Below are positions 1 through 64,000 of a DNA stretch of 64,000 nucleotides, in pieces. Within the stretch, counting starts at the first letter, position 1; the number at the start of each line of letters is the position of its first letter. Source of the stretch: Candidatus Altiarchaeota archaeon (lineage in GTDB: Archaea > Altiarchaeota > Altiarchaeia > IMC4 > SCGC-AAA252-I15); contig JAZDMS010000023.1 of assembly GCA_043800705.1 (NCBI GenBank), positions 32,001-96,000 of the forward strand. The letters run 5' to 3'. Made by a program: the position numbers and the translations under genes. The notes below the pieces were generated by a model. That model was not told the DNA's origin and searched no databases. It saw only the letters and a program-made list of their open reading frames with translations.

Positions 1-90
1 GTGCGTTCCGGCAGAAACGACCTTATCAGGGAGAGACAGCGGGTGGAGGAGCTCTACCTCAGGCAGAAGATACCGAAAGACCTCCTCTGA
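1..90 (+). CDS. 3' end of an upstream CDS (partial, hypothetical)
   Basis: Frame 1 is open from the window edge (VRSGRNDLIRERQRVEELYLRQKIPKDLL) to TGA at 88-90, followed by TTTAAG ~30 nt before the next ATG. Confidence 0.5.
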   Translation: MRSGRNDLIRERQRVEELYLRQKIPKDLL

Positions 91-123
91 TGATTTAAGC
101 AGGCCGCTCCCAGTATCTTATCG

Positions 124-912
124 ATGGCGATGAGGCAGAGGGAGCAGGTCCCCGATCCCGGGCTTTTAGAAGAGCTGGATCAAATGACCCGGCGGAATTT
201 CATCATCGGAGCTTCCGCCGCCATAATAGGCCTCTTCGGAGGGGAATCCTCTGCACAACAAGGAGAAAAACAAAAATACGTCGGATTCGTCCCGAATGAT
301 TTTGACGCTCAAAAAGAGTACCCTCTGCTTTTCTGCCTCCACCCGGACGGTGATGGAATGCAGTATCTGCAGGCCCTGAGGCCATTGCAGGCCAAGGCGC
401 AAGTTATCGTAGCAGCCTCCAATACATACGAAAACGGGCAGAAGTTCGCCGATTTCCTACCAGAGATCAAGGCGGCTGTGGATGCGATAAAGAAAAAATT
501 CAAGGTGAGCAAGGTATACCTGTGCGGCCTATCCGGCGGAGGCCAGGCTGCCTATGTCGCAGACCATGAATTTGATTGGGTCGACGGCATCATAATCAAC
601 AACGGTTCGCTTCATCCGCGCATCTTCGACAAGAAGCCCCTCGGGATCAAGAATGCTGTCCTAATAGCGGGGGGGCGGGACAGGCGGATAACGCCGAAGA
701 ACATGGAAGACGACGAAGCAATCCTAAAAAAAAATGGGGTGAATACCCAGCTCATCAGAATACAATCGTTGGGGCACACCTTCGCGCCGGCGGCCACCTA
801 CATTAGGGCGATACAGTGGCTGGAATCCGTCAAGCCAGAAGAGCCTACTTCTTCTTCGAAGACTCCTCCACCTCCGCCCAGAACTTCTCCTTCACCTCAT
901 AGTATACGGTGA
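124..912 (+). CDS. Tat-exported alpha/beta-hydrolase (esterase/phospholipase-like)
   Basis: Twin-arginine motif MTRRNFIIGASAA; nucleophile elbow GLSGGG; Asp in GGRD and His in GHTF. Confidence 0.75.
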   Translation: MAMRQREQVPDPGLLEELDQMTRRNFIIGASAAIIGLFGGESSAQQGEKQKYVGFVPNDFDAQKEYPLLFCLHPDGDGMQYLQALRPLQAKAQVIVAASNTYENGQKFADFLPEIKAAVDAIKKKFKVSKVYLCGLSGGGQAAYVADHEFDWVDGIIINNGSLHPRIFDKKPLGIKNAVLIAGGRDRRITPKNMEDDEAILKKNGVNTQLIRIQSLGHTFAPAATYIRAIQWLESVKPEEPTSSSKTPPPPPRTSPSPHSIR

Positions 913-1096
913 TCGACGGCAGGATGGCGAGTATGCCAAGAAGCCAGGCCATGGGGAATGGCACGAGTATCGCGTTGAACGGGTAGAATATCCCGATGAC
1001 CATCATGATGAGGGCGAAGAACACGCCCATCATGCTCAGCTTGAACAGCACCGCATTCCTTGAACAATAACATCCTCTACCGCAACACATAATCAA
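845..1096 (-). CDS. Small two-TM membrane protein (start uncertain, possibly GTG near 1051)
   Basis: Two hydrophobic helices and a charged tail; abuts 1097..2008. Confidence 0.55.
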   Translation of the reverse strand: MIMCCGRGCYCSRNAVLFKLSMMGVFFALIMMVIGIFYPFNAILVPFPMAWLLGILAILPSITVYYEVKEKFWAEVEESSKKK

Positions 1097-2008
1097 TCAC
1101 CTCATCTTTTTTCTTATGTCATCCAGCTGGTCCGTCATCTTCCTGAGGTACGGGGCCTGGACATACGACCTCAACAGAACGGAAACCATCTCCTGCACCC
1201 TCTCCGGATCCTCGACGCCGAAGAGTCCATACATGCTCCTGATCCTCGGGATCTGGACGGCCCTGCCGCCCGTCACCTGAGCGCTGAGGGGGATCCCTGC
1301 GACACTGCCCTGCGACCCCATCGAGACAGAGGAGAAGTCGCTGCCCATCCCGAGGCCGGACGCCGTCACCGGTATGATCGTCCCGAAATTGAAGAGGCTG
1401 CCGATGAGGCCCTGTTCGAGGACGACGTTGTTTATCTTGTCATACGACAGCTCGTTGCGTTTGACGCCTCCGAACCTGACCTCGGTCACTATCCTCTGGT
1501 CGGTTATGTAAAATATGTGGCTTCTGCGGTATGCGTCGACGACCCCGAAGCCCACCAGCGACAAGAGCATCCCGAAGTTGTATGCGCTTTCGGCGGGCAT
1601 GCGCCAGTATGCGCTGAGGCCGACGCTCGCGAGGCCGACGCCAGCCATAAACCAGACCCACTTGAACTCGATCCTCACGACCGAGACGGCCACGGAGCTC
1701 AGCAAAAGCGCCGCGATCCAGGCCGCGACCGGAGTGTACGTCCTGGTGAACCATTCCCCCCAATTAGCGGCGTCGGATACGGGCCTGAGGAATCCCGGCA
1801 GGATGGAGCCCACATGCCGGACGGTCCCCGCCGCCGCAACCAGCGGCCCGCCGGCGATATATTCGAACTCCTGGCCGTACATCAGGAATGCGAAGCTGAG
1901 GACGATCACCCAGACCCAGGCGGCGTACATGTCCCAGAATGAGAGGGGATGGGGTCTGGCCTCCAAAAGGAGCTTCTCGCCGTCGGACAATTTCAGCAGA
2001 CCCATCAA
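1097..2008 (-). CDS. Membrane protein with bacterial PH-like (bPH_2) domain
   Basis: N-terminal LSDGEKLLLEARPH, several TM helices, then FYITDQRIV...LSYDKINNVVLEQGLIGSLFNFGTI signature. Confidence 0.75.
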   Translation of the reverse strand: MMGLLKLSDGEKLLLEARPHPLSFWDMYAAWVWVIVLSFAFLMYGQEFEYIAGGPLVAAAGTVRHVGSILPGFLRPVSDAANWGEWFTRTYTPVAAWIAALLLSSVAVSVVRIEFKWVWFMAGVGLASVGLSAYWRMPAESAYNFGMLLSLVGFGVVDAYRRSHIFYITDQRIVTEVRFGGVKRNELSYDKINNVVLEQGLIGSLFNFGTIIPVTASGLGMGSDFSSVSMGSQGSVAGIPLSAQVTGGRAVQIPRIRSMYGLFGVEDPERVQEMVSVLLRSYVQAPYLRKMTDQLDDIRKKMR

Positions 2009-2046
2009 TATATTTTAGTCGTCTGGAAAGATAAAAGCGGCCTAGT

Positions 2047-2135
2047 GTTTGCAGTCTTCGGTCCTCTGTCCCCGGTCTTCGGTCTTGTTATTCTTGGCGT
2101 GGCTGAGGACAGTAGACCAGAGACTGCAGACTTCA
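2047..2135. repeat. Heptamer-periodic imperfect inverted repeat (GTCYYCG-like units), copy 1
   Basis: gtttgca gtcttcg gtcctct gtccccg gtcttcg gtcttgt; right arm reverse-complements to gtctgca gtctctg gtctact gtcctca. Confidence 0.75.
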
Positions 2136-2137
2136 GT

Positions 2138-2200
2138 TCATCAGCACTCATAAGCCTCATCATCGCCTTTCGGCTCAGCCATCTTGAGTCATCACGTGAT
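2138..2200 (-). ncRNA. Box C/D guide sRNA, predicted tRNA-Met(CAU) Cm34 guide (sR-tMet/sR49-like)
   Basis: Minus strand: AUCAC-GUGAUGA(C)-CUCAAGAUGG-CUGA(D')-GCC GAAA GGC-G-AUGAUGA(C')-GGCUUAUGAGUG-CUGA(D)-UGAAC; all four boxes perfect, guides 10 and 12 nt, intergenic. Confidence 0.9.
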
Positions 2201-2496
2201 CTATTGTTTGACGAGGCGGTTATATGCATAAGGGCAAGACACCCTTCGGGTTTCTCGCCCTTATCAACCCTACTCTTCCGACATGCCATCGCGGATGGCA
2301 TCGTTCACTAATGTGTTTTTCTATTGTTTGACGAGGCGGTTATATGCATAGGGGCAGGCACCTTTCAGGTTCCCGCCCCTATCACCCCTACCCTCCGGTA
2401 TGGTGCCTTCGGCACCATGAAAAAATCCCGTAGACGTATGCATCGGCAGAAGGACAGGCGCCCTCGGGTTCATTGTTTGACGAGGCGGTTATATGC
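2201..2496. repeat. Three perfect copies of 25-bp ATTGTTTGACGAGGCGGTTATATGC (2203, 2323, 2472) separating two homologous double-hairpin units
   Basis: Direct reading; the third copy is the last codons (AYNRLVKQ) of ORF 2470..2871; units carry covarying stems. Confidence 0.9.
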
Positions 2497-2871
2497 GTGC
2501 AGGACGAGGACGGCCTCTTCGAGTTGGGCGATGTTTACGGTCGTCGTCTTCTGTTCTATCGCCGGCTCAAGGAGCCTGTGCTGGACGCGGAACGGGCTCG
2601 TGCCGTCCTTGATCGTGTTCAGATTGTGGGTGCTGGTGATCTGGTTCAGCCTGTCCTTCGGCGCCTTCTGGAGGTATTGGACTGCCTCCTGTAGGTTGAT
2701 GAGGTGCTGGAGCATCTCCTCCTCGCCGCCGAATGCGGTCGCCAGCTCAAGCTGCGAGTTTGTGGTCAGCCTCCTGAGCTTCATCGAGACCAGCAGGTCC
2801 TGGAACGCAATCAATGTGTCCTTCACCGAGCATTCGGCCTCTTTTCGAGGCTTGGGTTTTCCCTCATCCAT
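2470..2871 (-). CDS. Hypothetical helical protein (133 aa)
   Basis: ORF 10 nt downstream of the PMM/PGM stop, preceded by GAGGGTG; no recognisable motif. Confidence 0.6.
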   Translation of the reverse strand: MDEGKPKPRKEAECSVKDTLIAFQDLLVSMKLRRLTTNSQLELATAFGGEEEMLQHLINLQEAVQYLQKAPKDRLNQITSTHNLNTIKDGTSPFRVQHRLLEPAIEQKTTTVNIAQLEEAVLVLHAYNRLVKQ

Positions 2872-2881
2872 AATGCACCCC

Positions 2882-4228
2882 TCAGATCTTACCCTTCAAT
2901 TCCGGATTCCTGTCGAAGACTTCCCTGAATACGGCCTTCATCTCCTCCAGTTTCTTCGGGGTCTTCCCCTCGAAGCGCAGCACCAGGTGAGGGCCCGTGT
3001 TCGAAGCCCTCATCAGGCCCCATCCGTCCTTTGCCTGGACCCTGACCCCGTCCACGGTAATCAGCTCGTATTTTCCTTCGAACGCCTTCCTGACCTCGTC
3101 GACGAGGGCGAACTTCTTCTCCTCGGGGACCGTGGCCCTTATCTCAGGAGTCGAATAATATTTCGGGATGGTGTCGACTATCTCGCTCATCCTCTTTTTG
3201 GTCTTCGACAGCGTCTGGACCATCCTCGCGGTCGCATATATGCCGTCGTCGAATCCTGGGTAGTCGTCTGCGAAGAAGAAGTGGCCGCTCATCTCGCCAG
3301 CCAGGAAGGCGTGTTCCTCCTTGATCTTCTTCTTGATGAAGCTGTGGCCTGTGCGGTACATTATCGGCCTGCCGCCGTGGGCTTCTATGTCCTCCGTGAG
3401 CGCCATGCTGCACTTGACTTCGAAGATAATGGATGCGCCCTTGTTTTTCGCGAGTATTTCCCTGCTGAAGAGTGCTAGGGCCTGGTCTCCGCGGATTATC
3501 CCGCCGTTTTCGTCGACGAAGCCGGCCCTGTCGGAGTCGCCGTCGTATGCGAGGCCTATGTCGGCCTTTTCTTCCTTTACCTTCGCTATCAGGTCTTTGA
3601 GGTTGGAGTCGACCGTCGGGTCCGCGGGGTGGTTCGGGAAGTTTCCGTCAGGCTCGGAGAAGAGCTCTATGACTTCGCATCCAAGGTCGCGGAAGAGCTT
3701 CGGCGCGACAGCGCCCGCCGTCCCGTTGGCGCAGTCGAGCACGACCTTCAGCTTCCTTTTGAGTTTTATCCTGTCACTCATGTATTTGGAGTATTCCGGG
3801 AGTATGTCGCGCGCTTCGATGCTGCCCTGTCCGCTCCTGAATTTGCCCGCGTCGACTGCGGCGCCTACGGCGGTTATCTCGTCCCCGTACAGGGTCATTC
3901 CGCCTTTAATGCAGAGCTTGAATCCGTTGTATTCCGGCGGGTTGTGGGATGCGGTAAGCATGATTCCGCCGTCGAGTTTCAGGATGTAGATCGCGAAGTA
4001 CAGTGCGGGGGTCGGGACGCACCCGACGTCTATGACCTTCAGCCCCGTGGATTTCAACCCCTCTATCAGCGCCTTTGACAGCGTCGGGCTGCTTTTTCTG
4101 ACATCGCATCCGACTGCGACGGTGCCTGTGACCGTGGAGCCGAATGCCTTGCCTATCTTTAGGGCGATCTCCTCGGTGACCTCCGTGCCGTATAATCCTC
4201 TGATGTCGTAGGCACGGTAGATGCTCAT
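2882..4228 (-). CDS. Phosphomannomutase/phosphoglucomutase
   Basis: AYDIRG N-terminus, TASHNP phosphoserine loop, DGDSDR metal loop, GEMSGH, RASNT. Confidence 0.95.
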   Translation of the reverse strand: MSIYRAYDIRGLYGTEVTEEIALKIGKAFGSTVTGTVAVGCDVRKSSPTLSKALIEGLKSTGLKVIDVGCVPTPALYFAIYILKLDGGIMLTASHNPPEYNGFKLCIKGGMTLYGDEITAVGAAVDAGKFRSGQGSIEARDILPEYSKYMSDRIKLKRKLKVVLDCANGTAGAVAPKLFRDLGCEVIELFSEPDGNFPNHPADPTVDSNLKDLIAKVKEEKADIGLAYDGDSDRAGFVDENGGIIRGDQALALFSREILAKNKGASIIFEVKCSMALTEDIEAHGGRPIMYRTGHSFIKKKIKEEHAFLAGEMSGHFFFADDYPGFDDGIYATARMVQTLSKTKKRMSEIVDTIPKYYSTPEIRATVPEEKKFALVDEVRKAFEGKYELITVDGVRVQAKDGWGLMRASNTGPHLVLRFEGKTPKKLEEMKAVFREVFDRNPELKGKI

Positions 4229-5074
4229 TCAGATACCCTTCCAGTTTTTTATGGCGCGCTCGTAGGCTTCGGGGGTGCCGGTGTCGAACCATTGGCCGTC
4301 GAACGGATAACCGAAAAGTTTCCCCTCTTCTGCGAGCTTGGGGAATACGTCCCTTTCGAGCATGGATTTGCCCTTCGGTATGTATCCGAGTATCTCGGGC
4401 TGCAGGACGTAGACGCCGGCGTTTATTAGCCTGCCGTCTTCGCCGCCCTTAGGCTTCTCGATGAAGCCAATTATCCTGTGTCCTTTGAGGCGTGCGACGC
4501 CGAACGACGACGTGTCTTCGACCTGTGTCAGGGCGATTGTCGCAAGGGCGTTCTGTTCCGAGTGGAACCCTATGATGTCGGTGAGGTCTATGTTCGACAG
4601 GACGTCGCCGTTGAACATAAGGAATGGGCTGTTCAAATGCTGTTTGGCCAGAAGGAGCGGTCCCGCGGTTCCCATCTCCTCCTTCTCTTCGACGTATTTT
4701 ATGTTGACGCCGAGGTGGCTGCCGTCGCCGAAGTGGTCCCTGATCTTGTCTCCCATGTAGCCGATCGAAAGTATGATCTCCCTGATCTCGTATTTTCTGC
4801 AGAGCTCGATTATGTGCTGGATGAGGGGCTTGCCCTTTAGGGGGATCATCGGCTTCGGCATCTCGTAGGTGAGCGGCCTCATCCTGGTCCCCTTGCCTCC
4901 GGCGAGGATTATCGCCTTCTTCACCTTCCCAGATTCGAGGACCTTCGACAGGAGGACTTCGATGGCGTGGCTGCGGTTCCTTACTTTTATTCCGTCCACG
5001 CGGCTGTCAAGTTCGGTCAAGAGGTCTTTTCGCAGGGTGATGGTGAGTCGTTCGCGATTCGCTTCAGATGCCAT
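4229..5074 (-). CDS. Ribbon-helix-helix domain fused to sugar-phosphate nucleotidyltransferase
   Basis: N-terminal RERLTITLRKDLL...NRSHAIE (CopG/NikR-like) then ILAGGKGTRMRPLT...PKPM, NGD, INAGVY, WFDTGT. Confidence 0.85.
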   Translation of the reverse strand: MASEANRERLTITLRKDLLTELDSRVDGIKVRNRSHAIEVLLSKVLESGKVKKAIILAGGKGTRMRPLTYEMPKPMIPLKGKPLIQHIIELCRKYEIREIILSIGYMGDKIRDHFGDGSHLGVNIKYVEEKEEMGTAGPLLLAKQHLNSPFLMFNGDVLSNIDLTDIIGFHSEQNALATIALTQVEDTSSFGVARLKGHRIIGFIEKPKGGEDGRLINAGVYVLQPEILGYIPKGKSMLERDVFPKLAEEGKLFGYPFDGQWFDTGTPEAYERAIKNWKGI

Positions 5075-5098
5075 TTTCAGGAATTGGAGATACTACAT

Positions 5099-5119
5099 TA
5101 TGAGAAAACTCATATAAAT
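5099..5119. promoter_or_regulatory. Inverted repeat TATGAG-N4-CTCATA overlapping a TATA box (candidate operator)
   Basis: Perfect 6-bp IR at 5099-5114 overlapping TATAAAT in the divergent intergenic region upstream of the RHH-NTase. Confidence 0.45.
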
Positions 5120-5154
5120 GGGATCTTTTATGCTTCGGGAGCGAATATCCGATT

Positions 5155-6054
5155 ATGCCATCCGATGAGGAGTTTAGCGAGCGGGCGAAGACTGTTGTCG
5201 GGCTGGCTGGCAGGCTGGGGCGCGCCCTCTTGGAAGGAACGGTCCCTGCCAGGAAGTCGGAGGAGTATCAGGAGCTCCTTCATGAAAGAGTAGCCTCGCT
5301 CAAAAGGCTGGAATTGGAGTCCCTCGACGACAAAATATTGGGCTTTTCGGTTTCCAGGGACGAACTGGACAATCAGAGGACTTCGGGCAACATCAGCGAT
5401 GACGCATATCTCACACTTGCCGATGGATTGAACCGGCAGAAGCAGGAGTTGGATTCACAGAAGAAGGCCGTTGCCGGATTGGGGGAAAAGGACTATCTTG
5501 CGCGGATCATGTCACGCTACACCCCCCCTGAAGAGACGGAACAGAAGAAGCGGGTCTCGAAACCCGATAAGGCCGATGAAGCGCCTGCCAAGCCGTCGCC
5601 TGTGTCTGCCATCATGAACCGGGAGAAAATCGGCGATGAGCTCGCATACGTGGTTTTGGCGCTGATCGTGATCGCGGGATTGAAATATGCCCTCTCATCC
5701 GGTCTCTTTCCTAAAAATACGATCCCTTATGCGGTATCCGGGCTGTCTATCGTAACTGGAATACTCTGCCTTTACGCATCGACTTCGGTCATGCACGTGG
5801 GGCGCGCATCCATGAAGAACGCGTTCTTTGCATTTTTTGCCATCTTCCTGCTTTCGTCGGTCGCCGGCTTCGCGGCATCGGGAACCAAGCATGCGTCGAC
5901 GGTCATGTTCCTTGCGTACATCGTGTCGTCGGTGATCATACTAGGCAGGGTCTATTTTCTTCCCTTTACGGAGTCGTTAACCGTCGCGATGGCATACTTC
6001 ATCCCGTACCTGATCGTATTGTGGGCGCTGGGAATCTCGTCGTCCCCTATCTGA
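5155..6054 (+). CDS. Hypothetical protein: N-terminal coiled coil plus ~5 C-terminal TM helices
   Basis: ORF fills the gap between operon genes; charged N-half, hydrophobic C-half. Confidence 0.65.
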   Translation: MPSDEEFSERAKTVVGLAGRLGRALLEGTVPARKSEEYQELLHERVASLKRLELESLDDKILGFSVSRDELDNQRTSGNISDDAYLTLADGLNRQKQELDSQKKAVAGLGEKDYLARIMSRYTPPEETEQKKRVSKPDKADEAPAKPSPVSAIMNREKIGDELAYVVLALIVIAGLKYALSSGLFPKNTIPYAVSGLSIVTGILCLYASTSVMHVGRASMKNAFFAFFAIFLLSSVAGFAASGTKHASTVMFLAYIVSSVIILGRVYFLPFTESLTVAMAYFIPYLIVLWALGISSSPI

Positions 6055-6058
6055 GAAC

Positions 6059-7003
6059 TCAGTTCTTACCCTTCACCGCATCCTTTGCGGCTTTGAATAT
6101 GTCCGCTGCCGTGAGGTTGAATCTTACAAGCAGGTCTCTACTGTCCCCTGATTTGCCGAAGCGGTCCCTGATGCCGATCCTGCGAAGAGGCGCGGGATAT
6201 TCCTCTGCAAGGACTTCCGAGACCGCGCTTCCGAGACCTCCGATGATGCTGTGCTCTTCTACAGTCACGATGGCACCAGTGTCCTTGGCTGCCTTGACGA
6301 CGGTCTTGACATCCATGGGCTTTATTGTGTGCATGTCGACGATCCTGGCGTTTAACCCCTCATTCTTCAGCTCTTGCCAGGCCCTGATGCATTCCTGAAG
6401 CAGGTAGCCGCATCCGATGATCGTAACGTCGGAGCCGTCCTGGAGCGTGATCGGCTCGTCTGTGTCATGGTCGAAGGTCTCGTAGATGGTTGGGCTCTTC
6501 TCCCTTGTAAGCCTGATATAGACCGGGCCCTTATACCTGGCCGCAGCCCTTATGAGCGCCCTTGTCTCGTTCGCGTCCGAGGGGACCTGCACCTTCATCC
6601 CCGGAATCACCCTCATCAGGGCGAGGTCCTCTATTATCTGGTGCGATGCGCCGTCCTTCCCGACAGTTATTCCCGCATGCGTGAGCACGATCTTGACGTT
6701 GAGGCTGTCGTACGCTATCGTGTTCCTGATCTGCTCCCATGCGCGGCCCGCCCCGAACATGGCGAACGCGCTTGCAAACACGGTCTTCCCCGAGAGTGCC
6801 AATCCGGCGGACATCCCCATGAGGTTCTGCTCCGCGACCCCGACGTTGAAGAACCTGTCCGGGAATTGTTTTGCGAACATGCACGTCTGCGTCGACGAGC
6901 TGAGGTCCGCATCTAGGACGACGATGTTCGCGTCCTCTTTCCCGAGCTCTACGAGCGTCTTCCCGTAGGCCTCCCTCGTGTGTTCCGGCTTTCCTAGGTT
7001 CAT
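6059..7003 (-). CDS. Transketolase, C-terminal (pyrimidine-binding) subunit
   Basis: LDADLSSST, NVGVAEQN, DGASHQ, TVEEHS; start MNLGKP at 7003 overlaps the upstream stop. Confidence 0.95.
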   Translation of the reverse strand: MNLGKPEHTREAYGKTLVELGKEDANIVVLDADLSSSTQTCMFAKQFPDRFFNVGVAEQNLMGMSAGLALSGKTVFASAFAMFGAGRAWEQIRNTIAYDSLNVKIVLTHAGITVGKDGASHQIIEDLALMRVIPGMKVQVPSDANETRALIRAAARYKGPVYIRLTREKSPTIYETFDHDTDEPITLQDGSDVTIIGCGYLLQECIRAWQELKNEGLNARIVDMHTIKPMDVKTVVKAAKDTGAIVTVEEHSIIGGLGSAVSEVLAEEYPAPLRRIGIRDRFGKSGDSRDLLVRFNLTAADIFKAAKDAVKGKN

Positions 7004-7824
7004 GTCAGCTCCTTGAGTGCCGCGCATAGCTGCTCCTTGGTGAGCGGCTTGCCGTGGAATTCGCAGACGTTCTCCATGAAGGAGACGCCTTTGCCCTTGG
7101 TCGTCAGCGCGATTATTGCTGTCGGGGCGCCCTTGAGCATCTGCGCCTGGTCGAGGGCGTTCATTATCTCCCTTATCTGGTGGCCGTTGATGGTCAGTAC
7201 GTTGAATCCGAAACTCGCCCACTTATCCGCTATCGGCTCGATGGACATGACCTCCTCGGTCGAGCCGTCTATCTGGAGGCTGTTTCTGTCCACGATCACG
7301 CAGAGGTTGTCGAGCTTGTAATGGGACGCGGCCATCGCGGCCTCCCACACCTGCCCCTCCTGGCATTCGCCGTCTCCTAGGAGTGCGTACACCCTGTGGT
7401 CCTTCTTGTCGAGCTTCCCCGCCGCGGCGATCCCGCATGCGATGCTCAGTCCCTGGCCCAGGGACCCCGTCGATGCGTCCGCGCCCGGCACGCTCTTGTG
7501 GCTGGGGTGGCCTTCGAGGAAGCTGTTGACGTTCCTGAATTTGTTCAGCTCGGATTTGGGGAAGTAGCCGCACTCCGCCAATACGCTGTAGAGGGCCGGC
7601 GACGCATGGCCTTTCGACAGTATGAACCTGTCCCTGTCCGGCCAGTCGGGCTCGATTGGGCGGTGGCGCATCTTGTAGAAGTAGAGCGTGACGATGATGT
7701 CGAGGGCTGACATGCTGCCGCCCGGGTGCCCCGAACCGGCTTCGGTCGTCATCTCGAGGATGTGCTTCTTCACCTGCTTCGACTTGGACCTCAATGTCTC
7801 GACGATATCTCCCATGCCAACCAC
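7000..7824 (-). CDS. Transketolase, N-terminal (TPP-binding) subunit
   Basis: SGHPGGSMS, DRFILSKGH, STGSLGQG, GDGECQEG TPP motif. Confidence 0.95.
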   Translation of the reverse strand: MVGMGDIVETLRSKSKQVKKHILEMTTEAGSGHPGGSMSALDIIVTLYFYKMRHRPIEPDWPDRDRFILSKGHASPALYSVLAECGYFPKSELNKFRNVNSFLEGHPSHKSVPGADASTGSLGQGLSIACGIAAAGKLDKKDHRVYALLGDGECQEGQVWEAAMAASHYKLDNLCVIVDRNSLQIDGSTEEVMSIEPIADKWASFGFNVLTINGHQIREIMNALDQAQMLKGAPTAIIALTTKGKGVSFMENVCEFHGKPLTKEQLCAALKELT

Positions 7825-7908
7825 GACGATAATATACCGAAAGAGGCGATAAAAGCCTTCAAAACAGGCAACCCCTCGTAATCAAAGGTATGATACCGTA
7901 TGAGCGGT

Positions 7909-8565
7909 TCAGATTATTCCCCGAAGTTCAGTTACTGCGGCTTTGAGCCCTTTCGGGTGCCTGAACAGGTATGAGCCTGCAACGAAGACGTCGCATCCCG
8001 CCTCGGATATTGCATTCGCGGTCTTGTCGTTGACTCCGCCGTCGACTTCTATGAGGGTTTTCAGTTTTCGGTTTTCAGTTTCCCTCTTCGCCTTCCTGAT
8101 TTTGTCGAGGACTTTCAGGTCGAATTTCTGTCCGCCGAAACCGGGGTTGACCCCCATTACCAGGACGAGGTCTAGTTGCGGCAGAAGCGGCAGAATTTTT
8201 TCGATTGGTGTTTCAGGGTTGATTGAGACACCGGCTTTGGCCCCTGCCTTTTTTATCTCATCGATGCATGCCTGTAGGTCGGTGCATGCTTCGCTGTGGA
8301 CGGTTATCAGGTCCGCCCCCGCCTTCTTGAACGCTTTGATGTAGCGGATGGGGTCGAGTACCATCAGGTGGACGTCGAAGAGGAGGTCCGATGCGGGCCT
8401 AATGGATTCGAGGACCGGTATTCCGAAGCTGATGTTAGGGACGAAGCACCCGTCCATTACGTCGAAGTGTATCCACTCTACGCCGGCAGACTTCGCGGAT
8501 TTCAGCTCCTCCCCGAGCCTTGCGAAGTCCGCGGACAGTATCGAAGCCGCCACGATCTTATCCAT
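7909..8565 (-). CDS. rpe: Ribulose-phosphate 3-epimerase
   Basis: SILSADF, HFDVMDG, DVHLM, MGVNPGFGGQ, EVDGG. Confidence 0.95.
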   Translation of the reverse strand: MDKIVAASILSADFARLGEELKSAKSAGVEWIHFDVMDGCFVPNISFGIPVLESIRPASDLLFDVHLMVLDPIRYIKAFKKAGADLITVHSEACTDLQACIDEIKKAGAKAGVSINPETPIEKILPLLPQLDLVLVMGVNPGFGGQKFDLKVLDKIRKAKRETENRKLKTLIEVDGGVNDKTANAISEAGCDVFVAGSYLFRHPKGLKAAVTELRGII

Positions 8566-9481
8566 TCCTCACCCATTCCACGGTCTTCCCTATCCCCTCC
8601 TTGAGGGAAGTTTTCGGCCTCCACTTCAGCTCCTTCTTTGCGAGGCCGATGTCGAGGTATATGTTCCTGACCTCTCCGGGGACTGCGGCGGCGTTCTTCG
8701 GTTTCACGTTCGCCCCCGTAGCTTCGATGAGCCTCCTCGTTATCTCGTTGACGGATGTCTCCCTGCCTGACCCGATGTTGTATGCATTCGCATTCCCCTT
8801 CCTTTTCAGGGCTGCGAGGTTCGCCTTTGCGACGTCGCCCACGTAGCAGAAGTCCCGTGTCTGCCTTCCGTCGCCCCATATGACCGGCTGGCGGCCTTCT
8901 GACAGGAGTCCGGTGAATATCGCGACGACTCCCGCCTCTCCGAGGGGGTCCTGCCTTGGGCCGTATACGTTGCCGTATCTGACGATGTTGTGGTCGAGTC
9001 CGTAGAGGTTGCCGTACATCTGGACGTATTTCTCGACCGCGTACTTGGATGCGCCGTAGGGGCACAGGGGGCTTACCGGGTGTTCCTCGTCGCATGGGAG
9101 ATACTTCGGCTCACCGTATATCGCGCCGCCTGATGAGGCGTAGACTAACTTCCCGATCCCGTGTTTCCTGCATGATTCGAGGAGGTTGATGGACCCAAGG
9201 ACGTTGACTGAGGCGTCGTATCCGGGCTCCCTTATGCTCCTTCGGACGTCTATCTGCGCCGCAAGGTGGATGACGCTGTCGGGCTTCTCCTTCCTGAAGA
9301 GCGCGTCCAGCTTCGGGGAGCATAAGTCGACCCTGTGGAATGCGGCGGCTTTGTTGATGTTCCCCCTTTTTCCTGTGGAGAGGTTGTCGGCGACTGCGAC
9401 GTCGAATCCCTCTTCTAACAGCAGGTCCACGGTGTTGGAGCCTATGAATCCCGCACCGCCCGTCACCAGGGCCTTCGTCAC
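8558..9481 (-). CDS. NAD-dependent UDP-sugar 4-epimerase (GalE-like)
   Basis: GGAGFIG, YGASK catalytic motif, NVYGPRQ, QTRDF; GTG start at 9481 coupled to the upstream stop. Confidence 0.9.
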
Positions 9482-10413
9482 ACTCCGACCTCCTTGAAGT
9501 ACTCTATGGTCCTCTTCAGTCCTTCCTTCAGCTTCACCTTCGGCTCCCATTTGAGGAGTTTTTTCGCGAGCGTGATGTCGGGGCAGCGTTGTTTTGGGTC
9601 GTCCTTCGGCAGGGCCTTGTATGCGATCTTCGACTTCGAACCCGTCAGCTCGAGGACGAGGTCCGCAAGTTCGAGCATGTTGAATTCGCCGGGGTTGCCG
9701 ACGTTGACGGGCTCATGGTAGTCGCTTTTCATGAGCCTCCATATCCCTTCGACCTCGTCTTCGATGTAGCAGAAGCTCCTCGTCTGGCGTCCGTCGCCGA
9801 ACACCGTCAGGTCCTCCCCGCGGAGGGCCTCCGAAATGAATGCCGGCACGACCCTCCCGTCTTTGGCCCTCATCCTCGGGCCGTAGGTGTTGAATATCCG
9901 GACGATCCTCGTGTCGATCCCGTGCGTGCGGTGGTAGGCCATTACGAGGGCCTCGCTGAACCTCTTCGCCTCGTCGTAGACGCTTCTTGGGCCAATGGGG
10001 TTGACGTTGCCCCAGTAGGATTCCGGCTGCGGGTGCACGTGTGGGTCTCCGTAGACCTCCGACGTCGACGCCTGCAGGTATTTCGCCCCTTTGGCCTTCG
10101 CGAGGCCGAGGGTGTTCAGCGTCCCGAGGGAGTCGACCTTCAATGTCTGTATGGGAAGCTGGAGATAGTCTATGGGGCTTGCGGGGCACGCGAAGTGGAG
10201 TATGCAGTCCAACTCGCCTTCGAGGCTGATGTGCCTGCTGACGTCGTGGTTGATGAACAGGAACCTGTCGTTCCCCTCGAGGTGCCGGATGTTCCTCATG
10301 TTGCCTGTGATGAGGTTGTCCATGCAGACGACCTCGAAGCCTTCCGACAACAACCGGTCGCACAGGTGCGAACCGAGGAATCCCGCGCCGCCGGTTACCA
10401 GTGCGCGCTTCAT
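9478..10413 (-). CDS. UDP-glucuronate decarboxylase (UDP-xylose synthase)
   Basis: [47 protein letters not shown]. Confidence 0.92.
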
Positions 10414-11288
10414 CTGAACTTCGCCTCGATGGCCTTCAGGTCCAGGCTGGAGAGGTATTCCTTGAGCTTCTGCCCTATCTCGGGGTGTATGGTCCCGTAC
10501 TCTATAGCGGCCTTCATGTACTCGTACTTGTTTCCGAGATCGTACCTGACGCCTTCGAACTCCCAGCCGTACATCGCCTGCTCCCTGTTCAACAGCCTCA
10601 GGCCGTCTGTGAGCTGTATCTCCCCACCGGCGCCCTTCCTAGTCTTCTTGAGCTTCTCGAAGATGTCAGCGGTGAGCACGTATCTGCCGATTATGCCAAG
10701 GTCGCTTGGCGCCTTGTCGGCATCGGGCTTTTCGACGAGGTCCCTTATCCTGTGCAGGCCCCTCACGTTGTCGGCGGGGTCTATGACTCCGTAGCTCGAT
10801 ATCCTCGTCTTCGGGACCTTCTCCACCGCGATGATGGAGCCCTTGTACTCATCGTACATGTCGAAAAGCTGCTTCGTGCACGGAGTCTTAGAAAACACTA
10901 TGTCGTCTCCGAGGAGGACTGCGAAAGCCTCGTCGCCTACGTGTTTTTCCGCCCTAAGGATGGCGTGGCCGAGGCCCAACGCCTCCTTCTGCCTAATGTA
11001 ATGGAGGTCGACCATGTCCGCGATGCCCTCCATCTGCCTCTTTAGGTCCTCCTTGCCGCTCTTCTCCAGGGCCTCCTCCAACTCGTGGCTCCTGTCAAAA
11101 TGGTCCTCGATGGCCCTTTTCCCGCGGCCTGTGATTATCAGTATGTCGTCTATGCCAGATGCGACGCATTCCTCCACGACGAACTGGATGCTGGGTTTGT
11201 CCACAAGCGGCAGCATCTCCTTCGGCTGGCTCTTCGTCGCAGGCAGAAATCGGGTTCCAAGGCCTGCTGCAGGGATTACGGCTTTCAT
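10410..11288 (-). CDS. galU: UTP--glucose-1-phosphate uridylyltransferase
   Basis: [41 protein letters not shown]. Confidence 0.95.
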
Positions 11289-11424
11289 GGGGATAACATA
11301 TACCCCCCCACTTTTTAAATACTCCACTGCCTTGGCGGATTCCGAAACAGGGTCCAGGACCGCCCCCATGGGTTACCGCAGGGAAACCGACGCGGATTAT
11401 AATATGTTACTCCAAGTTACTAAC

Positions 11425-12000
11425 ATGGGTGTCGTAATGGTCGGGATAGACTTCGACGGGACCATCTGCGACACCGGCTTTCTGAAGCGCGAATACGTCC
11501 TGGAAAAGAAGGGCATCAGTATAGAATCCTGGGAGGCCAACAGGACAGTCCTGACGGAGGATAGAAAGATCCTCACCGAAGCGGAATACGACCTGATGAT
11601 CCAGGAGGTCTGCAGCAGGGAATGCACCCTATCCGCAGGACCAGTCGACGGCGCCAAGGAATCCATCACGCTGCTTTCCAAAGACTACTCCCTCTACGTC
11701 GTAACGGAAAGAAGCGGCCCGATGCTATCCGCAGCCGTCGAATGGATGCATAAAAACGGCATGTCCGGCTTCGTTAGCGGATACGTTTCCTCAAAGATGC
11801 AGAATGCATCAAAGGTCGAACTTTGCCGGCAGATGTGCATAAGCCACCTCATCGAAGATGACCCCGGCCACTTCCGCAAAAGCGACGACTCCGTGACGGG
11901 GATACTCCTGAAAGGCGGGGGGGAGGAAATCAGCCCCGACCCTTCCCTGAGGCATGCCAAGGACTGGAACGAGGCTGTAGGGCATTTGCTGCGGGAATAG
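11425..12000 (+). CDS. HAD-superfamily phosphatase (5'(3')-deoxyribonucleotidase-like)
   Basis: Motif I IDFDGT, motif II VVT, motif III/IV K...LIEDD. Confidence 0.75.
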   Translation: MGVVMVGIDFDGTICDTGFLKREYVLEKKGISIESWEANRTVLTEDRKILTEAEYDLMIQEVCSRECTLSAGPVDGAKESITLLSKDYSLYVVTERSGPMLSAAVEWMHKNGMSGFVSGYVSSKMQNASKVELCRQMCISHLIEDDPGHFRKSDDSVTGILLKGGGEEISPDPSLRHAKDWNEAVGHLLRE

Positions 12001-12098
12001 ACCCCCCGATCCGGTACCTCCAGTTCATGTTCCGCAATCCTCCTCACCTATTTATTCACATACCTCAGAGATGTTTATGGAGATAACATACGTCTGCA

Positions 12099-15000
12099 AT
12101 GCCATCCAATGCTGAGAAGACCATCCAGAGTAGGCAGAATGCGGAAATGCTCGAAAGAAGCTTAGCCGATCTGTCCCAAGAGCTGATGCAGAAGGGATAC
12201 TTCGACAACCTAAAGGTCAGGGTGCCTGCGAGGGAGTTTTTCAGGAAATACGGTCGTCCTGAGACATATGGCCGTGTGGCCGAGGACCTCAGGGAGAACG
12301 GAATCGACATAGAGTCCGCGGAAGTGAACTTCCTTGACACGATAGCGCCGATCCTCAAGCCCGGGGAATTCGAGTCCCTGAGCAAGTCGAAGCGTGTGAC
12401 GCATGCGATCAACGTCTACCGCCCTGGGGAACAGGCTCCATGCAGGCAGTACTATACCAAGATACCCAATACCGCGGAAGAGCCACAACGGAGCCTGATA
12501 GCGATGGATGCAGGCCTTGGGCCGAAGGTCCTCCTTGCCGAATCCATCCCCTTCGGGGGGGACGAGGACAAGCCGGCTGGCATGATAATAGAGGAGCGGA
12601 TGGAGCGGGGCGGCAGCCTCATGGACCGGGGCAGATACCTCGACCAGGGGCTAATGGATGAGCAAAGACAGTCCCTATTCGGGAAATCAGAGGTCGAGAT
12701 ACTTGGCGAGAGGCTCGCGGAAAAGGTCGACACGATGGTGAATGTAGGCCTGCTCTACGATTTCTCCCACAACCCGGACACTCACATCAGATTGAAGGGC
12801 AGGGGGGCCAAAATGGACCTCGTGTTGTTGGATTGGAGCAACTCCCGCAAGATAGACGTCTCCACGATGGACTACGAGACAGCCAAGGAGATGCTGGCAT
12901 CCCAGATAAAATATCTCATCCGACTATTCCACACGAAGCCTCCGCACTCGAAAAACCACCTGGCTCTTAGGGCGTTCGACAGGAGGCTGAGGGAGCTTGG
13001 AAACCAGACCACAGGCACTGTCAGGCTGGGCGGCCAGACCGCCTCAATAAAGAAGACGCTATACGACGAGGCGCTCGATCGGACCCGGGCCATGCTCGTG
13101 ACAGGAACCGACGTCAGCCACAGGACGCACATGCGAAGGCTTTACGATTATGCCGAAGGTAAGCTCACGCCAGACAAGACGGATTATACGGAGCGGGAGG
13201 CCGCGATACACGACAAGACCCAGCTCATATACCAGAGGCTCGAGGAGTCTGGCGTCCCGTGGGTGCGGGACGAGTCCATGGCACGGGCCATAGCGCAGAA
13301 CATCCTGGACCGCACGAACCTCGACGAGTTCAGGGCATATGACTTCAAAACATACCATAGCCAGTCAAACCAGCAGGTATACCTCAAGGTTCACTCGAGG
13401 GAGAAGGAATGGCTCACGGACCCGCCACTCGGATTGCAAAGCTGGGGCGAATATGCCCACCGCAGGGGGGGCCTCCAATACCGCATGAGGGTATGCAAAA
13501 GCGAACGGGAGGCCGAGAACCTCACGTTCGCAGGTGCGCAGGGCCTCAGCCCATGCATTATGCGGATCGAAAAGGACGAGAAGAGGGTGCTTGCTGAGGT
13601 ATTGGACCATGACACGAGCATCGACCTATGCGGGCCCCTGCTGAGCCGCGTCGAATCCGCAAAAGTCGGAACACGGTTGGCGATGAAGCTGGCGATGATG
13701 ACGCGCGAGGGGGAACGCCTCCCCTACTGCCCCAGGGACTACCCGAAACAATTACTACTGCCAATAGACCAACGGGGAATCGACGTCCTGTTCGCGCCCT
13801 GGGTCAAGACTAGCGATTCCTCGGATCCGAAATGGCATGACCAGGTTGTCGGCCATATCCGGGGCATAGCATCCGTTTGCAGGCAGAATATCGCCCACGG
13901 GGACATAGCGTGGAAGAGGTTCGAGACATGCCTGAGGGAGGAAGCCCCCATCGAGGCCCCCCGGATGGATTTTTTCTCAAATGCCATCGACCAAGCAAAG
14001 CAATCCCTCACCTCAGGCGGCCAGGAAAATGACGAATGGGCGGCCTTCTTCGAAAAGGCGAAGACCGCCACATATCTGAAGCCCAAAAGGAGAAAGCAGC
14101 AGACGACCTGGATAGAGCTTCTGGAACGGGACAACCTGTCAAGATGCGTCCCGACAACGTACTCGACGGCGACATTGAAGAAGGCCAAGGGGTTGGACAA
14201 GCTCATAACCCTGGCGGTAGAGCACCTGGTCAAATCCGGCAAAGTCGACGACGTGCAGGCCGACGCATCCCATGTGCACGTGTTCATACCGGATGAAAGG
14301 GATGCCGAGCTCAGGGTCAAGCTGGGGCTTGAAGACCTACGGGCGGGATACATAGTCTTCGACCTCTATCAGGTCTCCCGCAGGAAGTCCACCCGCCCGT
14401 TCAAGGCGGCGGCATTCCGCTTCTCCTCGAAGACAGTTCTGGGCGAAGTGGGATATTTTCAGACGATGGCCGACTTCAGGGCAGAGCATCGGGACCTCGT
14501 CGATCCTCCTGCGCTCAGGGGATACATCGTGGACGGGACGACGAGGCGGATCGGGGGCGAGTCGGTGGGGGTATGGTGGGACAGGACATACTTCGGTCAG
14601 ATGCCAGCGTCGATGGCGGTCAAGAGAGTAGCCGACCTCCAAGCCGACGATGCCAACCACCTGAAGAGGGAATTGGAGATGGAGCGCGCATGGATGAGGT
14701 TCCTGACGATCACCAGGGACTCGTACACCAACTGGCACACCATCATATCCCGGTGCAAGAAGGCCGTGGATGACCAGAACCCAGGCGCGGAGCCGGGAAT
14801 AACCGAGGCCCAGTACAACCTTGTCGTGGGTTTGGAGAGGGATACCCGGAAGAACCGCCCGTTCGGCCTCACCGCCATAGCGGACCCCAACTGCGAGCGG
14901 ATAGTGGACTTCTCGCCTCAGGAGCCGGGCCCGGGGTTCGGGTTCTACAAGCAGTACGGACTTGAGGAGCTATTGGACAAGACAATCGAAAACTGCAATC

Positions 15001-16763
15001 CAGACTTCACAACTAACATCAAGAAGATGCTTCGCGCCCAGGAAGTCATGGACAAGGTCAGGGCAGCTGAGATCGAGGCGGGAAAACCCCTCGATGACCG
15101 GGCCGTGGAAGAGATCGCGAAGCAGGTGAACGAGCCGCAGCTTGCCGGGAATAAGCCGAGCGATTACATAACGAACGTCGTCTTCATGCAAAACGGCAGC
15201 AACTACGTTGTCGAGATGGAGGTGATGCTGAAGGACGGGCAGAAGCGGAAGCTGATAGTCAAACACACGGACATATTGGCGGAAGCCTACATGTCCATCC
15301 TCGGAGCCCACTGCGGCATCCGCACGCCATTCGTCAGGCAATGCGACCAGAACTACGGACTGCAGTCCATCTGTCCCGGTACCAGGTTCGCAGACCTAAC
15401 TCCGGAGACGGTCCAAACCTACGCGCAGGACATCTACCACATTCTCGGCCACAATTTTGGGGTAAGCGGCATATTCGGCGACGGCCACGATAAAAACACC
15501 TTCCTCGTCACCGGCGATATTGCTGCGAACTGGAGGGGATACAGGATAGACACCGAACACAGGACATGCTGCTTCGACATCGGCGAAGCCGGATACCTAT
15601 ACGAGGCCAACAACGCGGAGAATACCCTGAAAGGCCTGTGGATGGACCCTCTGCAGAGGTTCAAACACTGGCCGTTCTTCCAGGACGGGATCCTTTCACT
15701 GTCGACAATCCTCCACAGCAACGGCGGCATGCAGAAGGCCCTGGAAGTCCTTGAGGAGATGAGGAAGGACCCGCGTATCATGATCCCCGAGGGCACGCCG
15801 GAGGCCGACCTGCAAAAGACGAAGCGGCACCAATACCAGCCGGAGGAGATAGACGAATACAAAAGGAGGCTTCAGCTCACGCCGGACCAGCTGGAAGGTA
15901 GGTTCAACCGGGTCGCGGTAGCGGTCGAGGACATACAGATGGCAAGCTATCCGGACCAGAAAAACCTCCTACCAAGGCACCACCTGATCCACATCAACAC
16001 CCTACTGGAACAGATCCTTCCGGAAAACGGGCAGATCAAGCCCGAGGAGATCCTCTCGACGAGCAACAAGCGGACCAACTCCATCAAGGCATACCTCCTT
16101 GGGATGACCTATGCGGTAGAGACGCTCCTCGGGGATGTCGATGTCACATACGAGGGCGAGATAGGGTCACTAAGCCCCGGCGTCCGTGCGGCAGTCAGAC
16201 GACTGTCCATGTTCGGTCTTCCTGAAAAGATGCAGAAGAACCGAGCAGAGAACTGGGTAAAACAATACGTGATCAGCCGGGAACTGATGGACAAGGCGGC
16301 AGAGGAGAGGAGTCAGGACACGACTCCCGCCAGGGGAAGGATAATGGCGCAGATAAAGAAAATGACTGGGGAGCGGGCGTCGCTGTGGGAGGTGAACGAC
16401 ATGATCGGGGCATATGCCGGATCCAGGTCCGCTGGCGAGAACGACCTTCGTGACTTCATCGACGGCGCCAACCTCGTCATGGGATGGGTCAGGGAGAGCG
16501 TAAACAGCGTCGCGAAGAACGCCCGCCGTGTCGGCATAGACGACGCCAATGCGATGAGGGAGAGGATAAAGGAGCCGGTAGAGGATAACCTGAGGGAGGC
16601 GCTCGAATTCATGCGCGAAAACGCCCTCGACTTCAGGCGTGTGCACCCATACGAGCAGCTCGTGTTCAAACCCGCCGGATATTACCTGCTCAAATGCTCC
16701 TCGGCCGAAAGGGCTGAGGTCGCTCCCTACATGAGGGAGCTGAAGGAGGTGTGCAGGCGATGA
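12099..16763 (+). CDS. Large hypothetical protein (1554 aa) with up to three kinase-like domains
   Basis: Long ORF with host-like codon usage; motifs YYTK..GLGPKV..LVLLDW, a degenerate repeat GLSPCI, and LIVK..E..GDGHDKNTFL..YRIDTE. Confidence 0.7.
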   Translation: MPSNAEKTIQSRQNAEMLERSLADLSQELMQKGYFDNLKVRVPAREFFRKYGRPETYGRVAEDLRENGIDIESAEVNFLDTIAPILKPGEFESLSKSKRVTHAINVYRPGEQAPCRQYYTKIPNTAEEPQRSLIAMDAGLGPKVLLAESIPFGGDEDKPAGMIIEERMERGGSLMDRGRYLDQGLMDEQRQSLFGKSEVEILGERLAEKVDTMVNVGLLYDFSHNPDTHIRLKGRGAKMDLVLLDWSNSRKIDVSTMDYETAKEMLASQIKYLIRLFHTKPPHSKNHLALRAFDRRLRELGNQTTGTVRLGGQTASIKKTLYDEALDRTRAMLVTGTDVSHRTHMRRLYDYAEGKLTPDKTDYTEREAAIHDKTQLIYQRLEESGVPWVRDESMARAIAQNILDRTNLDEFRAYDFKTYHSQSNQQVYLKVHSREKEWLTDPPLGLQSWGEYAHRRGGLQYRMRVCKSEREAENLTFAGAQGLSPCIMRIEKDEKRVLAEVLDHDTSIDLCGPLLSRVESAKVGTRLAMKLAMMTREGERLPYCPRDYPKQLLLPIDQRGIDVLFAPWVKTSDSSDPKWHDQVVGHIRGIASVCRQNIAHGDIAWKRFETCLREEAPIEAPRMDFFSNAIDQAKQSLTSGGQENDEWAAFFEKAKTATYLKPKRRKQQTTWIELLERDNLSRCVPTTYSTATLKKAKGLDKLITLAVEHLVKSGKVDDVQADASHVHVFIPDERDAELRVKLGLEDLRAGYIVFDLYQVSRRKSTRPFKAAAFRFSSKTVLGEVGYFQTMADFRAEHRDLVDPPALRGYIVDGTTRRIGGESVGVWWDRTYFGQMPASMAVKRVADLQADDANHLKRELEMERAWMRFLTITRDSYTNWHTIISRCKKAVDDQNPGAEPGITEAQYNLVVGLERDTRKNRPFGLTAIADPNCERIVDFSPQEPGPGFGFYKQYGLEELLDKTIENCNPDFTTNIKKMLRAQEVMDKVRAAEIEAGKPLDDRAVEEIAKQVNEPQLAGNKPSDYITNVVFMQNGSNYVVEMEVMLKDGQKRKLIVKHTDILAEAYMSILGAHCGIRTPFVRQCDQNYGLQSICPGTRFADLTPETVQTYAQDIYHILGHNFGVSGIFGDGHDKNTFLVTGDIAANWRGYRIDTEHRTCCFDIGEAGYLYEANNAENTLKGLWMDPLQRFKHWPFFQDGILSLSTILHSNGGMQKALEVLEEMRKDPRIMIPEGTPEADLQKTKRHQYQPEEIDEYKRRLQLTPDQLEGRFNRVAVAVEDIQMASYPDQKNLLPRHHLIHINTLLEQILPENGQIKPEEILSTSNKRTNSIKAYLLGMTYAVETLLGDVDVTYEGEIGSLSPGVRAAVRRLSMFGLPEKMQKNRAENWVKQYVISRELMDKAAEERSQDTTPARGRIMAQIKKMTGERASLWEVNDMIGAYAGSRSAGENDLRDFIDGANLVMGWVRESVNSVAKNARRVGIDDANAMRERIKEPVEDNLREALEFMRENALDFRRVHPYEQLVFKPAGYYLLKCSSAERAEVAPYMRELKEVCRR

Positions 16764-17125
16764 ACCGCCAGGCGGAAAAGCCGGAAGAAGCGCTGAAGAT
16801 CGCCGAAAAGATGATAAAGGACGCGTCAGAGGCAATATCATCGGCGGACACGGACGGCCCCTCGGACTACGTCCTTGTGGAATTCGCATATGAGAAGAAA
16901 AAGCCGCAATTCGATGAGGCCGTACAGAGAGCCCTCGAGGGAACGAGCATCCTCAGGAACATGAGGCACGGCAACCACAGCTTCGGCATAGTCGAGCTAT
17001 CGGACGGGAAATCCCCCGAAGTACTATCCTCCTTTCTGAGGTCAATCATGGAGTCCCACCGGCGGGTCTACGTCTTTGTGGGTGATGACAGCCTTTTGTT
17101 CACGGAGGGAGCATCATTAGATTAG
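16760..17125 (+). CDS. Hypothetical protein coupled to the kinase-like gene
   Basis: ATGA overlap at 16760-16763 preceded by GGAGGTG. Confidence 0.6.
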   Translation: MNRQAEKPEEALKIAEKMIKDASEAISSADTDGPSDYVLVEFAYEKKKPQFDEAVQRALEGTSILRNMRHGNHSFGIVELSDGKSPEVLSSFLRSIMESHRRVYVFVGDDSLLFTEGASLD

Positions 17126-17149
17126 GCCCGAACGCGCACTGCGCCCAGC

Positions 17150-18439
17150 TCACCAGCAGAGTCCCTCGTATTCCACGCCCTTAGGCAGGAGATCCCTGTT
17201 TACGATGTGCCGTGAGTCGAAGACCCTCTTATGCCTCATGTTCGACACGTCCAGGGTCTTGAACTCGTCCCACTCGGTCATGACGACGGCCAGGTCGGCG
17301 TCCTTCAACGCCTCCTTCATAGAATGGCAGTAATGTATCCCAGCCCCAAAGACCTTCCTCGCGTTCTCGGCGGCCTTGGGGTCGTATGCCGCGACCTTCG
17401 CGCCCTCCCCCAGGAGGCTTTCGACTATCGGTATCGCCGGGCTTTCGCGCATGTCGTCGGTGTTCGCCTTGAAGGCGAGGCCGAGGACCGCGACCTTCGC
17501 GCCCTTGAGCCTATACCTCTCCCTGAGCATGTCCATCATGACCTTCGGCTGCAGCTCGTTGACTTTGAGGACGCTGTCCAGGAGGATGGTCTCCACGCCC
17601 ACGTCGCAGGCCTTGTGGACGAGTGCCTTCACGTCCTTGGGGAAGCAGCTGCCCCCGAAGCCGGGGCCTGCAGAGATGAAATGGGGGCCGATGCGGTGGT
17701 CGAGGCCTATTCCCCTGGAGACGTCGTATACGTCGACTCCGAGCTTTTTGCAGATGTTGCCGACTTCGTTGATGAACGAGATCTTCGTTGCTAGCATGCT
17801 GTTGGCGGTGTATTTTATCATCTCCGCGGTCTTCAGGTTGACTCTCAGCACCGGCGCCTTGAACTTGTAGTAGAGCCCTTCGACCGCGTCGCCGGATTTC
17901 TCGTCGATGGAGCCGATGACTATCCTGTCGGGGTTCATGAAGTCCTCGATGGCGACTCCCTCCCTCAGGAATTCGGGGTTCATGACGACCCCGAAGTCTT
18001 TGCCCGCCTTTTTTCCGGATTCCTTCTCGAGTGCGGGGATGACGTGGTCCTCAGTGGACCCGGGTATGATGGTGCTTTTCACGACTACCACATGGTAGTC
18101 TTTTTTCTTTTTGAGTATTTTCCCGAGCTGGGCGCTCACTTCCTTGACATATCTCAGGTTGATGCTGCCGTCGTCGTCGGACGGGGTTCCGACGCAGATG
18201 AACGTGATGTCAGTCTTCAGGACGCTCCCCTCAAGGTCCAACGTGGCCTTCAGGGATCCGGGGACGACGTGGTCGAGTATCTCCTTCAGCCCCTTCTCGT
18301 ATATGGGCGGCTTCTTGGTGTTTATCATGTCGACTTTGTCCTTGTCTATGTCGACGCACAGGACCTCGTAGCCCTTTTCTGCGAAGCCAGCAGCGGTTAT
18401 AAGGCCCACGTAGCCGGAACCCACGACCGATATCCTCAT
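17150..18439 (-). CDS. ugd: UDP-glucose 6-dehydrogenase
   Basis: GSGYVG, CVGTP, KST, NPEFLREG, GFGGSCFPKD, DDMRESP. Confidence 0.95.
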   Translation of the reverse strand: MRISVVGSGYVGLITAAGFAEKGYEVLCVDIDKDKVDMINTKKPPIYEKGLKEILDHVVPGSLKATLDLEGSVLKTDITFICVGTPSDDDGSINLRYVKEVSAQLGKILKKKKDYHVVVVKSTIIPGSTEDHVIPALEKESGKKAGKDFGVVMNPEFLREGVAIEDFMNPDRIVIGSIDEKSGDAVEGLYYKFKAPVLRVNLKTAEMIKYTANSMLATKISFINEVGNICKKLGVDVYDVSRGIGLDHRIGPHFISAGPGFGGSCFPKDVKALVHKACDVGVETILLDSVLKVNELQPKVMMDMLRERYRLKGAKVAVLGLAFKANTDDMRESPAIPIVESLLGEGAKVAAYDPKAAENARKVFGAGIHYCHSMKEALKDADLAVVMTEWDEFKTLDVSNMRHKRVFDSRHIVNRDLLPKGVEYEGLCW

Positions 18440-18507
18440 GGAGTAGACTATTGGGTGAAAGGTTAAAAACGTGGTTTTTTTAGTACAGAAACGGATATCC
18501 TAAGGCC

Positions 18508-18960
18508 ATGACAAAGATTGACGATGTCGATTTGAGGCTTCTTAAGGAGCTGCAGAAGGACGGCAGAAAGAGCTTCCGCGAGATTGCGGAAAAGCTCGAC
18601 GTGGCCGAAGGCACGGTCTACAACCGCGTCAACAAACTCAAGGAGGAGGGCGTCATAAAGAACTTCATAGTCGACATCGACTATTCCAAGCTCGGATACG
18701 ACCTCACGACCGTGATAGGGGTGAGGGTCAGGGGCGGGCATCTGCCGGAGATAGAGGAGAAGATCGCGAAGGAGAAGTGCGTCACCGCAGTCTACGACAT
18801 CACAGGCGAATACGACGCCATCGTTGTCGCGAAGTTCCCCGGCCGCGACGAGCTCAACAAGCTCGTGAAGAAGATCAACTCCATCGACAACGTGGAGCGG
18901 ACCTATACGATGGTCGTCCTCAACGTGCTGAAAGAGCAGCACGGCGTCGAACTCAACTGA
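18508..18960 (+). CDS. Lrp/AsnC family transcriptional regulator
   Basis: IDDVDLRLLKELQKDGRKSFREIAEKL HTH; ITGEYD RAM domain. Confidence 0.95.
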   Translation: MTKIDDVDLRLLKELQKDGRKSFREIAEKLDVAEGTVYNRVNKLKEEGVIKNFIVDIDYSKLGYDLTTVIGVRVRGGHLPEIEEKIAKEKCVTAVYDITGEYDAIVVAKFPGRDELNKLVKKINSIDNVERTYTMVVLNVLKEQHGVELN

Positions 18961-19011
18961 ACCTCATGGACTTCCGGGCTAGTTCTTATTGACGCAGATA
19001 TATTGGTTAAC

Positions 19012-19380
19012 ATGGCTTCTTACGGGGCGCTGCCCCTCAAATGGGGGCTGGCATTGGGCCTTCTGGTGTTGTTGGCGGTTTTAGCCTACCAGTCATTCTA
19101 TAAGGATGACAACCCTCATCCCTGCACTTTGGACTCCGACTGCATGATGACGCGTTTCAACTGCAAAAGCAGGACGGAGAACTATTTGGAGACGAGGATA
19201 GTCTACAGCAACGGCTTCTCGAATCCGGTCTGCAAATGCATCCAGCGCGAATGCCTTACGTTATCGTTGGACAAGGAAGGGAAATACGGGGTACGTGTGG
19301 ATAAGGGCCATATGGAGTATGTCGAGGCGGGGCGGCTTCAGTCCGTCATGAACAGGACAGTGATGGATCTGAACAGGTGA
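19012..19380 (+). CDS. Small membrane-anchored Cys-rich hypothetical protein
   Basis: N-terminal TM, CTLDSDC and CKCIQREC motifs. Confidence 0.6.
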   Translation: MASYGALPLKWGLALGLLVLLAVLAYQSFYKDDNPHPCTLDSDCMMTRFNCKSRTENYLETRIVYSNGFSNPVCKCIQRECLTLSLDKEGKYGVRVDKGHMEYVEAGRLQSVMNRTVMDLNR

Positions 19381-19481
19381 CTCATCACGCGCTGGCGGAT
19401 TCCCAAAACGAATCTAGTCGGGCGAATTACTACTTTTGACTAGACTCCTTTTTATCCCACCTTTATCCTGTCCTTTTTAGG

Positions 19482-19715
19482 ATGGTCGAGACGTTCGCGA
19501 CTTCGCAGTACGAGGAGAAGTTTTTTGGGAACCTCACGCTCGCCCAGAGCCTGATGATGCTGGCTCTGTCAGTCCCCGGGGTCTTCATGGCTGCCAAAGG
19601 ATTCTCCGCCCCCATCATACTCGGCTACGGCGGATTCTGCGTCGTTGCATATGCGAGGCTGATTACCTTCGGCGAGGACCGAAGACGCAAGTCTTTCTAT
19701 TGGCCAGTGGGTTAG
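19482..19715 (+). pseudogene. Truncated duplicate of the 5' end of the PrgI-VirB4 gene
   Basis: 19482-19654 matches 22498-22670 with 9 mismatches in 173 nt (counted by eye), then diverges and stops. Confidence 0.85.
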
Positions 19716-19786
19716 TCGGGGGCACAAAACCCTCAAACAGCCGCATTGGATAAGACAAGGTCCCGGCCTGTGGGGAGACAGAATAC

Positions 19787-20206
19787 TCACTTGAATATGT
19801 CCCGCCCGCTCTTCAAATATCTCTCTTTCTGTATTACGTCCTTCACCCTGTTCACGAGGTCGTCGTTGTCATACGGCTTTGTAATGTAGTCTTCTGAGCC
19901 TATCGCCCCCATCTTCTGGCTTAAGTCGTCAGTTTTGGCGGTTAAATAGACTATCGGTATACCCTTCATTACAGGGTCTTCCTTCATCTTAGACGCTACT
20001 GTCCACCCGTCCATCTCAGGCATCATAACATCCAATAATACGATGTCCGGCGGTGACTCAAGCATCGCCTCCAGCGCCTTTTTACCGGACGTCAATCCAA
20101 TCACTTCAAGTTTAGGCTCCCTTTTTTTAAAGGCTGACTTAACACTCGCGACTATGTCCTCGTTGTCGTCCACAACCATAACCTTACCGTCCATAAAATC
20201 CACCAT
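19787..20206 (-). CDS. Single-domain response regulator (CheY-like)
   Basis: VMVVDDN, DIVLLDVMMPEMDG, LTAK, ITKPY. Confidence 0.95.
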   Translation of the reverse strand: MVDFMDGKVMVVDDNEDIVASVKSAFKKREPKLEVIGLTSGKKALEAMLESPPDIVLLDVMMPEMDGWTVASKMKEDPVMKGIPIVYLTAKTDDLSQKMGAIGSEDYITKPYDNDDLVNRVKDVIQKERYLKSGRDIFK

Positions 20207-20242
20207 TCAATGCTATTATCAATTTAATTATACCCCTATATA

Positions 20243-22195
20243 TCACATGGGAAGTGTGAATTTAACAGTAAGGCCCTTCCCAAGGCCATCGCTTTCAACC
20301 CAAATCATCCCTCCGTGTTTTTCTATGATGCGCTTGCATATGGCCAAGCCGAGTCCTGCCGAATGATTATGTCTGCTTGAGTCGACCTGGTAGAATTCGC
20401 TGAAAAGGAATTTAATTTTGTCTTTTTCGACACCTATCCCCCCATCCGACACGCTCACCTCGACTTTTCCCTCTCTCACAACCGCCTGGAAGCTTATGTT
20501 CCCGCCTTCCGGCATGAATTTCAGGGAGTTATTTACAATGTTGTTGAACACCTCGACAATCCTTAGCCTGTCGGCCACAACGGCAGGTATGCCCTCTGGG
20601 ATTCTGTCAACGAATCTTATGTTGGTGTCCCTGAACGCTTTTTCATTGTTTGTTATCACCTCCTCGACCACTTCGCGAAGACTCATGGGTCTCATATTGA
20701 ATTTCACAGAACCCGAGTCGAGCCTGGCTAAATCAAGGGTGCTCACCACCAGGTCCCTCATGTAGTAGATGTTCTTCATCGCAATCTCGAATAGCCTCCT
20801 ATCCTCCTCGCCATCCAGTTTCGTCTTCAGGTCCGGGAGAATCGATATCAGCGGGGTCAACGGCGTCCGCAGGTCGTGGCTCAGCTGGTTAACGAACTGG
20901 GTCTTCGTGTCCAAGAGTTCCTGAACCCGGTTCTTCTCCACCTCAAGCTGTTTGGTGCGTTCAACAACCCTCTCCTCGAGTTTTTCCGTATACTCCTGTA
21001 TCTTATCCTCCTTCTCCCTCAGTTCGGTGAAGTCCTCTATCGTCTCGATTACCGCCATCAACCCATCCTGGGGATCCCGTATGGGCGCAGCCGTGAATGA
21101 CAGATACTTTGCCCCCTTCATCCTCCAGCCTTCGGCGTGGTATGCCCCCTGGATGAGCTTTGATTTACTGTGGTTCTCATACAACGCAGGTATCCTCCCC
21201 ACATCACCGTCTACTAACACGTCAGCCAAGGTCGGGTGATATTCCCCATAGAAGGGCATCCAATGGTTGCATGTGCCGATTATGTCTCCCTTCTTCAAAC
21301 CGGTTAACTCCTCCATGGCATTGTTCCAGAACATCACCCTATGCCTCCCATCTATGACGAACAAGGGGATGCTTGAGCAATTAATCACCATCCTGGTCAG
21401 CTCCTCCGCAGCCTTCCTCTCCGTTATATCCTGCACTAGCCCGTCATAGGATATGATATTCCCCCCGCCGTCAAGGTGTTGTACCGCCGTGTTCCTAATC
21501 CATCTGATTCTCCCATCTTTTCGCACGATGCGGTGTTCCAAGGGCTTAACTATCTCCCCCGATACAATCCGGCTACTGTATTCCCTCACACTCTCCCTTT
21601 CCTCCTCAGGCACCATCTGTATCCAAAGGTACGGGTTCTCCATGAACTCGTCGGCCGTATAACCCGTGACTGCGACCGAGGCGTGGCCATGGATTGTCTC
21701 AACCGGCCTGCCCCCTTCAACAACCACGGTGTATATGTAGTCTGTAACTGACTCTATGATGTGCCTGTATCTCTCCTCGCTTTCTTGGATTTCCCTGCTC
21801 AATACACCCTCGACGTCCCTCTGGGTTATGATTCCGGCAATCCTCCCGTCTTCGACTATGGGCAGCCTCCTGAAACCCCCCTCAGACATTATCCTGGATG
21901 CTTCGCTGATTGTGGTATCCGGGTTGACTGTCACCACCGGAGACTTCATCACATCCCCTGCCTTCACCTCGGACGGATTTTTGTTCTCCGCGACTATTTT
22001 ATCTGAAAGGTCCCTCTCAGTCAATATCCCCAAAATCCTCCCGCCTGAGGCGACGATGACAGACCCGATGTTTTTATCAGACATCAGTTTCGCAGCTTCC
22101 TGGACGCAGGATCCAGACTCGACAGTGTAGACATTATGCGACATAATGTCCCCAACGACCTTAAAAAACCCCGCCCTTTTACTGATACTGTCCAA
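20243..22195 (-). CDS. Sensor histidine kinase CBS-CBS-PAS-PAS-HisKA-HATPase
   Basis: CBS pair (GILTERD, GIITQRD), PAS/PAC, H-box SHDLRTPL, N-box NNSLKF, G boxes DGGIG and GLGLAI. Confidence 0.92.
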   Translation of the reverse strand: MDSISKRAGFFKVVGDIMSHNVYTVESGSCVQEAAKLMSDKNIGSVIVASGGRILGILTERDLSDKIVAENKNPSEVKAGDVMKSPVVTVNPDTTISEASRIMSEGGFRRLPIVEDGRIAGIITQRDVEGVLSREIQESEERYRHIIESVTDYIYTVVVEGGRPVETIHGHASVAVTGYTADEFMENPYLWIQMVPEEERESVREYSSRIVSGEIVKPLEHRIVRKDGRIRWIRNTAVQHLDGGGNIISYDGLVQDITERKAAEELTRMVINCSSIPLFVIDGRHRVMFWNNAMEELTGLKKGDIIGTCNHWMPFYGEYHPTLADVLVDGDVGRIPALYENHSKSKLIQGAYHAEGWRMKGAKYLSFTAAPIRDPQDGLMAVIETIEDFTELREKEDKIQEYTEKLEERVVERTKQLEVEKNRVQELLDTKTQFVNQLSHDLRTPLTPLISILPDLKTKLDGEEDRRLFEIAMKNIYYMRDLVVSTLDLARLDSGSVKFNMRPMSLREVVEEVITNNEKAFRDTNIRFVDRIPEGIPAVVADRLRIVEVFNNIVNNSLKFMPEGGNISFQAVVREGKVEVSVSDGGIGVEKDKIKFLFSEFYQVDSSRHNHSAGLGLAICKRIIEKHGGMIWVESDGLGKGLTVKFTLPM

Positions 22196-22497
22196 GCAGA
22201 CCCCCTATGGATAATAATCAACGGTGAGTGATAAAAACCAAAATACTCCGACATGCCCTCACTTGTAACGTGCATAACCTGGCCCTGCTGAAGTCTAGAC
22301 CATGAATATAGCCCCGCCTTTCTTCTTCAAGCCGTCGACGGTTACAGTACGGGCTAAATCATCCCTACTTTTGGCCGCAGTATCTGATTTTTTCCCATAT
22401 TCCTGTAAAAGAATAATGCCGTGCGGTGTCCGCTCTATTACTACCTTTTACTGCACCTTTTTTTAACCTATTGGGCAGGTATCCTCTTGGGATCGGG

Positions 22498-25400
22498 ATG
22501 GTTGAGACGTTCGCGACTTCGCAATACACGGAGAAGTTTTTTGGGAACCTCACGCTCGCCCAGAGCCTGATGATGCTGGTTCTGGCCGTCCCCGGGGTCT
22601 TCATGGCAGCCAAGGGATTCTCCGCCCCCATCATACTCGGCTACGGCGGATTCTGCGTCGTTGCATACGCCGGCATCGCATTCTACGGCCTCGACGAGCA
22701 GGCGCTGCTTTGGCTCGGGTTCGCCTCGTCGAGGAGGAGGCTCCTTTGGAAGACGAAGGAGATGGAGGAGTTCATCGGCGTACAGGACATAGACACAAAC
22801 GTGGTGTTCACTAGGGACGGCCGGCTCCTATCTGTCGTGAAGGTTCTGCCGAAGGATCTCGGAGGCCTCGGGGAATCCGACATAGAGCGCGTTCTTGCGG
22901 GATATGGCGTGTTCCTCAACGAATTGAGCACGAACATCCAGATCATCATGTCCTCGACGGAGATAGACGTCGAAGGCTACCTCCAGAGGCTGAAGGAGAA
23001 GGTGCTCCTTTGCGGGAAGCCTCAGCGGCTTGCGTACTTCGAGCACTTCGCATCCTTCATGCGCGCCGTGGTGGAGTGCAAGACCGTCACCGACAGGGAC
23101 TATTACATTGTCGTCACCCAGCCTGAAGCCCGCGATCGGAGACGGGCGCTGGAGGACCTGGACACGAAGACCCGCAACATCGTCGCATCACTGGCGGATG
23201 CGGGCATCGACTGCGAAAGGCTCGAAACCGAAGCCCTCATCAGCTTCTTCACCAACTTCTACACCCCGAGATTCAGCCTCATTGGCGACCCATGGACTGC
23301 AGTGACCTTCCACGACAATGTCCGGGGGATGCTGGAGGCGGAGTCGTACCTGGAGCCGTTCAAGGCAGGGCGGCGTTTTACGCGCGGCGGCAGGGACTTT
23401 ACCCGAACGCCGAGGGAGCGGAGGACATCCGTGATCGAGGAGCTGATGCCCTCGTCTGTCGACATATTCAAGGACCATGCCGAGGTGGAGAAGTTCCACA
23501 GAGTCCTCTTCACTGTCCGGTTCCCAGCCTCAGTCCACCCGGGCTGGCTGACGAAACTCATACGGCAGCCCATAGACTTCGACATAGTCTTCCACATACA
23601 CCCCCTCAGCCAGAAGACCAGCGTCGACTACCTCCAGCACGAGATAACGAAGCTGGAGACGGACGTCACCACCAAGGAAAGGGAGGGCCTCATCGTCGCC
23701 GAGCGCGACAGGGTCAACCTGCAGCGGGTGAGGGACCTCCTCGGCAGGGTGTCGCGCGACGAGGAGAAATGCTTCGACGTCGCCCTCTACGTCAACGTCA
23801 AGGCCTACACGCTCAAGGAGTTGGACCTTGCGGTGATGCGGATCAAGGACGTCATCGAGGGGATGAACGCCCATGTGAAGGTGGCCAACTGGGAGATGGC
23901 GGACGCGCTCAGAAGCTGCTTCCCCCTGGCCGAGGACAGGCTCGGCGAACGCAGGGACAAGCTTTTTCCATCCAGCGCCGTAAGGGACTCCTATCCGTTC
24001 ATCCTCTCCAGCCTCGAAGACCGGGGACATGGAGCGGTCGTCGCGGGATACAACCAACTCAACGGGATACCCGTTCTCCTTGACATTTTCCGGCAGCCGA
24101 ATCCACACGTCCTGGTCCTCGGAAGCTCGGGCAGCGGCAAGTCCTTCCTAGTGAAGAAGCTAGTCCTGGCCGAGGCGATGCAGGACGTCGACATATTCGT
24201 CATCGACCCCCAGGGCGAATACGAGAAGGCGATATCGGCGATGGGCGGCCACGTCATACGCCTGGCCCAAGACTCCCCCTCAGTCATCAACCTCTTCGAC
24301 ATAATGGGGGGGACATACGACGAGCGCAAAGGCAGCATAAAGGCGTTCTTCAACATCATCCGCCAGGACATGGATGATAATCTGGCGGGATCTGCGGTCG
24401 GGATAGTCGACAAGATGATAGACAACGCCTACCGGAAGGCGGGGATATACGCCGACGACCCGTCGACGTGGGATCGGCCTGCGCCCACTTTCAGCGACGC
24501 ATACCAGGCCCTAAGCCAGTTCGCTTCGGAGTCGAGCTCGAACGCGGAAAAGTGGAAGAAGACCGCTGCGGAGGCGCTCCTTTCGCATCTGAGTCCGTTC
24601 GTCCATGGAGACCTCCGCTACCTCGACCGGGCAACGAGCGTCGATCTGAGGGGGAAAAACATCATCTCCTTCGACATTTCACAGGCCAGCCCGTTCAAGC
24701 CCCGCGAGAGGGCTCTTGCGCTCTTCATAGTATTCGACCACATATATTCCCACGTCAGAAGGCAGGAGAGGCTAAGGAGGAAGATGGTAGTCGTCGACGA
24801 GGCGTGGAGCGTCTTCGAAAACAACCAGGACGACCTCGGCCCGATAGTCCGCACAGGCCGCAAAGACAACCTGTCCGTCGTGATGATAGACCAGAACGTC
24901 GAAGACCTGCTCACAAAGGACGGGGACGGACGGGCCAGGGGGCACGTCATCCTCAACAACACCTCGACGAAGTTTATCCTCCGGCAGGAGGCTGCATGCC
25001 TGACGCTCGTGTCCGAGAAGTTCGCGCTGACGGAGAGCCAGAAGGCGTTCATCCAGACTGCAGGCCCGGGCGACGTGCTCCTGCTGACGCCTTCCGTGAA
25101 GCTCCCCCTGTTTGTGCTCGCCAGCCAGGAGGAGAAGAAGATGCTGTCCACAAGCCCGGAAGAGCACGCCAAGCAGCATGCGCCGAAGGAGTTGTCCGAA
25201 TTCGACAAGTCGAAGGACCTGGTCCTGCCGCAGCGCATCCTCTCAAACGAGGAGATGCGGCGGCTCAGGGCTGAAGGATACGTCCAGGTCGCAGACGCAG
25301 GCCTTGGCGTTGAGCCTTCCGTATACTTCGTCAAGGGGCAGGAGGGCGAGAATCCCCTCCATGCCCTGCGGAAAATACTGATATTCAAGGAGATCGAACG

Positions 25401-25740
25401 CCTGAGGAAACTGACGGGAATCCCGTCAGAAGAGCTGAACCTGAGGATGCACTCCCGGCTCATGCCGGACCTCACAGTCTGCCTCCCCGGCGGCTTTGCC
25501 GCCGCGATAGAGGTACTTGAGGCCGATGACTTCGAAACAGGGAACGCCGACTCGGACAACAAGATAAGACGGCTGGGAAACTACTCCAAAACCGTGCTTA
25601 TAGCCTTGGACGAAGATGTCAAGGCGGCGGCGGCATCAAGGGGGTATGGGGACGTCATTTTGTCTCATCAGGCGGTATCCGCCTTGGAGGACCTGTTCGG
25701 GGTGGGGAAAGCGCATGGAACCAGAGAAGCTACTGGATGA
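22498..25740 (+). CDS. PrgI-like membrane domain fused to VirB4/TraE-like ATPase
   Basis: N-terminal YTEKFFGNLTLAQ plus two TM (PrgI-like); Walker A GSSGSGKS, IDPQGEY, Walker B VVVDEAW, GRKDN, ILNN. Confidence 0.8.
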   Translation: MVETFATSQYTEKFFGNLTLAQSLMMLVLAVPGVFMAAKGFSAPIILGYGGFCVVAYAGIAFYGLDEQALLWLGFASSRRRLLWKTKEMEEFIGVQDIDTNVVFTRDGRLLSVVKVLPKDLGGLGESDIERVLAGYGVFLNELSTNIQIIMSSTEIDVEGYLQRLKEKVLLCGKPQRLAYFEHFASFMRAVVECKTVTDRDYYIVVTQPEARDRRRALEDLDTKTRNIVASLADAGIDCERLETEALISFFTNFYTPRFSLIGDPWTAVTFHDNVRGMLEAESYLEPFKAGRRFTRGGRDFTRTPRERRTSVIEELMPSSVDIFKDHAEVEKFHRVLFTVRFPASVHPGWLTKLIRQPIDFDIVFHIHPLSQKTSVDYLQHEITKLETDVTTKEREGLIVAERDRVNLQRVRDLLGRVSRDEEKCFDVALYVNVKAYTLKELDLAVMRIKDVIEGMNAHVKVANWEMADALRSCFPLAEDRLGERRDKLFPSSAVRDSYPFILSSLEDRGHGAVVAGYNQLNGIPVLLDIFRQPNPHVLVLGSSGSGKSFLVKKLVLAEAMQDVDIFVIDPQGEYEKAISAMGGHVIRLAQDSPSVINLFDIMGGTYDERKGSIKAFFNIIRQDMDDNLAGSAVGIVDKMIDNAYRKAGIYADDPSTWDRPAPTFSDAYQALSQFASESSSNAEKWKKTAAEALLSHLSPFVHGDLRYLDRATSVDLRGKNIISFDISQASPFKPRERALALFIVFDHIYSHVRRQERLRRKMVVVDEAWSVFENNQDDLGPIVRTGRKDNLSVVMIDQNVEDLLTKDGDGRARGHVILNNTSTKFILRQEAACLTLVSEKFALTESQKAFIQTAGPGDVLLLTPSVKLPLFVLASQEEKKMLSTSPEEHAKQHAPKELSEFDKSKDLVLPQRILSNEEMRRLRAEGYVQVADAGLGVEPSVYFVKGQEGENPLHALRKILIFKEIERLRKLTGIPSEELNLRMHSRLMPDLTVCLPGGFAAAIEVLEADDFETGNADSDNKIRRLGNYSKTVLIALDEDVKAAAASRGYGDVILSHQAVSALEDLFGVGKAHGTREATG

Positions 25741-26509
25741 ACTGTCGGCCTACTATTTCGGCCTCGGAAAGGAGGGACGGGGAGTCCTGAAGACGTTCGC
25801 ATGGATGATGTTCCTCGCCCTTCTGACCAACCTGGCCTCCCGCCTGCCCGCTAAAAAAGACGAGGACCACCTCAAGGTCGTCCTTGCGGAACCAGTCGGC
25901 GTCTGGGCCGACAGGCAGCGTATGAAGACTGTGACGCAACCGCAGGTGAAGACTGAGCCGCGCACACGGTCAGAGAAACTTACACTCTCCGCTTCCAAGG
26001 CTTTAAGAAAACTCAGCATCCCCCCCTTTAAGGTGAAAATTCCCGTCCGGCTGAAGACCGCGACCGCATATCCTCCGCCGATTGGTCAAAAGACGCCGGA
26101 TATGTCCAAATCCACACTGGGCGGACGCAACGGCGCATCGGAAACGGAACCGTTCGATCACCCCCCGTGCATGCCGGCGAATGCCGTCGCGGAGATCGAC
26201 TTCATACGGGCCGCAGAAAGGCGCGACATCATCGCATTGAAGGCCGCATTCGGGACCGTGCACGTCCCGTCGGATTCATATGATGAATCGGCGCGTCTCT
26301 TGGAAGCGCTGGGGCTGGAAGCCGCCGACTATCTGGCGCGGGTCCCACCCGGTGCGGACGGGTCGCCGTATCCGAGCGTCGACGCCGCTAAACGCCTCAG
26401 GGCGGTCGTCCTGTCTGACTCGCCGAACCTCGGGAGGATATGCGAAGCCGGCGGGATCGCAACATGGACCTCCCGGCAATGGAGGCTTCTGGCCCCGAAG
26501 CCATGCTAG
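25715..26509 (+). CDS. Hypothetical membrane-anchored protein, C-terminus possibly a degenerate PIN-like fold
   Basis: Overlaps the VirB4 stop; one TM; VHVPSDSYDE...VVLSDSPNLGRICEAGGI. Confidence 0.55.
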   Translation: MEPEKLLDELSAYYFGLGKEGRGVLKTFAWMMFLALLTNLASRLPAKKDEDHLKVVLAEPVGVWADRQRMKTVTQPQVKTEPRTRSEKLTLSASKALRKLSIPPFKVKIPVRLKTATAYPPPIGQKTPDMSKSTLGGRNGASETEPFDHPPCMPANAVAEIDFIRAAERRDIIALKAAFGTVHVPSDSYDESARLLEALGLEAADYLARVPPGADGSPYPSVDAAKRLRAVVLSDSPNLGRICEAGGIATWTSRQWRLLAPKPC

Positions 26510-26512
26510 ACA

Positions 26513-27436
26513 ATGGACCCAACGTTGAGGCAGCTCAGAGGACAGATCGGCTCGAGGATAGTCGGCAACGAAGAGGCCATAGAACACATCCTCATATGCC
26601 TCATCGCCCGCGGCCACCTGCTCCTGGAAAGCCCCCCGGGCCTCGGGAAAACGGAGATCTGCAAAAGCCTGGCTGAATCAGTGGATATGGGGTTCAAGAG
26701 GATACAGTGCACCCCGGACCTGACCCCGCAGGACATCATCGGGCAATCCCGCACAGACACGGAGACCGGCATGAGGACGCTGGACAAGGGCCCCCTTTTC
26801 ACCAACATCCTCCTGGTCGACGAGATCAACAGGGCCCAGCCGAAGACGCAGTCCGCATTCCTCGAGGCGATGGCTGAGGAGACTGTGACCAGCTACGGCA
26901 GATCATATCGGCTGCCGGAGCCCTTCATGGTCCTTGCCACCCAGAACCCTGTCGAATATGACGGGACATACCGCCTCCCCGAAGCGCAACAGGACAGGTT
27001 CCTGCTAAAATCCCACATGACCTATCTGGAAGGCGAGGACGAGAAGTCCGCGATCAAGGCGTCCATGTCCCGGCGGAAGGTGAAGCGGCTCTGCACCTCC
27101 CAGGACGTCATCGCTATGCAAAGGCATGCGGCGGAAACCGTGTCGGTGGAAGACCGTACCATGGACTACATAATCTCATTGGTCTCAGCGACGAGACACA
27201 GGAATGAGGTGATGGTGGGCGCAAGCACGAGGGCCGCCGTCTTGTACACGCAGGCTGCGAAGGCCCGCGCCTACATGGCGGGAAGGACGGAGGCCTGCTC
27301 AGACGACGTGAAGGCGCTGGCCCATCCGGTCCTTCGCCACAGGCTCCTCATGAACCCGGACGCAAAAAACTTCGGATACACGTCCGACGACCTCATAGAC
27401 GACATACTCCGAAAGACGAAATCCGGGGGTGAATAG
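26513..27436 (+). CDS. MoxR family AAA+ ATPase
   Basis: HLLLESPPGLGKT, RIQCTPDL, DEINRA, ATQNPVEYDGTYRLPEAQQDRF. Confidence 0.95.
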   Translation: MDPTLRQLRGQIGSRIVGNEEAIEHILICLIARGHLLLESPPGLGKTEICKSLAESVDMGFKRIQCTPDLTPQDIIGQSRTDTETGMRTLDKGPLFTNILLVDEINRAQPKTQSAFLEAMAEETVTSYGRSYRLPEPFMVLATQNPVEYDGTYRLPEAQQDRFLLKSHMTYLEGEDEKSAIKASMSRRKVKRLCTSQDVIAMQRHAAETVSVEDRTMDYIISLVSATRHRNEVMVGASTRAAVLYTQAAKARAYMAGRTEACSDDVKALAHPVLRHRLLMNPDAKNFGYTSDDLIDDILRKTKSGGE

Positions 27437-28678
27437 TCACTCCAGCTCCAGAGCCAATCCCTTCAAGGACTCCTTCAGCGATGCAAGCCCGCAGCCCGCA
27501 TCCTCAGAATAATGGCTCGCCTTTTCATTCGCCTCTTTCGCGCCGGCTTCGCTTCTTGCCGCCTTCTCCTTGGCGGATCCGATCTCCCTCCCTAAGGCAT
27601 CCTCCTTCGCGGCCTCCGGCATCGACTGCACGCTCATCCGCTGCTTCATAAGCTCGTCCCTAAGCGAGAAATATTCCCTCCTTAAACCATCGTCGAGCTC
27701 CTTCCTTGCGGACTCCACCTTTCTCAGGGTCTTCTCCGAGTCTTTGAGGCTGACCGAGCCTTTTGAAACTGCTTGGACGAATCCCTCCAACAGCGCCTCG
27801 ACGGCGCCGTCCTGGGCGGAAAAATAGGCATCCGCCGGATTCTCCTGAAGGCCCGCCGTTAGCTTCGCCTGCGCCTTGTCGAGAAGGAGCTTCTCGTATT
27901 TCCTCAGCCCCGACCTGAGGGGGCTAAGCGCCATATGGGCCTTAGAATCCATGGCCGATACCCTCCCCTCCAAGACCGACAACCCCCCCCTTGCCTCCAT
28001 CATGGTCGCATACTGCGGGCTGCCCCTCAGCGCCTGAAGCTCGGACTCCAGGGAAGCGGCTGTCTTCCTGGCGGATTCGGCCTCCAGACGGAGCCTTTCG
28101 GACTCTTCCGTCAACGCCTTGGATTTACCGACAAGCTCCAGGTAACGGTTCAACCTTTCCTTGACTTCCGACAGCTTAGCGGATTCCGTGTCAGATATCA
28201 AAATACCCTGCAGCTTCTCCCTCGCGTCAAGGAGCTTCCTGCAGTCGCCCTGAACTCTGCCCATCTCCTTTCGGAACGCGAACGTGAGGAATTTCCCGTC
28301 CCCGAAACTCACTTTTCCCATCGTGTCCAGGGCTTCGCCGAGTCTCGCCTCGTATGCCCGAAGGTCATCCAGTCCGCCTATCGGGGCGGCCAGACCCTCG
28401 GCGGCCAGAAGCATCGACTTCACGTATGCAGGCTTCGCGGTCCTCACGATCTTGTCGTATCTGGGATCGATGTCGTTGAAGCCGGAGGCATCAAGGCCCG
28501 CAAGATCCTCGCGCAGCCTCGCGACAAGCTCGCCCGCGGATGCGGCCACCGGTCCGGCATCTTCTGCCATCGCGTCTGCGTCGGACCTCAGCCTGTCCTC
28601 TATCCATCCATCAAGCCTGGCAAGCGGGATCCTCTTTGGCTTAGAGCCGCCGCCGAAGAGGCCGTCGAAGAATCCCAT
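27437..28678 (-). CDS. Hypothetical coiled-coil protein
   Basis: 413-aa helical, charged ORF starting MGFFDGLFG. Confidence 0.7.
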   Translation of the reverse strand: MGFFDGLFGGGSKPKRIPLARLDGWIEDRLRSDADAMAEDAGPVAASAGELVARLREDLAGLDASGFNDIDPRYDKIVRTAKPAYVKSMLLAAEGLAAPIGGLDDLRAYEARLGEALDTMGKVSFGDGKFLTFAFRKEMGRVQGDCRKLLDAREKLQGILISDTESAKLSEVKERLNRYLELVGKSKALTEESERLRLEAESARKTAASLESELQALRGSPQYATMMEARGGLSVLEGRVSAMDSKAHMALSPLRSGLRKYEKLLLDKAQAKLTAGLQENPADAYFSAQDGAVEALLEGFVQAVSKGSVSLKDSEKTLRKVESARKELDDGLRREYFSLRDELMKQRMSVQSMPEAAKEDALGREIGSAKEKAARSEAGAKEANEKASHYSEDAGCGLASLKESLKGLALELE

Positions 28679-28821
28679 GGAAAATGAATTGGACGCTCCG
28701 GATAAATATCGACTTCTAAGATGCTGTAGCGTGCTTTCTTGGGCCTTCCCATAATCTATGCACCACCCGGGCTTCTTCCTTTGCTCCCTGGAGCCTTATA
28801 TGCCCCCTACTAATAACTCAT

Positions 28822-30576
28822 ATGCTCGACAGCCCCTCCGTCGACGGTGACGCCTCCAAGGGTAAGACCCTATATGACAGAATATACGACTTTGCAGTAC
28901 AAGCCGAGAAGCCGATAAACATCAAGGACATCCAAGACAATTTCCAGCTTGACGAGATGGCTTTCAGGAATGTCATCAGCACATTCACAAACGCCCACGT
29001 CTTCGAAGTCAAAGAGAACAGGATAATGCAGGTCAATCCCCCATTCGGCCTCGTCCGGTACGAGAACGTCGAACCGATCAAGGTGCTCAGGGAGGAACAG
29101 GTAGAGTGGCGGGGTCTGGCATTCCATGTGCAGGTGGTTGAGGCGAAAAACGAGGCCGTGCCGGTCTACTACATCCCGCCTTTGAAAATCGGAAACGGTG
29201 TGAGGATCCGCCTCAAATGCATATTCAACAGCCTCTCAAGCGCCCACGGAAAGAAGCCCCAGATGGACGGGGAATTCGAACACCCGACGGACTCATCCAG
29301 GCACCTGGCCCAGAAAGCCATAGAGGACGAATTTAACGTCCGCCCAGACATGTCGGACAGGCTATCCGACGCGCTCATATACGAATTCGCAGAAGTGGGC
29401 TGCCTGAGCATATTCCTCGCAGACCGGGACATAGAGGAGATAGTATTCAACGGAACATCAGCGGCGTCGCTGTACAGCTGCACCCACGGCTGGCTGAAAA
29501 CAAATGTCTATCCCACACGGGAGGAGTCGCTCTTCGAGATAGCGACCCGGATGGCACGCGTTGTCCAGAAGGAGATAAATTTCAGCAACCCGATAGTCGA
29601 GACGAGGCTCCAAAGCGGCGACAGGGTAAGCACGCTCCTGAACGCGGTCGCTCCCCAAGGCACGATAATAACCATACGGAAATTCTTCCGCAACCCCACA
29701 ACCATAGTGGGGCTGATTAAAGAACTCAATAGCGTAAGCATAGACATCGCAGCCCTGCTCTGGTTCGCCGTGGAATACGAACTTAACATACTCGTGGCCG
29801 GCGGCTCGGGCTCTGGCAAGACCACGCTCCTGAATGCCGTCTGCAACCTCATACCATCGTCAGTCCACGTCCTCAGCATAGAAAGCCTGAGGGAAATACA
29901 CATCCCCGAATCTAGGTCCTGGAACTGGCTCTCCCTCCAAACAAGGGAAGACCCTAACGTGGAACCGATCACTAGCTCAGACCTCATGGCAGTCAGCCTC
30001 AAGATGCGGCCGGAACGGATAATACTCGGCGAAGCCGTCCGACCGGAAGACATAAGGAGCCTCTTCCAGGCCATGCAGGTCGGCCACCCCGTCTTCTCAA
30101 CCATCCACGCCACCACGTCCAACGAGCTCATACGCAGGGTGATGGACCCGGCATATGGCATCCCCAAGACGGATATCAGCTCAATCGACCTGGTCGTGGT
30201 GATGTACCATGACGTGAGGGAGAGAACTCGTAAAATACTCGAGGTCTCGGAGATAAGATACGAAAGCAACCTGTCAGAAGCAGAGGCCATATCGCACATA
30301 TACCGGTACTCCCAAAAATCGAAGACATACCTGAACATTTCCAAACCGAGGAAGATATTCGAAAAAGTCTCTATGAAGACCGGGATGACCGCGGAGGAGA
30401 TGGAGACGGACATAGGAGAGAAGAAGAAAGTCATACAGTGGGCCATCGACAGGCACATCACCCAGGTTAAAAACTTCGAGATGCTTGTTCAGGAGTACTA
30501 TAGCAACCGAAAAGCTCTGATGGCGCAAATCCAGGCGGAAAATCCCGGCAAAGAGCAAGACGCCCCCCAAACTTAA
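28822..30576 (+). CDS. Type II/IV secretion / pilus assembly ATPase (VirB11/FlaI family)
   Basis: DIEEI, ITIRKF, Walker A GGSGSGKTT, KMRPERIILGE, STIHA. Confidence 0.9.
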   Translation: MLDSPSVDGDASKGKTLYDRIYDFAVQAEKPINIKDIQDNFQLDEMAFRNVISTFTNAHVFEVKENRIMQVNPPFGLVRYENVEPIKVLREEQVEWRGLAFHVQVVEAKNEAVPVYYIPPLKIGNGVRIRLKCIFNSLSSAHGKKPQMDGEFEHPTDSSRHLAQKAIEDEFNVRPDMSDRLSDALIYEFAEVGCLSIFLADRDIEEIVFNGTSAASLYSCTHGWLKTNVYPTREESLFEIATRMARVVQKEINFSNPIVETRLQSGDRVSTLLNAVAPQGTIITIRKFFRNPTTIVGLIKELNSVSIDIAALLWFAVEYELNILVAGGSGSGKTTLLNAVCNLIPSSVHVLSIESLREIHIPESRSWNWLSLQTREDPNVEPITSSDLMAVSLKMRPERIILGEAVRPEDIRSLFQAMQVGHPVFSTIHATTSNELIRRVMDPAYGIPKTDISSIDLVVVMYHDVRERTRKILEVSEIRYESNLSEAEAISHIYRYSQKSKTYLNISKPRKIFEKVSMKTGMTAEEMETDIGEKKKVIQWAIDRHITQVKNFEMLVQEYYSNRKALMAQIQAENPGKEQDAPQT

Positions 30577-30583
30577 TCGGGGG

Positions 30584-31243
30584 CTATAAGCAGGCCAACA
30601 GCGCCTCAAGCTCGGCTGCGTTGACTACCGGCCTGTTGTACTCGTCGCCTTCGATCCTCGGGCAGGCGGTGTTTACCCAGCAGTCGACCTTGAACGGTAT
30701 GAGGTTGTTCGGACTCAGCTCCTCGGCGGCGAAGATGCAGGCCTTCTTTCCTTTTGCCTCTAACCTCCTCTTCAACACAAAGGCCCTCTTAAGGTCGAAC
30801 TGGCCGTCTTTCGTCGACACCATTATGCCGAACGTCTTGGACTCCAAAGCCCTGGCAATGGCGCCCTTTCGCTTTCCGATCCAGCGCCTCTTCTCCGCAT
30901 CGGTGATCCTGTCAAGGACGCCAGATATAGGATTGAGGATGAACACCGGCTTCTCAGTCTTCAGCGCGATGCCAAGGGGATGGAACCTGCCTGAGCCGAC
31001 GTAGATGAAGCAGTCGACGTCCAGCTTCAGCGCGTTCTCCTGCCTGCAGCCCAGAATCTGCCCGCCTACTGAGGCCTTCTTGCCCCTGGCTTCCAGGCAT
31101 GCCTTAAGCTGGTCGAGCATGTTAAGGTGCTGGGCGGTCCCTACGATTCCGATGAATGCGTAGGATTCGAGGACCTCCATGTTCTCCTCCAAAACGGGAA
31201 TCGGGTCGGCGGTAGAATAACAGGGGACGTGGACGATCTTCAT
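30584..31243 (-). CDS. dph2: Diphthamide synthesis Dph2-like protein (short, lacks N-terminal domain)
   Basis: TAQH, GQILGC, GSGRFH, STKDGQ, NTACPRI. Confidence 0.85.
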   Translation of the reverse strand: MKIVHVPCYSTADPIPVLEENMEVLESYAFIGIVGTAQHLNMLDQLKACLEARGKKASVGGQILGCRQENALKLDVDCFIYVGSGRFHPLGIALKTEKPVFILNPISGVLDRITDAEKRRWIGKRKGAIARALESKTFGIMVSTKDGQFDLKRAFVLKRRLEAKGKKACIFAAEELSPNNLIPFKVDCWVNTACPRIEGDEYNRPVVNAAELEALLACL

Positions 31244-31306
31244 GGATAATAAGAAGGCCGTTGACGAAATATAAGGGCGCGGTCACGGCCTGCCGGGAGA
31301 AGCGGA

Positions 31307-32011
31307 CTATTCCTTCTTCTCCTCTTTCTTCTCAGCCTTTTTATCCTCTTTCTTCTGGTTCTCCCACGTCTCCTGGTAGGTGACGTCCGTCAGCTGCAGG
31401 AACTTGAAGGTTTCGGCGCTGAAGGATGCCTTCCTCGCAAGCAGGTTGCGGTCGTGGAATGCGGCCTTGGGAAGGCTCAGCGTGAGCTTTTTGCCTGCGA
31501 GCTTGTGCTCGAATCCGGCGGTGCTTTCGAAGTTGCGCTCGATTATGTAGTCTACTTTTTCCTCGTCGGATTTGGCCTTGTCCGCGACTTGTACGTCGAA
31601 TACGAGCGTCTTCCCGGCGAGCTCGTGGTTGAAGTCGACGCGAACCCTGCCGCCGGCGACCGTCTGCACCCTTCCGCGCATGTTGTCTATCTCGACAGGC
31701 ATGCCGGGGATAGGGTTCATCTTCTCCTGCTTGAAGAGCTTCAATGGGACCAGTTTGACCATGGCGGCGCTCTTCTGGCCGTAGCCCTTCTCAGGCGGGA
31801 TCTCGACGGTCTTCTTGTCGCCGACCTTCATATGCGCCAGCTCCTCGTCGAGGCCTTTTATGACCTGTCCCTCTCCGACCGCTACGTTCAGGGGCTTGTA
31901 GATCCTCTGGTTGTTGTAGATGTTCTCCTTCTTCGCGAGCTGCTCGTCTGTGGTGTCGAATATCTGGCCGTCTTTTATGCGTCCCGTATAGTTTATTTTG
32001 ATAAAATCCAT
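31307..32011 (-). CDS. Long-type FKBP peptidyl-prolyl isomerase (SlyD-like)
   Basis: INYTG..FDTT, VIKGLDE, IPPEKGYG, DFNHELAGKTL. Confidence 0.93.
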   Translation of the reverse strand: MDFIKINYTGRIKDGQIFDTTDEQLAKKENIYNNQRIYKPLNVAVGEGQVIKGLDEELAHMKVGDKKTVEIPPEKGYGQKSAAMVKLVPLKLFKQEKMNPIPGMPVEIDNMRGRVQTVAGGRVRVDFNHELAGKTLVFDVQVADKAKSDEEKVDYIIERNFESTAGFEHKLAGKKLTLSLPKAAFHDRNLLARKASFSAETFKFLQLTDVTYQETWENQKKEDKKAEKKEEKKE

Positions 32012-32081
32012 TTTAGTCTGACACGATGATGGCATTTTTAAGATTACCACATCCTATTATAAATACTCTAATACAGGCAAA

Positions 32082-33116
32082 ATGGCAGGTTTTCAGGCGA
32101 AGAAAGGCTCGGGAGGCGGCGGGTCACGGAAAAATTGGAAGAAATACGGGATGATACTGGTCGGTTTGACCATGGTGCTTTCTGGGATAGAATTCGGCCT
32201 CAACAGGGACATCCCGGCCCCGGGGCAGGAGGACGCGTCCGCGAACTGGACGGTTTTGACCTATCAGGCCGCCAACATAGGCACCGAGACGGCCGTGACC
32301 CGGATAACCGAGGCAACGGACACCTACGAGATAAAACCCAACCAGGTCGCTAGATTGGGCCGCAGGGACATAACTGACCTTTTCGAAAGCAACGTGACCG
32401 GCGTGACCGGCATAGTGTTCGAGAACGCTCCGGGGGCGGAGATGTTCCGCCTGGACACATTGGGGGGGAACATCTCCGATGAGATACGCAAGAGGATCAG
32501 GCTCCCGGGCGGATACAACCTGTACCGCGTCTACAGGGGGACGACCCCGTACGGCCAGATCAACGTGATAGGCGACAACCTCCAGGTCGGAGACTATGTC
32601 AGCGTCTACCTGATGCAGCGGGTCCGCGAAGGCTCGACAGAGACTATGGGGTTCATGAAGATGAATGTCCCCACCGGGCCCGTCGTCAACGCCACGGTCC
32701 TCGGAGAATTCAGCGGATACAACTTCGCAGCGCTTCTGCAAAAGAACGTCTCAGCCCTGGAACTTTCCATCGGAAACTCGACGGAATTCGACATCGCGCC
32801 GCTTAACGACACCGGATCTAATGGCACATTATGGGCTGCGTCGTTCAACCTGCCTGAAGGCGCCGACATCGCCCAAGTCAGGGACGCCCTTGTGGCATTC
32901 AACGCGTCGAACGTCACAGTCAGCAGGTTCGGGTACGTCAGGAGCCCACCGGAGATGATGGTCGAAGGCAGGCCGGTGGCGATAATGAACCCGGACAGGG
33001 TCCAGACGGTGATGAAGGACGGACTCAAGGAGAACGACACCGTCGAAGTGAGGATCTACATGCTGAACATCAACAACCAGTCATACCCCTACGCGAGGCA
33101 GATGCTCGCTGGTTGA
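32082..33116 (+). CDS. Membrane-anchored surface glycoprotein (hypothetical)
   Basis: Basic N-terminus plus TM; 12 N-x-S/T sequons counted in 344 aa. Confidence 0.7.
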   Translation: MAGFQAKKGSGGGGSRKNWKKYGMILVGLTMVLSGIEFGLNRDIPAPGQEDASANWTVLTYQAANIGTETAVTRITEATDTYEIKPNQVARLGRRDITDLFESNVTGVTGIVFENAPGAEMFRLDTLGGNISDEIRKRIRLPGGYNLYRVYRGTTPYGQINVIGDNLQVGDYVSVYLMQRVREGSTETMGFMKMNVPTGPVVNATVLGEFSGYNFAALLQKNVSALELSIGNSTEFDIAPLNDTGSNGTLWAASFNLPEGADIAQVRDALVAFNASNVTVSRFGYVRSPPEMMVEGRPVAIMNPDRVQTVMKDGLKENDTVEVRIYMLNINNQSYPYARQMLAG

Positions 33117-33131
33117 GAAAAACAAGAGAGA

Positions 33132-33686
33132 TCACTCGTCCGCCTTGCGCAGGAACCGGCACAAGAGCTCCGTGGATTTCCTCCTGTGGGAGGCCTCGTT
33201 CTTGTGCTTGATGTCCTCTGCGAACGTCTTCGTAGAGTCTTTTGGCATGAATATGGGATCGTACCCGAATCCGTGCCTGCCGCGCTCCTCAAAGGTGATG
33301 TATCCGTCGACTACGCCCTCAAAGACCTCCACCTTGTCCTTGTCGCAGTAGCCTATCGCAGAGATGAACTGGGCCTTCCTGTCTTCGAGCCCGTCCAAGA
33401 GCTTTAGGATGCCGGCATTTCCTATCTTGTGCTGGACGAAGGAGCTGAAAGGCCCGGGGAACCCGTTCAAGGACTCGATGAAGAGTCCGGAGTCCTCGAC
33501 GATGATGGGCCTCTTGATCTGCGCGTACACGTACCTCGCCCCCTCTTCCGCGACCGCCCCGACGGACTCGGCCCTGACTTCGGGGTACATGACGTTGATC
33601 TGGGTGAAGCTCACCTGGTATTCGGAGCCGACCTTGTTAGACTCCAGAACCTTGTTCTTGTTCGACGTCGCAAAGAGCACTTCCAT
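33132..33686 (-). CDS. rdgB: XTP/dITP diphosphatase (Ham1/RdgB)
   Basis: FATSNKNK, EDSGL, GFPGP, FGYDPIF, SHR. Confidence 0.95.
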   Translation of the reverse strand: MEVLFATSNKNKVLESNKVGSEYQVSFTQINVMYPEVRAESVGAVAEEGARYVYAQIKRPIIVEDSGLFIESLNGFPGPFSSFVQHKIGNAGILKLLDGLEDRKAQFISAIGYCDKDKVEVFEGVVDGYITFEERGRHGFGYDPIFMPKDSTKTFAEDIKHKNEASHRRKSTELLCRFLRKADE

Positions 33687-33724
33687 GTAATGGATTTAAC
33701 GGACGCAACCTTAATAAGTATCCC

Positions 33725-34834
33725 ATGAGGCCCAACGCCATATTCTTCCTGTCCACTGCGGCCACCAGCATGAGCGTGCTGTTCATACCCGTCATTGCGC
33801 AGAACATGGGGGCCTCGAACCTCATGATCGGCCTGATAGTCTCCATGTACGGCTTCATGTCCCTCCTGTCCATGTACTTCTTCGGATGGGTCTCGGACGA
33901 GAAGGGCCGCCTGGCGCTGATACGCGCTGGCATGCTGTTCGCGGCTTTCGCATTCCTCATGCAGTCCTTCGCGGACACAGAGGCGAAGCTCCTTGCGGCC
34001 CGCTCCCTTTGCGGCCTGTCTATAGGGGTCTTCTATTCGAGCCTGGTCATGTACGGGGTCGAGGCCGGGAAGAAGCTCGGCAAGTTCACCTCCTATGAGA
34101 GCCTCGGATGGGGCGCAGGCAACCTCGTCGCGGGGCTCATGATCGGCGCATCGCTTTTCGGCCTCGTCGCCGGATACGCGGACATATTCACGGTGTCGGC
34201 CCTCGTATTCTTCGCATGCTTCATCCTGAGCATGCGGCTTCGGGATGTCAAGGCCGCCAGGATCCGTTCGCCGCTTCTGCCAATCGGCTTGATAAGGAAG
34301 AACGCCAACATCTACTTCCCGTTCCTCCTTCGGGACATCGGGGCCTTCTGCGCATGGACTTTCTTCCCCCTTTATCTCATAGACCTCGGAGCGAACGACA
34401 TGTGGATCGGGATCCTCATATTCCTCAACAGCGGCCTCCAGTTCCCAATGAAGCAGATAGTGGACCGCTACGACTTCGAGAAGCTGTTCACCTGGGGCCT
34501 TGCGATATCGGCGGTCGCCCTCTACGCATACGTGCTGCCCCGGAACTACATCGAGGTAATACCCGTCCAACTCCTCATCGCCATCGCCTGGACTACCCTC
34601 AGCGTCGGCGCCATGGGCCTCCTTACGCAGAGGAACCAAGAGAAGGCGACGGTGATAGGCCTCTTCAGCTCGACGAGGGGGGTAGCGCAGATCATCGCCC
34701 CCCTCGTCGGGGGCGTCATAGCCGAGTATTGGGGATACAAGGCCCTGATGTTCTTTTCGGGTTCTATTACGACCCTGGGACTGGCATTCCATCTGAGCCT
34801 CAAGGAAAGGCGGATCAAAAGTCAGAGAGTTTAG
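33725..34834 (+). CDS. MFS transporter
   Basis: About 12 TM; motif A GWVSDEKGR. Confidence 0.9.
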   Translation: MRPNAIFFLSTAATSMSVLFIPVIAQNMGASNLMIGLIVSMYGFMSLLSMYFFGWVSDEKGRLALIRAGMLFAAFAFLMQSFADTEAKLLAARSLCGLSIGVFYSSLVMYGVEAGKKLGKFTSYESLGWGAGNLVAGLMIGASLFGLVAGYADIFTVSALVFFACFILSMRLRDVKAARIRSPLLPIGLIRKNANIYFPFLLRDIGAFCAWTFFPLYLIDLGANDMWIGILIFLNSGLQFPMKQIVDRYDFEKLFTWGLAISAVALYAYVLPRNYIEVIPVQLLIAIAWTTLSVGAMGLLTQRNQEKATVIGLFSSTRGVAQIIAPLVGGVIAEYWGYKALMFFSGSITTLGLAFHLSLKERRIKSQRV

Positions 34835-35360
34835 GTTGTTTTATATCCAGTTTTTCAGTGATCTGAGGCCTTGTAATCCTCCTTAATCTGGGTCTGCCCC
34901 ACCCTGTAATCATTACCACGGCATTGGCGAATACGAATCCCCAAAACAGGGGCTTTAGCGGAAACTCGGGCGCGGGTTCCTGCTTGAATATCATTGCGAC
35001 AGAGAAGCCCAGGACACACCCTGCGGCGGACACCGCGGCAAAGTGGACGGTTTCGAGCACAAACTGGGTGAACCCTGCGAAGACATTGGAGGATATCGAT
35101 CCGTCCGCCGTTTCAACATCAGCCATGTTCTTCTTGCCGGTCGCCGCAGAATAGACCACGAATATCAAAAGATATCCGATGACCAGTCCGAAAAGCCACC
35201 TCAGCTGGGTCGGAAAAAAGTCGAGCGGGCTGCCTGCGATCGCCACGGCTGCCGACCACAGCCAAGGCCCGAACGAGTCGGGGATCGGGCCTCGGGGGAG
35301 AAGGAGCTCCAGAAGGCTCACGGCCGCGACTACGTAAGCCAAGTTTTTGACAACTGCCAC
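34815..35360 (-). CDS. Hypothetical multi-TM membrane protein (start uncertain)
   Basis: About 5 hydrophobic helices; GTG start proposed at 35360. Confidence 0.55.
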   Translation of the reverse strand: MAVVKNLAYVVAAVSLLELLLPRGPIPDSFGPWLWSAAVAIAGSPLDFFPTQLRWLFGLVIGYLLIFVVYSAATGKKNMADVETADGSISSNVFAGFTQFVLETVHFAAVSAAGCVLGFSVAMIFKQEPAPEFPLKPLFWGFVFANAVVMITGWGRPRLRRITRPQITEKLDIKQPKLSDF

Positions 35361-35496
35361 AATACTATGATTCTTGGGCAGAATAAAAATGGCTGCCTCC
35401 CGACGGCATGGGCCGCCGACCCGCCTACATATCATATGTACGCAGGGTTTATGCGCATCGGACCCTGTTTTTATCTGGCGATATGTTATATTTACG

Positions 35497-38400
35497 ATGG
35501 TTCTGGATTTCCGCGCCCTCAAGGCCAGGATGAAGCCGGAATTCCACGCGAATTTCGAGAAATACTACCCTGCCAAGAGCCTGGCATCCGTCGGGTTCAA
35601 GCGGAAGGTCTGCAAAAACTGCGGCAGGGGCTTCTGGAGCGCCGCGGAGCGGGACGTCTGCGACGAGCCGGTATGCTCCGGCGGCTACAGGTTCATCGGC
35701 GAAAAGCTGACGAGGAAGAGGTTCGCATACAAGGAGGCCTGGGACGAGTACGTCAAGGTCTTCGGCAAATGGGGCTACGTCCCCATCGAACGCTACCCCG
35801 TCGTATGCAGGTGGTACGAGGACCTTTACTTCGTCAACGCCGGCGTCAACGACTTCCAGCCGTACGTCATATCCGGCGAGGTCGAGCCGCCGGCTCCGGC
35901 CGTCCTAGAGCCGCAGTTCTGCCTCCGCTTCCAGGACATAGACTCGGTCGGAATCACCGGCCGCCACTATAGCGGATTCATCATGGTCGGCCAGCACACG
36001 TTCAACACAGCCAAGCGGCACGTGTTCTTCAAGGACGAGGGCATACTCCAGATACACGAATTCCTCACGAAAGGCCTCGGCATCAAGGCCGAGGAGGTCG
36101 TCTACCACGAGGACGTCTGGGCCGGAGGCGGCAACTTCGGCCCAAGCATGGAGTTCTTCTGCCGCGGCCTCGAGCTGGGGAACCAGGTCTACATGCAGTA
36201 CAAGGTCCTTCCTGACGGCACGAGCCAGGAGCTGAAGACGCGGGTCATCGACATGGGCGCCGGCCTCGAGCGGTGGAGCTGGTTCAGCCAGGGGAATCCG
36301 ATGAGCTACGACAGCACCTTCCCCCAGGTGATGAAGCACCTGTATAAGGTATCGGGCGTCAAACCCGACGAGAAGCTGATGCTGAAGTTCGGAAACTATG
36401 CGGGGCTCCTGAGCATCGACGACGTCGACGACATCAACTCCGTATGGGGCAGGATATCGAAGGAGCTCGGCATCGACATGGCAAAGCTGAAGGATGAGGT
36501 CTACCGGATGCGCGCCCTCTACGCGATAGCGGACCATACCCGGAGCCTCCTTGTAGCCATACACGACGGCGCATTGCCCTCCAACGTCGGGGGCGGATAC
36601 AACCTCAGGACTCTCCTGAGAAGGTGCTGGAGCCTCAACGACGAATTCGGCCTCGATATCGAGGTGGAGAAGGTCTTCGAGGAGCACATCGGCGAGTTCG
36701 GGAAGTGGTACACGGACCTGAAGGAGACAGGCAGCCTCTTCGACATCGTCGCAGTGGAGCGGGAAAGGTACAAGGAGAACCAGGCCAAGGGCCGCAAGCT
36801 CATCGAGAAGGAGAAGGACATGACGGTGGCGAAGATGGTGGAGCTCTACGACAGTCATGGCATAGCCCCCGACGTCATGCAGAAGATAACAGGCATCCAA
36901 ATCCCGGACGACTTCTACAAGAAAGTGGAGGAACGCCACGAGAAACAAGTAAAAACAGATGAGGTCAAAGAAGAAAAAGATTTAACGGGGATTCCTTTGA
37001 CAAAACTATTATATTATGAAGATTCTGAAAAACTCGATTTTGAGGCGGAATTATTATCTATGTCGGGGGGCTTAGGGGGGGATGAAGGTCATGTAATTCT
37101 GGACAAGACATTATTCTATCCTGGGGGTGGAGGCCAGGAGACAGACAAAGGCCACCTTCAGATTGGATCTAATAGATATGACGTAGTAAGTGTGGAAAAG
37201 AAAAAAGGGGGAATAATAGCGCATAAGATTAATAATTTTTCTCGATTATGGGGAGACGATAGTAGGGTCGATGACAAAGTAAAGGGGTATGTAGATAAGA
37301 GACGTCGCTTACAGCTCGTGCAGCATCATACTGCGACGCACATAGTCAACGCATCAGCGAGGACTGTTCTTGGACCCCACATATGGCAGGCGGGAGCCCA
37401 TAAGAGCGAGAAGTTTTCCCGGCTGGATATCACGCACTATAAGGCGGTGTCGCAGGAGGAGCTTAAAAAGATCGAGGAGAGGGCGAACGAGATTGTCCGG
37501 GAGGCTCACCCTGTCGAAATCAATTGGATGAGGCGCAACGATGCGGAAGGGAAGTATGGGATGCGGCTCTATCAGGGTGGTGCGGTCCCCGGGACGAAGC
37601 TGCGGATCGTGAGCATCCCCGGCATTGACACGGAAGCCTGCGGCGGAACCCACCTGAAAAACACCAAGGAAGCTGGCCGCATAAAGCTCCTGTCCGCGAA
37701 GAGGATACAGGACGGCGTAGTCAGGCTCGAATTCACGGCAGGCGAGGCATCAGAGAGGGAAATACGAGAGGATGCAGAAAAATTTATTCTAGTGAAAATC
37801 CATTTAGATGAGTTTTTGCAACAACAGATAAGAATCCAAAAAAAACTACAGAGAGATTTAGAACCTTTTATGCAAATGCAGAGACGGATGGCAGAAATCA
37901 TGGGCCCAGCCATGCAAATGCAGAAGCGGTTAGCGGAAAGTTTGGAACCCGTGGAAAGGATGCAGGAACAACTTCGCCAGAATCTTGAACCCTTAGAAAC
38001 ATCATTTAAAATAATAGCTGAAAAAGTTGCACCTCAAATGGAAGAGTCTGCAAGAATATTTTCCGTCCCAAAGGAAAAACTCGGAGAAACAATTAATAGA
38101 TTTACAACTGAAATCAATCAGATGGAAGAGAAGATAATGGGGCTGGGCGGAGAACCTCCATCAGATATTGACCTAGATGATACCCCTGCGTTAGGAATTA
38201 GTGGAACATCAAGATACCTCTTTGATAGATGGAAGGAGGATAGAAAGATTTTAGAGAAATTACAAGCCGAAGCATCAGGAGACCTAGTCAGCGACATCGA
38301 AGCCAAGTTCACAGAATCCAACGTCGTAAAGCACGTGACAAGCGGCCTCATGGTGAAGGCTTTGACTGAAGCCGCGAATGCCGCGGTATCGAAGCCCGGC

Positions 38401-38598
38401 CGTCTGTTGATATTGGTCAACATGGCCGGTGACAAGGTCAACGTCGTCGTCGCATCCAGCGGCAAGGCGAACGCCGGAGACGTGTGCAAGAGGCTGTGCG
38501 CCCTCCTTGGCGGCGGAGGCGGTGGGAAGCAGGCGCTGGCGATGGGCGGCGGCAACGCGAAGGACGCTGAACGGATACTGGAAGAATTAAATTATTAA
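35497..38598 (+). CDS. alaS: Alanine--tRNA ligase (archaeal type) with internal repeat insertion
   Basis: CKNC zinc knuckle, RYPVVCRW, GITGRH, DMGAGLER, ADHTR, editing HHTATH and ACGGTH, C-Ala GGGGGG. Confidence 0.95.
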   Translation: MVLDFRALKARMKPEFHANFEKYYPAKSLASVGFKRKVCKNCGRGFWSAAERDVCDEPVCSGGYRFIGEKLTRKRFAYKEAWDEYVKVFGKWGYVPIERYPVVCRWYEDLYFVNAGVNDFQPYVISGEVEPPAPAVLEPQFCLRFQDIDSVGITGRHYSGFIMVGQHTFNTAKRHVFFKDEGILQIHEFLTKGLGIKAEEVVYHEDVWAGGGNFGPSMEFFCRGLELGNQVYMQYKVLPDGTSQELKTRVIDMGAGLERWSWFSQGNPMSYDSTFPQVMKHLYKVSGVKPDEKLMLKFGNYAGLLSIDDVDDINSVWGRISKELGIDMAKLKDEVYRMRALYAIADHTRSLLVAIHDGALPSNVGGGYNLRTLLRRCWSLNDEFGLDIEVEKVFEEHIGEFGKWYTDLKETGSLFDIVAVERERYKENQAKGRKLIEKEKDMTVAKMVELYDSHGIAPDVMQKITGIQIPDDFYKKVEERHEKQVKTDEVKEEKDLTGIPLTKLLYYEDSEKLDFEAELLSMSGGLGGDEGHVILDKTLFYPGGGGQETDKGHLQIGSNRYDVVSVEKKKGGIIAHKINNFSRLWGDDSRVDDKVKGYVDKRRRLQLVQHHTATHIVNASARTVLGPHIWQAGAHKSEKFSRLDITHYKAVSQEELKKIEERANEIVREAHPVEINWMRRNDAEGKYGMRLYQGGAVPGTKLRIVSIPGIDTEACGGTHLKNTKEAGRIKLLSAKRIQDGVVRLEFTAGEASEREIREDAEKFILVKIHLDEFLQQQIRIQKKLQRDLEPFMQMQRRMAEIMGPAMQMQKRLAESLEPVERMQEQLRQNLEPLETSFKIIAEKVAPQMEESARIFSVPKEKLGETINRFTTEINQMEEKIMGLGGEPPSDIDLDDTPALGISGTSRYLFDRWKEDRKILEKLQAEASGDLVSDIEAKFTESNVVKHVTSGLMVKALTEAANAAVSKPGRLLILVNMAGDKVNVVVASSGKANAGDVCKRLCALLGGGGGGKQALAMGGGNAKDAERILEELNY
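37816..38067 (+). repeat. 42-bp (14-aa) degenerate tandem repeat inside alaS
   Basis: Units start at 37858 LEP, 37900 MGP, 37942 LEP, 37984 LEP, 38026 VAP. Confidence 0.8.
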
Positions 38599-38650
38599 TA
38601 CATTGCACTACCCTAATAATTTATATATTAGTACATCGTAATGTACTAAT

Positions 38651-39934
38651 GTGGATATCTCTCGGTTGGAGTTGTTCAACGAATGGTGGACTACGGGATC
38701 GGTGCGTAAGGAGCTCACAAAAGAGTATAGGCGGCCATTATTTGACGAGGTTTTGAAATACCTGAACGACCGGCAGATCATCCTCATATACGGTCTTAGG
38801 AGGGTGGGAAAGTCCACACTCATGTATCAGATAATACAGCATCTCCTAAAGCAGGGAATTGGAGCGGATAGGATATTCCGGTTCTCATTCGACGACACAG
38901 AGGCCCAACTGGATGAGGTCCTGAGGGTTTTTGAGCGGGAGAAGCTAAGGAAGAACTTCGAGCAAGCCGATAGAGTATACGTCTTCTTCGACGAGATCCA
39001 GAAGACCGCGGACTGGCAGAACAAGCTCAAGATATTCTACGACCTCTACCCCAACATAAAATTTTTCATCTGCGGCTCAGCATCCATCAGCATACAGAAG
39101 AAGGCTAAGGAAAGCCTGGCTGGACGGACATACGACTTCCATATGAAGCCGCTCACTTTTGCTGAATTCCTCAAACTCAAAGGCATAGATGCGAAGTTCG
39201 ACCACTGGAAGACCTACAAACGGACTGTAGCCCCATCATTCTACGACCACCTGCGAAAAGGCGGCTTCCCGGAATTGACAGACGAAACAGACGAGGAAAA
39301 GATAAGAAGCTACGTGAAAAACAACGTGATAGACAGGATACTGTACGTTGACCTGCCGGCCGAGTTCGGCCTCAAGGATCCCCAGCTGCTCAAGACCATA
39401 GTCGAGTTGACGGCAGACCATCCGGGCATGATAGTCAACTACGACGCCCTGAAGAACGACCTGAAAAGGAACAAGCAGACCATTATGAGCTACTTCACGT
39501 ACCTGGAGTACGCCCTCATACTCAAGCTTGTGGCCAACATACGGCCCGGCTTCCTGTCGACGTCACGGAAGATGAGGAAGGCGTATCACACCAGCACTGC
39601 GTTCCCGCTCTCTATTGCAAGAAACCCGGACGACACGCTCATGGGCAGAGTCGTGGAAAACCTGATGGTTCAGGAGCTTGATGCGGAATATTACTTCCGC
39701 GACAAAGGCTTTGAAATAGACTTCATAATAAAAAAGGGCGGGAAGACCATCCCCATAGAGATAAAATACGGCAAACCGGACGCCTCAAAGTTTGCCAAAG
39801 CGCTGGCGAGAATTCAACTGGACAATGGGATAATCGTCACAAAAGACCAGGACCAAGAAACGGAAGTAGACGGCAGAAAAATCAAAATGATCCCGGCCTG
39901 GGCGTTCATACTCTTCAAGGAAAAATTCATCTGA
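38651..39934 (+). CDS. AAA_14 + DUF4143-type ATP-binding protein
   Basis: GLRRVGKST, FFDEIQ, CGS, ESLAGR, GGFPE, EIDF..PIEIK nuclease-like C-terminus. Confidence 0.92.
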   Translation: MDISRLELFNEWWTTGSVRKELTKEYRRPLFDEVLKYLNDRQIILIYGLRRVGKSTLMYQIIQHLLKQGIGADRIFRFSFDDTEAQLDEVLRVFEREKLRKNFEQADRVYVFFDEIQKTADWQNKLKIFYDLYPNIKFFICGSASISIQKKAKESLAGRTYDFHMKPLTFAEFLKLKGIDAKFDHWKTYKRTVAPSFYDHLRKGGFPELTDETDEEKIRSYVKNNVIDRILYVDLPAEFGLKDPQLLKTIVELTADHPGMIVNYDALKNDLKRNKQTIMSYFTYLEYALILKLVANIRPGFLSTSRKMRKAYHTSTAFPLSIARNPDDTLMGRVVENLMVQELDAEYYFRDKGFEIDFIIKKGGKTIPIEIKYGKPDASKFAKALARIQLDNGIIVTKDQDQETEVDGRKIKMIPAWAFILFKEKFI

Positions 39935-40003
39935 ACAGGCGATCGGCCCTTTCTTCAGCACACGATGCTCTCCGCAAAATGGATACAGAGCGGCGTCGTT
40001 AGG

Positions 40004-40046
40004 CGCGAAGGACGCTGAAAGGGTTCTGGGCGAGTTCAAGCCTTGA
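40004..40046 (+). pseudogene. Displaced second copy of the alaS 3' end
   Basis: CGCGAAGGACGCTGAA identical to 38556-38571; continues RVLGEFKP* versus RILEELNY* in alaS (same length). Confidence 0.8.
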
Positions 40047-40047
40047 A

Positions 40048-40395
40048 TTATTGCTCCGCCTCATTACCGTCAATCATGTTCATGGCCATGCCGACCCCCA
40101 CATTTCCGGCATCCTGGAAGAGAAAGTTGCCGGCGGTTTTCATAAGATCCATGACTAAACTAATCCCCGTCATTATGGGATTTTTATTAAATTGCGTCAT
40201 CATCTGGTTGGCAAATTCCTCGGCCTGGTGCGTCTGGTCCCCTTCCCCTGGCATAAAGGAAGAGCCGACTATCGGCCCCCTGCCCCTCATGAAGGAATTG
40301 CCCAACAATCCGGTGAGCGTCGCCAACGGCGACTGCTGCTCCATCTGGGGCGACGCAGCTTCCCTGGGTTCAATCATCCTTTGGGCCATTCTCAC
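40048..40395 (-). CDS. Hypothetical Met-rich protein
   Basis: ORF abuts 40396..40704 on the same strand. Confidence 0.5.
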   Translation of the reverse strand: MRMAQRMIEPREAASPQMEQQSPLATLTGLLGNSFMRGRGPIVGSSFMPGEGDQTHQAEEFANQMMTQFNKNPIMTGISLVMDLMKTAGNFLFQDAGNVGVGMAMNMIDGNEAEQ

Positions 40396-40704
40396 CTATC
40401 CGACGCCATCCAGCGTCCTCTCATATATGGTCTTCAGCCTCATCAGGAACTTCAGCTTCTGTTCCTCGTCGATCTTTATTATGCCCGCATCCACTATGCT
40501 GATGTCCTTTCCGTTGGAGAAAACCGCGAGTTTTGAGGACACGGGGCTGCCGAATATTGCGGCCAAATCCTTGTCGGCATTCAACTCGTCGGTCAACCTG
40601 TAAAGGAGGTCGAGGCGCACGCCTATGCCGGCCTCTCCCTCAACCTTCATCCTGCGTTTTGCCTCGAGAGCTTCGGCCTTCTTAGCGAGCGATGTCGCAT
40701 CCAT
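40396..40704 (-). CDS. Hypothetical protein
   Basis: Host-like codon usage; TATAAA on the minus strand ~25 nt upstream. Confidence 0.65.
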   Translation of the reverse strand: MDATSLAKKAEALEAKRRMKVEGEAGIGVRLDLLYRLTDELNADKDLAAIFGSPVSSKLAVFSNGKDISIVDAGIIKIDEEQKLKFLMRLKTIYERTLDGVG

Positions 40705-40767
40705 GGTAAATTACGTGCATTATGAGTTTATATCCGCCTATGTCCCGTGGATGCATTTTTTCGGATA

Positions 40768-40866
40768 TCACGGCAGCTGTATCCTCCCCAGGTAGAGCGT
40801 CAACAGCATGAGCAGAAGGAGGGCGAACAGGAGGCCGCCTATCACCTCGAATATGGGGTTCTTCAC
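40768..40866 (-). CDS. Putative small single-TM peptide
   Basis: VKNPIFEVIGGLLFALLLLMLLTLYLGRIQLP; start uncertain. Confidence 0.35.
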   Translation of the reverse strand: MKNPIFEVIGGLLFALLLLMLLTLYLGRIQLP

Positions 40867-40918
40867 GTTATCAATTCCCCGGACACGTATATATTCCGCT
40901 CTTTCTTGTACTTGGTAC

Positions 40919-41548
40919 ATGTCACCCCAATTGGACGGGCTCATCGGCCTCACCCTCTATATGGTGGCCTTGATAAACCCCATCAGCAAGGTATTCATAC
41001 TCTCCACGATGGCAAAGCGCGGCTGCCTGAGGGAGGTCTTCATGGTCTCCGTCAAGTCGACGCTCGTGGCTTTCGCGATACTCATGGCATCCGCATTAGC
41101 CGGCAACTTCATACTCCACGAGGTATTCCACGTGGAGGTGTATTCCCTGAAGGTGGCGGGCGGAATCGTCATATTCTACATGGGTTTCAGGGCATTGACG
41201 AAGGGGGTCTTCTTCGAGGCGAAGGAGAACGGCTCCATCGCCGACATGTCGATCGTCCCCCTCGCGTCGCCGCTCATCGCGGGGCCTGCGACCATAACGG
41301 CGGCGATTTCGATGCCGGCAGAATACGGCATAGCCGCGACCTCGCTCGCGATAATTCTCGGCCTATCCATCAACCTCGCGATCATGTCCTTTTCGAAGAC
41401 CATCGGCAAATTCCTTAACGTCCACAACTTCATGGGCGCCCTCATCAGGATAACGGGCCTGATTGTCGCGACAATCGCCGTCCAGATGGTTCTCGGCGGG
41501 CTTGAATCCTGGATAAAGCTCATACTACAGGCTATTTTATCCGATTAA
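40919..41548 (+). CDS. MarC family membrane protein
   Basis: INPISK, KVAGGI, VPLASPLIAGPATI, RITGLIVATIAVQM. Confidence 0.92.
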   Translation: MSPQLDGLIGLTLYMVALINPISKVFILSTMAKRGCLREVFMVSVKSTLVAFAILMASALAGNFILHEVFHVEVYSLKVAGGIVIFYMGFRALTKGVFFEAKENGSIADMSIVPLASPLIAGPATITAAISMPAEYGIAATSLAIILGLSINLAIMSFSKTIGKFLNVHNFMGALIRITGLIVATIAVQMVLGGLESWIKLILQAILSD

Positions 41549-41665
41549 GCGCAGAAGACTGCGGCATTGATGGCGCAGATGAATGCGCAGAGGGTGCGCT
41601 TAATGGATAAATACCGCGGCCTTTAGGCCGCAGATATTTATTGTCTGCGTCAGATATCTAATGGG

Positions 41666-43219
41666 ATGTACGAAGAGCCTGACGACGATCCGGGAAGCCT
41701 CATACACGGCAGCAGGGAACTGCAGATACAGATAGTGCTGTCCGGAGTGGTCGTATTGGTCTTTGCACTGGTCGTCGTCATACTCCCCCTGCTTTTCACC
41801 CCGCCTGACCCGATAATCGCACTCATATTCTCGCTCCTTCTTGCAGCGGGCGGTGCGTTCCTCGGAGGCTCCCTCATATTTGGCTACTTCAAGGTGCGGG
41901 TCGGAGCCGAAGCCAGAAGGTACGCGCAGGAGATGTTCGAAAAGGCGTTCGAAGACGGGCATGCGAGGAAGAGCATGGAGGAGTTGTTCCTTGACGAGAA
42001 GGAGCGTCTCGTCGCAGAGCTGGAAGAGCAAAAGCGGCAGTACTTCGACGAATTGCAGGGAGAATTCAATAAACGGCTGGACGAGGAGGAGAACGCCCTG
42101 ATGAACGACGTCCGCAGGGAGTTCGAGAAGCAGATGGAGGCCGAGAAGCAGCTTTACCTCACCAAGGTCGACGAAGACATCCGGGGCCAGGTCACTGAGG
42201 AACATAAGGCATACCAGGACTCCGTCAAGTCGGAATACACAAAAAGGCTCGAAGACGAGAAGAAAGCCTATCAGAAGGCCATCCGGGAGGAGTTCGAAAA
42301 AAGGCTCCAAGAGGAGAAGAAGGCCAATGAGGCCAGGATTGCCGAACACGACGCAGAGCTGCAGGCGCAGAAGAGGAAGTTCTCCGAGCAGGTCGCGGAC
42401 CTGGAGGGCAAAAGAAGGAAAGACGTCGAGGAAAACGAGGCCAAGCAGGCCGTGTTCGACGAGCACATACAGTCCGAGAAGAAGATATTCTCCGACCAGC
42501 TGGCGGAGACGGAGAAACACTACCAGGCGGAGAAGAAGGCCCTCGAGGAGGCTCTCCGCGTCGAATTCGAGCGGAAGGCCGATGTAGAAAAGCAGGCCTA
42601 CACGGACATCATCAGGAAGGATTTCGAGTACTGGAAGAAGGAGTTCACGGACGCGTTTAGAAAGGAGATAATGCGGGACGTGCCGCCCGAGAAGCCGCCG
42701 GAGCCTCCGAAGCCGGAGCCTTCGCCGCCGTGGGTCAAGACGGAGGAGCCCGCTGCCCCCAAGGCGAAGGAGGACCTCAGCGACATATTCCCTAAGGAGA
42801 AGATAGCGGCGGAGCCTGCGTCAGCGGAAGAGGAGGTTCACCGTTCGTTCGATTTCAAGAGCATGGGCCCGCGAGAGCAGGTGGGCTCCGCGGTCGAACT
42901 CCTCCTTAGCGCGGGAGGAAAGGGAGTCAGCCTCACCTTCAGGAACTCTAAGACCCGCAGGCAGGTCGAGCTGAAGGCCAGGGGGAAGGACATCCTGTTC
43001 GAAGCGGCGGTCGACGAGATAAGCATCAAGTCGAGGCTGATGCTGAGGGAGTTCGCGGCACAGAACAAGCTTCCCATGGAAAAGAACGACGATTACATCC
43101 GCATCTCATTCGGCTCCGACGAAAGAGCAGTCAAGGACCGGCTGAAGGAGGCCCTGGAGACGGCATTCGCCACCCCGATAGAGAACCTGGCGTTCGACGT
43201 GAAAACGGCAGAGAACTGA
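41666..43219 (+). CDS. Membrane-anchored long coiled-coil protein with 19-aa repeats
   Basis: Two N-terminal TM; repeats EFNKRLDEEEN.. / EFEKQMEAEKQ.. / EYTKRLEDEKK.. / EFEKRLQEEKK..; Pro-rich linker; globular C-terminus. Confidence 0.75.
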   Translation: MYEEPDDDPGSLIHGSRELQIQIVLSGVVVLVFALVVVILPLLFTPPDPIIALIFSLLLAAGGAFLGGSLIFGYFKVRVGAEARRYAQEMFEKAFEDGHARKSMEELFLDEKERLVAELEEQKRQYFDELQGEFNKRLDEEENALMNDVRREFEKQMEAEKQLYLTKVDEDIRGQVTEEHKAYQDSVKSEYTKRLEDEKKAYQKAIREEFEKRLQEEKKANEARIAEHDAELQAQKRKFSEQVADLEGKRRKDVEENEAKQAVFDEHIQSEKKIFSDQLAETEKHYQAEKKALEEALRVEFERKADVEKQAYTDIIRKDFEYWKKEFTDAFRKEIMRDVPPEKPPEPPKPEPSPPWVKTEEPAAPKAKEDLSDIFPKEKIAAEPASAEEEVHRSFDFKSMGPREQVGSAVELLLSAGGKGVSLTFRNSKTRRQVELKARGKDILFEAAVDEISIKSRLMLREFAAQNKLPMEKNDDYIRISFGSDERAVKDRLKEALETAFATPIENLAFDVKTAEN

Positions 43220-43241
43220 TGTTTCGGCCGCGACCGAAACA
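43220..43241. promoter_or_regulatory. Inverted repeat TGTTTCGG-N6-CCGAAACA (operator or terminator)
   Basis: Perfect 8-bp IR right after a stop codon and just upstream of the TATA-like CTTTATTA of the wHTH gene. Confidence 0.4.
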
Positions 43242-43295
43242 AACATCGATGGTCTTTATTATGCAGTTACCTTATATGCATTTGGAAGGGCTTAT

Positions 43296-44165
43296 ATGGG
43301 CGATAAGATAACACTCGACCGGGAGACGTTCAAGGCGCTGGCAGCCGATACGAGGGTCGACATGCTCAAAAGGCTCGGGGAACATAAGCTCACCCTCACG
43401 GACCTGGCCCAGCAGATGGGCATGAGTCCGTCGACGATAAAAGAACACCTGGAAAAGCTGGTCGAAGTCGGCCTCATCGAACAGGAAGATAAGGGGATGA
43501 AGTGGAAGTATTACCGGCTCACCGACAAGGGGAAGAACATCGTCAGCCCGTATGAGACGAAGGTGTGGATACTCCTTGGAACATCGCTCCTGGTTCTGAT
43601 GGGCAGCGCCCTCTCGCTGGCAGGCAGGCTTGCCGCGATCGCGGGTTTCCAGTACTCTTCGAAGATGGATGCGCCGGCCCCGGATCTCCTGATGGCAGGT
43701 GCCAGGCAGGGATTGGGGGAATCCGCTGTCACGACTGCGTCCTCGGTCACGACAACCACTATCGACCTAGTCCAGTCGACGCTGAGCACCCTGGCTTCGG
43801 CCGCGGACGGCGGCGTGAGGATGTTGGCGAAAAGCGCGCCCTCCGTCAACGGGACCATAGGTGCGGCGCAGGGGGAGGGATTGAAGGCAGCCCACGACAG
43901 CCTTCTCATGTCGGCGGAGAATGCGGTAGCCGACGGGATTTCGACCACGTCCACTACACTGATGCAGGCCGCATCCACCACCCTGCAGGCGGCGTCGACG
44001 ACGCTGCGGCATGTTACGGCCGCAGCGGCTGCGCAGATTTCAGAAACCGTCAAGCCGGCACCGGCGGACATGCCTTACCTGGAATTCGCGCTCATCGGCC
44101 TGTCGCTGATAGTGGCCGGATCATGCACGGGGCATCTGATAAAAAGAAGGATACGGCTTGGATGA
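43296..44165 (+). CDS. ArsR-like winged-HTH regulator with two TM helices and a Ser/Thr/Ala-rich loop
   Basis: FKALAADTRVDML, SPSTIKEHLEKL, KWKYYRLTDKG, then TM - low-complexity loop - TM. Confidence 0.85.
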   Translation: MGDKITLDRETFKALAADTRVDMLKRLGEHKLTLTDLAQQMGMSPSTIKEHLEKLVEVGLIEQEDKGMKWKYYRLTDKGKNIVSPYETKVWILLGTSLLVLMGSALSLAGRLAAIAGFQYSSKMDAPAPDLLMAGARQGLGESAVTTASSVTTTTIDLVQSTLSTLASAADGGVRMLAKSAPSVNGTIGAAQGEGLKAAHDSLLMSAENAVADGISTTSTTLMQAASTTLQAASTTLRHVTAAAAAQISETVKPAPADMPYLEFALIGLSLIVAGSCTGHLIKRRIRLG

Positions 44166-44169
44166 CCCC

Positions 44170-44538
44170 TCATTTGAAAGAGATCCTGTCACCTACGGCC
44201 GTGTCTTTGATACCCCCTTTCCCAAATTCTATCACGTATTTCGCAGGTGACTTCGGCGCATACATCCTCCACGTAATCGGCCGAAGGATCCTTGACGGCG
44301 GCAGTCCCCTTCTTACGTCGACGGCCTCCATCCTGCCGTTTACCCAGACCACGTCTATGGGGTACCTCATGCCGAACATGTGAATCATCGGCAATATCCT
44401 CGAATCCCATGCGACCTTGAGGACAACGTCCATCCTCTCCGACCCCATGAGGCCCTTCCTTCGGCCTTCGGGGGTGTCCCTCATCTGCGCATCAGCGCTA
44501 ATGACGAACCCTCTGGTCTCGTTGACTATCTCCACCAT
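44170..44538 (-). CDS. DUF192 family protein
   Basis: RRKGLM, IHMFGMRYPIDVVW, AKYVIE. Confidence 0.85.
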   Translation of the reverse strand: MVEIVNETRGFVISADAQMRDTPEGRRKGLMGSERMDVVLKVAWDSRILPMIHMFGMRYPIDVVWVNGRMEAVDVRRGLPPSRILRPITWRMYAPKSPAKYVIEFGKGGIKDTAVGDRISFK

Positions 44539-44564
44539 TTAACTATGTAATCCATCTGTATTTT

Positions 44565-45230
44565 ATGCCATACGTCTGCGTCACGATGACAGAGAAAGAC
44601 GTGAAATCGACGCTCAAGGCCGCGAAGGGCCTGAGGTGCGACATAATCGAGGTCAGGTTGGACCATATGTCGGACACTAGGGACCTGGCACCCCTTGCGA
44701 AGCTCAAACAGAAGGTGATGGTGACCTGCATGCCCCTCTGGGAGGGGGGGAAGTTCAGGGGGCCTGAGGGCGCACGGGTCAGGCTCCTCATGGATGCGAT
44801 GGTCCACGCGGACTATGTCAGCATAGAATTGAAGACCTACTCCGGCCTGCGGGATGAGCTGGTTCTTGCCGCCCAAAAAGCCAAGGCGAAGGCGATAATC
44901 GCATACCACGACTTCAAGTCGACTCCGCCGTTGGAGGAGATCATAAAGGTGCTCAAGGCAGAGGCGCGGGCAGGGGCCGACATAGCCAAGGTCGCGTACA
45001 TGCCGAGGACGGCAGCCGACGTGACCGCAGTCCTCATGGCCCAGGCCTCATGCGGCCTTCGGATCCCCGTCATCGCATTGAGCATGGGGGAAAAAGGTTC
45101 GCCGTCGCGGATAGCGGCGCCGATGCTCGGAGGATACCTGACCTTTGCGGCGCCGTCTGCGGGGAAGAAGGCGGCCGCGGGACAGTACACCCTTGACGAG
45201 ATGAATACGGTAAAGTTCCTCTTCCGATGA
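44565..45230 (+). CDS. aroD: Type I 3-dehydroquinate dehydratase
   Basis: IEVRLD, YHDFKSTP, DIAKVA, MGEKG..SR, AAGQ. Confidence 0.9.
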   Translation: MPYVCVTMTEKDVKSTLKAAKGLRCDIIEVRLDHMSDTRDLAPLAKLKQKVMVTCMPLWEGGKFRGPEGARVRLLMDAMVHADYVSIELKTYSGLRDELVLAAQKAKAKAIIAYHDFKSTPPLEEIIKVLKAEARAGADIAKVAYMPRTAADVTAVLMAQASCGLRIPVIALSMGEKGSPSRIAAPMLGGYLTFAAPSAGKKAAAGQYTLDEMNTVKFLFR

Positions 45231-45880
45231 AAATAGTAGAGCCCGACTTCGATAGGATGAGCCGCTGCGGGATACCGGAGGTCGTATACGGCCGGGGGAA
45301 ATCCAGGAAGCAGCTTCTGGAGGTCGCGGCAAGATTCATAGAACACACCGGCCGCGTCATCGTCACGAAGGTCGATCCTGTTGGGGCGCGGGCGGTCATA
45401 GAGGCGCATCCCGGCCTGGAATCCGAATACGGCGAGGAATCCGGGACGCTCGTGGTCAGGAAAAAGGGCGCCAAGGCAAAGATGGCAGGCAAGGTCGGCA
45501 TCATCACCGCAGGGACGTCTGACATACCGGTCGCCGAGGAGGCTAGGGCCATACTCGGCGAGCTCGGATGCTCGACCGTCGCATCCTATGACATAGGCGT
45601 CGCCGGAGTACACCGGCTATTTCCGGCGCTGAAGACCATGTCCGACGCGAAGGCCCTGATTGTCGTCGCCGGGATGGAGGGTGCGCTGCCGTCGGTCGTG
45701 TCGGGCCTCGTCGACGTCCCCGTCATCGGGGTTCCGACGTCGGTCGGCTACGGCGTCGGGAAAGGCGGCCTCACGGCGTTGAATTCGATGCTCGCATCCT
45801 GCGCGCCGGTGGCTGTCGTGAACATAGACAACGGCTATGGCGCCGCCGTGCTAGCATACCAGATCGCGAGGACAAAATGA
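45227..45880 (+). CDS. larB: Nickel-pincer cofactor biosynthesis carboxylase LarB
   Basis: GIPEVVYGRGK, AGTSDIPVAEEA, DIGVAGVHR, AGMEGALPS, VPTSVGYG, NIDNGYGA. Confidence 0.93.
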   Translation: MKIVEPDFDRMSRCGIPEVVYGRGKSRKQLLEVAARFIEHTGRVIVTKVDPVGARAVIEAHPGLESEYGEESGTLVVRKKGAKAKMAGKVGIITAGTSDIPVAEEARAILGELGCSTVASYDIGVAGVHRLFPALKTMSDAKALIVVAGMEGALPSVVSGLVDVPVIGVPTSVGYGVGKGGLTALNSMLASCAPVAVVNIDNGYGAAVLAYQIARTK

Positions 45881-46359
45881 AAGTTGACGATGTCATAGCG
45901 CTCCTTAAGCAGGCAAAGGTGGAGGAGGCGCTCGAAGCCATCGAAAAGGTCGATGACAGGAAGGAGATGGCGCACAAGCTGACGGAGTTCGCTGCTGCCC
46001 TCAACTACCTAAAAGGCCTGCCGCAGCTGTCCGAGGCGCTCCTGAGGAGGTCCATCCGACTCGATACAGACAACCCCCACACATACTTCAACCTCGGCGT
46101 GCTATACACGAACATCGACGCCCCTGACAAAGGCGGAAGGAATGCCGAACTATCTGAACGGGCTTATAAGAAGGCGTTAAGCCTCAAAAGTGACTTCCAC
46201 GAGGCAAGGTACAACCTTGCGCTCATATACTATTTCACTGACAGAATCGACGACGCAAGGAGGGAATACGGGCTCATCCAGGAAGCCATCGGAGACGACC
46301 CCGGCTTCAGAGACCTAGGCATCATGCTCCTCGAAGAAGACCGTCTGGCTGCGATATGA
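45877..46359 (+). CDS. TPR-repeat protein
   Basis: TYFNLGVLY, YKKAL, ARYNLALIY. Confidence 0.85.
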   Translation: MKVDDVIALLKQAKVEEALEAIEKVDDRKEMAHKLTEFAAALNYLKGLPQLSEALLRRSIRLDTDNPHTYFNLGVLYTNIDAPDKGGRNAELSERAYKKALSLKSDFHEARYNLALIYYFTDRIDDARREYGLIQEAIGDDPGFRDLGIMLLEEDRLAAI

Positions 46360-47423
46360 TATACCTCGACTGTTCCTCTGGAATGTCAGGCGACATGTTC
46401 GCCGCGGCCCTAGCGGGCCTAGGCGCCAAAAAGGGAGAAGTCATCTCCGCGCTGAAGCCCATCGCCAGGGTCGGATATAGGCGGGTAAAGAAAAAAGGGA
46501 CCGCCGCCGTCAAATTCGACGCAACATTCCAACCCGACTCCCACGACTACGTCGACCTCGTAAAATCCGTGAAACGCCTCCGGCTTAAGCCGAAGGCGCA
46601 AAGCCTCGCCTTGCGCATCCTCAGCATCCTCGCGGAGGCGGAGAGCAAGGCCCACGATATTCCCGTAAACAAGGTGCACCTTCACGAGGCCGCAGACTGC
46701 GCGGTCGACGCCGTCGCTGCGGCAGTCTCCCTGGAAGGCCTCGGCCTGATCGATGAGCCGGTAGCTTCCTCCGTCATCTCCTGCGGCATGATAGCGCCCG
46801 CCACAAGGCTGATACTCGAAGAATACGGGATACCTGTCAGGTTCGTATCCGAAAGGGAGATCCTCACGCCGACGGGGGCCGCCATACTCGCGTCCCTCGA
46901 TTGCGAATTCGGCGAGATGGGATATACGGATCCCGGGGTCGGAGCAGGCTCGATGGAGCTTCCCTGGCCGAACATACTTCGGGTCTCGATAGTCCTACCG
47001 AAGGTCGTCTTGGAGTCGAACATCGACGACTGCACACCGGAACACATATCCCACCTGGGCTCTTCGCTCATGGATCTGGGCGCATTGGACGTGCACGTCA
47101 TCCCCTGCATGATGAAGAAGGGACGCATAGGGTTCCTCGTGAGGGTGCTGACAGACGACCCCGAAGCTCATGCCGCCACGATAATGGCAGAGACCGGCTC
47201 ACTGGGGGTCAGGGTCCACCCCCTGGAGTCGAGGTATGAGCTGCCAAGAAGGTCGGAGACCGTAAATGTAAAGCTTGGAGGCTTCGCCGAAAAGGTGCGG
47301 GTCAAATTCAGCCCCCTCGGATACAAGCCGGAATTTGACGACGTATCTGCATTAGCTAAAAAACGGGGCCTTACGTTCAGCCAGGTCCGAGAGGCCGTTT
47401 CTTCGGCTCTTTCTCGGGGCTAG
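46356..47423 (+). CDS. larC: LarC family nickel insertion protein
   Basis: YLDCSSGMSGDM, VHLHE, LTPTGAA, ESNIDD, MKKGR, ETGSLGVR, KPEFDD. Confidence 0.9.
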   Translation: MIYLDCSSGMSGDMFAAALAGLGAKKGEVISALKPIARVGYRRVKKKGTAAVKFDATFQPDSHDYVDLVKSVKRLRLKPKAQSLALRILSILAEAESKAHDIPVNKVHLHEAADCAVDAVAAAVSLEGLGLIDEPVASSVISCGMIAPATRLILEEYGIPVRFVSEREILTPTGAAILASLDCEFGEMGYTDPGVGAGSMELPWPNILRVSIVLPKVVLESNIDDCTPEHISHLGSSLMDLGALDVHVIPCMMKKGRIGFLVRVLTDDPEAHAATIMAETGSLGVRVHPLESRYELPRRSETVNVKLGGFAEKVRVKFSPLGYKPEFDDVSALAKKRGLTFSQVREAVSSALSRG

Positions 47424-48243
47424 GCTGCTTCGGCTTCTTCAGCTCCTCCAAGACGGCCTCCCTCCTCGCCTCTATCGGCGGCTCAACGTCGAGCCAGATG
47501 CGGAGCGCCTCGGCCCCCTGGTGCACGAGCATGCCGGTGCCGTCGACGGTCTTGCAACCCAAATGTTTGGCCTGTAGCAGGAGCCTGGTGTTTTGGGGAT
47601 TGTAGACTATATCGACGACTGTGATTGCCGGATGAAGAAACTTCTTTCGGACCGGGGTCTCGTCGACTTTGGGTTCCATCCCGACAGACGTGGCGTTAAC
47701 GAGGACATCCACATCCTTCATCACAGAGGCGATATCGTCAACGGGCTCGACTCGCACGCTCAGCCTGGTCATGACGTCTTTAGAAAGTTCCAAGGCCTTC
47801 TTCGCGTCCCGGTTGTGGACGTAGACCCTCGCCTTCTCCATCGCAAGCTTGAACACGATGCTGCGGCCCGCACCCCCCGCACCCAAAACGAGGAAGGTCG
47901 CGTCGTCGACGCCCACGTCCGCTTCCTCAAGGGCCCTTATGAATCCGATTCCGTCCGTGTTGTGGCCGATGCGTCCGTCCGCGAACTCTATCGTGTTGAC
48001 CGCGCCTATCACGGCTGCGTCGTTGCTGAGCTCCCTCATGTGCTTCGCGGCCGCCACCTTCAGGGGGACGGTGACGTTCAGGCCCCTGAAGTCGGCGTTC
48101 TCTATGAACAGGCCCAGCTCCCCCTCCGTAACGTCAAACAGGCTGTACGTGTATTCGAGGCCGAGCTCCCGGAACGCCGCCTCGTGCATGACCTTGCTCA
48201 TGCTGTGCGCCACCGGATGCCCTATGAGCCCGAAGTCGGTCAT
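47377..48243 (-). CDS. aroE: Shikimate dehydrogenase
   Basis: GHPVAHSMS, NVTVPLK, GAVNT, NTDG, GAGGAG, DIVYNP, MLVHQG. Confidence 0.95.
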   Translation of the reverse strand: MTDFGLIGHPVAHSMSKVMHEAAFRELGLEYTYSLFDVTEGELGLFIENADFRGLNVTVPLKVAAAKHMRELSNDAAVIGAVNTIEFADGRIGHNTDGIGFIRALEEADVGVDDATFLVLGAGGAGRSIVFKLAMEKARVYVHNRDAKKALELSKDVMTRLSVRVEPVDDIASVMKDVDVLVNATSVGMEPKVDETPVRKKFLHPAITVVDIVYNPQNTRLLLQAKHLGCKTVDGTGMLVHQGAEALRIWLDVEPPIEARREAVLEELKKPKQPSPEKEPKKRPLGPG

Positions 48244-48303
48244 AGATGGTATATGGATTTATGACAAATATATCCTATGCAGGCAATCCATGGTTCCAAT
48301 GGA

Positions 48304-48420
48304 GTCTCCGGTTTGAAGTCCCCGGCCTGCAGTCTCCGGTCTACAGTCTTCGATCTTGAAGTCCTGCGAGAATCGAGGACCGGAGACTGAGGGCCCAAGA
48401 CTGAAGATCGAGGGCCGATT
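48304..48420. repeat. Heptamer-periodic imperfect inverted repeat, copy 2
   Basis: gtctccg gtttgaa gtccccg gcctgca gtctccg gtctaca gtcttcg; right arm reverse-complements to gccctcg atcttca gtcttgg gccctca gtctccg gtcctcg. Confidence 0.8.
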
Positions 48421-48449
48421 AGCGGCTGCCGTAAATCGCCGGGCATTTA

Positions 48450-49856
48450 TTGTTTGCTGTCCCCATCATAACTGTGACGAGCACGGTTAGTTCCTCCCAG
48501 GGGGATAGTGACAGGCCCAAGAGGATAGAGCCGATGCCAGACCCCATGGCTGCAAGGACTGCGGAAGGTATGGGCGCCATTTTTGAGGGGCATCCATTCC
48601 GGAACGACTTGATGTGCGTACTTGAGGGACGGACCCAGGTGGGCGCCCAGATAAACACTCTCGCACTTGACCTCCTAAAATTTCCCGAGATCCGGGAGGC
48701 TACCCCCTTCTCAGGAGAGGCTCATCTGTCGCCCCGGGTCTTCGACCGTGTTTGGGATTTTACAGAAGGAAGAGACTTCTCCTGGTTCGACCCCAAGCGG
48801 GAGGATATGCTCTTCATCCTCTCCACAGGCGCAGGCGACGCGATGAGGCGGGCTCTCATAGTCTCGGCATTCCATCAGTCGATCGAGAAGGAAATCAAAA
48901 CCACGAATCCGCTACAGGAGTCGCAGAAAAAGGCGTTGATTGATATGTTCAAGGCCTATGTGTGGGGGCCGTATTTGAGAAACAGGGAGACAAAGGCGCA
49001 TATCATGTATTCATCTAATCCAGGGCTCGTTGATTTGGCGTCTAAAATACACACGCTCAACATCCTGATGGACGGCGTAGAACCCGCACGATTTGGCAGC
49101 CAAACGTCCTACGATATTATGCGCCAGGGGCGACATGACCCGGCGGGGGCCTTTGACGCGGTGTTGGTCGTCGACATCGCAAACAGGGACGACGATGCCA
49201 AATCCCTCTTCGTCGGCCTCTTGGAGAGCATCCGGAACAAAGTCTGCGGGAGGTTCGAACATTTCAAAGAATTGCTGCCTGGCGTGGCTACGGCGAAATC
49301 CCCCTTCTTTACAGACATAGGCCACTCATTCAAGATAGCGACAACAATTTGGGGCATACAGGCGCATATGAATATGGGCTTGAAGCCGTTGGAGCTCAAC
49401 CGCGAATGCAGTCTGCTGGTTGCGGAAAACGACCCATTGGATGCGGCCCTCTTCGCGATGATATGGCACAACAAAGTGAAGAACCTCTCAATGTATGAAA
49501 TATATGACGAATCCCCAGACTCCCCCTACGAAGAGAACGGCATCGTCGCAACCAAAAGGCGTTTCCTAGAGGTGGTAGCCGGGTATACGACCGGAAGCGG
49601 AAAACTCCCGGACCTGGTGATGCTTGACGTGGAGCTCGACGACGGCGCTGATGCAGGCCTTGAACTGGCTAGGGAGCTTAAGGCAAAGTACGGCCGCGGG
49701 ATCAGAATCTGCATGATGTACTCCAGCAACCCGGAGAAGGTGAGGGAGATACAGAAACTCCATGAAGATGGCATCGTGGACCTATTCTGGCACAAGCGGG
49801 ACTTCACGCTGGAGAAGATGGTCGTAGAACTCAACAAGCTGCTCCCGAAGGAATAG
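48450..49856 (+). CDS. Hypothetical protein with C-terminal receiver domain (start uncertain)
   Basis: LLVAEND...PDLVMLDVEL..GLELAREL..ICMMYSS..HKRDF. Confidence 0.7.
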   Translation: MFAVPIITVTSTVSSSQGDSDRPKRIEPMPDPMAARTAEGMGAIFEGHPFRNDLMCVLEGRTQVGAQINTLALDLLKFPEIREATPFSGEAHLSPRVFDRVWDFTEGRDFSWFDPKREDMLFILSTGAGDAMRRALIVSAFHQSIEKEIKTTNPLQESQKKALIDMFKAYVWGPYLRNRETKAHIMYSSNPGLVDLASKIHTLNILMDGVEPARFGSQTSYDIMRQGRHDPAGAFDAVLVVDIANRDDDAKSLFVGLLESIRNKVCGRFEHFKELLPGVATAKSPFFTDIGHSFKIATTIWGIQAHMNMGLKPLELNRECSLLVAENDPLDAALFAMIWHNKVKNLSMYEIYDESPDSPYEENGIVATKRRFLEVVAGYTTGSGKLPDLVMLDVELDDGADAGLELARELKAKYGRGIRICMMYSSNPEKVREIQKLHEDGIVDLFWHKRDFTLEKMVVELNKLLPKE

Positions 49857-49877
49857 GCAATTGCCCCCGGGGCCGCA

Positions 49878-51071
49878 TTATCCTCCTGCGACGAGTGTCG
49901 CCAGGTACATGAGGCCCACTATGTTGCCTACGGTGGCGGTTACGTTCGTGAACGCGACGACGAATAGCAGGCGTACGACCCTGTTTCTGAAGTAGTCGGC
50001 GGTGGTCTTCAGCATCATCAGGTTCTTGAAGTCGACGACCCTCGGCTTACGCATCTTCAATTCGATGAAGCCCGCTATCCAGCCTGTCGCAATGGTCGGG
50101 TGCAGGAACTTCAGGGGGGCGGACACGAACGCGGCGAGCACCGAAAACGGGTGGCCCATGGCCAAGATAGGCCCAACAGCGGATATAGCCCCCGTTAGCA
50201 CGAACCATTTCACGAGCATGTCAGCGGTCATCGTGCCGCCGTTCTGCCTGAGGCCGGCTATCAGCAGGGCTGCGAAGGCCAGGATTATAGCCAAAGACAG
50301 GACGCTTATCCTCTTTTTCTTCTTCGGCTGGACTAGGGTCTGCCCTCCTAGCGTCATCGAGTGGCTGACCAGAACCTTCCCGTCCAGTTCGGCGAGGTTC
50401 CTCTTTATCCCTGCCATATGGCCGGCCCCGACCACGGCAACGACGGTCTTGGCGTCCGTTATATGGAGTATGTGGGCGATGTATTCGTCGCGTTCGTCGA
50501 CGAGCACCTTCTTTATGGACGGCGTCTCCACCGCAAGATCCTCCATGAGCTCGGTGAGTACGTCCTTCTCCTTGAGCCTCTCTATGAGCTCCTTGTCTAT
50601 ATCCTCCCCTTGGACGAAGCCGGAGACGAACCCCCAGAAGAGTTTGGCCTTCTCCTTTAGGCTCATCATGTCCATTGCCCTCTTCAGGGTGACCTTTATG
50701 TCGCGGTCGGCGAGGATCACATTGACTTTCTCCCGCTCGGCTATCTCCACGGCCTTCAGCATCTCAGCACCAGGCTTGACCCCGACGTTTTCCCCTATCT
50801 TTCGCTGGAAATTGGCAAGCAGTATCTGCAGCAGGAACAGGTGGATGCGGTCGGACGATATCACCTCGAGTATGTCGGTCTCCTCCCAGCGCTTCTCCTC
50901 CTTCAGGGCCTGATAGCGCTGCCGGCACAGTTCGACCGCGACAGCGTCGGGCTTGTATTTCGATATCGCCTCCTCGACGGCCCTGACGCTCTCGTCCGAG
51001 ACGTGGGCTGTGCCCACGATTATTATGGTCTTGTCCCTGAAAACTAGCTCCTCGGTCGGCATTCTAGACAC
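49878..51071 (-). CDS. TraB/PrgY (pheromone shutdown) family protein
   Basis: GTAHVS, VAVELC, PGAEM, LADRDI, ERD, VGAGH, C-terminal TMs. Confidence 0.92.
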   Translation of the reverse strand: MSRMPTEELVFRDKTIIIVGTAHVSDESVRAVEEAISKYKPDAVAVELCRQRYQALKEEKRWEETDILEVISSDRIHLFLLQILLANFQRKIGENVGVKPGAEMLKAVEIAEREKVNVILADRDIKVTLKRAMDMMSLKEKAKLFWGFVSGFVQGEDIDKELIERLKEKDVLTELMEDLAVETPSIKKVLVDERDEYIAHILHITDAKTVVAVVGAGHMAGIKRNLAELDGKVLVSHSMTLGGQTLVQPKKKKRISVLSLAIILAFAALLIAGLRQNGGTMTADMLVKWFVLTGAISAVGPILAMGHPFSVLAAFVSAPLKFLHPTIATGWIAGFIELKMRKPRVVDFKNLMMLKTTADYFRNRVVRLLFVVAFTNVTATVGNIVGLMYLATLVAGG

Positions 51072-51720
51072 ACTTCTTTGCGAAGCCGGACATCTGCGAG
51101 GATACGGAGGCCGACGCCTGGCCGCTCAGAATCTTGTATTCTCCGGTCTTCGGGCAGAACAGCATCGGGCACTGGCCGAATGCCGGATTCGACGGGCTGT
51201 ATGTTCCGTAGAAGCATTCGAGGAATCTCATCCCAGGCTCGTCGGACCGTATGGCAAGGTTGAACGGCTGGATGTCGACGCCGGTCCGGATCGAGACCAT
51301 GGATGCGTCGGACTTGAACTTCATCCCGCAGTCGGGGCTGTAGCCGTAATAGGCCTTGTCGGGATCGAATCCGGCAGTCCTCACGCACTCGTATGTCCCG
51401 CTTCTGGGCTTGACGGTCGTAGTCACAGCCGGCTGCGTCGTGACGGTGGCCTGTGTGATCGTGGTCTCTGTGGATTCCCCGTACGATTCGAGGGTTGTCG
51501 TAGTCTCCTCCTCTACGTCTGCCGGTTGTTCCTCGGCGTTTACCTCGTCTGCCTGAACGTCGTCATATCCTCCCCCCTCGTCTGTGTTGGAGATGTCTTC
51601 GACGCCTACATCGTCGGCTGTTGATTTCCCGCCCGTGATGTCCGAGAAGTCCTTCCCCCCGCAACATATGCAGCCGGAGAACATGAGCACGATAGCGAGT
51701 ATGGCGAGCCCTTTCATCAC
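51064..51720 (-). CDS. Secreted/lipoprotein-like hypothetical protein
   Basis: Signal peptide ending SGCICC, acidic Thr-rich linker, Cys-rich C-terminal domain. Confidence 0.7.
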   Translation of the reverse strand: MMKGLAILAIVLMFSGCICCGGKDFSDITGGKSTADDVGVEDISNTDEGGGYDDVQADEVNAEEQPADVEEETTTTLESYGESTETTITQATVTTQPAVTTTVKPRSGTYECVRTAGFDPDKAYYGYSPDCGMKFKSDASMVSIRTGVDIQPFNLAIRSDEPGMRFLECFYGTYSPSNPAFGQCPMLFCPKTGEYKILSGQASASVSSQMSGFAKKCV

Positions 51721-52793
51721 AATTCCCTCACGATACTTACAGTGTCTTTGTCTTTAAGAATATGGCCGAGGCCGACCCGCTGGCCGTCGTGTTTCACAGA
51801 CGCACCCCATACGAGGGCATACCTGAACTTGGCGAGGAAGTCCTTGTGGAGCCTGCCGCACATGTCCCTGATGGTGGAGCCCTCCTTGAGGATCATCGGC
51901 TCTCCGTAGTCGGCCTTCCCCCCCTGGGGCTTCAGGTAGACGCGTATGAACCTGAGCTTGCGGAATATCTCCTCCCTGAGCCTGTCGAGGTTGGTCTTGT
52001 TTGCAGCGGAGATGGGAAGATAATCCCTCGGCAGCCTCATGTCCCCTGCGATGTCCATCTTGTTCACCACGACGACGGACGGGATATACACCCGGTTGCC
52101 CCGGACGGCGTCGACCAGCTCCTCGGCGGTGAGCTCCTGCCTGACGATCACGTCCGCGTTGAGTATGCCGTTTGATACTATCAGCGCCTTCATCTCCTCC
52201 TCGGTCAGCCTCGTCTGCTTGAGCGTGGAATTGATCTTGAGGCCGCCCTTGTCCCTCTTCTTGATCACCACCTCCGGCGGCTTCTTGTCGAGCCTGACGC
52301 CCACGCCCTCCAGCTCATTCTTTATCTCCACCCCGGTCGGTATCCGGTTCGGGTCCAGGACGATGAGGGCGAGCTCGGCGTTCCTGACCATGGACAGGAT
52401 TTCGCGGCCACGGCCCTTCCCCCCCGCAGCACCGGTGATGAGTCCCGGTACGTCCAGGAGCTGGATGCTGACTCCCCCATAGTTCATCATCCCCGGGACG
52501 ACGTCGAGGGTTGTGAACTCGTATGCGGCGACCTTGCTCGTGGCGTTGGTGAGGGCGTTGATGAGCGTGGATTTGCCGACGGAGGGCAGGCCGACGAACA
52601 CAACCGTAGCATGCCCTGTCTTTTTGACACCGAATCCGAGGCCCTTACTCTTCCCTCTCTTGAGTGTGACGTCGCGCTCCTTGAGTTCGGCGATCCTGGC
52701 CTTCAGGAGTCCGATGTGCATCTCGGTGGCCTTGTTCTTCTTGGTCCGGGTTATCTCATCCTCCAGCTCCTTAATCTTCTCCTCATAGGCCAT
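51717..52793 (-). CDS. DRG/Rbg family GTP-binding protein
   Basis: NKATEMH, GLPSVGKST, YEFTT, DVPG, NKMD, C-terminal TGS domain. Confidence 0.95.
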   Translation of the reverse strand: MAYEEKIKELEDEITRTKKNKATEMHIGLLKARIAELKERDVTLKRGKSKGLGFGVKKTGHATVVFVGLPSVGKSTLINALTNATSKVAAYEFTTLDVVPGMMNYGGVSIQLLDVPGLITGAAGGKGRGREILSMVRNAELALIVLDPNRIPTGVEIKNELEGVGVRLDKKPPEVVIKKRDKGGLKINSTLKQTRLTEEEMKALIVSNGILNADVIVRQELTAEELVDAVRGNRVYIPSVVVVNKMDIAGDMRLPRDYLPISAANKTNLDRLREEIFRKLRFIRVYLKPQGGKADYGEPMILKEGSTIRDMCGRLHKDFLAKFRYALVWGASVKHDGQRVGLGHILKDKDTVSIVREL

Positions 52794-52888
52794 GTAAACA
52801 ACTAGAATAAGGAGAAACGGCTAAAAAACGGGAAGATATGGGAATACCATCCTTTAGGTTAAAAGGTGCCGACGTCTTATAATTGCTC

Positions 52889-53935
52889 ATGGGCTGGTTC
52901 GGGTCTAGGCTGCTGACTGCTGTCGGATTCATGGCCTTTTCCGCTTTGCTTTGGCATCTGCTTGCAGGCTTCAGTTACAGGCTCATGTTCGCGGCAGTGC
53001 CTGTCCTTTTCGCGGTGCAGATTACGCTATGCGACGCACTGGAGGGGATCGTCATGTCCAAGGTGGGCTGGCGGACCAAATGGTTCACTCTCATCATCGC
53101 TCCGGGGACCATACTCCACGAACTCTGCCACCTCTTTGCGGCGCTGGCGACAGGCTGCACGGTGACGAAGGCCGCCCTCTTCCGGCCCAATCCCTCCACC
53201 GGGGTCCTGGGATACGTCGCATACACCCAACCCGACGACCGCCTCGTCGTCTTCAGGGAGTTCCTCGTCGGCTTCGCCCCGTTCTTCGGCTGCGGGCTTC
53301 TCCTGGTCGCAGTCGGCGGAATGTCCGGATTCGACGCCCTCTCGTTCATGGACGCGGCGCCGATCCCCGACGTCGGAGGATTCGCGGACATGGCGCAGAG
53401 GATGGCCTCATCGGCGACATCATCACTTTCCGGCCTAGACCTGTCGAAGCCTTCGGTGTGGTTCCTCATCTATCTGCAGATGTGTTTCACGTTCGGGGCC
53501 GCGCCCAGCACCGTGGATTTCAAGGGCGCATTATCTTCGCTGTACCGGCACATCGTCAGCGCGGCCGTCTTCCTGGCGTTTGCCGCATTCGTCGTCCTGG
53601 CTTCGCAGAATCGGCTGGGCCTCGGGGGGTACGAGGATTTCGTCCAGTCCGCCATAGGAGCCTTCCTGGGGTTCACGCTCGTCGTCATGACGTTGTCCTG
53701 CCTCCTTATGGCGGCGATCCTTCCCGTGCTGTATTTCGCGGTGAAGGTCCTGGAGCTGGAGGGAACGAGCAAGACAATACCCCTCACCGCCGGCTTCCTC
53801 GCCTGCTACTACGGAAATATGGAGTACGGACGGGATGCGGGACTCGCAGCTGCAGCATGCGTTTCGGTCGTGGCGTACCTACTCCTCAGATGGACGAACA
53901 AGCCCGCCACAAGGAAAGGCCGGGGGAAATCCTAG
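52889..53935 (+). CDS. Membrane metallopeptidase-like protein (M50-like HExxH)
   Basis: PGTILHELCH, GYV, FAP, APSTVD in a multi-TM protein. Confidence 0.7.
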   Translation: MGWFGSRLLTAVGFMAFSALLWHLLAGFSYRLMFAAVPVLFAVQITLCDALEGIVMSKVGWRTKWFTLIIAPGTILHELCHLFAALATGCTVTKAALFRPNPSTGVLGYVAYTQPDDRLVVFREFLVGFAPFFGCGLLLVAVGGMSGFDALSFMDAAPIPDVGGFADMAQRMASSATSSLSGLDLSKPSVWFLIYLQMCFTFGAAPSTVDFKGALSSLYRHIVSAAVFLAFAAFVVLASQNRLGLGGYEDFVQSAIGAFLGFTLVVMTLSCLLMAAILPVLYFAVKVLELEGTSKTIPLTAGFLACYYGNMEYGRDAGLAAAACVSVVAYLLLRWTNKPATRKGRGKS

Positions 53936-55869
53936 CCGGTTCTTTTACGTTTTGGATCCCTCAAGACGATTGCTGCCGCGCCCGCCAGAGCTATCATTGC
54001 CGGGATCTTCAGGGCGATGCTTCCGTCCTCCAACCTCTCCAGTTCGGCTAAAACGTCCTTTCCGGAACGGCATACGGCGCCGAACATGGGCGGCGAGTAT
54101 CCTCCCCTCCCGTCTTTGAACAGGTTCCTTTCGAACGTGTCCTTCAGCGTGTTGGTCGCCACGAATTCGTCCAGGCTGCAGACCCTGTCGAAGACGGATT
54201 CGATATATGCCTTCGCGTCTTGCCCCAGCTGTATGCAGTATTTCGGGTTCCTGAAATAGAACGTCGTCACCTGGTTGCCTATCCTCATCCTGCTGAACTT
54301 CGGCAGGTATACCGTGCAGCCTTCGCTCATCTTGTCCTTGTCGGCTTTGGCAAGCACGCGCCAGAGGTGGGTCTTCGTCTGCGAGGGGCCTATGTACGTC
54401 CCGAAGTACCTGTCGGCTTCGATTCCCTGGGCGAGGGCGGTCTCCCTGTCGTTCAACGTGTACGGGAGGTTGCGGTTGTCGACCATCCCGTATTCCAGCA
54501 GGGCGGGCGTGAAATAGTCCATGGACAGGTCGATCTGGGGGGCGCTCGTCCAGTCCACCTGCGCCATGTCGGTTTTCGTGTCGGCGTCGCGGAGTATGTT
54601 GTACATTCCCCAGTCCGCCAGCACAGGGCCGTCGTTTTTCGGCAGAAGCCTGTACACTCCGTCGACGAGGCTCCTCAGTTCCTCCACATCGTTCAGCAGG
54701 TTCCCTTTACCGTTCAGCTGGATATACGACCACTCCCTGAATGTCGTTCCCTGATGGGGCTTCAATCCCCCGAAGAACAATGCGGCCACGACGATGATGG
54801 CGCACATCGCCGTCATCTTGCGCTCCGGCAGCCTGCATGCCGCCCTGCCGACGATTATGAAGAGGAAAAAAACGGGGAAGATGACATAGTAGGATTCCAA
54901 TGTGCTGTCCATGAAGTAGCCGTACATAGTGCCCCTCGTTATCGTGCCCATGAAGGACGAGACCGCATACGCAGCTGCAACCTCGTCGCCGGTGCGGATG
55001 TAGTATGCGACCGCGGCTGCAAGAAGGAGATAGAATATCAGGATGTCCGGGTTACCGACCGGATTTGTAGTCACGACGACAAAAAGTGTCTGCAGGAACG
55101 TCGAATGCGCGGGCTTGATCTGCGAGAATATCGTGTAGACCAGTATGTTCGGAAATATCAGAACCATGATTCCCACACCGATGGCTATCGGCGCCGCAAA
55201 TGTTGCCCCAGCTTTGACGAGCGGCCCCCACAAGATCCGCCTCTTTTTCGGGTCGTATGCCTTTTTTCCGACAATCAGCATAAGGGCGATAAAAAGGCCA
55301 GCGACCGCCGACAAGACGCTTGCCTTGGATGCTAGGGCGAGAAGCAGCATCGTCGAAGATGCCGCGACGGCCTTCAATCCACTGTGGGTGAAGAGGATAT
55401 ACGTCCCGATCATCATGAAGAAGCATGCGAGCATAGTGGCGAGGTCCCCTCTGGAGCTGCCCCAATCAATCTGCTGGGGGGTCAGTATCAGGGCATAGGC
55501 CGCAGCCAACGCGATGGCGAGGGACGGCCTCTTCGGTTTGACGAGGCGCAGGATCAGGAACAGGCAGCAGGTATGCAGGATCATTGTCAGGATGTACGCG
55601 AACATCTGCATCTTCCCCACGTCTGCCAGCCTGAAGGCGAGACCGACGAGGTACGTCATCGGAGGCTGTATGCATTCGGACCTGCCGCCTCCGTAGAGGG
55701 TGCCTTTCTGCAGGAATTCGGTGCACTGGTACCAGCGGACCTGATAGGCCTGCGACCTGAATTCGGTCATATAATAGTAGCTGGAAAACACGAACAGGAT
55801 AGAGACGATCGCCCAAAGGCGCATATCGATCGCCGGGTTATTGGCGGACTTTTTTTGCCTGGCCATCAT
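53932..55869 (-). CDS. Polytopic membrane protein, GT-C glycosyltransferase-like
   Basis: QPP motif after TM1, RGD, ASK, ~11 TM plus extracellular domain and C-terminal anchor. Confidence 0.6.
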   Translation of the reverse strand: MMARQKKSANNPAIDMRLWAIVSILFVFSSYYYMTEFRSQAYQVRWYQCTEFLQKGTLYGGGRSECIQPPMTYLVGLAFRLADVGKMQMFAYILTMILHTCCLFLILRLVKPKRPSLAIALAAAYALILTPQQIDWGSSRGDLATMLACFFMMIGTYILFTHSGLKAVAASSTMLLLALASKASVLSAVAGLFIALMLIVGKKAYDPKKRRILWGPLVKAGATFAAPIAIGVGIMVLIFPNILVYTIFSQIKPAHSTFLQTLFVVVTTNPVGNPDILIFYLLLAAAVAYYIRTGDEVAAAYAVSSFMGTITRGTMYGYFMDSTLESYYVIFPVFFLFIIVGRAACRLPERKMTAMCAIIVVAALFFGGLKPHQGTTFREWSYIQLNGKGNLLNDVEELRSLVDGVYRLLPKNDGPVLADWGMYNILRDADTKTDMAQVDWTSAPQIDLSMDYFTPALLEYGMVDNRNLPYTLNDRETALAQGIEADRYFGTYIGPSQTKTHLWRVLAKADKDKMSEGCTVYLPKFSRMRIGNQVTTFYFRNPKYCIQLGQDAKAYIESVFDRVCSLDEFVATNTLKDTFERNLFKDGRGGYSPPMFGAVCRSGKDVLAELERLEDGSIALKIPAMIALAGAAAIVLRDPKRKRTG

Positions 55870-55901
55870 TATACCCATATAACCATAATCTAAATTCCTG
55901 C

Positions 55902-56669
55902 TCAGACAATCCTCCCCTCGCCCGGGGGCATCATCCTCTGTATGTCGTCTAGTTCCGCCTCCATGAGTTTCAGCTTTATCTTCTTCGCCAATGCGCCCTG
56001 CGGGACGTCTCCGACTCCCAATATCACGTATTCCTTCGTCTTGGCTGCTATGGCCTCCTTCGGGCCTCCGATGACCTGTCCGCCGACTAACCCCACAGCG
56101 GCCTCTAACCTGACTCCCTTGTGCCATGTCTTTTCGCCGTATACCATGAAGGCGCCTTTGGGCAGGTATTCGCCGGCTGGCGGGCTCTTTGATATCTGTT
56201 CCGGCCTGACGCTGTAAACGTCTGCGGCTCCGCGACCGCTCGCCCATGCCTTACTGTATGAGGCTGACGCGGTCGCCGCCTGCTCGACCGTCGCCTGCGG
56301 CACCTCCTTGCCTTCGGGGTTCTTGACGACGAAAAACGGCGCGCCCTGCACGTTGGCGTGGAATACACTGTCCCTGGGCTCCAGGTGCTTCTTGATGAGT
56401 ATCTCGTTGGATGTGGCGTCTTTGCCGCCTATCACGAGAAATCCGTCCGACGAGTCGAACCAGCGGAACTTCTCATACCACCTCCTCTCAACCCTCTTCC
56501 TCATCTTCGGCTGCTCGTGGACCTCTTCGGCGACGGACTCCAGCTTCCTCTTCGAGTCCGCTATCGCCTTCTGCATCCCCTCTAGTTTGCCCCTGTATTT
56601 CTTCGCCTGATCGTAGCACTCCTTGGCGTTGTCTGGGACGCTTTTCCGAAGGTCTATGACGACTTCCAT
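55902..56669 (-). CDS. NFACT RNA-binding domain protein (short Rqc2-like)
   Basis: NAKECYDQAKK, WYEKFRWF, GGKDATSNE, FHANVQGAP, GEYLPKGAFMVYG. Confidence 0.9.
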   Translation of the reverse strand: MEVVIDLRKSVPDNAKECYDQAKKYRGKLEGMQKAIADSKRKLESVAEEVHEQPKMRKRVERRWYEKFRWFDSSDGFLVIGGKDATSNEILIKKHLEPRDSVFHANVQGAPFFVVKNPEGKEVPQATVEQAATASASYSKAWASGRGAADVYSVRPEQISKSPPAGEYLPKGAFMVYGEKTWHKGVRLEAAVGLVGGQVIGGPKEAIAAKTKEYVILGVGDVPQGALAKKIKLKLMEAELDDIQRMMPPGEGRIV

Positions 56670-56707
56670 GGTATAGGATAAATACGGGCCCGGCAATATA
56701 TTCCCCC

Positions 56708-56989
56708 ATGGGGAAGAATCCTTGGATCGCTGCGGGCCTGAGCCTGTTGTTTGGCGGACTCGGCCAGTTCTACGTCGGCGACTGGCTGAAGGGGCTGGCG
56801 TTTCTGGTCATGGATTTTGCGACAGGATACGTCTACCTCCATGTGAACGCCGAGCTCGGGGCGGCGGCAAATATCGTTGTCGGGGTGGTCGCAATAACCG
56901 ACGCATACAACGGTGCGAAGAGGAAGAATGCAGGCGCTCCGGCTCCGAAGGCAGCGGAGCATGTACACCCCCCGCTCAGGGTCTTTTAG
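56708..56989 (+). CDS. Small membrane protein (TM2-like motif)
   Basis: KNPWIAAGLSLLFGGLGQFYVG...DAY. Confidence 0.75.
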   Translation: MGKNPWIAAGLSLLFGGLGQFYVGDWLKGLAFLVMDFATGYVYLHVNAELGAAANIVVGVVAITDAYNGAKRKNAGAPAPKAAEHVHPPLRVF

Positions 56990-57617
56990 CCTTTCTGTGG
57001 TTCATGAATTCCATGAACGGCGGGATGAGGGATACGAATATTATCGCGAATATCACGAGCGTGAAGTTGTCCCTGACGACCGGCATGTTCCCGAAGAAGT
57101 ATCCCGCGAATATGAATATGGCGTTCCAGAGTATTCCGCCGACAAGGTTGTAGGTCAGGAAGACCGGATACCTCATGCTCCCTATGCCCGCCACGAACGG
57201 TGCGAAAGTCCTGATAATGGGCACGAACCTTGCGAGGATTATGGTCTTGCCCCCGTGCCTCTCGTAGAACCTCTCCGTCCTCTCGAGGTACTCCTTGTTT
57301 ATCAGGCGCCTGCCCTCCCACTTCAGGTTGGGGCCGACGTATTTCCCGGCCCAGTAGTTGACGGTGTCGCCGATAATGGATGCGACCGTCAAGACGATGA
57401 ACAGCCAGAACACGTTGAAGGAGCCCGTTGCCGCGAACGCCCCAGCCGTGAAAAGGAGCGAGTCACCGGGCAGGAAAGGCATTATCACGAGCCCAGTCTC
57501 ACAGAAGATGATAAGAAATAGGATGATGTATGTCCAGGCACCAAACTCCTGTATCAGCTGCCCGAGATGCCTGTCCAGGTGGATTATGAAATCCACGAAC
57601 CAGGACAGGATATCCAT
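56976..57617 (-). CDS. dedA: DedA family membrane protein
   Basis: ETGLVIMPFLPGDSLLF, GDTVNY, ARFVPIIRTFAPFVAG. Confidence 0.95.
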   Translation of the reverse strand: MDILSWFVDFIIHLDRHLGQLIQEFGAWTYIILFLIIFCETGLVIMPFLPGDSLLFTAGAFAATGSFNVFWLFIVLTVASIIGDTVNYWAGKYVGPNLKWEGRRLINKEYLERTERFYERHGGKTIILARFVPIIRTFAPFVAGIGSMRYPVFLTYNLVGGILWNAIFIFAGYFFGNMPVVRDNFTLVIFAIIFVSLIPPFMEFMNHRKAKRP

Positions 57618-57620
57618 GGC

Positions 57621-58478
57621 CTACTCCTTCTTGTCAAGTTCGGCCTGCAGTTCAGGAGGCAGGACGCTCTTCACAGACTTCGCCGCCGCGTCGGCCCTGG
57701 CGAGGTAGATCCCGATGGTCTCCTTGTTGACGATCTTCGCGTTGATCATCAGGTTCCTCGTCTTGACCACTGCGTCGGCTATCATGTACGGCATCACCGC
57801 CTTGCTGTAGACCTTTGCGTTGACTGCGAGGTTCAGCGCCTTCAGGTGGGCGTCAGCGATCTTAGCCTTAGTCTCCTCCTCGTCTGTGTGGAGGATGTCT
57901 CCGGAGTATACCATCTCGCCATCGTATGCGGCGGCTACTTTGAGGATTATCTCCATCGGCTCTACGCCGAGCCTTGCGAGGACCGCAGACACCTTGTCGT
58001 TGACTACCTGGCCCTGCTTGACAAGGAGCGAATCCTCCGTGACCGTGATCTTGCCGGACTGTATCTTCGCCTTGACGCCCGCCCCTTGCAGGTCGCCGAT
58101 TATAGGTCCTGCAGGCAGTCCGGTGTCGCCTGCGGGGACTATGAGGTCGAAGGGCGCGATGCTTCCCGGCTTTGCGGGGGCCCTCGTCTTGCAGCCGTAT
58201 ATCATCTTCTCCAGCTGGAACGGGTTCAGGTCGGAGAATACGATGCCTGAGGGGCCTGCGACGTACTCGTCCATGCCCTTTATCCCGGCCTTGCCGAGCG
58301 CCTTCTTTATGAGGGTGGAGCGTGCTACGAATATGTCAGCCTTCCCCTTGAATTGCCTCTTCATGTTCTGCATCTGCTTCGAAGGGACGCTCTTGATGCT
58401 TACGATGCCCACCGTCTTGTGGGCCTTGATCTTCTTAGAGAACCGGTCGACCGTGTCCTTCTTCCACGTCGCTACCAT
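57621..58478 (-). CDS. rplP0: 50S ribosomal protein uL10/P0 (C-terminally short)
   Basis: WKK, QMQ, NPFQL, APAKPG, GDTGLPAGPII. Confidence 0.92.
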   Translation of the reverse strand: MVATWKKDTVDRFSKKIKAHKTVGIVSIKSVPSKQMQNMKRQFKGKADIFVARSTLIKKALGKAGIKGMDEYVAGPSGIVFSDLNPFQLEKMIYGCKTRAPAKPGSIAPFDLIVPAGDTGLPAGPIIGDLQGAGVKAKIQSGKITVTEDSLLVKQGQVVNDKVSAVLARLGVEPMEIILKVAAAYDGEMVYSGDILHTDEEETKAKIADAHLKALNLAVNAKVYSKAVMPYMIADAVVKTRNLMINAKIVNKETIGIYLARADAAAKSVKSVLPPELQAELDKKE

Positions 58479-59101
58479 ATCCTCACCGCCTCGCCCATGG
58501 TCGTCTTCACGAAAAGCGACTTGATGTTGTCCTTGGGTATGACACGCTCTATCGCGGTGTAGACGGCGAGCACGTTCTCTGCGATATCCGCAGCCTGCAT
58601 CTCATCTGAGCCCACTGGTATCTGTATCATGGGTAGCTTCTTCGTCTTGATCCTGACGGTGTTCTTGGCACGCTTGATGAGCTCTTCGATCGGCGCGTTG
58701 CCGGGGACCGGCTGCGGCATCTTACCGCGGGGACCCAATACGATACCCCACGACTTCCCGATCTGGCCCATCATGTCCGCCTGAGCGAGGAAACTGTAGC
58801 ACTGGCCGGCGTAGACGCGCATCTTCCTCTTGTTAGAGGAGTACTCCTCCATCTCCGCCTTGCTCATGACGTGCTTCGAAGCCTGCTTCGCGCGGACGTT
58901 CATGTCGCCGTCGCCGAAGACGCCGACCTCGATGTCTTTGCCCCTGCCTTTGGGCAGGTTGACGTTGAGGTTCAGCTTATGGGCGCCCTCTATCTCGACG
59001 CCCTGGAAGTTGAACATGACATCCACTGTCTGCTTGAACTTTCGCTCCGTCTTCTTAGACAAAGCCTCCTCGATCTTGGGTACGAATTCGCTTGCTTCCA
59101 T
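58472..59101 (-). other. rpl1: 50S ribosomal protein uL1
   Basis: RKFKQTVD, LGPRGKMP, KTTMG. Confidence 0.95.
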
Positions 59102-59114
59102 TATCTTAGCCCTC

Positions 59115-59134
59115 CTAGCCGAAAAGTCGGCTAG
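59115..59134 (-). promoter_or_regulatory. Leader hairpin of rpl1 (CUAGCCGA-CUUU-UCGGCUAG) between a TTTAAA box and the SD GGAGG
   Basis: Perfect 8-bp stem abutting the SD sequence. Confidence 0.45.
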
Positions 59135-59241
59135 TACAACGGGTTTTAAAGAATAAGCAATACTCCTATAAAAGCGCGCATTATCCCCGTGTAATCAACG
59201 ATTTAAGCTCGCAACGCCATATTACTATACAAGGTATATTC

Positions 59242-59850
59242 ATGAGTCCGACGACAAACGAGATCGTCCAGGCCATTCGCGACCCCGCACTTCTGGAACA
59301 GGTGAAGCAGGTCGAGATCGACCAGCTCAGGAAATTGAAGACCGGCGGGGAAGGCCGGCAGACGACGGAACCCACGAACCTGAACGACTTCCTCATGGAC
59401 CTCCATGGCGGGGGGATGGCCAAGGAGCTTAACCAATTCTTCGTGAGGATGACCGATGCCCAGGGTTCATTGCAGAAGCTGGCCAAGCGCCTGAGGGGTC
59501 CTCTCAAGGAGCAGGCAAACAAAGGCATCGAGATGTTCTCGCCGGAAGTGGTGGCCCGGACGGATAGCGGCATCATCATAAAGTTGACGGCTCAACGCGG
59601 GAAGCTGGAGACGTCCTCCAATTTCCACCCGAAAGAGGGATTCGCAGCCGGAAATGCATTGACGCCCATCGGAAAAAACGAGCGGGTCATGTGGTCTTTG
59701 GCTGTCCAAAAAAGCGAGATGATGACGCTCGACGGAGTGAAGGAGAAGGTATTGGCGGGCATAACCGGATACAAGGAGAATGCCCTTGCCGGGTTGATGT
59801 TGGTTTCAGAGGCGTTGGAGGGGCGGATCTGCCCCCCGCAGAAAAAATGA
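59242..59850 (+). CDS. Hypothetical protein
   Basis: 202-aa ORF with upstream AT-rich promoter-like region. Confidence 0.65.
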   Translation: MSPTTNEIVQAIRDPALLEQVKQVEIDQLRKLKTGGEGRQTTEPTNLNDFLMDLHGGGMAKELNQFFVRMTDAQGSLQKLAKRLRGPLKEQANKGIEMFSPEVVARTDSGIIIKLTAQRGKLETSSNFHPKEGFAAGNALTPIGKNERVMWSLAVQKSEMMTLDGVKEKVLAGITGYKENALAGLMLVSEALEGRICPPQKK

Positions 59851-59948
59851 ACGAAAAGGACGAACTCAAGCGGATAAAGGCCGAAGTATTGGAGACCCTG
59901 AAGCTGGCGGACGCGTTCGTCGAGAAACACTGCAAAAAGGGGAAATAG
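59847..59948 (+). CDS. Putative 33-aa peptide
   Basis: ATGA overlap with the upstream stop; MNEKDELKRIKAEVLETLKLADAFVEKHCKKGK. Confidence 0.4.
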   Translation: MNEKDELKRIKAEVLETLKLADAFVEKHCKKGK

Positions 59949-60001
59949 GTCCTATGCCCGGAAGTAGAGCACCGTCAGCCTTTCCCTTCCCCTGTGATAT
60001 G

Positions 60002-60358
60002 TCACGGCAGCCAGGAGTTCGCCGTCTCGTGGACCTGGCCGATCTCCAGCGGGAATCCCCCGAAGGTCGGTTCATCGGGGTTGACGACCTGTATCTTGGC
60101 GGGTTTCCCCACGTTGTTGGGTTCAGTACTAACGCCGCAGTCGACTCCAGCAGCCCTGACTTTTTTCCAGTCCTCCTCCGACGGCACCTTGTCGGCAGGC
60201 AATGCCGCCTTCGGCAGGGGGACGTCCCTCATACCTGCCCTAGACAAAGCCGTCTTGAGAGCCTTCAGCTCCGGGCCCAGGCTGGCGTCTGCTACCTTAA
60301 CTGGCGGTACCGAAGGATTCGACCCTAAATTTGCTTCCCTCTCGACCATATCAATCAA
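60002..60358 (-). CDS. Hypothetical protein
   Basis: 118-aa ORF, no motif. Confidence 0.45.
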   Translation of the reverse strand: MIDMVEREANLGSNPSVPPVKVADASLGPELKALKTALSRAGMRDVPLPKAALPADKVPSEEDWKKVRAAGVDCGVSTEPNNVGKPAKIQVVNPDEPTFGGFPLEIGQVHETANSWLP

Positions 60359-60397
60359 TGGGGAGCATCCGAATACATCCTAAAGCCTGAGTCGGGA

Positions 60398-60471
60398 TTG
60401 TCGCTTTCCCGCTGTGGGTGCCTAGCCTTTCGCTACAGCCTTCTCCCCCTTGATCTCTTCAATGTGGCCGA
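60398..60471 (-). pseudogene. Degenerate duplicate of the rpl11 3' tail
   Basis: Reads GHIEEIK-GEKAVA--KG*APTAG versus rpl11 GHIEEAKKEEKAPAAAEGAAPAAE; TCGGCCACATYGAAGAG 16/17 identical. Confidence 0.75.
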
Positions 60472-60477
60472 TGGGAT

Positions 60478-61590
60478 TCACTTCTTCTTTTTCAGAAGGA
60501 GCATTAGCTGGCCGTCAAGGTTGTCGCCGGCGTATGATTTGCCGGTCAGATGCCCCCTGTTCAGCCCGTATCTCATTATCTCGAATCCGAGGTCCTCGAT
60601 CTCGTCCCTTGCCGGCATCTCCCTCATATGCAGTAGCAGGTCTATGGACATTCCGTACATAATCGCCGGTTCGATTACGCAGAAGCCGCCCACTTTGAGT
60701 ATCTCGTGGGCGTTCGCCAGAGCCATCCTCGCCTGGCCTTCCCGGACCTGCACAGTCGCGCCTCCCGGGCTCCCGATGAATCCCTTCATACTGACTGCGG
60801 AGGACTTCATTTTGCCGAATTCGGAGCGGAACCTTTCAGGGAACGCCTCTTTGGTGGGATCGGCGTCTAGGACCCTCACACCCTCCCCATTTGCATAGGC
60901 CAGCAGCCTCGCGTTCACGTCGACGCCGATGCCCTCCGCACCTATCCCTTCGCCGCTTATGTAATTCACATATGAGGCTATGTTGCAGCCGAAGTCCACT
61001 ATCCTCTCCCCCCGGAGGGATCCCATGGCTCCTACCAGGACCCGATGTATGAGTTCATACGACGGGGCTGAATTGCAGTCCTCCCCAGTACGATCCTTGA
61101 ATAGTTCTCTGGCCCTCCTGGAATAATCGTCTTCAAGGGGTATCATTCTCCTATCCCAAGCCGGGAAGTGGATGGGTTCAGGCAGCAGCCGGTAATTTTC
61201 CGGCTGGGGCCCATCTGCAAGCCGGTCAAAATAGGCTCCTGCGCGTCCGATGAAATTGCTTCTGTCAGGGGCATATCCCCCCCTGCCATTGACCTCCAAT
61301 GTGCGAGCGAAGCTTTCAGGAAAATTCTCCGTGTTTGCGAGCGAAAAGGCCCCCCCGGAGAAAAGCTCCCTCGCCCCGGCTAGGTTGTCAGGGCTAAGCT
61401 GCCTTGAAAGGGCATACAGGCAAAACAGTTTTTCCCCTGGGGACTTCCTACCGAATCCCTTATATGACGGCGGACCGGTTGATTTGACCGGTTGAGCCGG
61501 CATCAGAGCTGAAAATGGAGCATGTTGTAGTCCCTGCGGATAGTGCTCTTTCCTCTTATGGGCCCATTCTGGCATAAACAATACCCGCAT
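60478..61590 (-). CDS. Class I SAM-dependent methyltransferase-like protein (start uncertain)
   Basis: IVDFGC, IGVDVN, HEILKVGG. Confidence 0.7.
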   Translation of the reverse strand: MRVLFMPEWAHKRKEHYPQGLQHAPFSALMPAQPVKSTGPPSYKGFGRKSPGEKLFCLYALSRQLSPDNLAGARELFSGGAFSLANTENFPESFARTLEVNGRGGYAPDRSNFIGRAGAYFDRLADGPQPENYRLLPEPIHFPAWDRRMIPLEDDYSRRARELFKDRTGEDCNSAPSYELIHRVLVGAMGSLRGERIVDFGCNIASYVNYISGEGIGAEGIGVDVNARLLAYANGEGVRVLDADPTKEAFPERFRSEFGKMKSSAVSMKGFIGSPGGATVQVREGQARMALANAHEILKVGGFCVIEPAIMYGMSIDLLLHMREMPARDEIEDLGFEIMRYGLNRGHLTGKSYAGDNLDGQLMLLLKKKK

Positions 61591-61658
61591 CCGCGATTAA
61601 AATACGAAACCCACGGTGCGGGAAAAATAACGGGAAAAAATCGAAGAAGGGAAGAGCA

Positions 61659-62339
61659 TTACTTCTTCTCCTTCTTGCCTTCCGGCTTCTTATCCGCGGC
61701 TGGCTTCTTGTCGCCTTCGGCCTTCTTCTCGCCTTCCGCCGCGGGTGCCGCGCCTTCTGCTGCCGCTGGAGCCTTCTCCTCCTTCTTGGCCTCTTCGATG
61801 TGGCCGAGGAGCTTCACGGTCTTGGCTTCCTTGTGGACCAGCTTCGGCATCGTCTGCGTCTTGCCGGATATGTAGTCGTCTAGTATGTTCGTCCTCAGCG
61901 CCTCCTGCATCTCCTTTGGTGTGAGGCCGTTTATGGAAATCCTCAGGCTCTGGCAGCTTCCCACCACTTCCTTAACCGCGCCTTTGAGGTCTTTTGCGAG
62001 TGTGGATCCCATCTTGCTCTTGGCGACTTCCAGTACCTGGTTGAAGCCGAGGTCTCCGATGAGCTCCTTTCCGCCGCCTCCCTTCTCGGCTCCCAGCGCC
62101 TTGACTATAAGAGCCGATGTCGGGGGGCTGCCGACTATGATATCGAACTTCTTCGTCTCGGGATCGACTTGGACTTCGACCGGGACCTTCATACCCCGAA
62201 ACGATGCCGTCATCTTGTTGATCTCTTCGACCACTTTTCCTGCGTTGACGCCAAGCGGACCCAATGCGGGACCGAGCGGCGGACCCGGCGTCGCTGCGCC
62301 GCCTTCGACCATTACCTTGACTGAAGCCTTCTTACTCAT
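61659..62339 (-). CDS. rpl11: 50S ribosomal protein uL11 with long charged C-terminal tail
   Basis: GGAATPGPPLGPALGPLG, GMKVPV, SPPTSALI, KEVVGSC. Confidence 0.95.
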   Translation of the reverse strand: MSKKASVKVMVEGGAATPGPPLGPALGPLGVNAGKVVEEINKMTASFRGMKVPVEVQVDPETKKFDIIVGSPPTSALIVKALGAEKGGGGKELIGDLGFNQVLEVAKSKMGSTLAKDLKGAVKEVVGSCQSLRISINGLTPKEMQEALRTNILDDYISGKTQTMPKLVHKEAKTVKLLGHIEEAKKEEKAPAAAEGAAPAAEGEKKAEGDKKPAADKKPEGKKEKK

Positions 62340-62844
62340 CCTTATCCCTCGTGATGACCTTGATGTCGTCGCCGCTGACTACGACCGGAATCGGCACCGC
62401 GGCCTCTATGAGTTCGACCGTGATCTCGTTCTTGTCCTTGTCGATCTTGGCGACCCTCGCCTTCTCGCCCTTGAACGGGCCGGCTATGAGTTCTATCATA
62501 TCCCCCCTGTTGACTTCCATGACCACCGACTTCGGCTTAAGCGTCTTTTCGAGGTCGGATATCGGGATGACGCCTGCGCTTTCCAGGTTTCCCTTCTCCT
62601 TCAGGAGCAGTCCGCGGGTCTTGGGGACGTCCCTTGCAAGGTCTTCAACGACTCCCGGGCTGTTCGCCTCAACGAGGACGTAGCCTTTCAGGCCTGTCGT
62701 GTAAAGGACGCTATAGATCTTTCCGCCTTCGGATTCGATGAGGGCCTTCTTGTTCTTGGCCTCCCTGTACAGGAGTTCCGCGACTACCCTCTCCTGGCCC
62801 GCCGTCGCCTTCACTGCGTAAATCTTTGGTGTGTCCTCTGACAT
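62332..62844 (-). CDS. spt5: Transcription elongation factor Spt5 (NusG family)
   Basis: TAGQE, LKGYVLVEA, KOW GPFKGEKARV, AVPIPV. Confidence 0.95.
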   Translation of the reverse strand: MSEDTPKIYAVKATAGQERVVAELLYREAKNKKALIESEGGKIYSVLYTTGLKGYVLVEANSPGVVEDLARDVPKTRGLLLKEKGNLESAGVIPISDLEKTLKPKSVVMEVNRGDMIELIAGPFKGEKARVAKIDKDKNEITVELIEAAVPIPVVVSGDDIKVITRDKDE

Positions 62845-62848
62845 TTTA

Positions 62849-63040
62849 TCACATCGCCCACTGGAAATACTGGAATATCAGGAATATTATAAACCCAATC
62901 GTGCCTGTTATCAGTATCCCGGCGCCGCATATCTTGACCGATTCCGTATACTCGGACCTCTTCGGCTTCCTCGTCAGCCTCAGTATCCTGCGGGTCTCGC
63001 TGATGGCCCTAGCCGCCGGGCTGAAAACGTTAGCTATCAT
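62849..63040 (-). CDS. secE: Protein translocase SecE/Sec61-gamma
   Basis: RILRLTRKPKRSEY...GTIGFII; ftsZ-secE-spt5-rpl11 order; TTATAAA ~30 nt upstream. Confidence 0.92.
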   Translation of the reverse strand: MIANVFSPAARAISETRRILRLTRKPKRSEYTESVKICGAGILITGTIGFIIFLIFQYFQWAM

Positions 63041-63077
63041 GATATGGCTCCAAGTATAAGGGATTACCCCTTTATAA

Positions 63078-63136
63078 GTTGAGGACATAACTCTTCGGAG
63101 TACGCGTGCATCCTCTGGAGGGCCGCCGTCCTCAAC
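63078..63136. other. Structured three-way-junction element between ftsZ and secE (candidate ncRNA or terminator)
   Basis: Closing stem GTTGAGGAC/GTCCTCAAC, ACTC-TTCG-GAGT hairpin, GCG..GC..CCT/AGG..GC-CGC hairpin. Confidence 0.5.
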
Positions 63137-63189
63137 ATACAACCGAGAGCCGGGTTCGAGTCAAAATGCATACGCTCCCGATTAAAAGC

Positions 63190-64000
63190 CTACAGGCTCT
63201 TGAGGCCTATGTCCCCTCCCCGTTGCTCTCCGTGGCTGACTTTGTCCTCCAGGGCCTCCTCGTACCCCGGCACGCTGACGCCGGATAGTATCAGGAGGGT
63301 CTTTATGACGTTCCTGTCGAGGTTGTCCTCAATCTGGGCTCCCCAGATTATCTCGGCTTCGGGGCTAATCCTCTCCGAGACGACCCTCACTATCTCTTCC
63401 GCCTCTTCGAGTGTCATGTCCCTGGAGCCGATGATGTTGATGAGGGCGCCTGTGGCGTTGCTTATGTCGGTGTCAAGAAGCGGCGACGTTAGCGCCTTTT
63501 CCACGGACTCCCTTGAGCGCTGCTCCATCGGTGTGTCCTTCGCCGAGGATCCGAGGCCTATCATCGCCGTGCCGCCGTCCTTCATGATGGCGCGGACGTC
63601 CGCGAAGTCCAGGTTGACTAGCCCCGGCTTCGTAACCATCTCGGTGATTCCCTTGACGCTGTTGGAAAGGAGCTCGTCCGCGACCTTGAACGCGGCATTA
63701 AGCGGCAGGTTAGGGGCGATGTCCAAAAGCCTGTCGTTGGGGATGACTATTACTGTATCAGCGTATTTTCTGAGCTTCTTCAGCCCTCTCAGGGCGTTTT
63801 CGGCCCTGACGCGGCCTTCGACGCTGAACGGCAGCGTGACGATGGCGATCGTGAGCGCCTGCAGCTCCTTCGCGACTTCCGCGACGACCGGCGCGCTTCC
63901 GGTCCCGGTTCCGCCGCCGAGGCCGCATGTTATGAATACTAGGTCTGCGCCTTGGAGGGCCCCGGATATTTTGTCCACGTCGGCTTCGGCGCATTGTTCC
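63190..64000 (-). CDS. ftsZ: Cell division protein FtsZ (5' end outside the window)
   Basis: GLGGGTGTG tubulin signature, [20 protein letters not shown]. Confidence 0.97.

Follow-up and report, generated by a model that had tools for sequence, protein, structure and literature searches.

A candidate defence cassette at the 3' end of alaS in an Altiarchaeota archaeon and the possible import of a substitute gene end

Integrative elements that supply a substitute end to the gene they enter are well established, with e14 and phage 21 at icd of E. coli and the elements that target tRNA genes as examples. Elements of the e14 type span many kilobases and encode a site-specific recombinase. Integrase-less units are also known in the form of CIMEs, which are att-flanked decay products of large conjugative elements that need an integrase in trans, and tandem accretion at gene 3' ends is known alongside them. 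A further mode is insertion with long target duplication, which was reportedly described by Nobusato et al. in 2000.

Insertion with long target duplication of restriction-modification (RM) units is the subject of Furuta, Abe and Kobayashi (NAR 2010, PMC2853133); no archaeal RM case survived the selection described in that paper, and the host of the locus reported here is an archaeon. The cargo at this locus belongs to PDC-S01, which PADLOC lists as a single-gene candidate for phage defence (NAR 2026, PMC12988326; Payne et al., bioRxiv 10.1101/2024.01.29.577857). These papers describe how abundant the family is, with a reported rank of fourth among prokaryotic defence candidates, and how it was discovered through embedding in other systems. 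Hundreds of candidate defence genes have been recognised through their embedding between unrelated genes, with the route of arrival left unexplained in the account given there, and in its main text the Payne et al. preprint never uses the terms 'direct repeat' and 'recombin'.

In this study we analyse a stretch of 64,000 nucleotides (the window; all coordinates refer to it) from a Candidatus Altiarchaeota assembly, a metagenome bin of 43 contigs and 2.0 Mb that is 87.55% complete. In this window alaS, an essential aminoacyl-tRNA synthetase gene, appears to have received a new eight-codon end from a single-gene defence cassette. The locus is informative because its two repeat copies are not identical.

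Anatomy of the alaS locus

The active alaS gene, which encodes the archaeal alanyl-tRNA synthetase, occupies 35497..38598 on the plus strand and specifies 1033 aa from an ATG at 35497 (MVLDFRALK..), a start that was placed by alignment to relatives. Its product contains the Pfam domains tRNA-synt_2c, tRNA_SAD and DHHA1, and the gene is itself compositionally mosaic. Near its end, in codons ..AKDAE, lies the 16-mer CGCGAAGGACGCTGAA (38556..38571, plus strand; found by sequence, repeat search and blastn-short), which is present a second time at 40004..40019 on the same strand (sequence and repeat search). An earlier note on this DNA had claimed that eight codons and a stop come after each copy, one ending AT-rich and the other host-like in GC, and both observations are borne out by the sequence and the repeat search. 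The left copy continues as CGG ATA CTG GAA GAA TTA AAT TAT TAA (RILEELNY*, 26% GC) and the right copy as AGG GTT CTG GGC GAG TTC AAG CCT TGA (RVLGEFKP*, 56% GC). The full repeat is 51 nt long with 37/51 positions identical (73%) at a spacing of 1448, and it is the top-ranked direct-repeat family within 34000-42000. Past the 16-mer, 21 of 35 positions match and 14 differ (binomial P about 1e-5 to 2e-4), and the similarity extends 8 nt beyond both stop codons. When 730 nt upstream were compared with 760 nt downstream by blastn-short, the 16-mer gave E = 1.1e-4, and an E value as good was obtained for only 2 of 292 control ORFs from the same genome.

Downstream of the left core is the apparently cassette-borne substitute alaS end (38572..38606, plus strand), composed of RILEELNY, TAA and 8 nt that are still similar to the native end. 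It is followed on the plus strand by a putative promoter-like TTTATATA at 38620-38627, read by eye, and by the palindrome TAGTACATCGTAATGTACTA at 38629-38648, which looks like an operator and lies just 5' of the start of an intact, GTG-initiated AAA_14/DUF4143 ATPase-nuclease gene of 427 aa (38651..39934, plus strand; Pfam, PADLOC). A motif of the form ACAT-N1-8-ATGT occurs <=125 nt upstream of the start in 18/161 homologous loci; its background frequency is 0.011 per 125 nt. The remaining features also read on the plus strand, beginning with a 30-nt spacer 3' of the ATPase stop (39935..39964) that had no match in a similarity search. The spacer is followed by a 39-nt fragment of the end of the alaS editing domain, MLSAKWIQSGVVR (39965..40003; tblastn, blastn), the right core copy, and the displaced, native-looking alaS end (40020..40054), which consists of RVLGEFKP, a TGA at 40044-40046 and 8 nt of 3' flank. 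This displaced end abuts a convergent ORF on the minus strand (40048-40395). The ATPase gene is the only match between the repeats among the Pfam families tested, and the cassette has 48.4% GC versus 59.5% for the alaS backbone.

Pfam analysis of ORF 38651-39934 detected AAA_14 (2.8e-34) and DUF4143 (3.4e-19), both above cut-offs, and PADLOC matched it to PDC-S01 model PDLC04787 (E = 2.4e-67, residues 25-421), so that the gene is a PADLOC-listed candidate for antiviral defence. Across 40 sequences there is no variation at residues G48..K54, D114, E115, R159, E355 and D357 (window-protein numbering), and conservation is at least 90% at E336, E370 and K372; the residue sets of a P-loop ATPase and of a PD-(D/E)xK nuclease are both present. 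DUF4143 is placed within the PD-(D/E)XK superfamily in the classification of PMC3424549. An AlphaFold2 model of the ATPase (pLDDT 92) has a predicted AAA+/STAND/Orc1-like fold in a whole-protein Foldseek comparison, and a sequence search of solved structures returned no informative relative. Scans of genome and metagenome contigs with the single protein brought up no close relative of the ATPase, the best identities obtained with an alignment of three sequences were 47% and 51% (genome and metagenome contigs, respectively), and no second copy of the exact cassette was found in scans of either. A plasmid search gave only 2 ATPase matches at E<=1e-30, with an uninformative context on an Acinetobacter plasmid.

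The cassette had also been described in the earlier note as free of a recombinase. This holds as far as the search extends, which covers family matches between the repeats and PF00589 genome-wide; the sole PF00589 tyrosine recombinase match in the 2.0-Mb assembly is on another contig, C17. Pfam found no transposase domain in the cassette, and no inverted repeats pairing the cassette ends are among the 25 longest listed.

Origin of the two alaS ends

Alanyl-tRNA synthetase genes from relatives indicate which of the two ends is native. None of the four same-genus genomes has an ATPase behind alaS or an ATPase homologue at E<=1e-30 anywhere, and their alaS genes end in ..RILQEFQP* (G001), ..GILERFNP* (G003), ..KILKNFKP* (G002) and ..KLAKFKID* (G004). 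Three of these four genes have an F-x-P-stop signature in common with the displaced end (EFKP*) and none ends in ..ELNY, so that the refuting outcome named in the earlier note was not seen; EEL-type ends are confined to more distant relatives (EELEI in G020, EELKV in G023 and EELGL in G017). However, raw identity to the genus is near-equal for the two tails (12/24 versus 10/24, counted by hand), which weighs against the reading of a foreign end. With the tails nearly equidistant from the genus, the argument for nativeness rests on the F-x-P* signature and on the difference in GC. The C-Ala domain up to 38571 is native-like, with 79% identity to G001 as compared with 81% and 80% for the backbone, so the foreign part starts at the 16-mer. 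Gene order 3' of alaS is not conserved within the genus, which makes reconstruction of the ancestral insertion site impossible.

A breakpoint at the same position is seen between strains. A Logan contig of run X1, a groundwater metagenome, is 318 nt long at a depth of 2.8 and spans 38408-38725 across the alaS-ATPase junction. It contains 13 differences in the 133 nt of 38439-38571 (~10% diverged), 11 of which are at third codon positions, versus 1 difference in the 123 nt of 38572-38694, which are nearly identical (Fisher P = 0.0015); 6 of its 20 differences fall <=31 nt from its ends and are left unplaced. This switch in divergence means that the cassette has a history different from that of the alaS body, with the breakpoint at the 16-mer. 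A single sequencing run, in the form of contigs only with about 7% (0.07) of sampled words, yielded no joints and cover that ends at 39151, and the contigs of that run contained neither an empty-site allele nor a circle junction nor a right-junction read.

The 39-nt fragment that precedes the right core has its active alaS counterpart at 37687-37731. It does not share the reading frame of the tail and carries R-to-W and D-to-S changes at conserved residues. In tblastn the alignment of MLSAKRIQDGVVRLE with MLSAKWIQSGVVRRE is the top match for 8 of 11 AlaRS queries, and the fragment is the second-best match for the AlaRS queries from the window itself and from G020 (E 2e-4 to 0.07 across queries). 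By blastn it is 80% identical to G001 over 45 nt. This second alaS fragment and the recurrence of the layout elsewhere had both been missed in the earlier note. Alternatively, the fragment could be what is left of a longer native 3' portion that was displaced and then lost about 200-270 codons. It also prompted a model in which the incoming segment would run from ~37730 to 39964 (2.24 kb: AT-rich linker, C-Ala, tail and ATPase), which was rejected because C-Ala is native-like and the X1 breakpoint falls at the 16-mer.

The endings of ATPase-free relatives, the GC contrast, the X1 breakpoint and the layout of a second alaS locus (below) thus support the proposal of the earlier note that a cassette of ~1.45 kb brought its own alaS end and displaced the native one. 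At the level of sequence, the displaced GC-rich end is the probable native end and the working end of alaS is probably imported.

Recurrence of repeat-flanked cassettes

Direct repeats flank 33/157 homologous ATPase loci (9/21 + 11/73 + 13/63) versus 2/292 control ORFs (Fisher P = 2e-14). In all 33 loci the repeats are 1.4-2.1 kb apart and enclose one ATPase gene, while repeat length ranges from 16 to 480 nt. For example, the one-contig genome G026, from another family, contains alaS, an ATPase 35% identical to that of the window and then a copy of the alaS end that measures 112 nt including 3' flank and is 95.5% identical, with weaker alaS-like sequence just upstream of this copy. At locus L086 the repeat is the 3' end of a tRNA-Val gene, the 480-nt repeat of L203 reads as the 5' end of hsdM in a translation examined by eye, and further repeats are the 3' ends of other genes. 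Genome G006 contains an array of the form T1-ATPase-T2-hicB-like/hicA-T3, in which a single gene end bounds two cargos, the ATPase and HicAB. Two different cargos on one gene end argue for a mechanism that is general and not specific to the ATPase. Among 12 genomes with a Phascolarctobacterium locus, 3 carry the full allele, 4 a solo repeat and 5 the empty allele. The repeats of the bacterial examples resemble the operator region of the cassette itself and not host DNA, and they begin at the stop codon.

No flanking repeat was found at the second ATPase paralogue of the window's own assembly (contig C42). The comparison with native copies was uninformative at the other archaeal loci attempted, as the G006 target has no orthologue in G016, G026 and G053 have no family or genus relatives among the genomes compared, the flank of G044 is unmatched within its genus, and the target in G019 is intergenic and too diverged. 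The repeat-flanked loci, the locus with full, solo and empty alleles, the ATPase and HicAB array and the 39-nt editing-domain fragment are the points that are new with respect to the earlier note.

Entry of the cassette and comparison with known systems

We give a probability of roughly 0.6 to a model in which a self-contained cassette of ~1.45 kb entered the 3' end of alaS by a single homology-anchored, Campbell-type crossover in the 16-bp stretch. Such a cassette would hold a promoter and operator of its own, a single PDC-S01 ATPase-nuclease gene and, as an attachment segment, a short stretch derived from alaS, and the crossover would have fallen within the 16 bp common to that segment and chromosomal alaS. 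Upstream of the crossover alaS would remain native, whereas downstream it would read the eight codons and stop of the cassette, with the native eight codons and stop shifted 1448 bp downstream to a position beyond the ATPase gene. There the native end would follow the non-functional 5' part of the attachment segment, which would be the decayed editing-domain fragment. This step was most likely the work of the host's general recombination on incoming DNA that was circular or anchored, rather than of a dedicated integrase. An imported working end together with a stranded native end points to recombination through a gene end that the cassette brought along, rather than to cut-and-fill target duplication, as the mode of entry. 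An identical core of just 16 bp is short for homologous recombination, which counts against Campbell-type entry.

Considerably less probable is self-insertion, in which the ATPase-nuclease would recognise DNA, cut the target with its PD-(D/E)xK domain at staggered or paired sites and insert or excise its own gene, leaving the repeats as a footprint. Retention of the Walker A and B residues and of E336, D357, E370 and K372 would fit such an activity, as would repeat enrichment measured around the ATPase family itself, operator-like palindromes that travel with the gene (and that in the bacterial examples make up the repeats from the stop codon onward) and the similar insertion of RM units, which also encode nucleases (PMC2853133). 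However, repeats of such variable length have no common motif by eye where they are host-derived, the HicAB cassette shares a gene-end repeat with an ATPase cassette, the ExK residues are missing in 2/7 aligned repeat-flanked homologues (L047 VVVK, L057 VNVS), and the differing tails in the window are incompatible with simple fill-in duplication. A broader version, which we likewise consider improbable, is that PDC-S01 genes make up a class of mobile cassettes, so far undescribed and without a recombinase, whose attachment segment is a copy of a host gene end or their own operator block and whose AAA+ and restriction-endonuclease-like domains help them to insert beside gene ends and to leave again. 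If true, a self-mobilising class of this type would account for defence genes embedded in operons and give the cassettes a means of rewriting the ends of alaS and other essential genes.

It is doubtful that the repeat is a true long target duplication, in which a cassette without alaS sequence would have duplicated ~50 nt at the end of the host's alaS, with later divergence of the upstream copy. Duplications of this type are described for RM units with repeats of 30 to over 400 bp, often overlapping gene 3' ends and with no mobility gene (PMC2853133), and at other ATPase loci the repeats mostly have sharp ends and an identity of 85-100%, which true target duplication explains equally well. In the window, however, the two copies do not behave as duplicates of one target, as 14/35 positions differ after a perfect 16-mer and only the downstream copy carries the genus signature. 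The functional upstream copy is AT-rich while the unselected downstream copy looks native, and in X1 the tail and cassette are near-unchanged between strains whose alaS differs by ~10%.

Somewhat more unlikely still is a relic of a larger, integrase-bearing integrative element at the alaS 3' end that later lost all but the ATPase gene. Elements of this class do share one identical core between their two junctions and bring a replacement end for the gene, and the fusion of the 39-nt fragment to the tail requires at least one internal deletion. The difficulty is that the same minimal unit is found at 33/33 repeat-flanked loci, including L060, L077 and L176, whose repeats are perfect and therefore recent, so that independent decay is unlikely; the only PF00589 match, on a different contig, also speaks against it. 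A misjoin between different strains or species, made where they share short words, is very improbable even for a 43-contig metagenome bin with a mosaic alaS, as 16 bp is less than the usual assembly words, a contig from a separate (possibly related) public run crosses the left junction, and the same layout is found in a one-contig genome and many other assemblies.

Entry through a carried gene end would make this alaS an illustration of how such genes spread without a recombinase of their own. The second alaS, the tRNA gene, the putative hsdM 5' end, the arrays of ATPase and toxin-antitoxin genes, and the full, solo and empty alleles together suggest a simple way for single defence genes to spread in archaea and bacteria and to reshape host gene ends.

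In comparison with described systems, the cassette differs from a DNA transposon in that it has no transposase domain, no paired inverted ends among those listed and no fixed repeat length. It resembles CIMEs and tandem accretions in being repeat-bounded and recombinase-free, with the units of the G006 array sharing one gene end, but no in-trans integrase partner is evident for it. Its protein agrees with the models and the ATPase plus PD-(D/E)xK architecture of PDC-S01 as published. As with the RM insertions set out in PMC2853133, a nuclease-bearing defence unit that has no mobility gene and deviates in GC from its surroundings lies between direct repeats far longer than transposon target duplications; such repeats frequently overlap a neighbouring gene's 3' end, and flanking repeats are commoner than around average genes. 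The RM-type feature of repeats >30 bp is clearly present in G026 (112 nt, 95.5%) and at other ATPase loci; in the window an identical stretch of 16 bp lies within a 51-nt repeat (73%). Unlike RM insertions, the cargo in the window is one PDC-S01 gene, and the copies are not a duplication, with 16 identical bp, tails that differ and a functional copy that is apparently foreign. Finally, although the unit in the window is only 1.45 kb with no recombinase found between the repeats, it shares with e14 and phage 21 an identical core at both junctions, a carried 3' end that becomes the working end and a stranded native end, and the related cassette at the tRNA-Val 3' end extends the likeness to tRNA-targeting elements.

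The two alaS ends and the gene between them

The alaS gene (35497-38598) encodes all three expected domains and is followed by an ORF with AAA_14 and DUF4143 domains (38651-39934). This ORF lies between two copies of the 16-mer CGCGAAGGACGCTGAA, the left copy (38556-38571) within the last alaS codons and the right copy at 40004-40019. As an earlier note had described, exactly eight codons and then a stop come after each copy, RILEELNY-TAA in the active upstream end and RVLGEFKP-TGA in the displaced downstream end. By a repeat search the paired sequence spans 51 nt, with 73% identity and a 1448-nt spacing; of the 35 positions that follow the identical 16-mer, 21 match (P about 1e-5 to 2e-4), and similarity continues 8 nt beyond both stop codons. 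Because the similarity extends past the 16-mer and both stops, the two copies are homologous alaS ends rather than a chance word. The E-value of the 16-mer in the flank test is 1.1e-4, a value reached by only 2 of 292 control ORFs from the same genome. Directly behind the displaced end lies a pair of short convergent ORFs (40048-40704, minus strand; 115 and 102 aa), neither of which has a Pfam match.

The genome is an archaeal bin of 2.0 Mb in 43 contigs, and four same-genus genomes (completeness 70-92%) were available for comparison. None has an ATPase behind alaS or an ATPase homologue at E<=1e-30, and their alaS products end in RILQEFQP, GILERFNP, KILKNFKP and KLAKFKID. The F-x-P-stop signature of the displaced end is common to three of these four, and an EEL-type ending like the active one occurs only in more distant relatives (G020, G023, G017). 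The identities of the two tails to the genus are almost equal (12/24 versus 10/24 by manual count), and therefore the argument over which end is native leans on this signature and on base composition, with a GC content of 56% in the displaced tail, 26% in the active tail, 59.5% in the alaS backbone and 48.4% in the cassette. Both point to the displaced copy as the native one, in agreement with the earlier proposal that the cassette brought its own alaS end and displaced the native one. The alaS body is 81% (5' part), 80% (middle) and 79% (C-Ala domain) identical to that of the same-genus genome G001; since it is G001-like as far as the 16-mer, foreign DNA begins at the 16-mer.

The gene is also compositionally mosaic, with two AT-rich patches (36945-37308 and 37765-38325; ~38-45% GC) that have no DNA match to G001. 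The first is nearest to G006 (50% aa identity versus 36% to G001, with shared indels), and the second, a linker with MQMQ-type repeats, is nearest to G020 (30% versus 20%); an AT-rich linker is found in other relatives too. These could be recombination patches or fast-evolving insertions. Additionally, the alaS match in G030 (G030:C19:42568-44811) contains two in-frame TAA codons, which could reflect a pseudogene, a sequencing error or recoding.

Strain variation and a composite relic

Part of the stretch (share 0.07) is present in one public groundwater metagenome run, available as Logan contigs, which includes a 318-nt contig covering 38408-38725. Thirteen of its 14 located differences fall within 38439-38565 and one lies at 38659 (Fisher P = 0.0015), with six more placed only to within 31 nt of the contig ends; 11 of the 13 are at alaS third codon positions. 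Thus a related strain carries the same alaS-ATPase junction, its alaS ~10% diverged and its cassette start nearly identical. This contig, which is short, of low depth and from a run perhaps not independent of the source sample, argues against misassembly of the left junction.

Behind the ATPase gene, 39965-40009 encodes MLSAKWIQSGVVRRE, a copy of the conserved AlaRS editing-domain end MLSAKRIQDGVVRLE whose active counterpart in alaS occupies 37687-37731. The relic copy has a different reading frame and runs straight into the core and tail. When AlaRS queries were compared with the 126-nt relic stretch, this motif was the top match for 8 of 11 and the second-best match for the window's own AlaRS and that of G020; its DNA and that of G001 share 80% identity across 45 nt. 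We favour the view that the attachment segment began as a longer piece of the alaS 3' end and lost its middle later, because the C-Ala domain looks native and because of the breakpoint in the metagenome contig. These same two features make it less likely that more of the native 3' region was pushed aside and deleted afterwards.

The ATPase-nuclease gene and its upstream region

The ATPase matches the PADLOC PDC-S01 models (E = 2.4e-67). In a 40-homologue alignment Walker A, Walker B, R159, E355 and D357 are invariant, and E336, E370 and K372 are kept in at least 90%. The AlphaFold2 model is confident (pLDDT 92) and resembles the archaeal AAA+ ATPases SSO1545 and PAB2304, as well as Orc1/Cdc6, STAND ATPases and RuvB. 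DUF4143 (COG1373) is listed within the PD-(D/E)XK superfamily with function unknown (PMC3424549), and a published table of genes that gut genera co-share includes COG1373 (PMC10782964). PDC-S01, an ATPase fused to a PD-(D/E)xK domain, is reported to rank fourth in frequency among prokaryotic defences, to be enriched in Archaea, and to be a defence candidate awaiting validation (PMC12988326).

The ATPase start is preceded by a TATA-like box and, between the two, by a palindrome, TAGTACATCGTAATGTACTA (38629-38648). In the 125 nt before the start, 18 of 161 homologous loci, L061, L060, L141 and L079 among them, have the motif ACAT-N1-8-ATGT, for which the background is 0.011 per 125 nt; it is often double, around the TATA box. 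Judged by sequence, the palindrome is probably a self-operator.

Recurrence of repeat-flanked cassettes and a proposed mechanism

Of the relatives' alaS loci examined, only that of G026, a one-contig genome from another family of the same order, has an ATPase in its 3' flank, and none of 179 other ATPase loci adjoins alaS. The G026 ATPase, 35% identical to the window's, stands directly behind alaS. After it the alaS end and its 3' flank are repeated over 112 nt (95.5% identical), with all five mismatches in the first 20 nt of the copy and weaker alaS-like sequence upstream of it. The last 26 nt of this ATPase gene, encoding WLFLLCVE and the stop, recur right behind the second alaS-end copy (L058, G026:C1:632500-638500, 2786-2985), as though another cassette copy had been deleted there and left a scar; a run of N comes next.

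Counting flanking direct repeats at E<=1.1e-4, we found them at 9 of 21 ATPase loci in the order (window locus included; two with short flanks), 11 of 73 in reference genomes (7 more left out for their short flanks) and 13 of 63 in metagenomes (17 more likewise left out). Overall this is 33/157 versus 2/292 control ORFs (Fisher P = 2e-14), the controls being from a single genome and some perhaps not genes. The only strong match among these controls is a membrane-protein ORF outside the window (G000:C30:2164-4082) with a 64-102-nt hairpin-containing repeat (CTGGCGG..CCGCCAG) on both sides, two copies of it downstream.

Repeat spacing at the ATPase loci is always 1.41-2.08 kb, or one gene, and most repeats have sharp ends. 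One repeat comprises the terminal 24 nt of a tRNA-Val gene together with its terminator (L086). At L203 (2384-4940) the ATPase gene lies between two 480-nt copies, 94% identical, that read by eye in translation as an hsdM 5' end, so the cassette would be embedded in a type I restriction system with the start of the downstream gene duplicated. Elsewhere the repeated sequence is the 3' end of an upstream or a convergent gene. In Phascolarctobacterium (L078, L227-L237; G049, G054-G092), one intergenic site in 12 genomes with flanks 92-100% identical is repeat-ATPase-repeat in three, a solo 104-nt repeat in four and empty with a 30-nt filler in five. That repeat is built of three AAAGTATACTT-type palindromes, starts at the stop codon, and therefore looks like the cassette's own operator block, not host DNA.

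We consider a Campbell-type, homology-anchored single crossover the best explanation of the alaS insertion, with a probability of roughly 0.6. The cassette, small and probably circular, would have recombined through a short alaS-like segment of its own with the chromosomal alaS end inside the 16-bp identity, most likely by host recombination. A single crossover between alaS-like segments would account for the foreign working tail and the stranded native tail, and also for the non-functional alaS remnant that follows the ATPase gene, tandem scars, arrays and solo-repeat alleles. That the ATPase-nuclease instead drives its own insertion seems unlikely, as repeat length varies, two repeat-flanked homologues lack the ExK residues, and G006 holds a mixed array (L046, G006:C11, 156-2318). 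In this array one gene's last 79 nt occur as three copies (96% and 86-87% identical), with a PDC-S01 ATPase gene between the first two and a hicB-like/hicA toxin-antitoxin pair between the second and third. HicA scores E = 2.5e-14, and the HicB-like match stays under its cut-off. Different cassettes share a single gene end here, and therefore the mechanism is not tied to the ATPase.

The substitute alaS end resembles the logic of e14, which inserts at icd of E. coli with a substitute gene end. The nearest published phenomenon is the "insertion with long target duplication" of restriction-modification units, which likewise lack a mobility gene, are bordered by direct repeats that are long and variable and frequently cover gene 3' ends, and have flanking repeats more commonly than average genes (PMC2853133). 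The selection in that paper left no archaeal case, whereas the alaS cassette is archaeal. Among the papers listed for DUF4143, COG1373 or PDC-S01 we found none tying the family to flanking repeats, and "direct repeat" and "recombin" are absent from the main text of the preprint by Payne et al. What the locus contributes is two non-identical repeat copies that reveal which alaS end was imported, in an essential archaeal gene and with a strain-level breakpoint at the junction.
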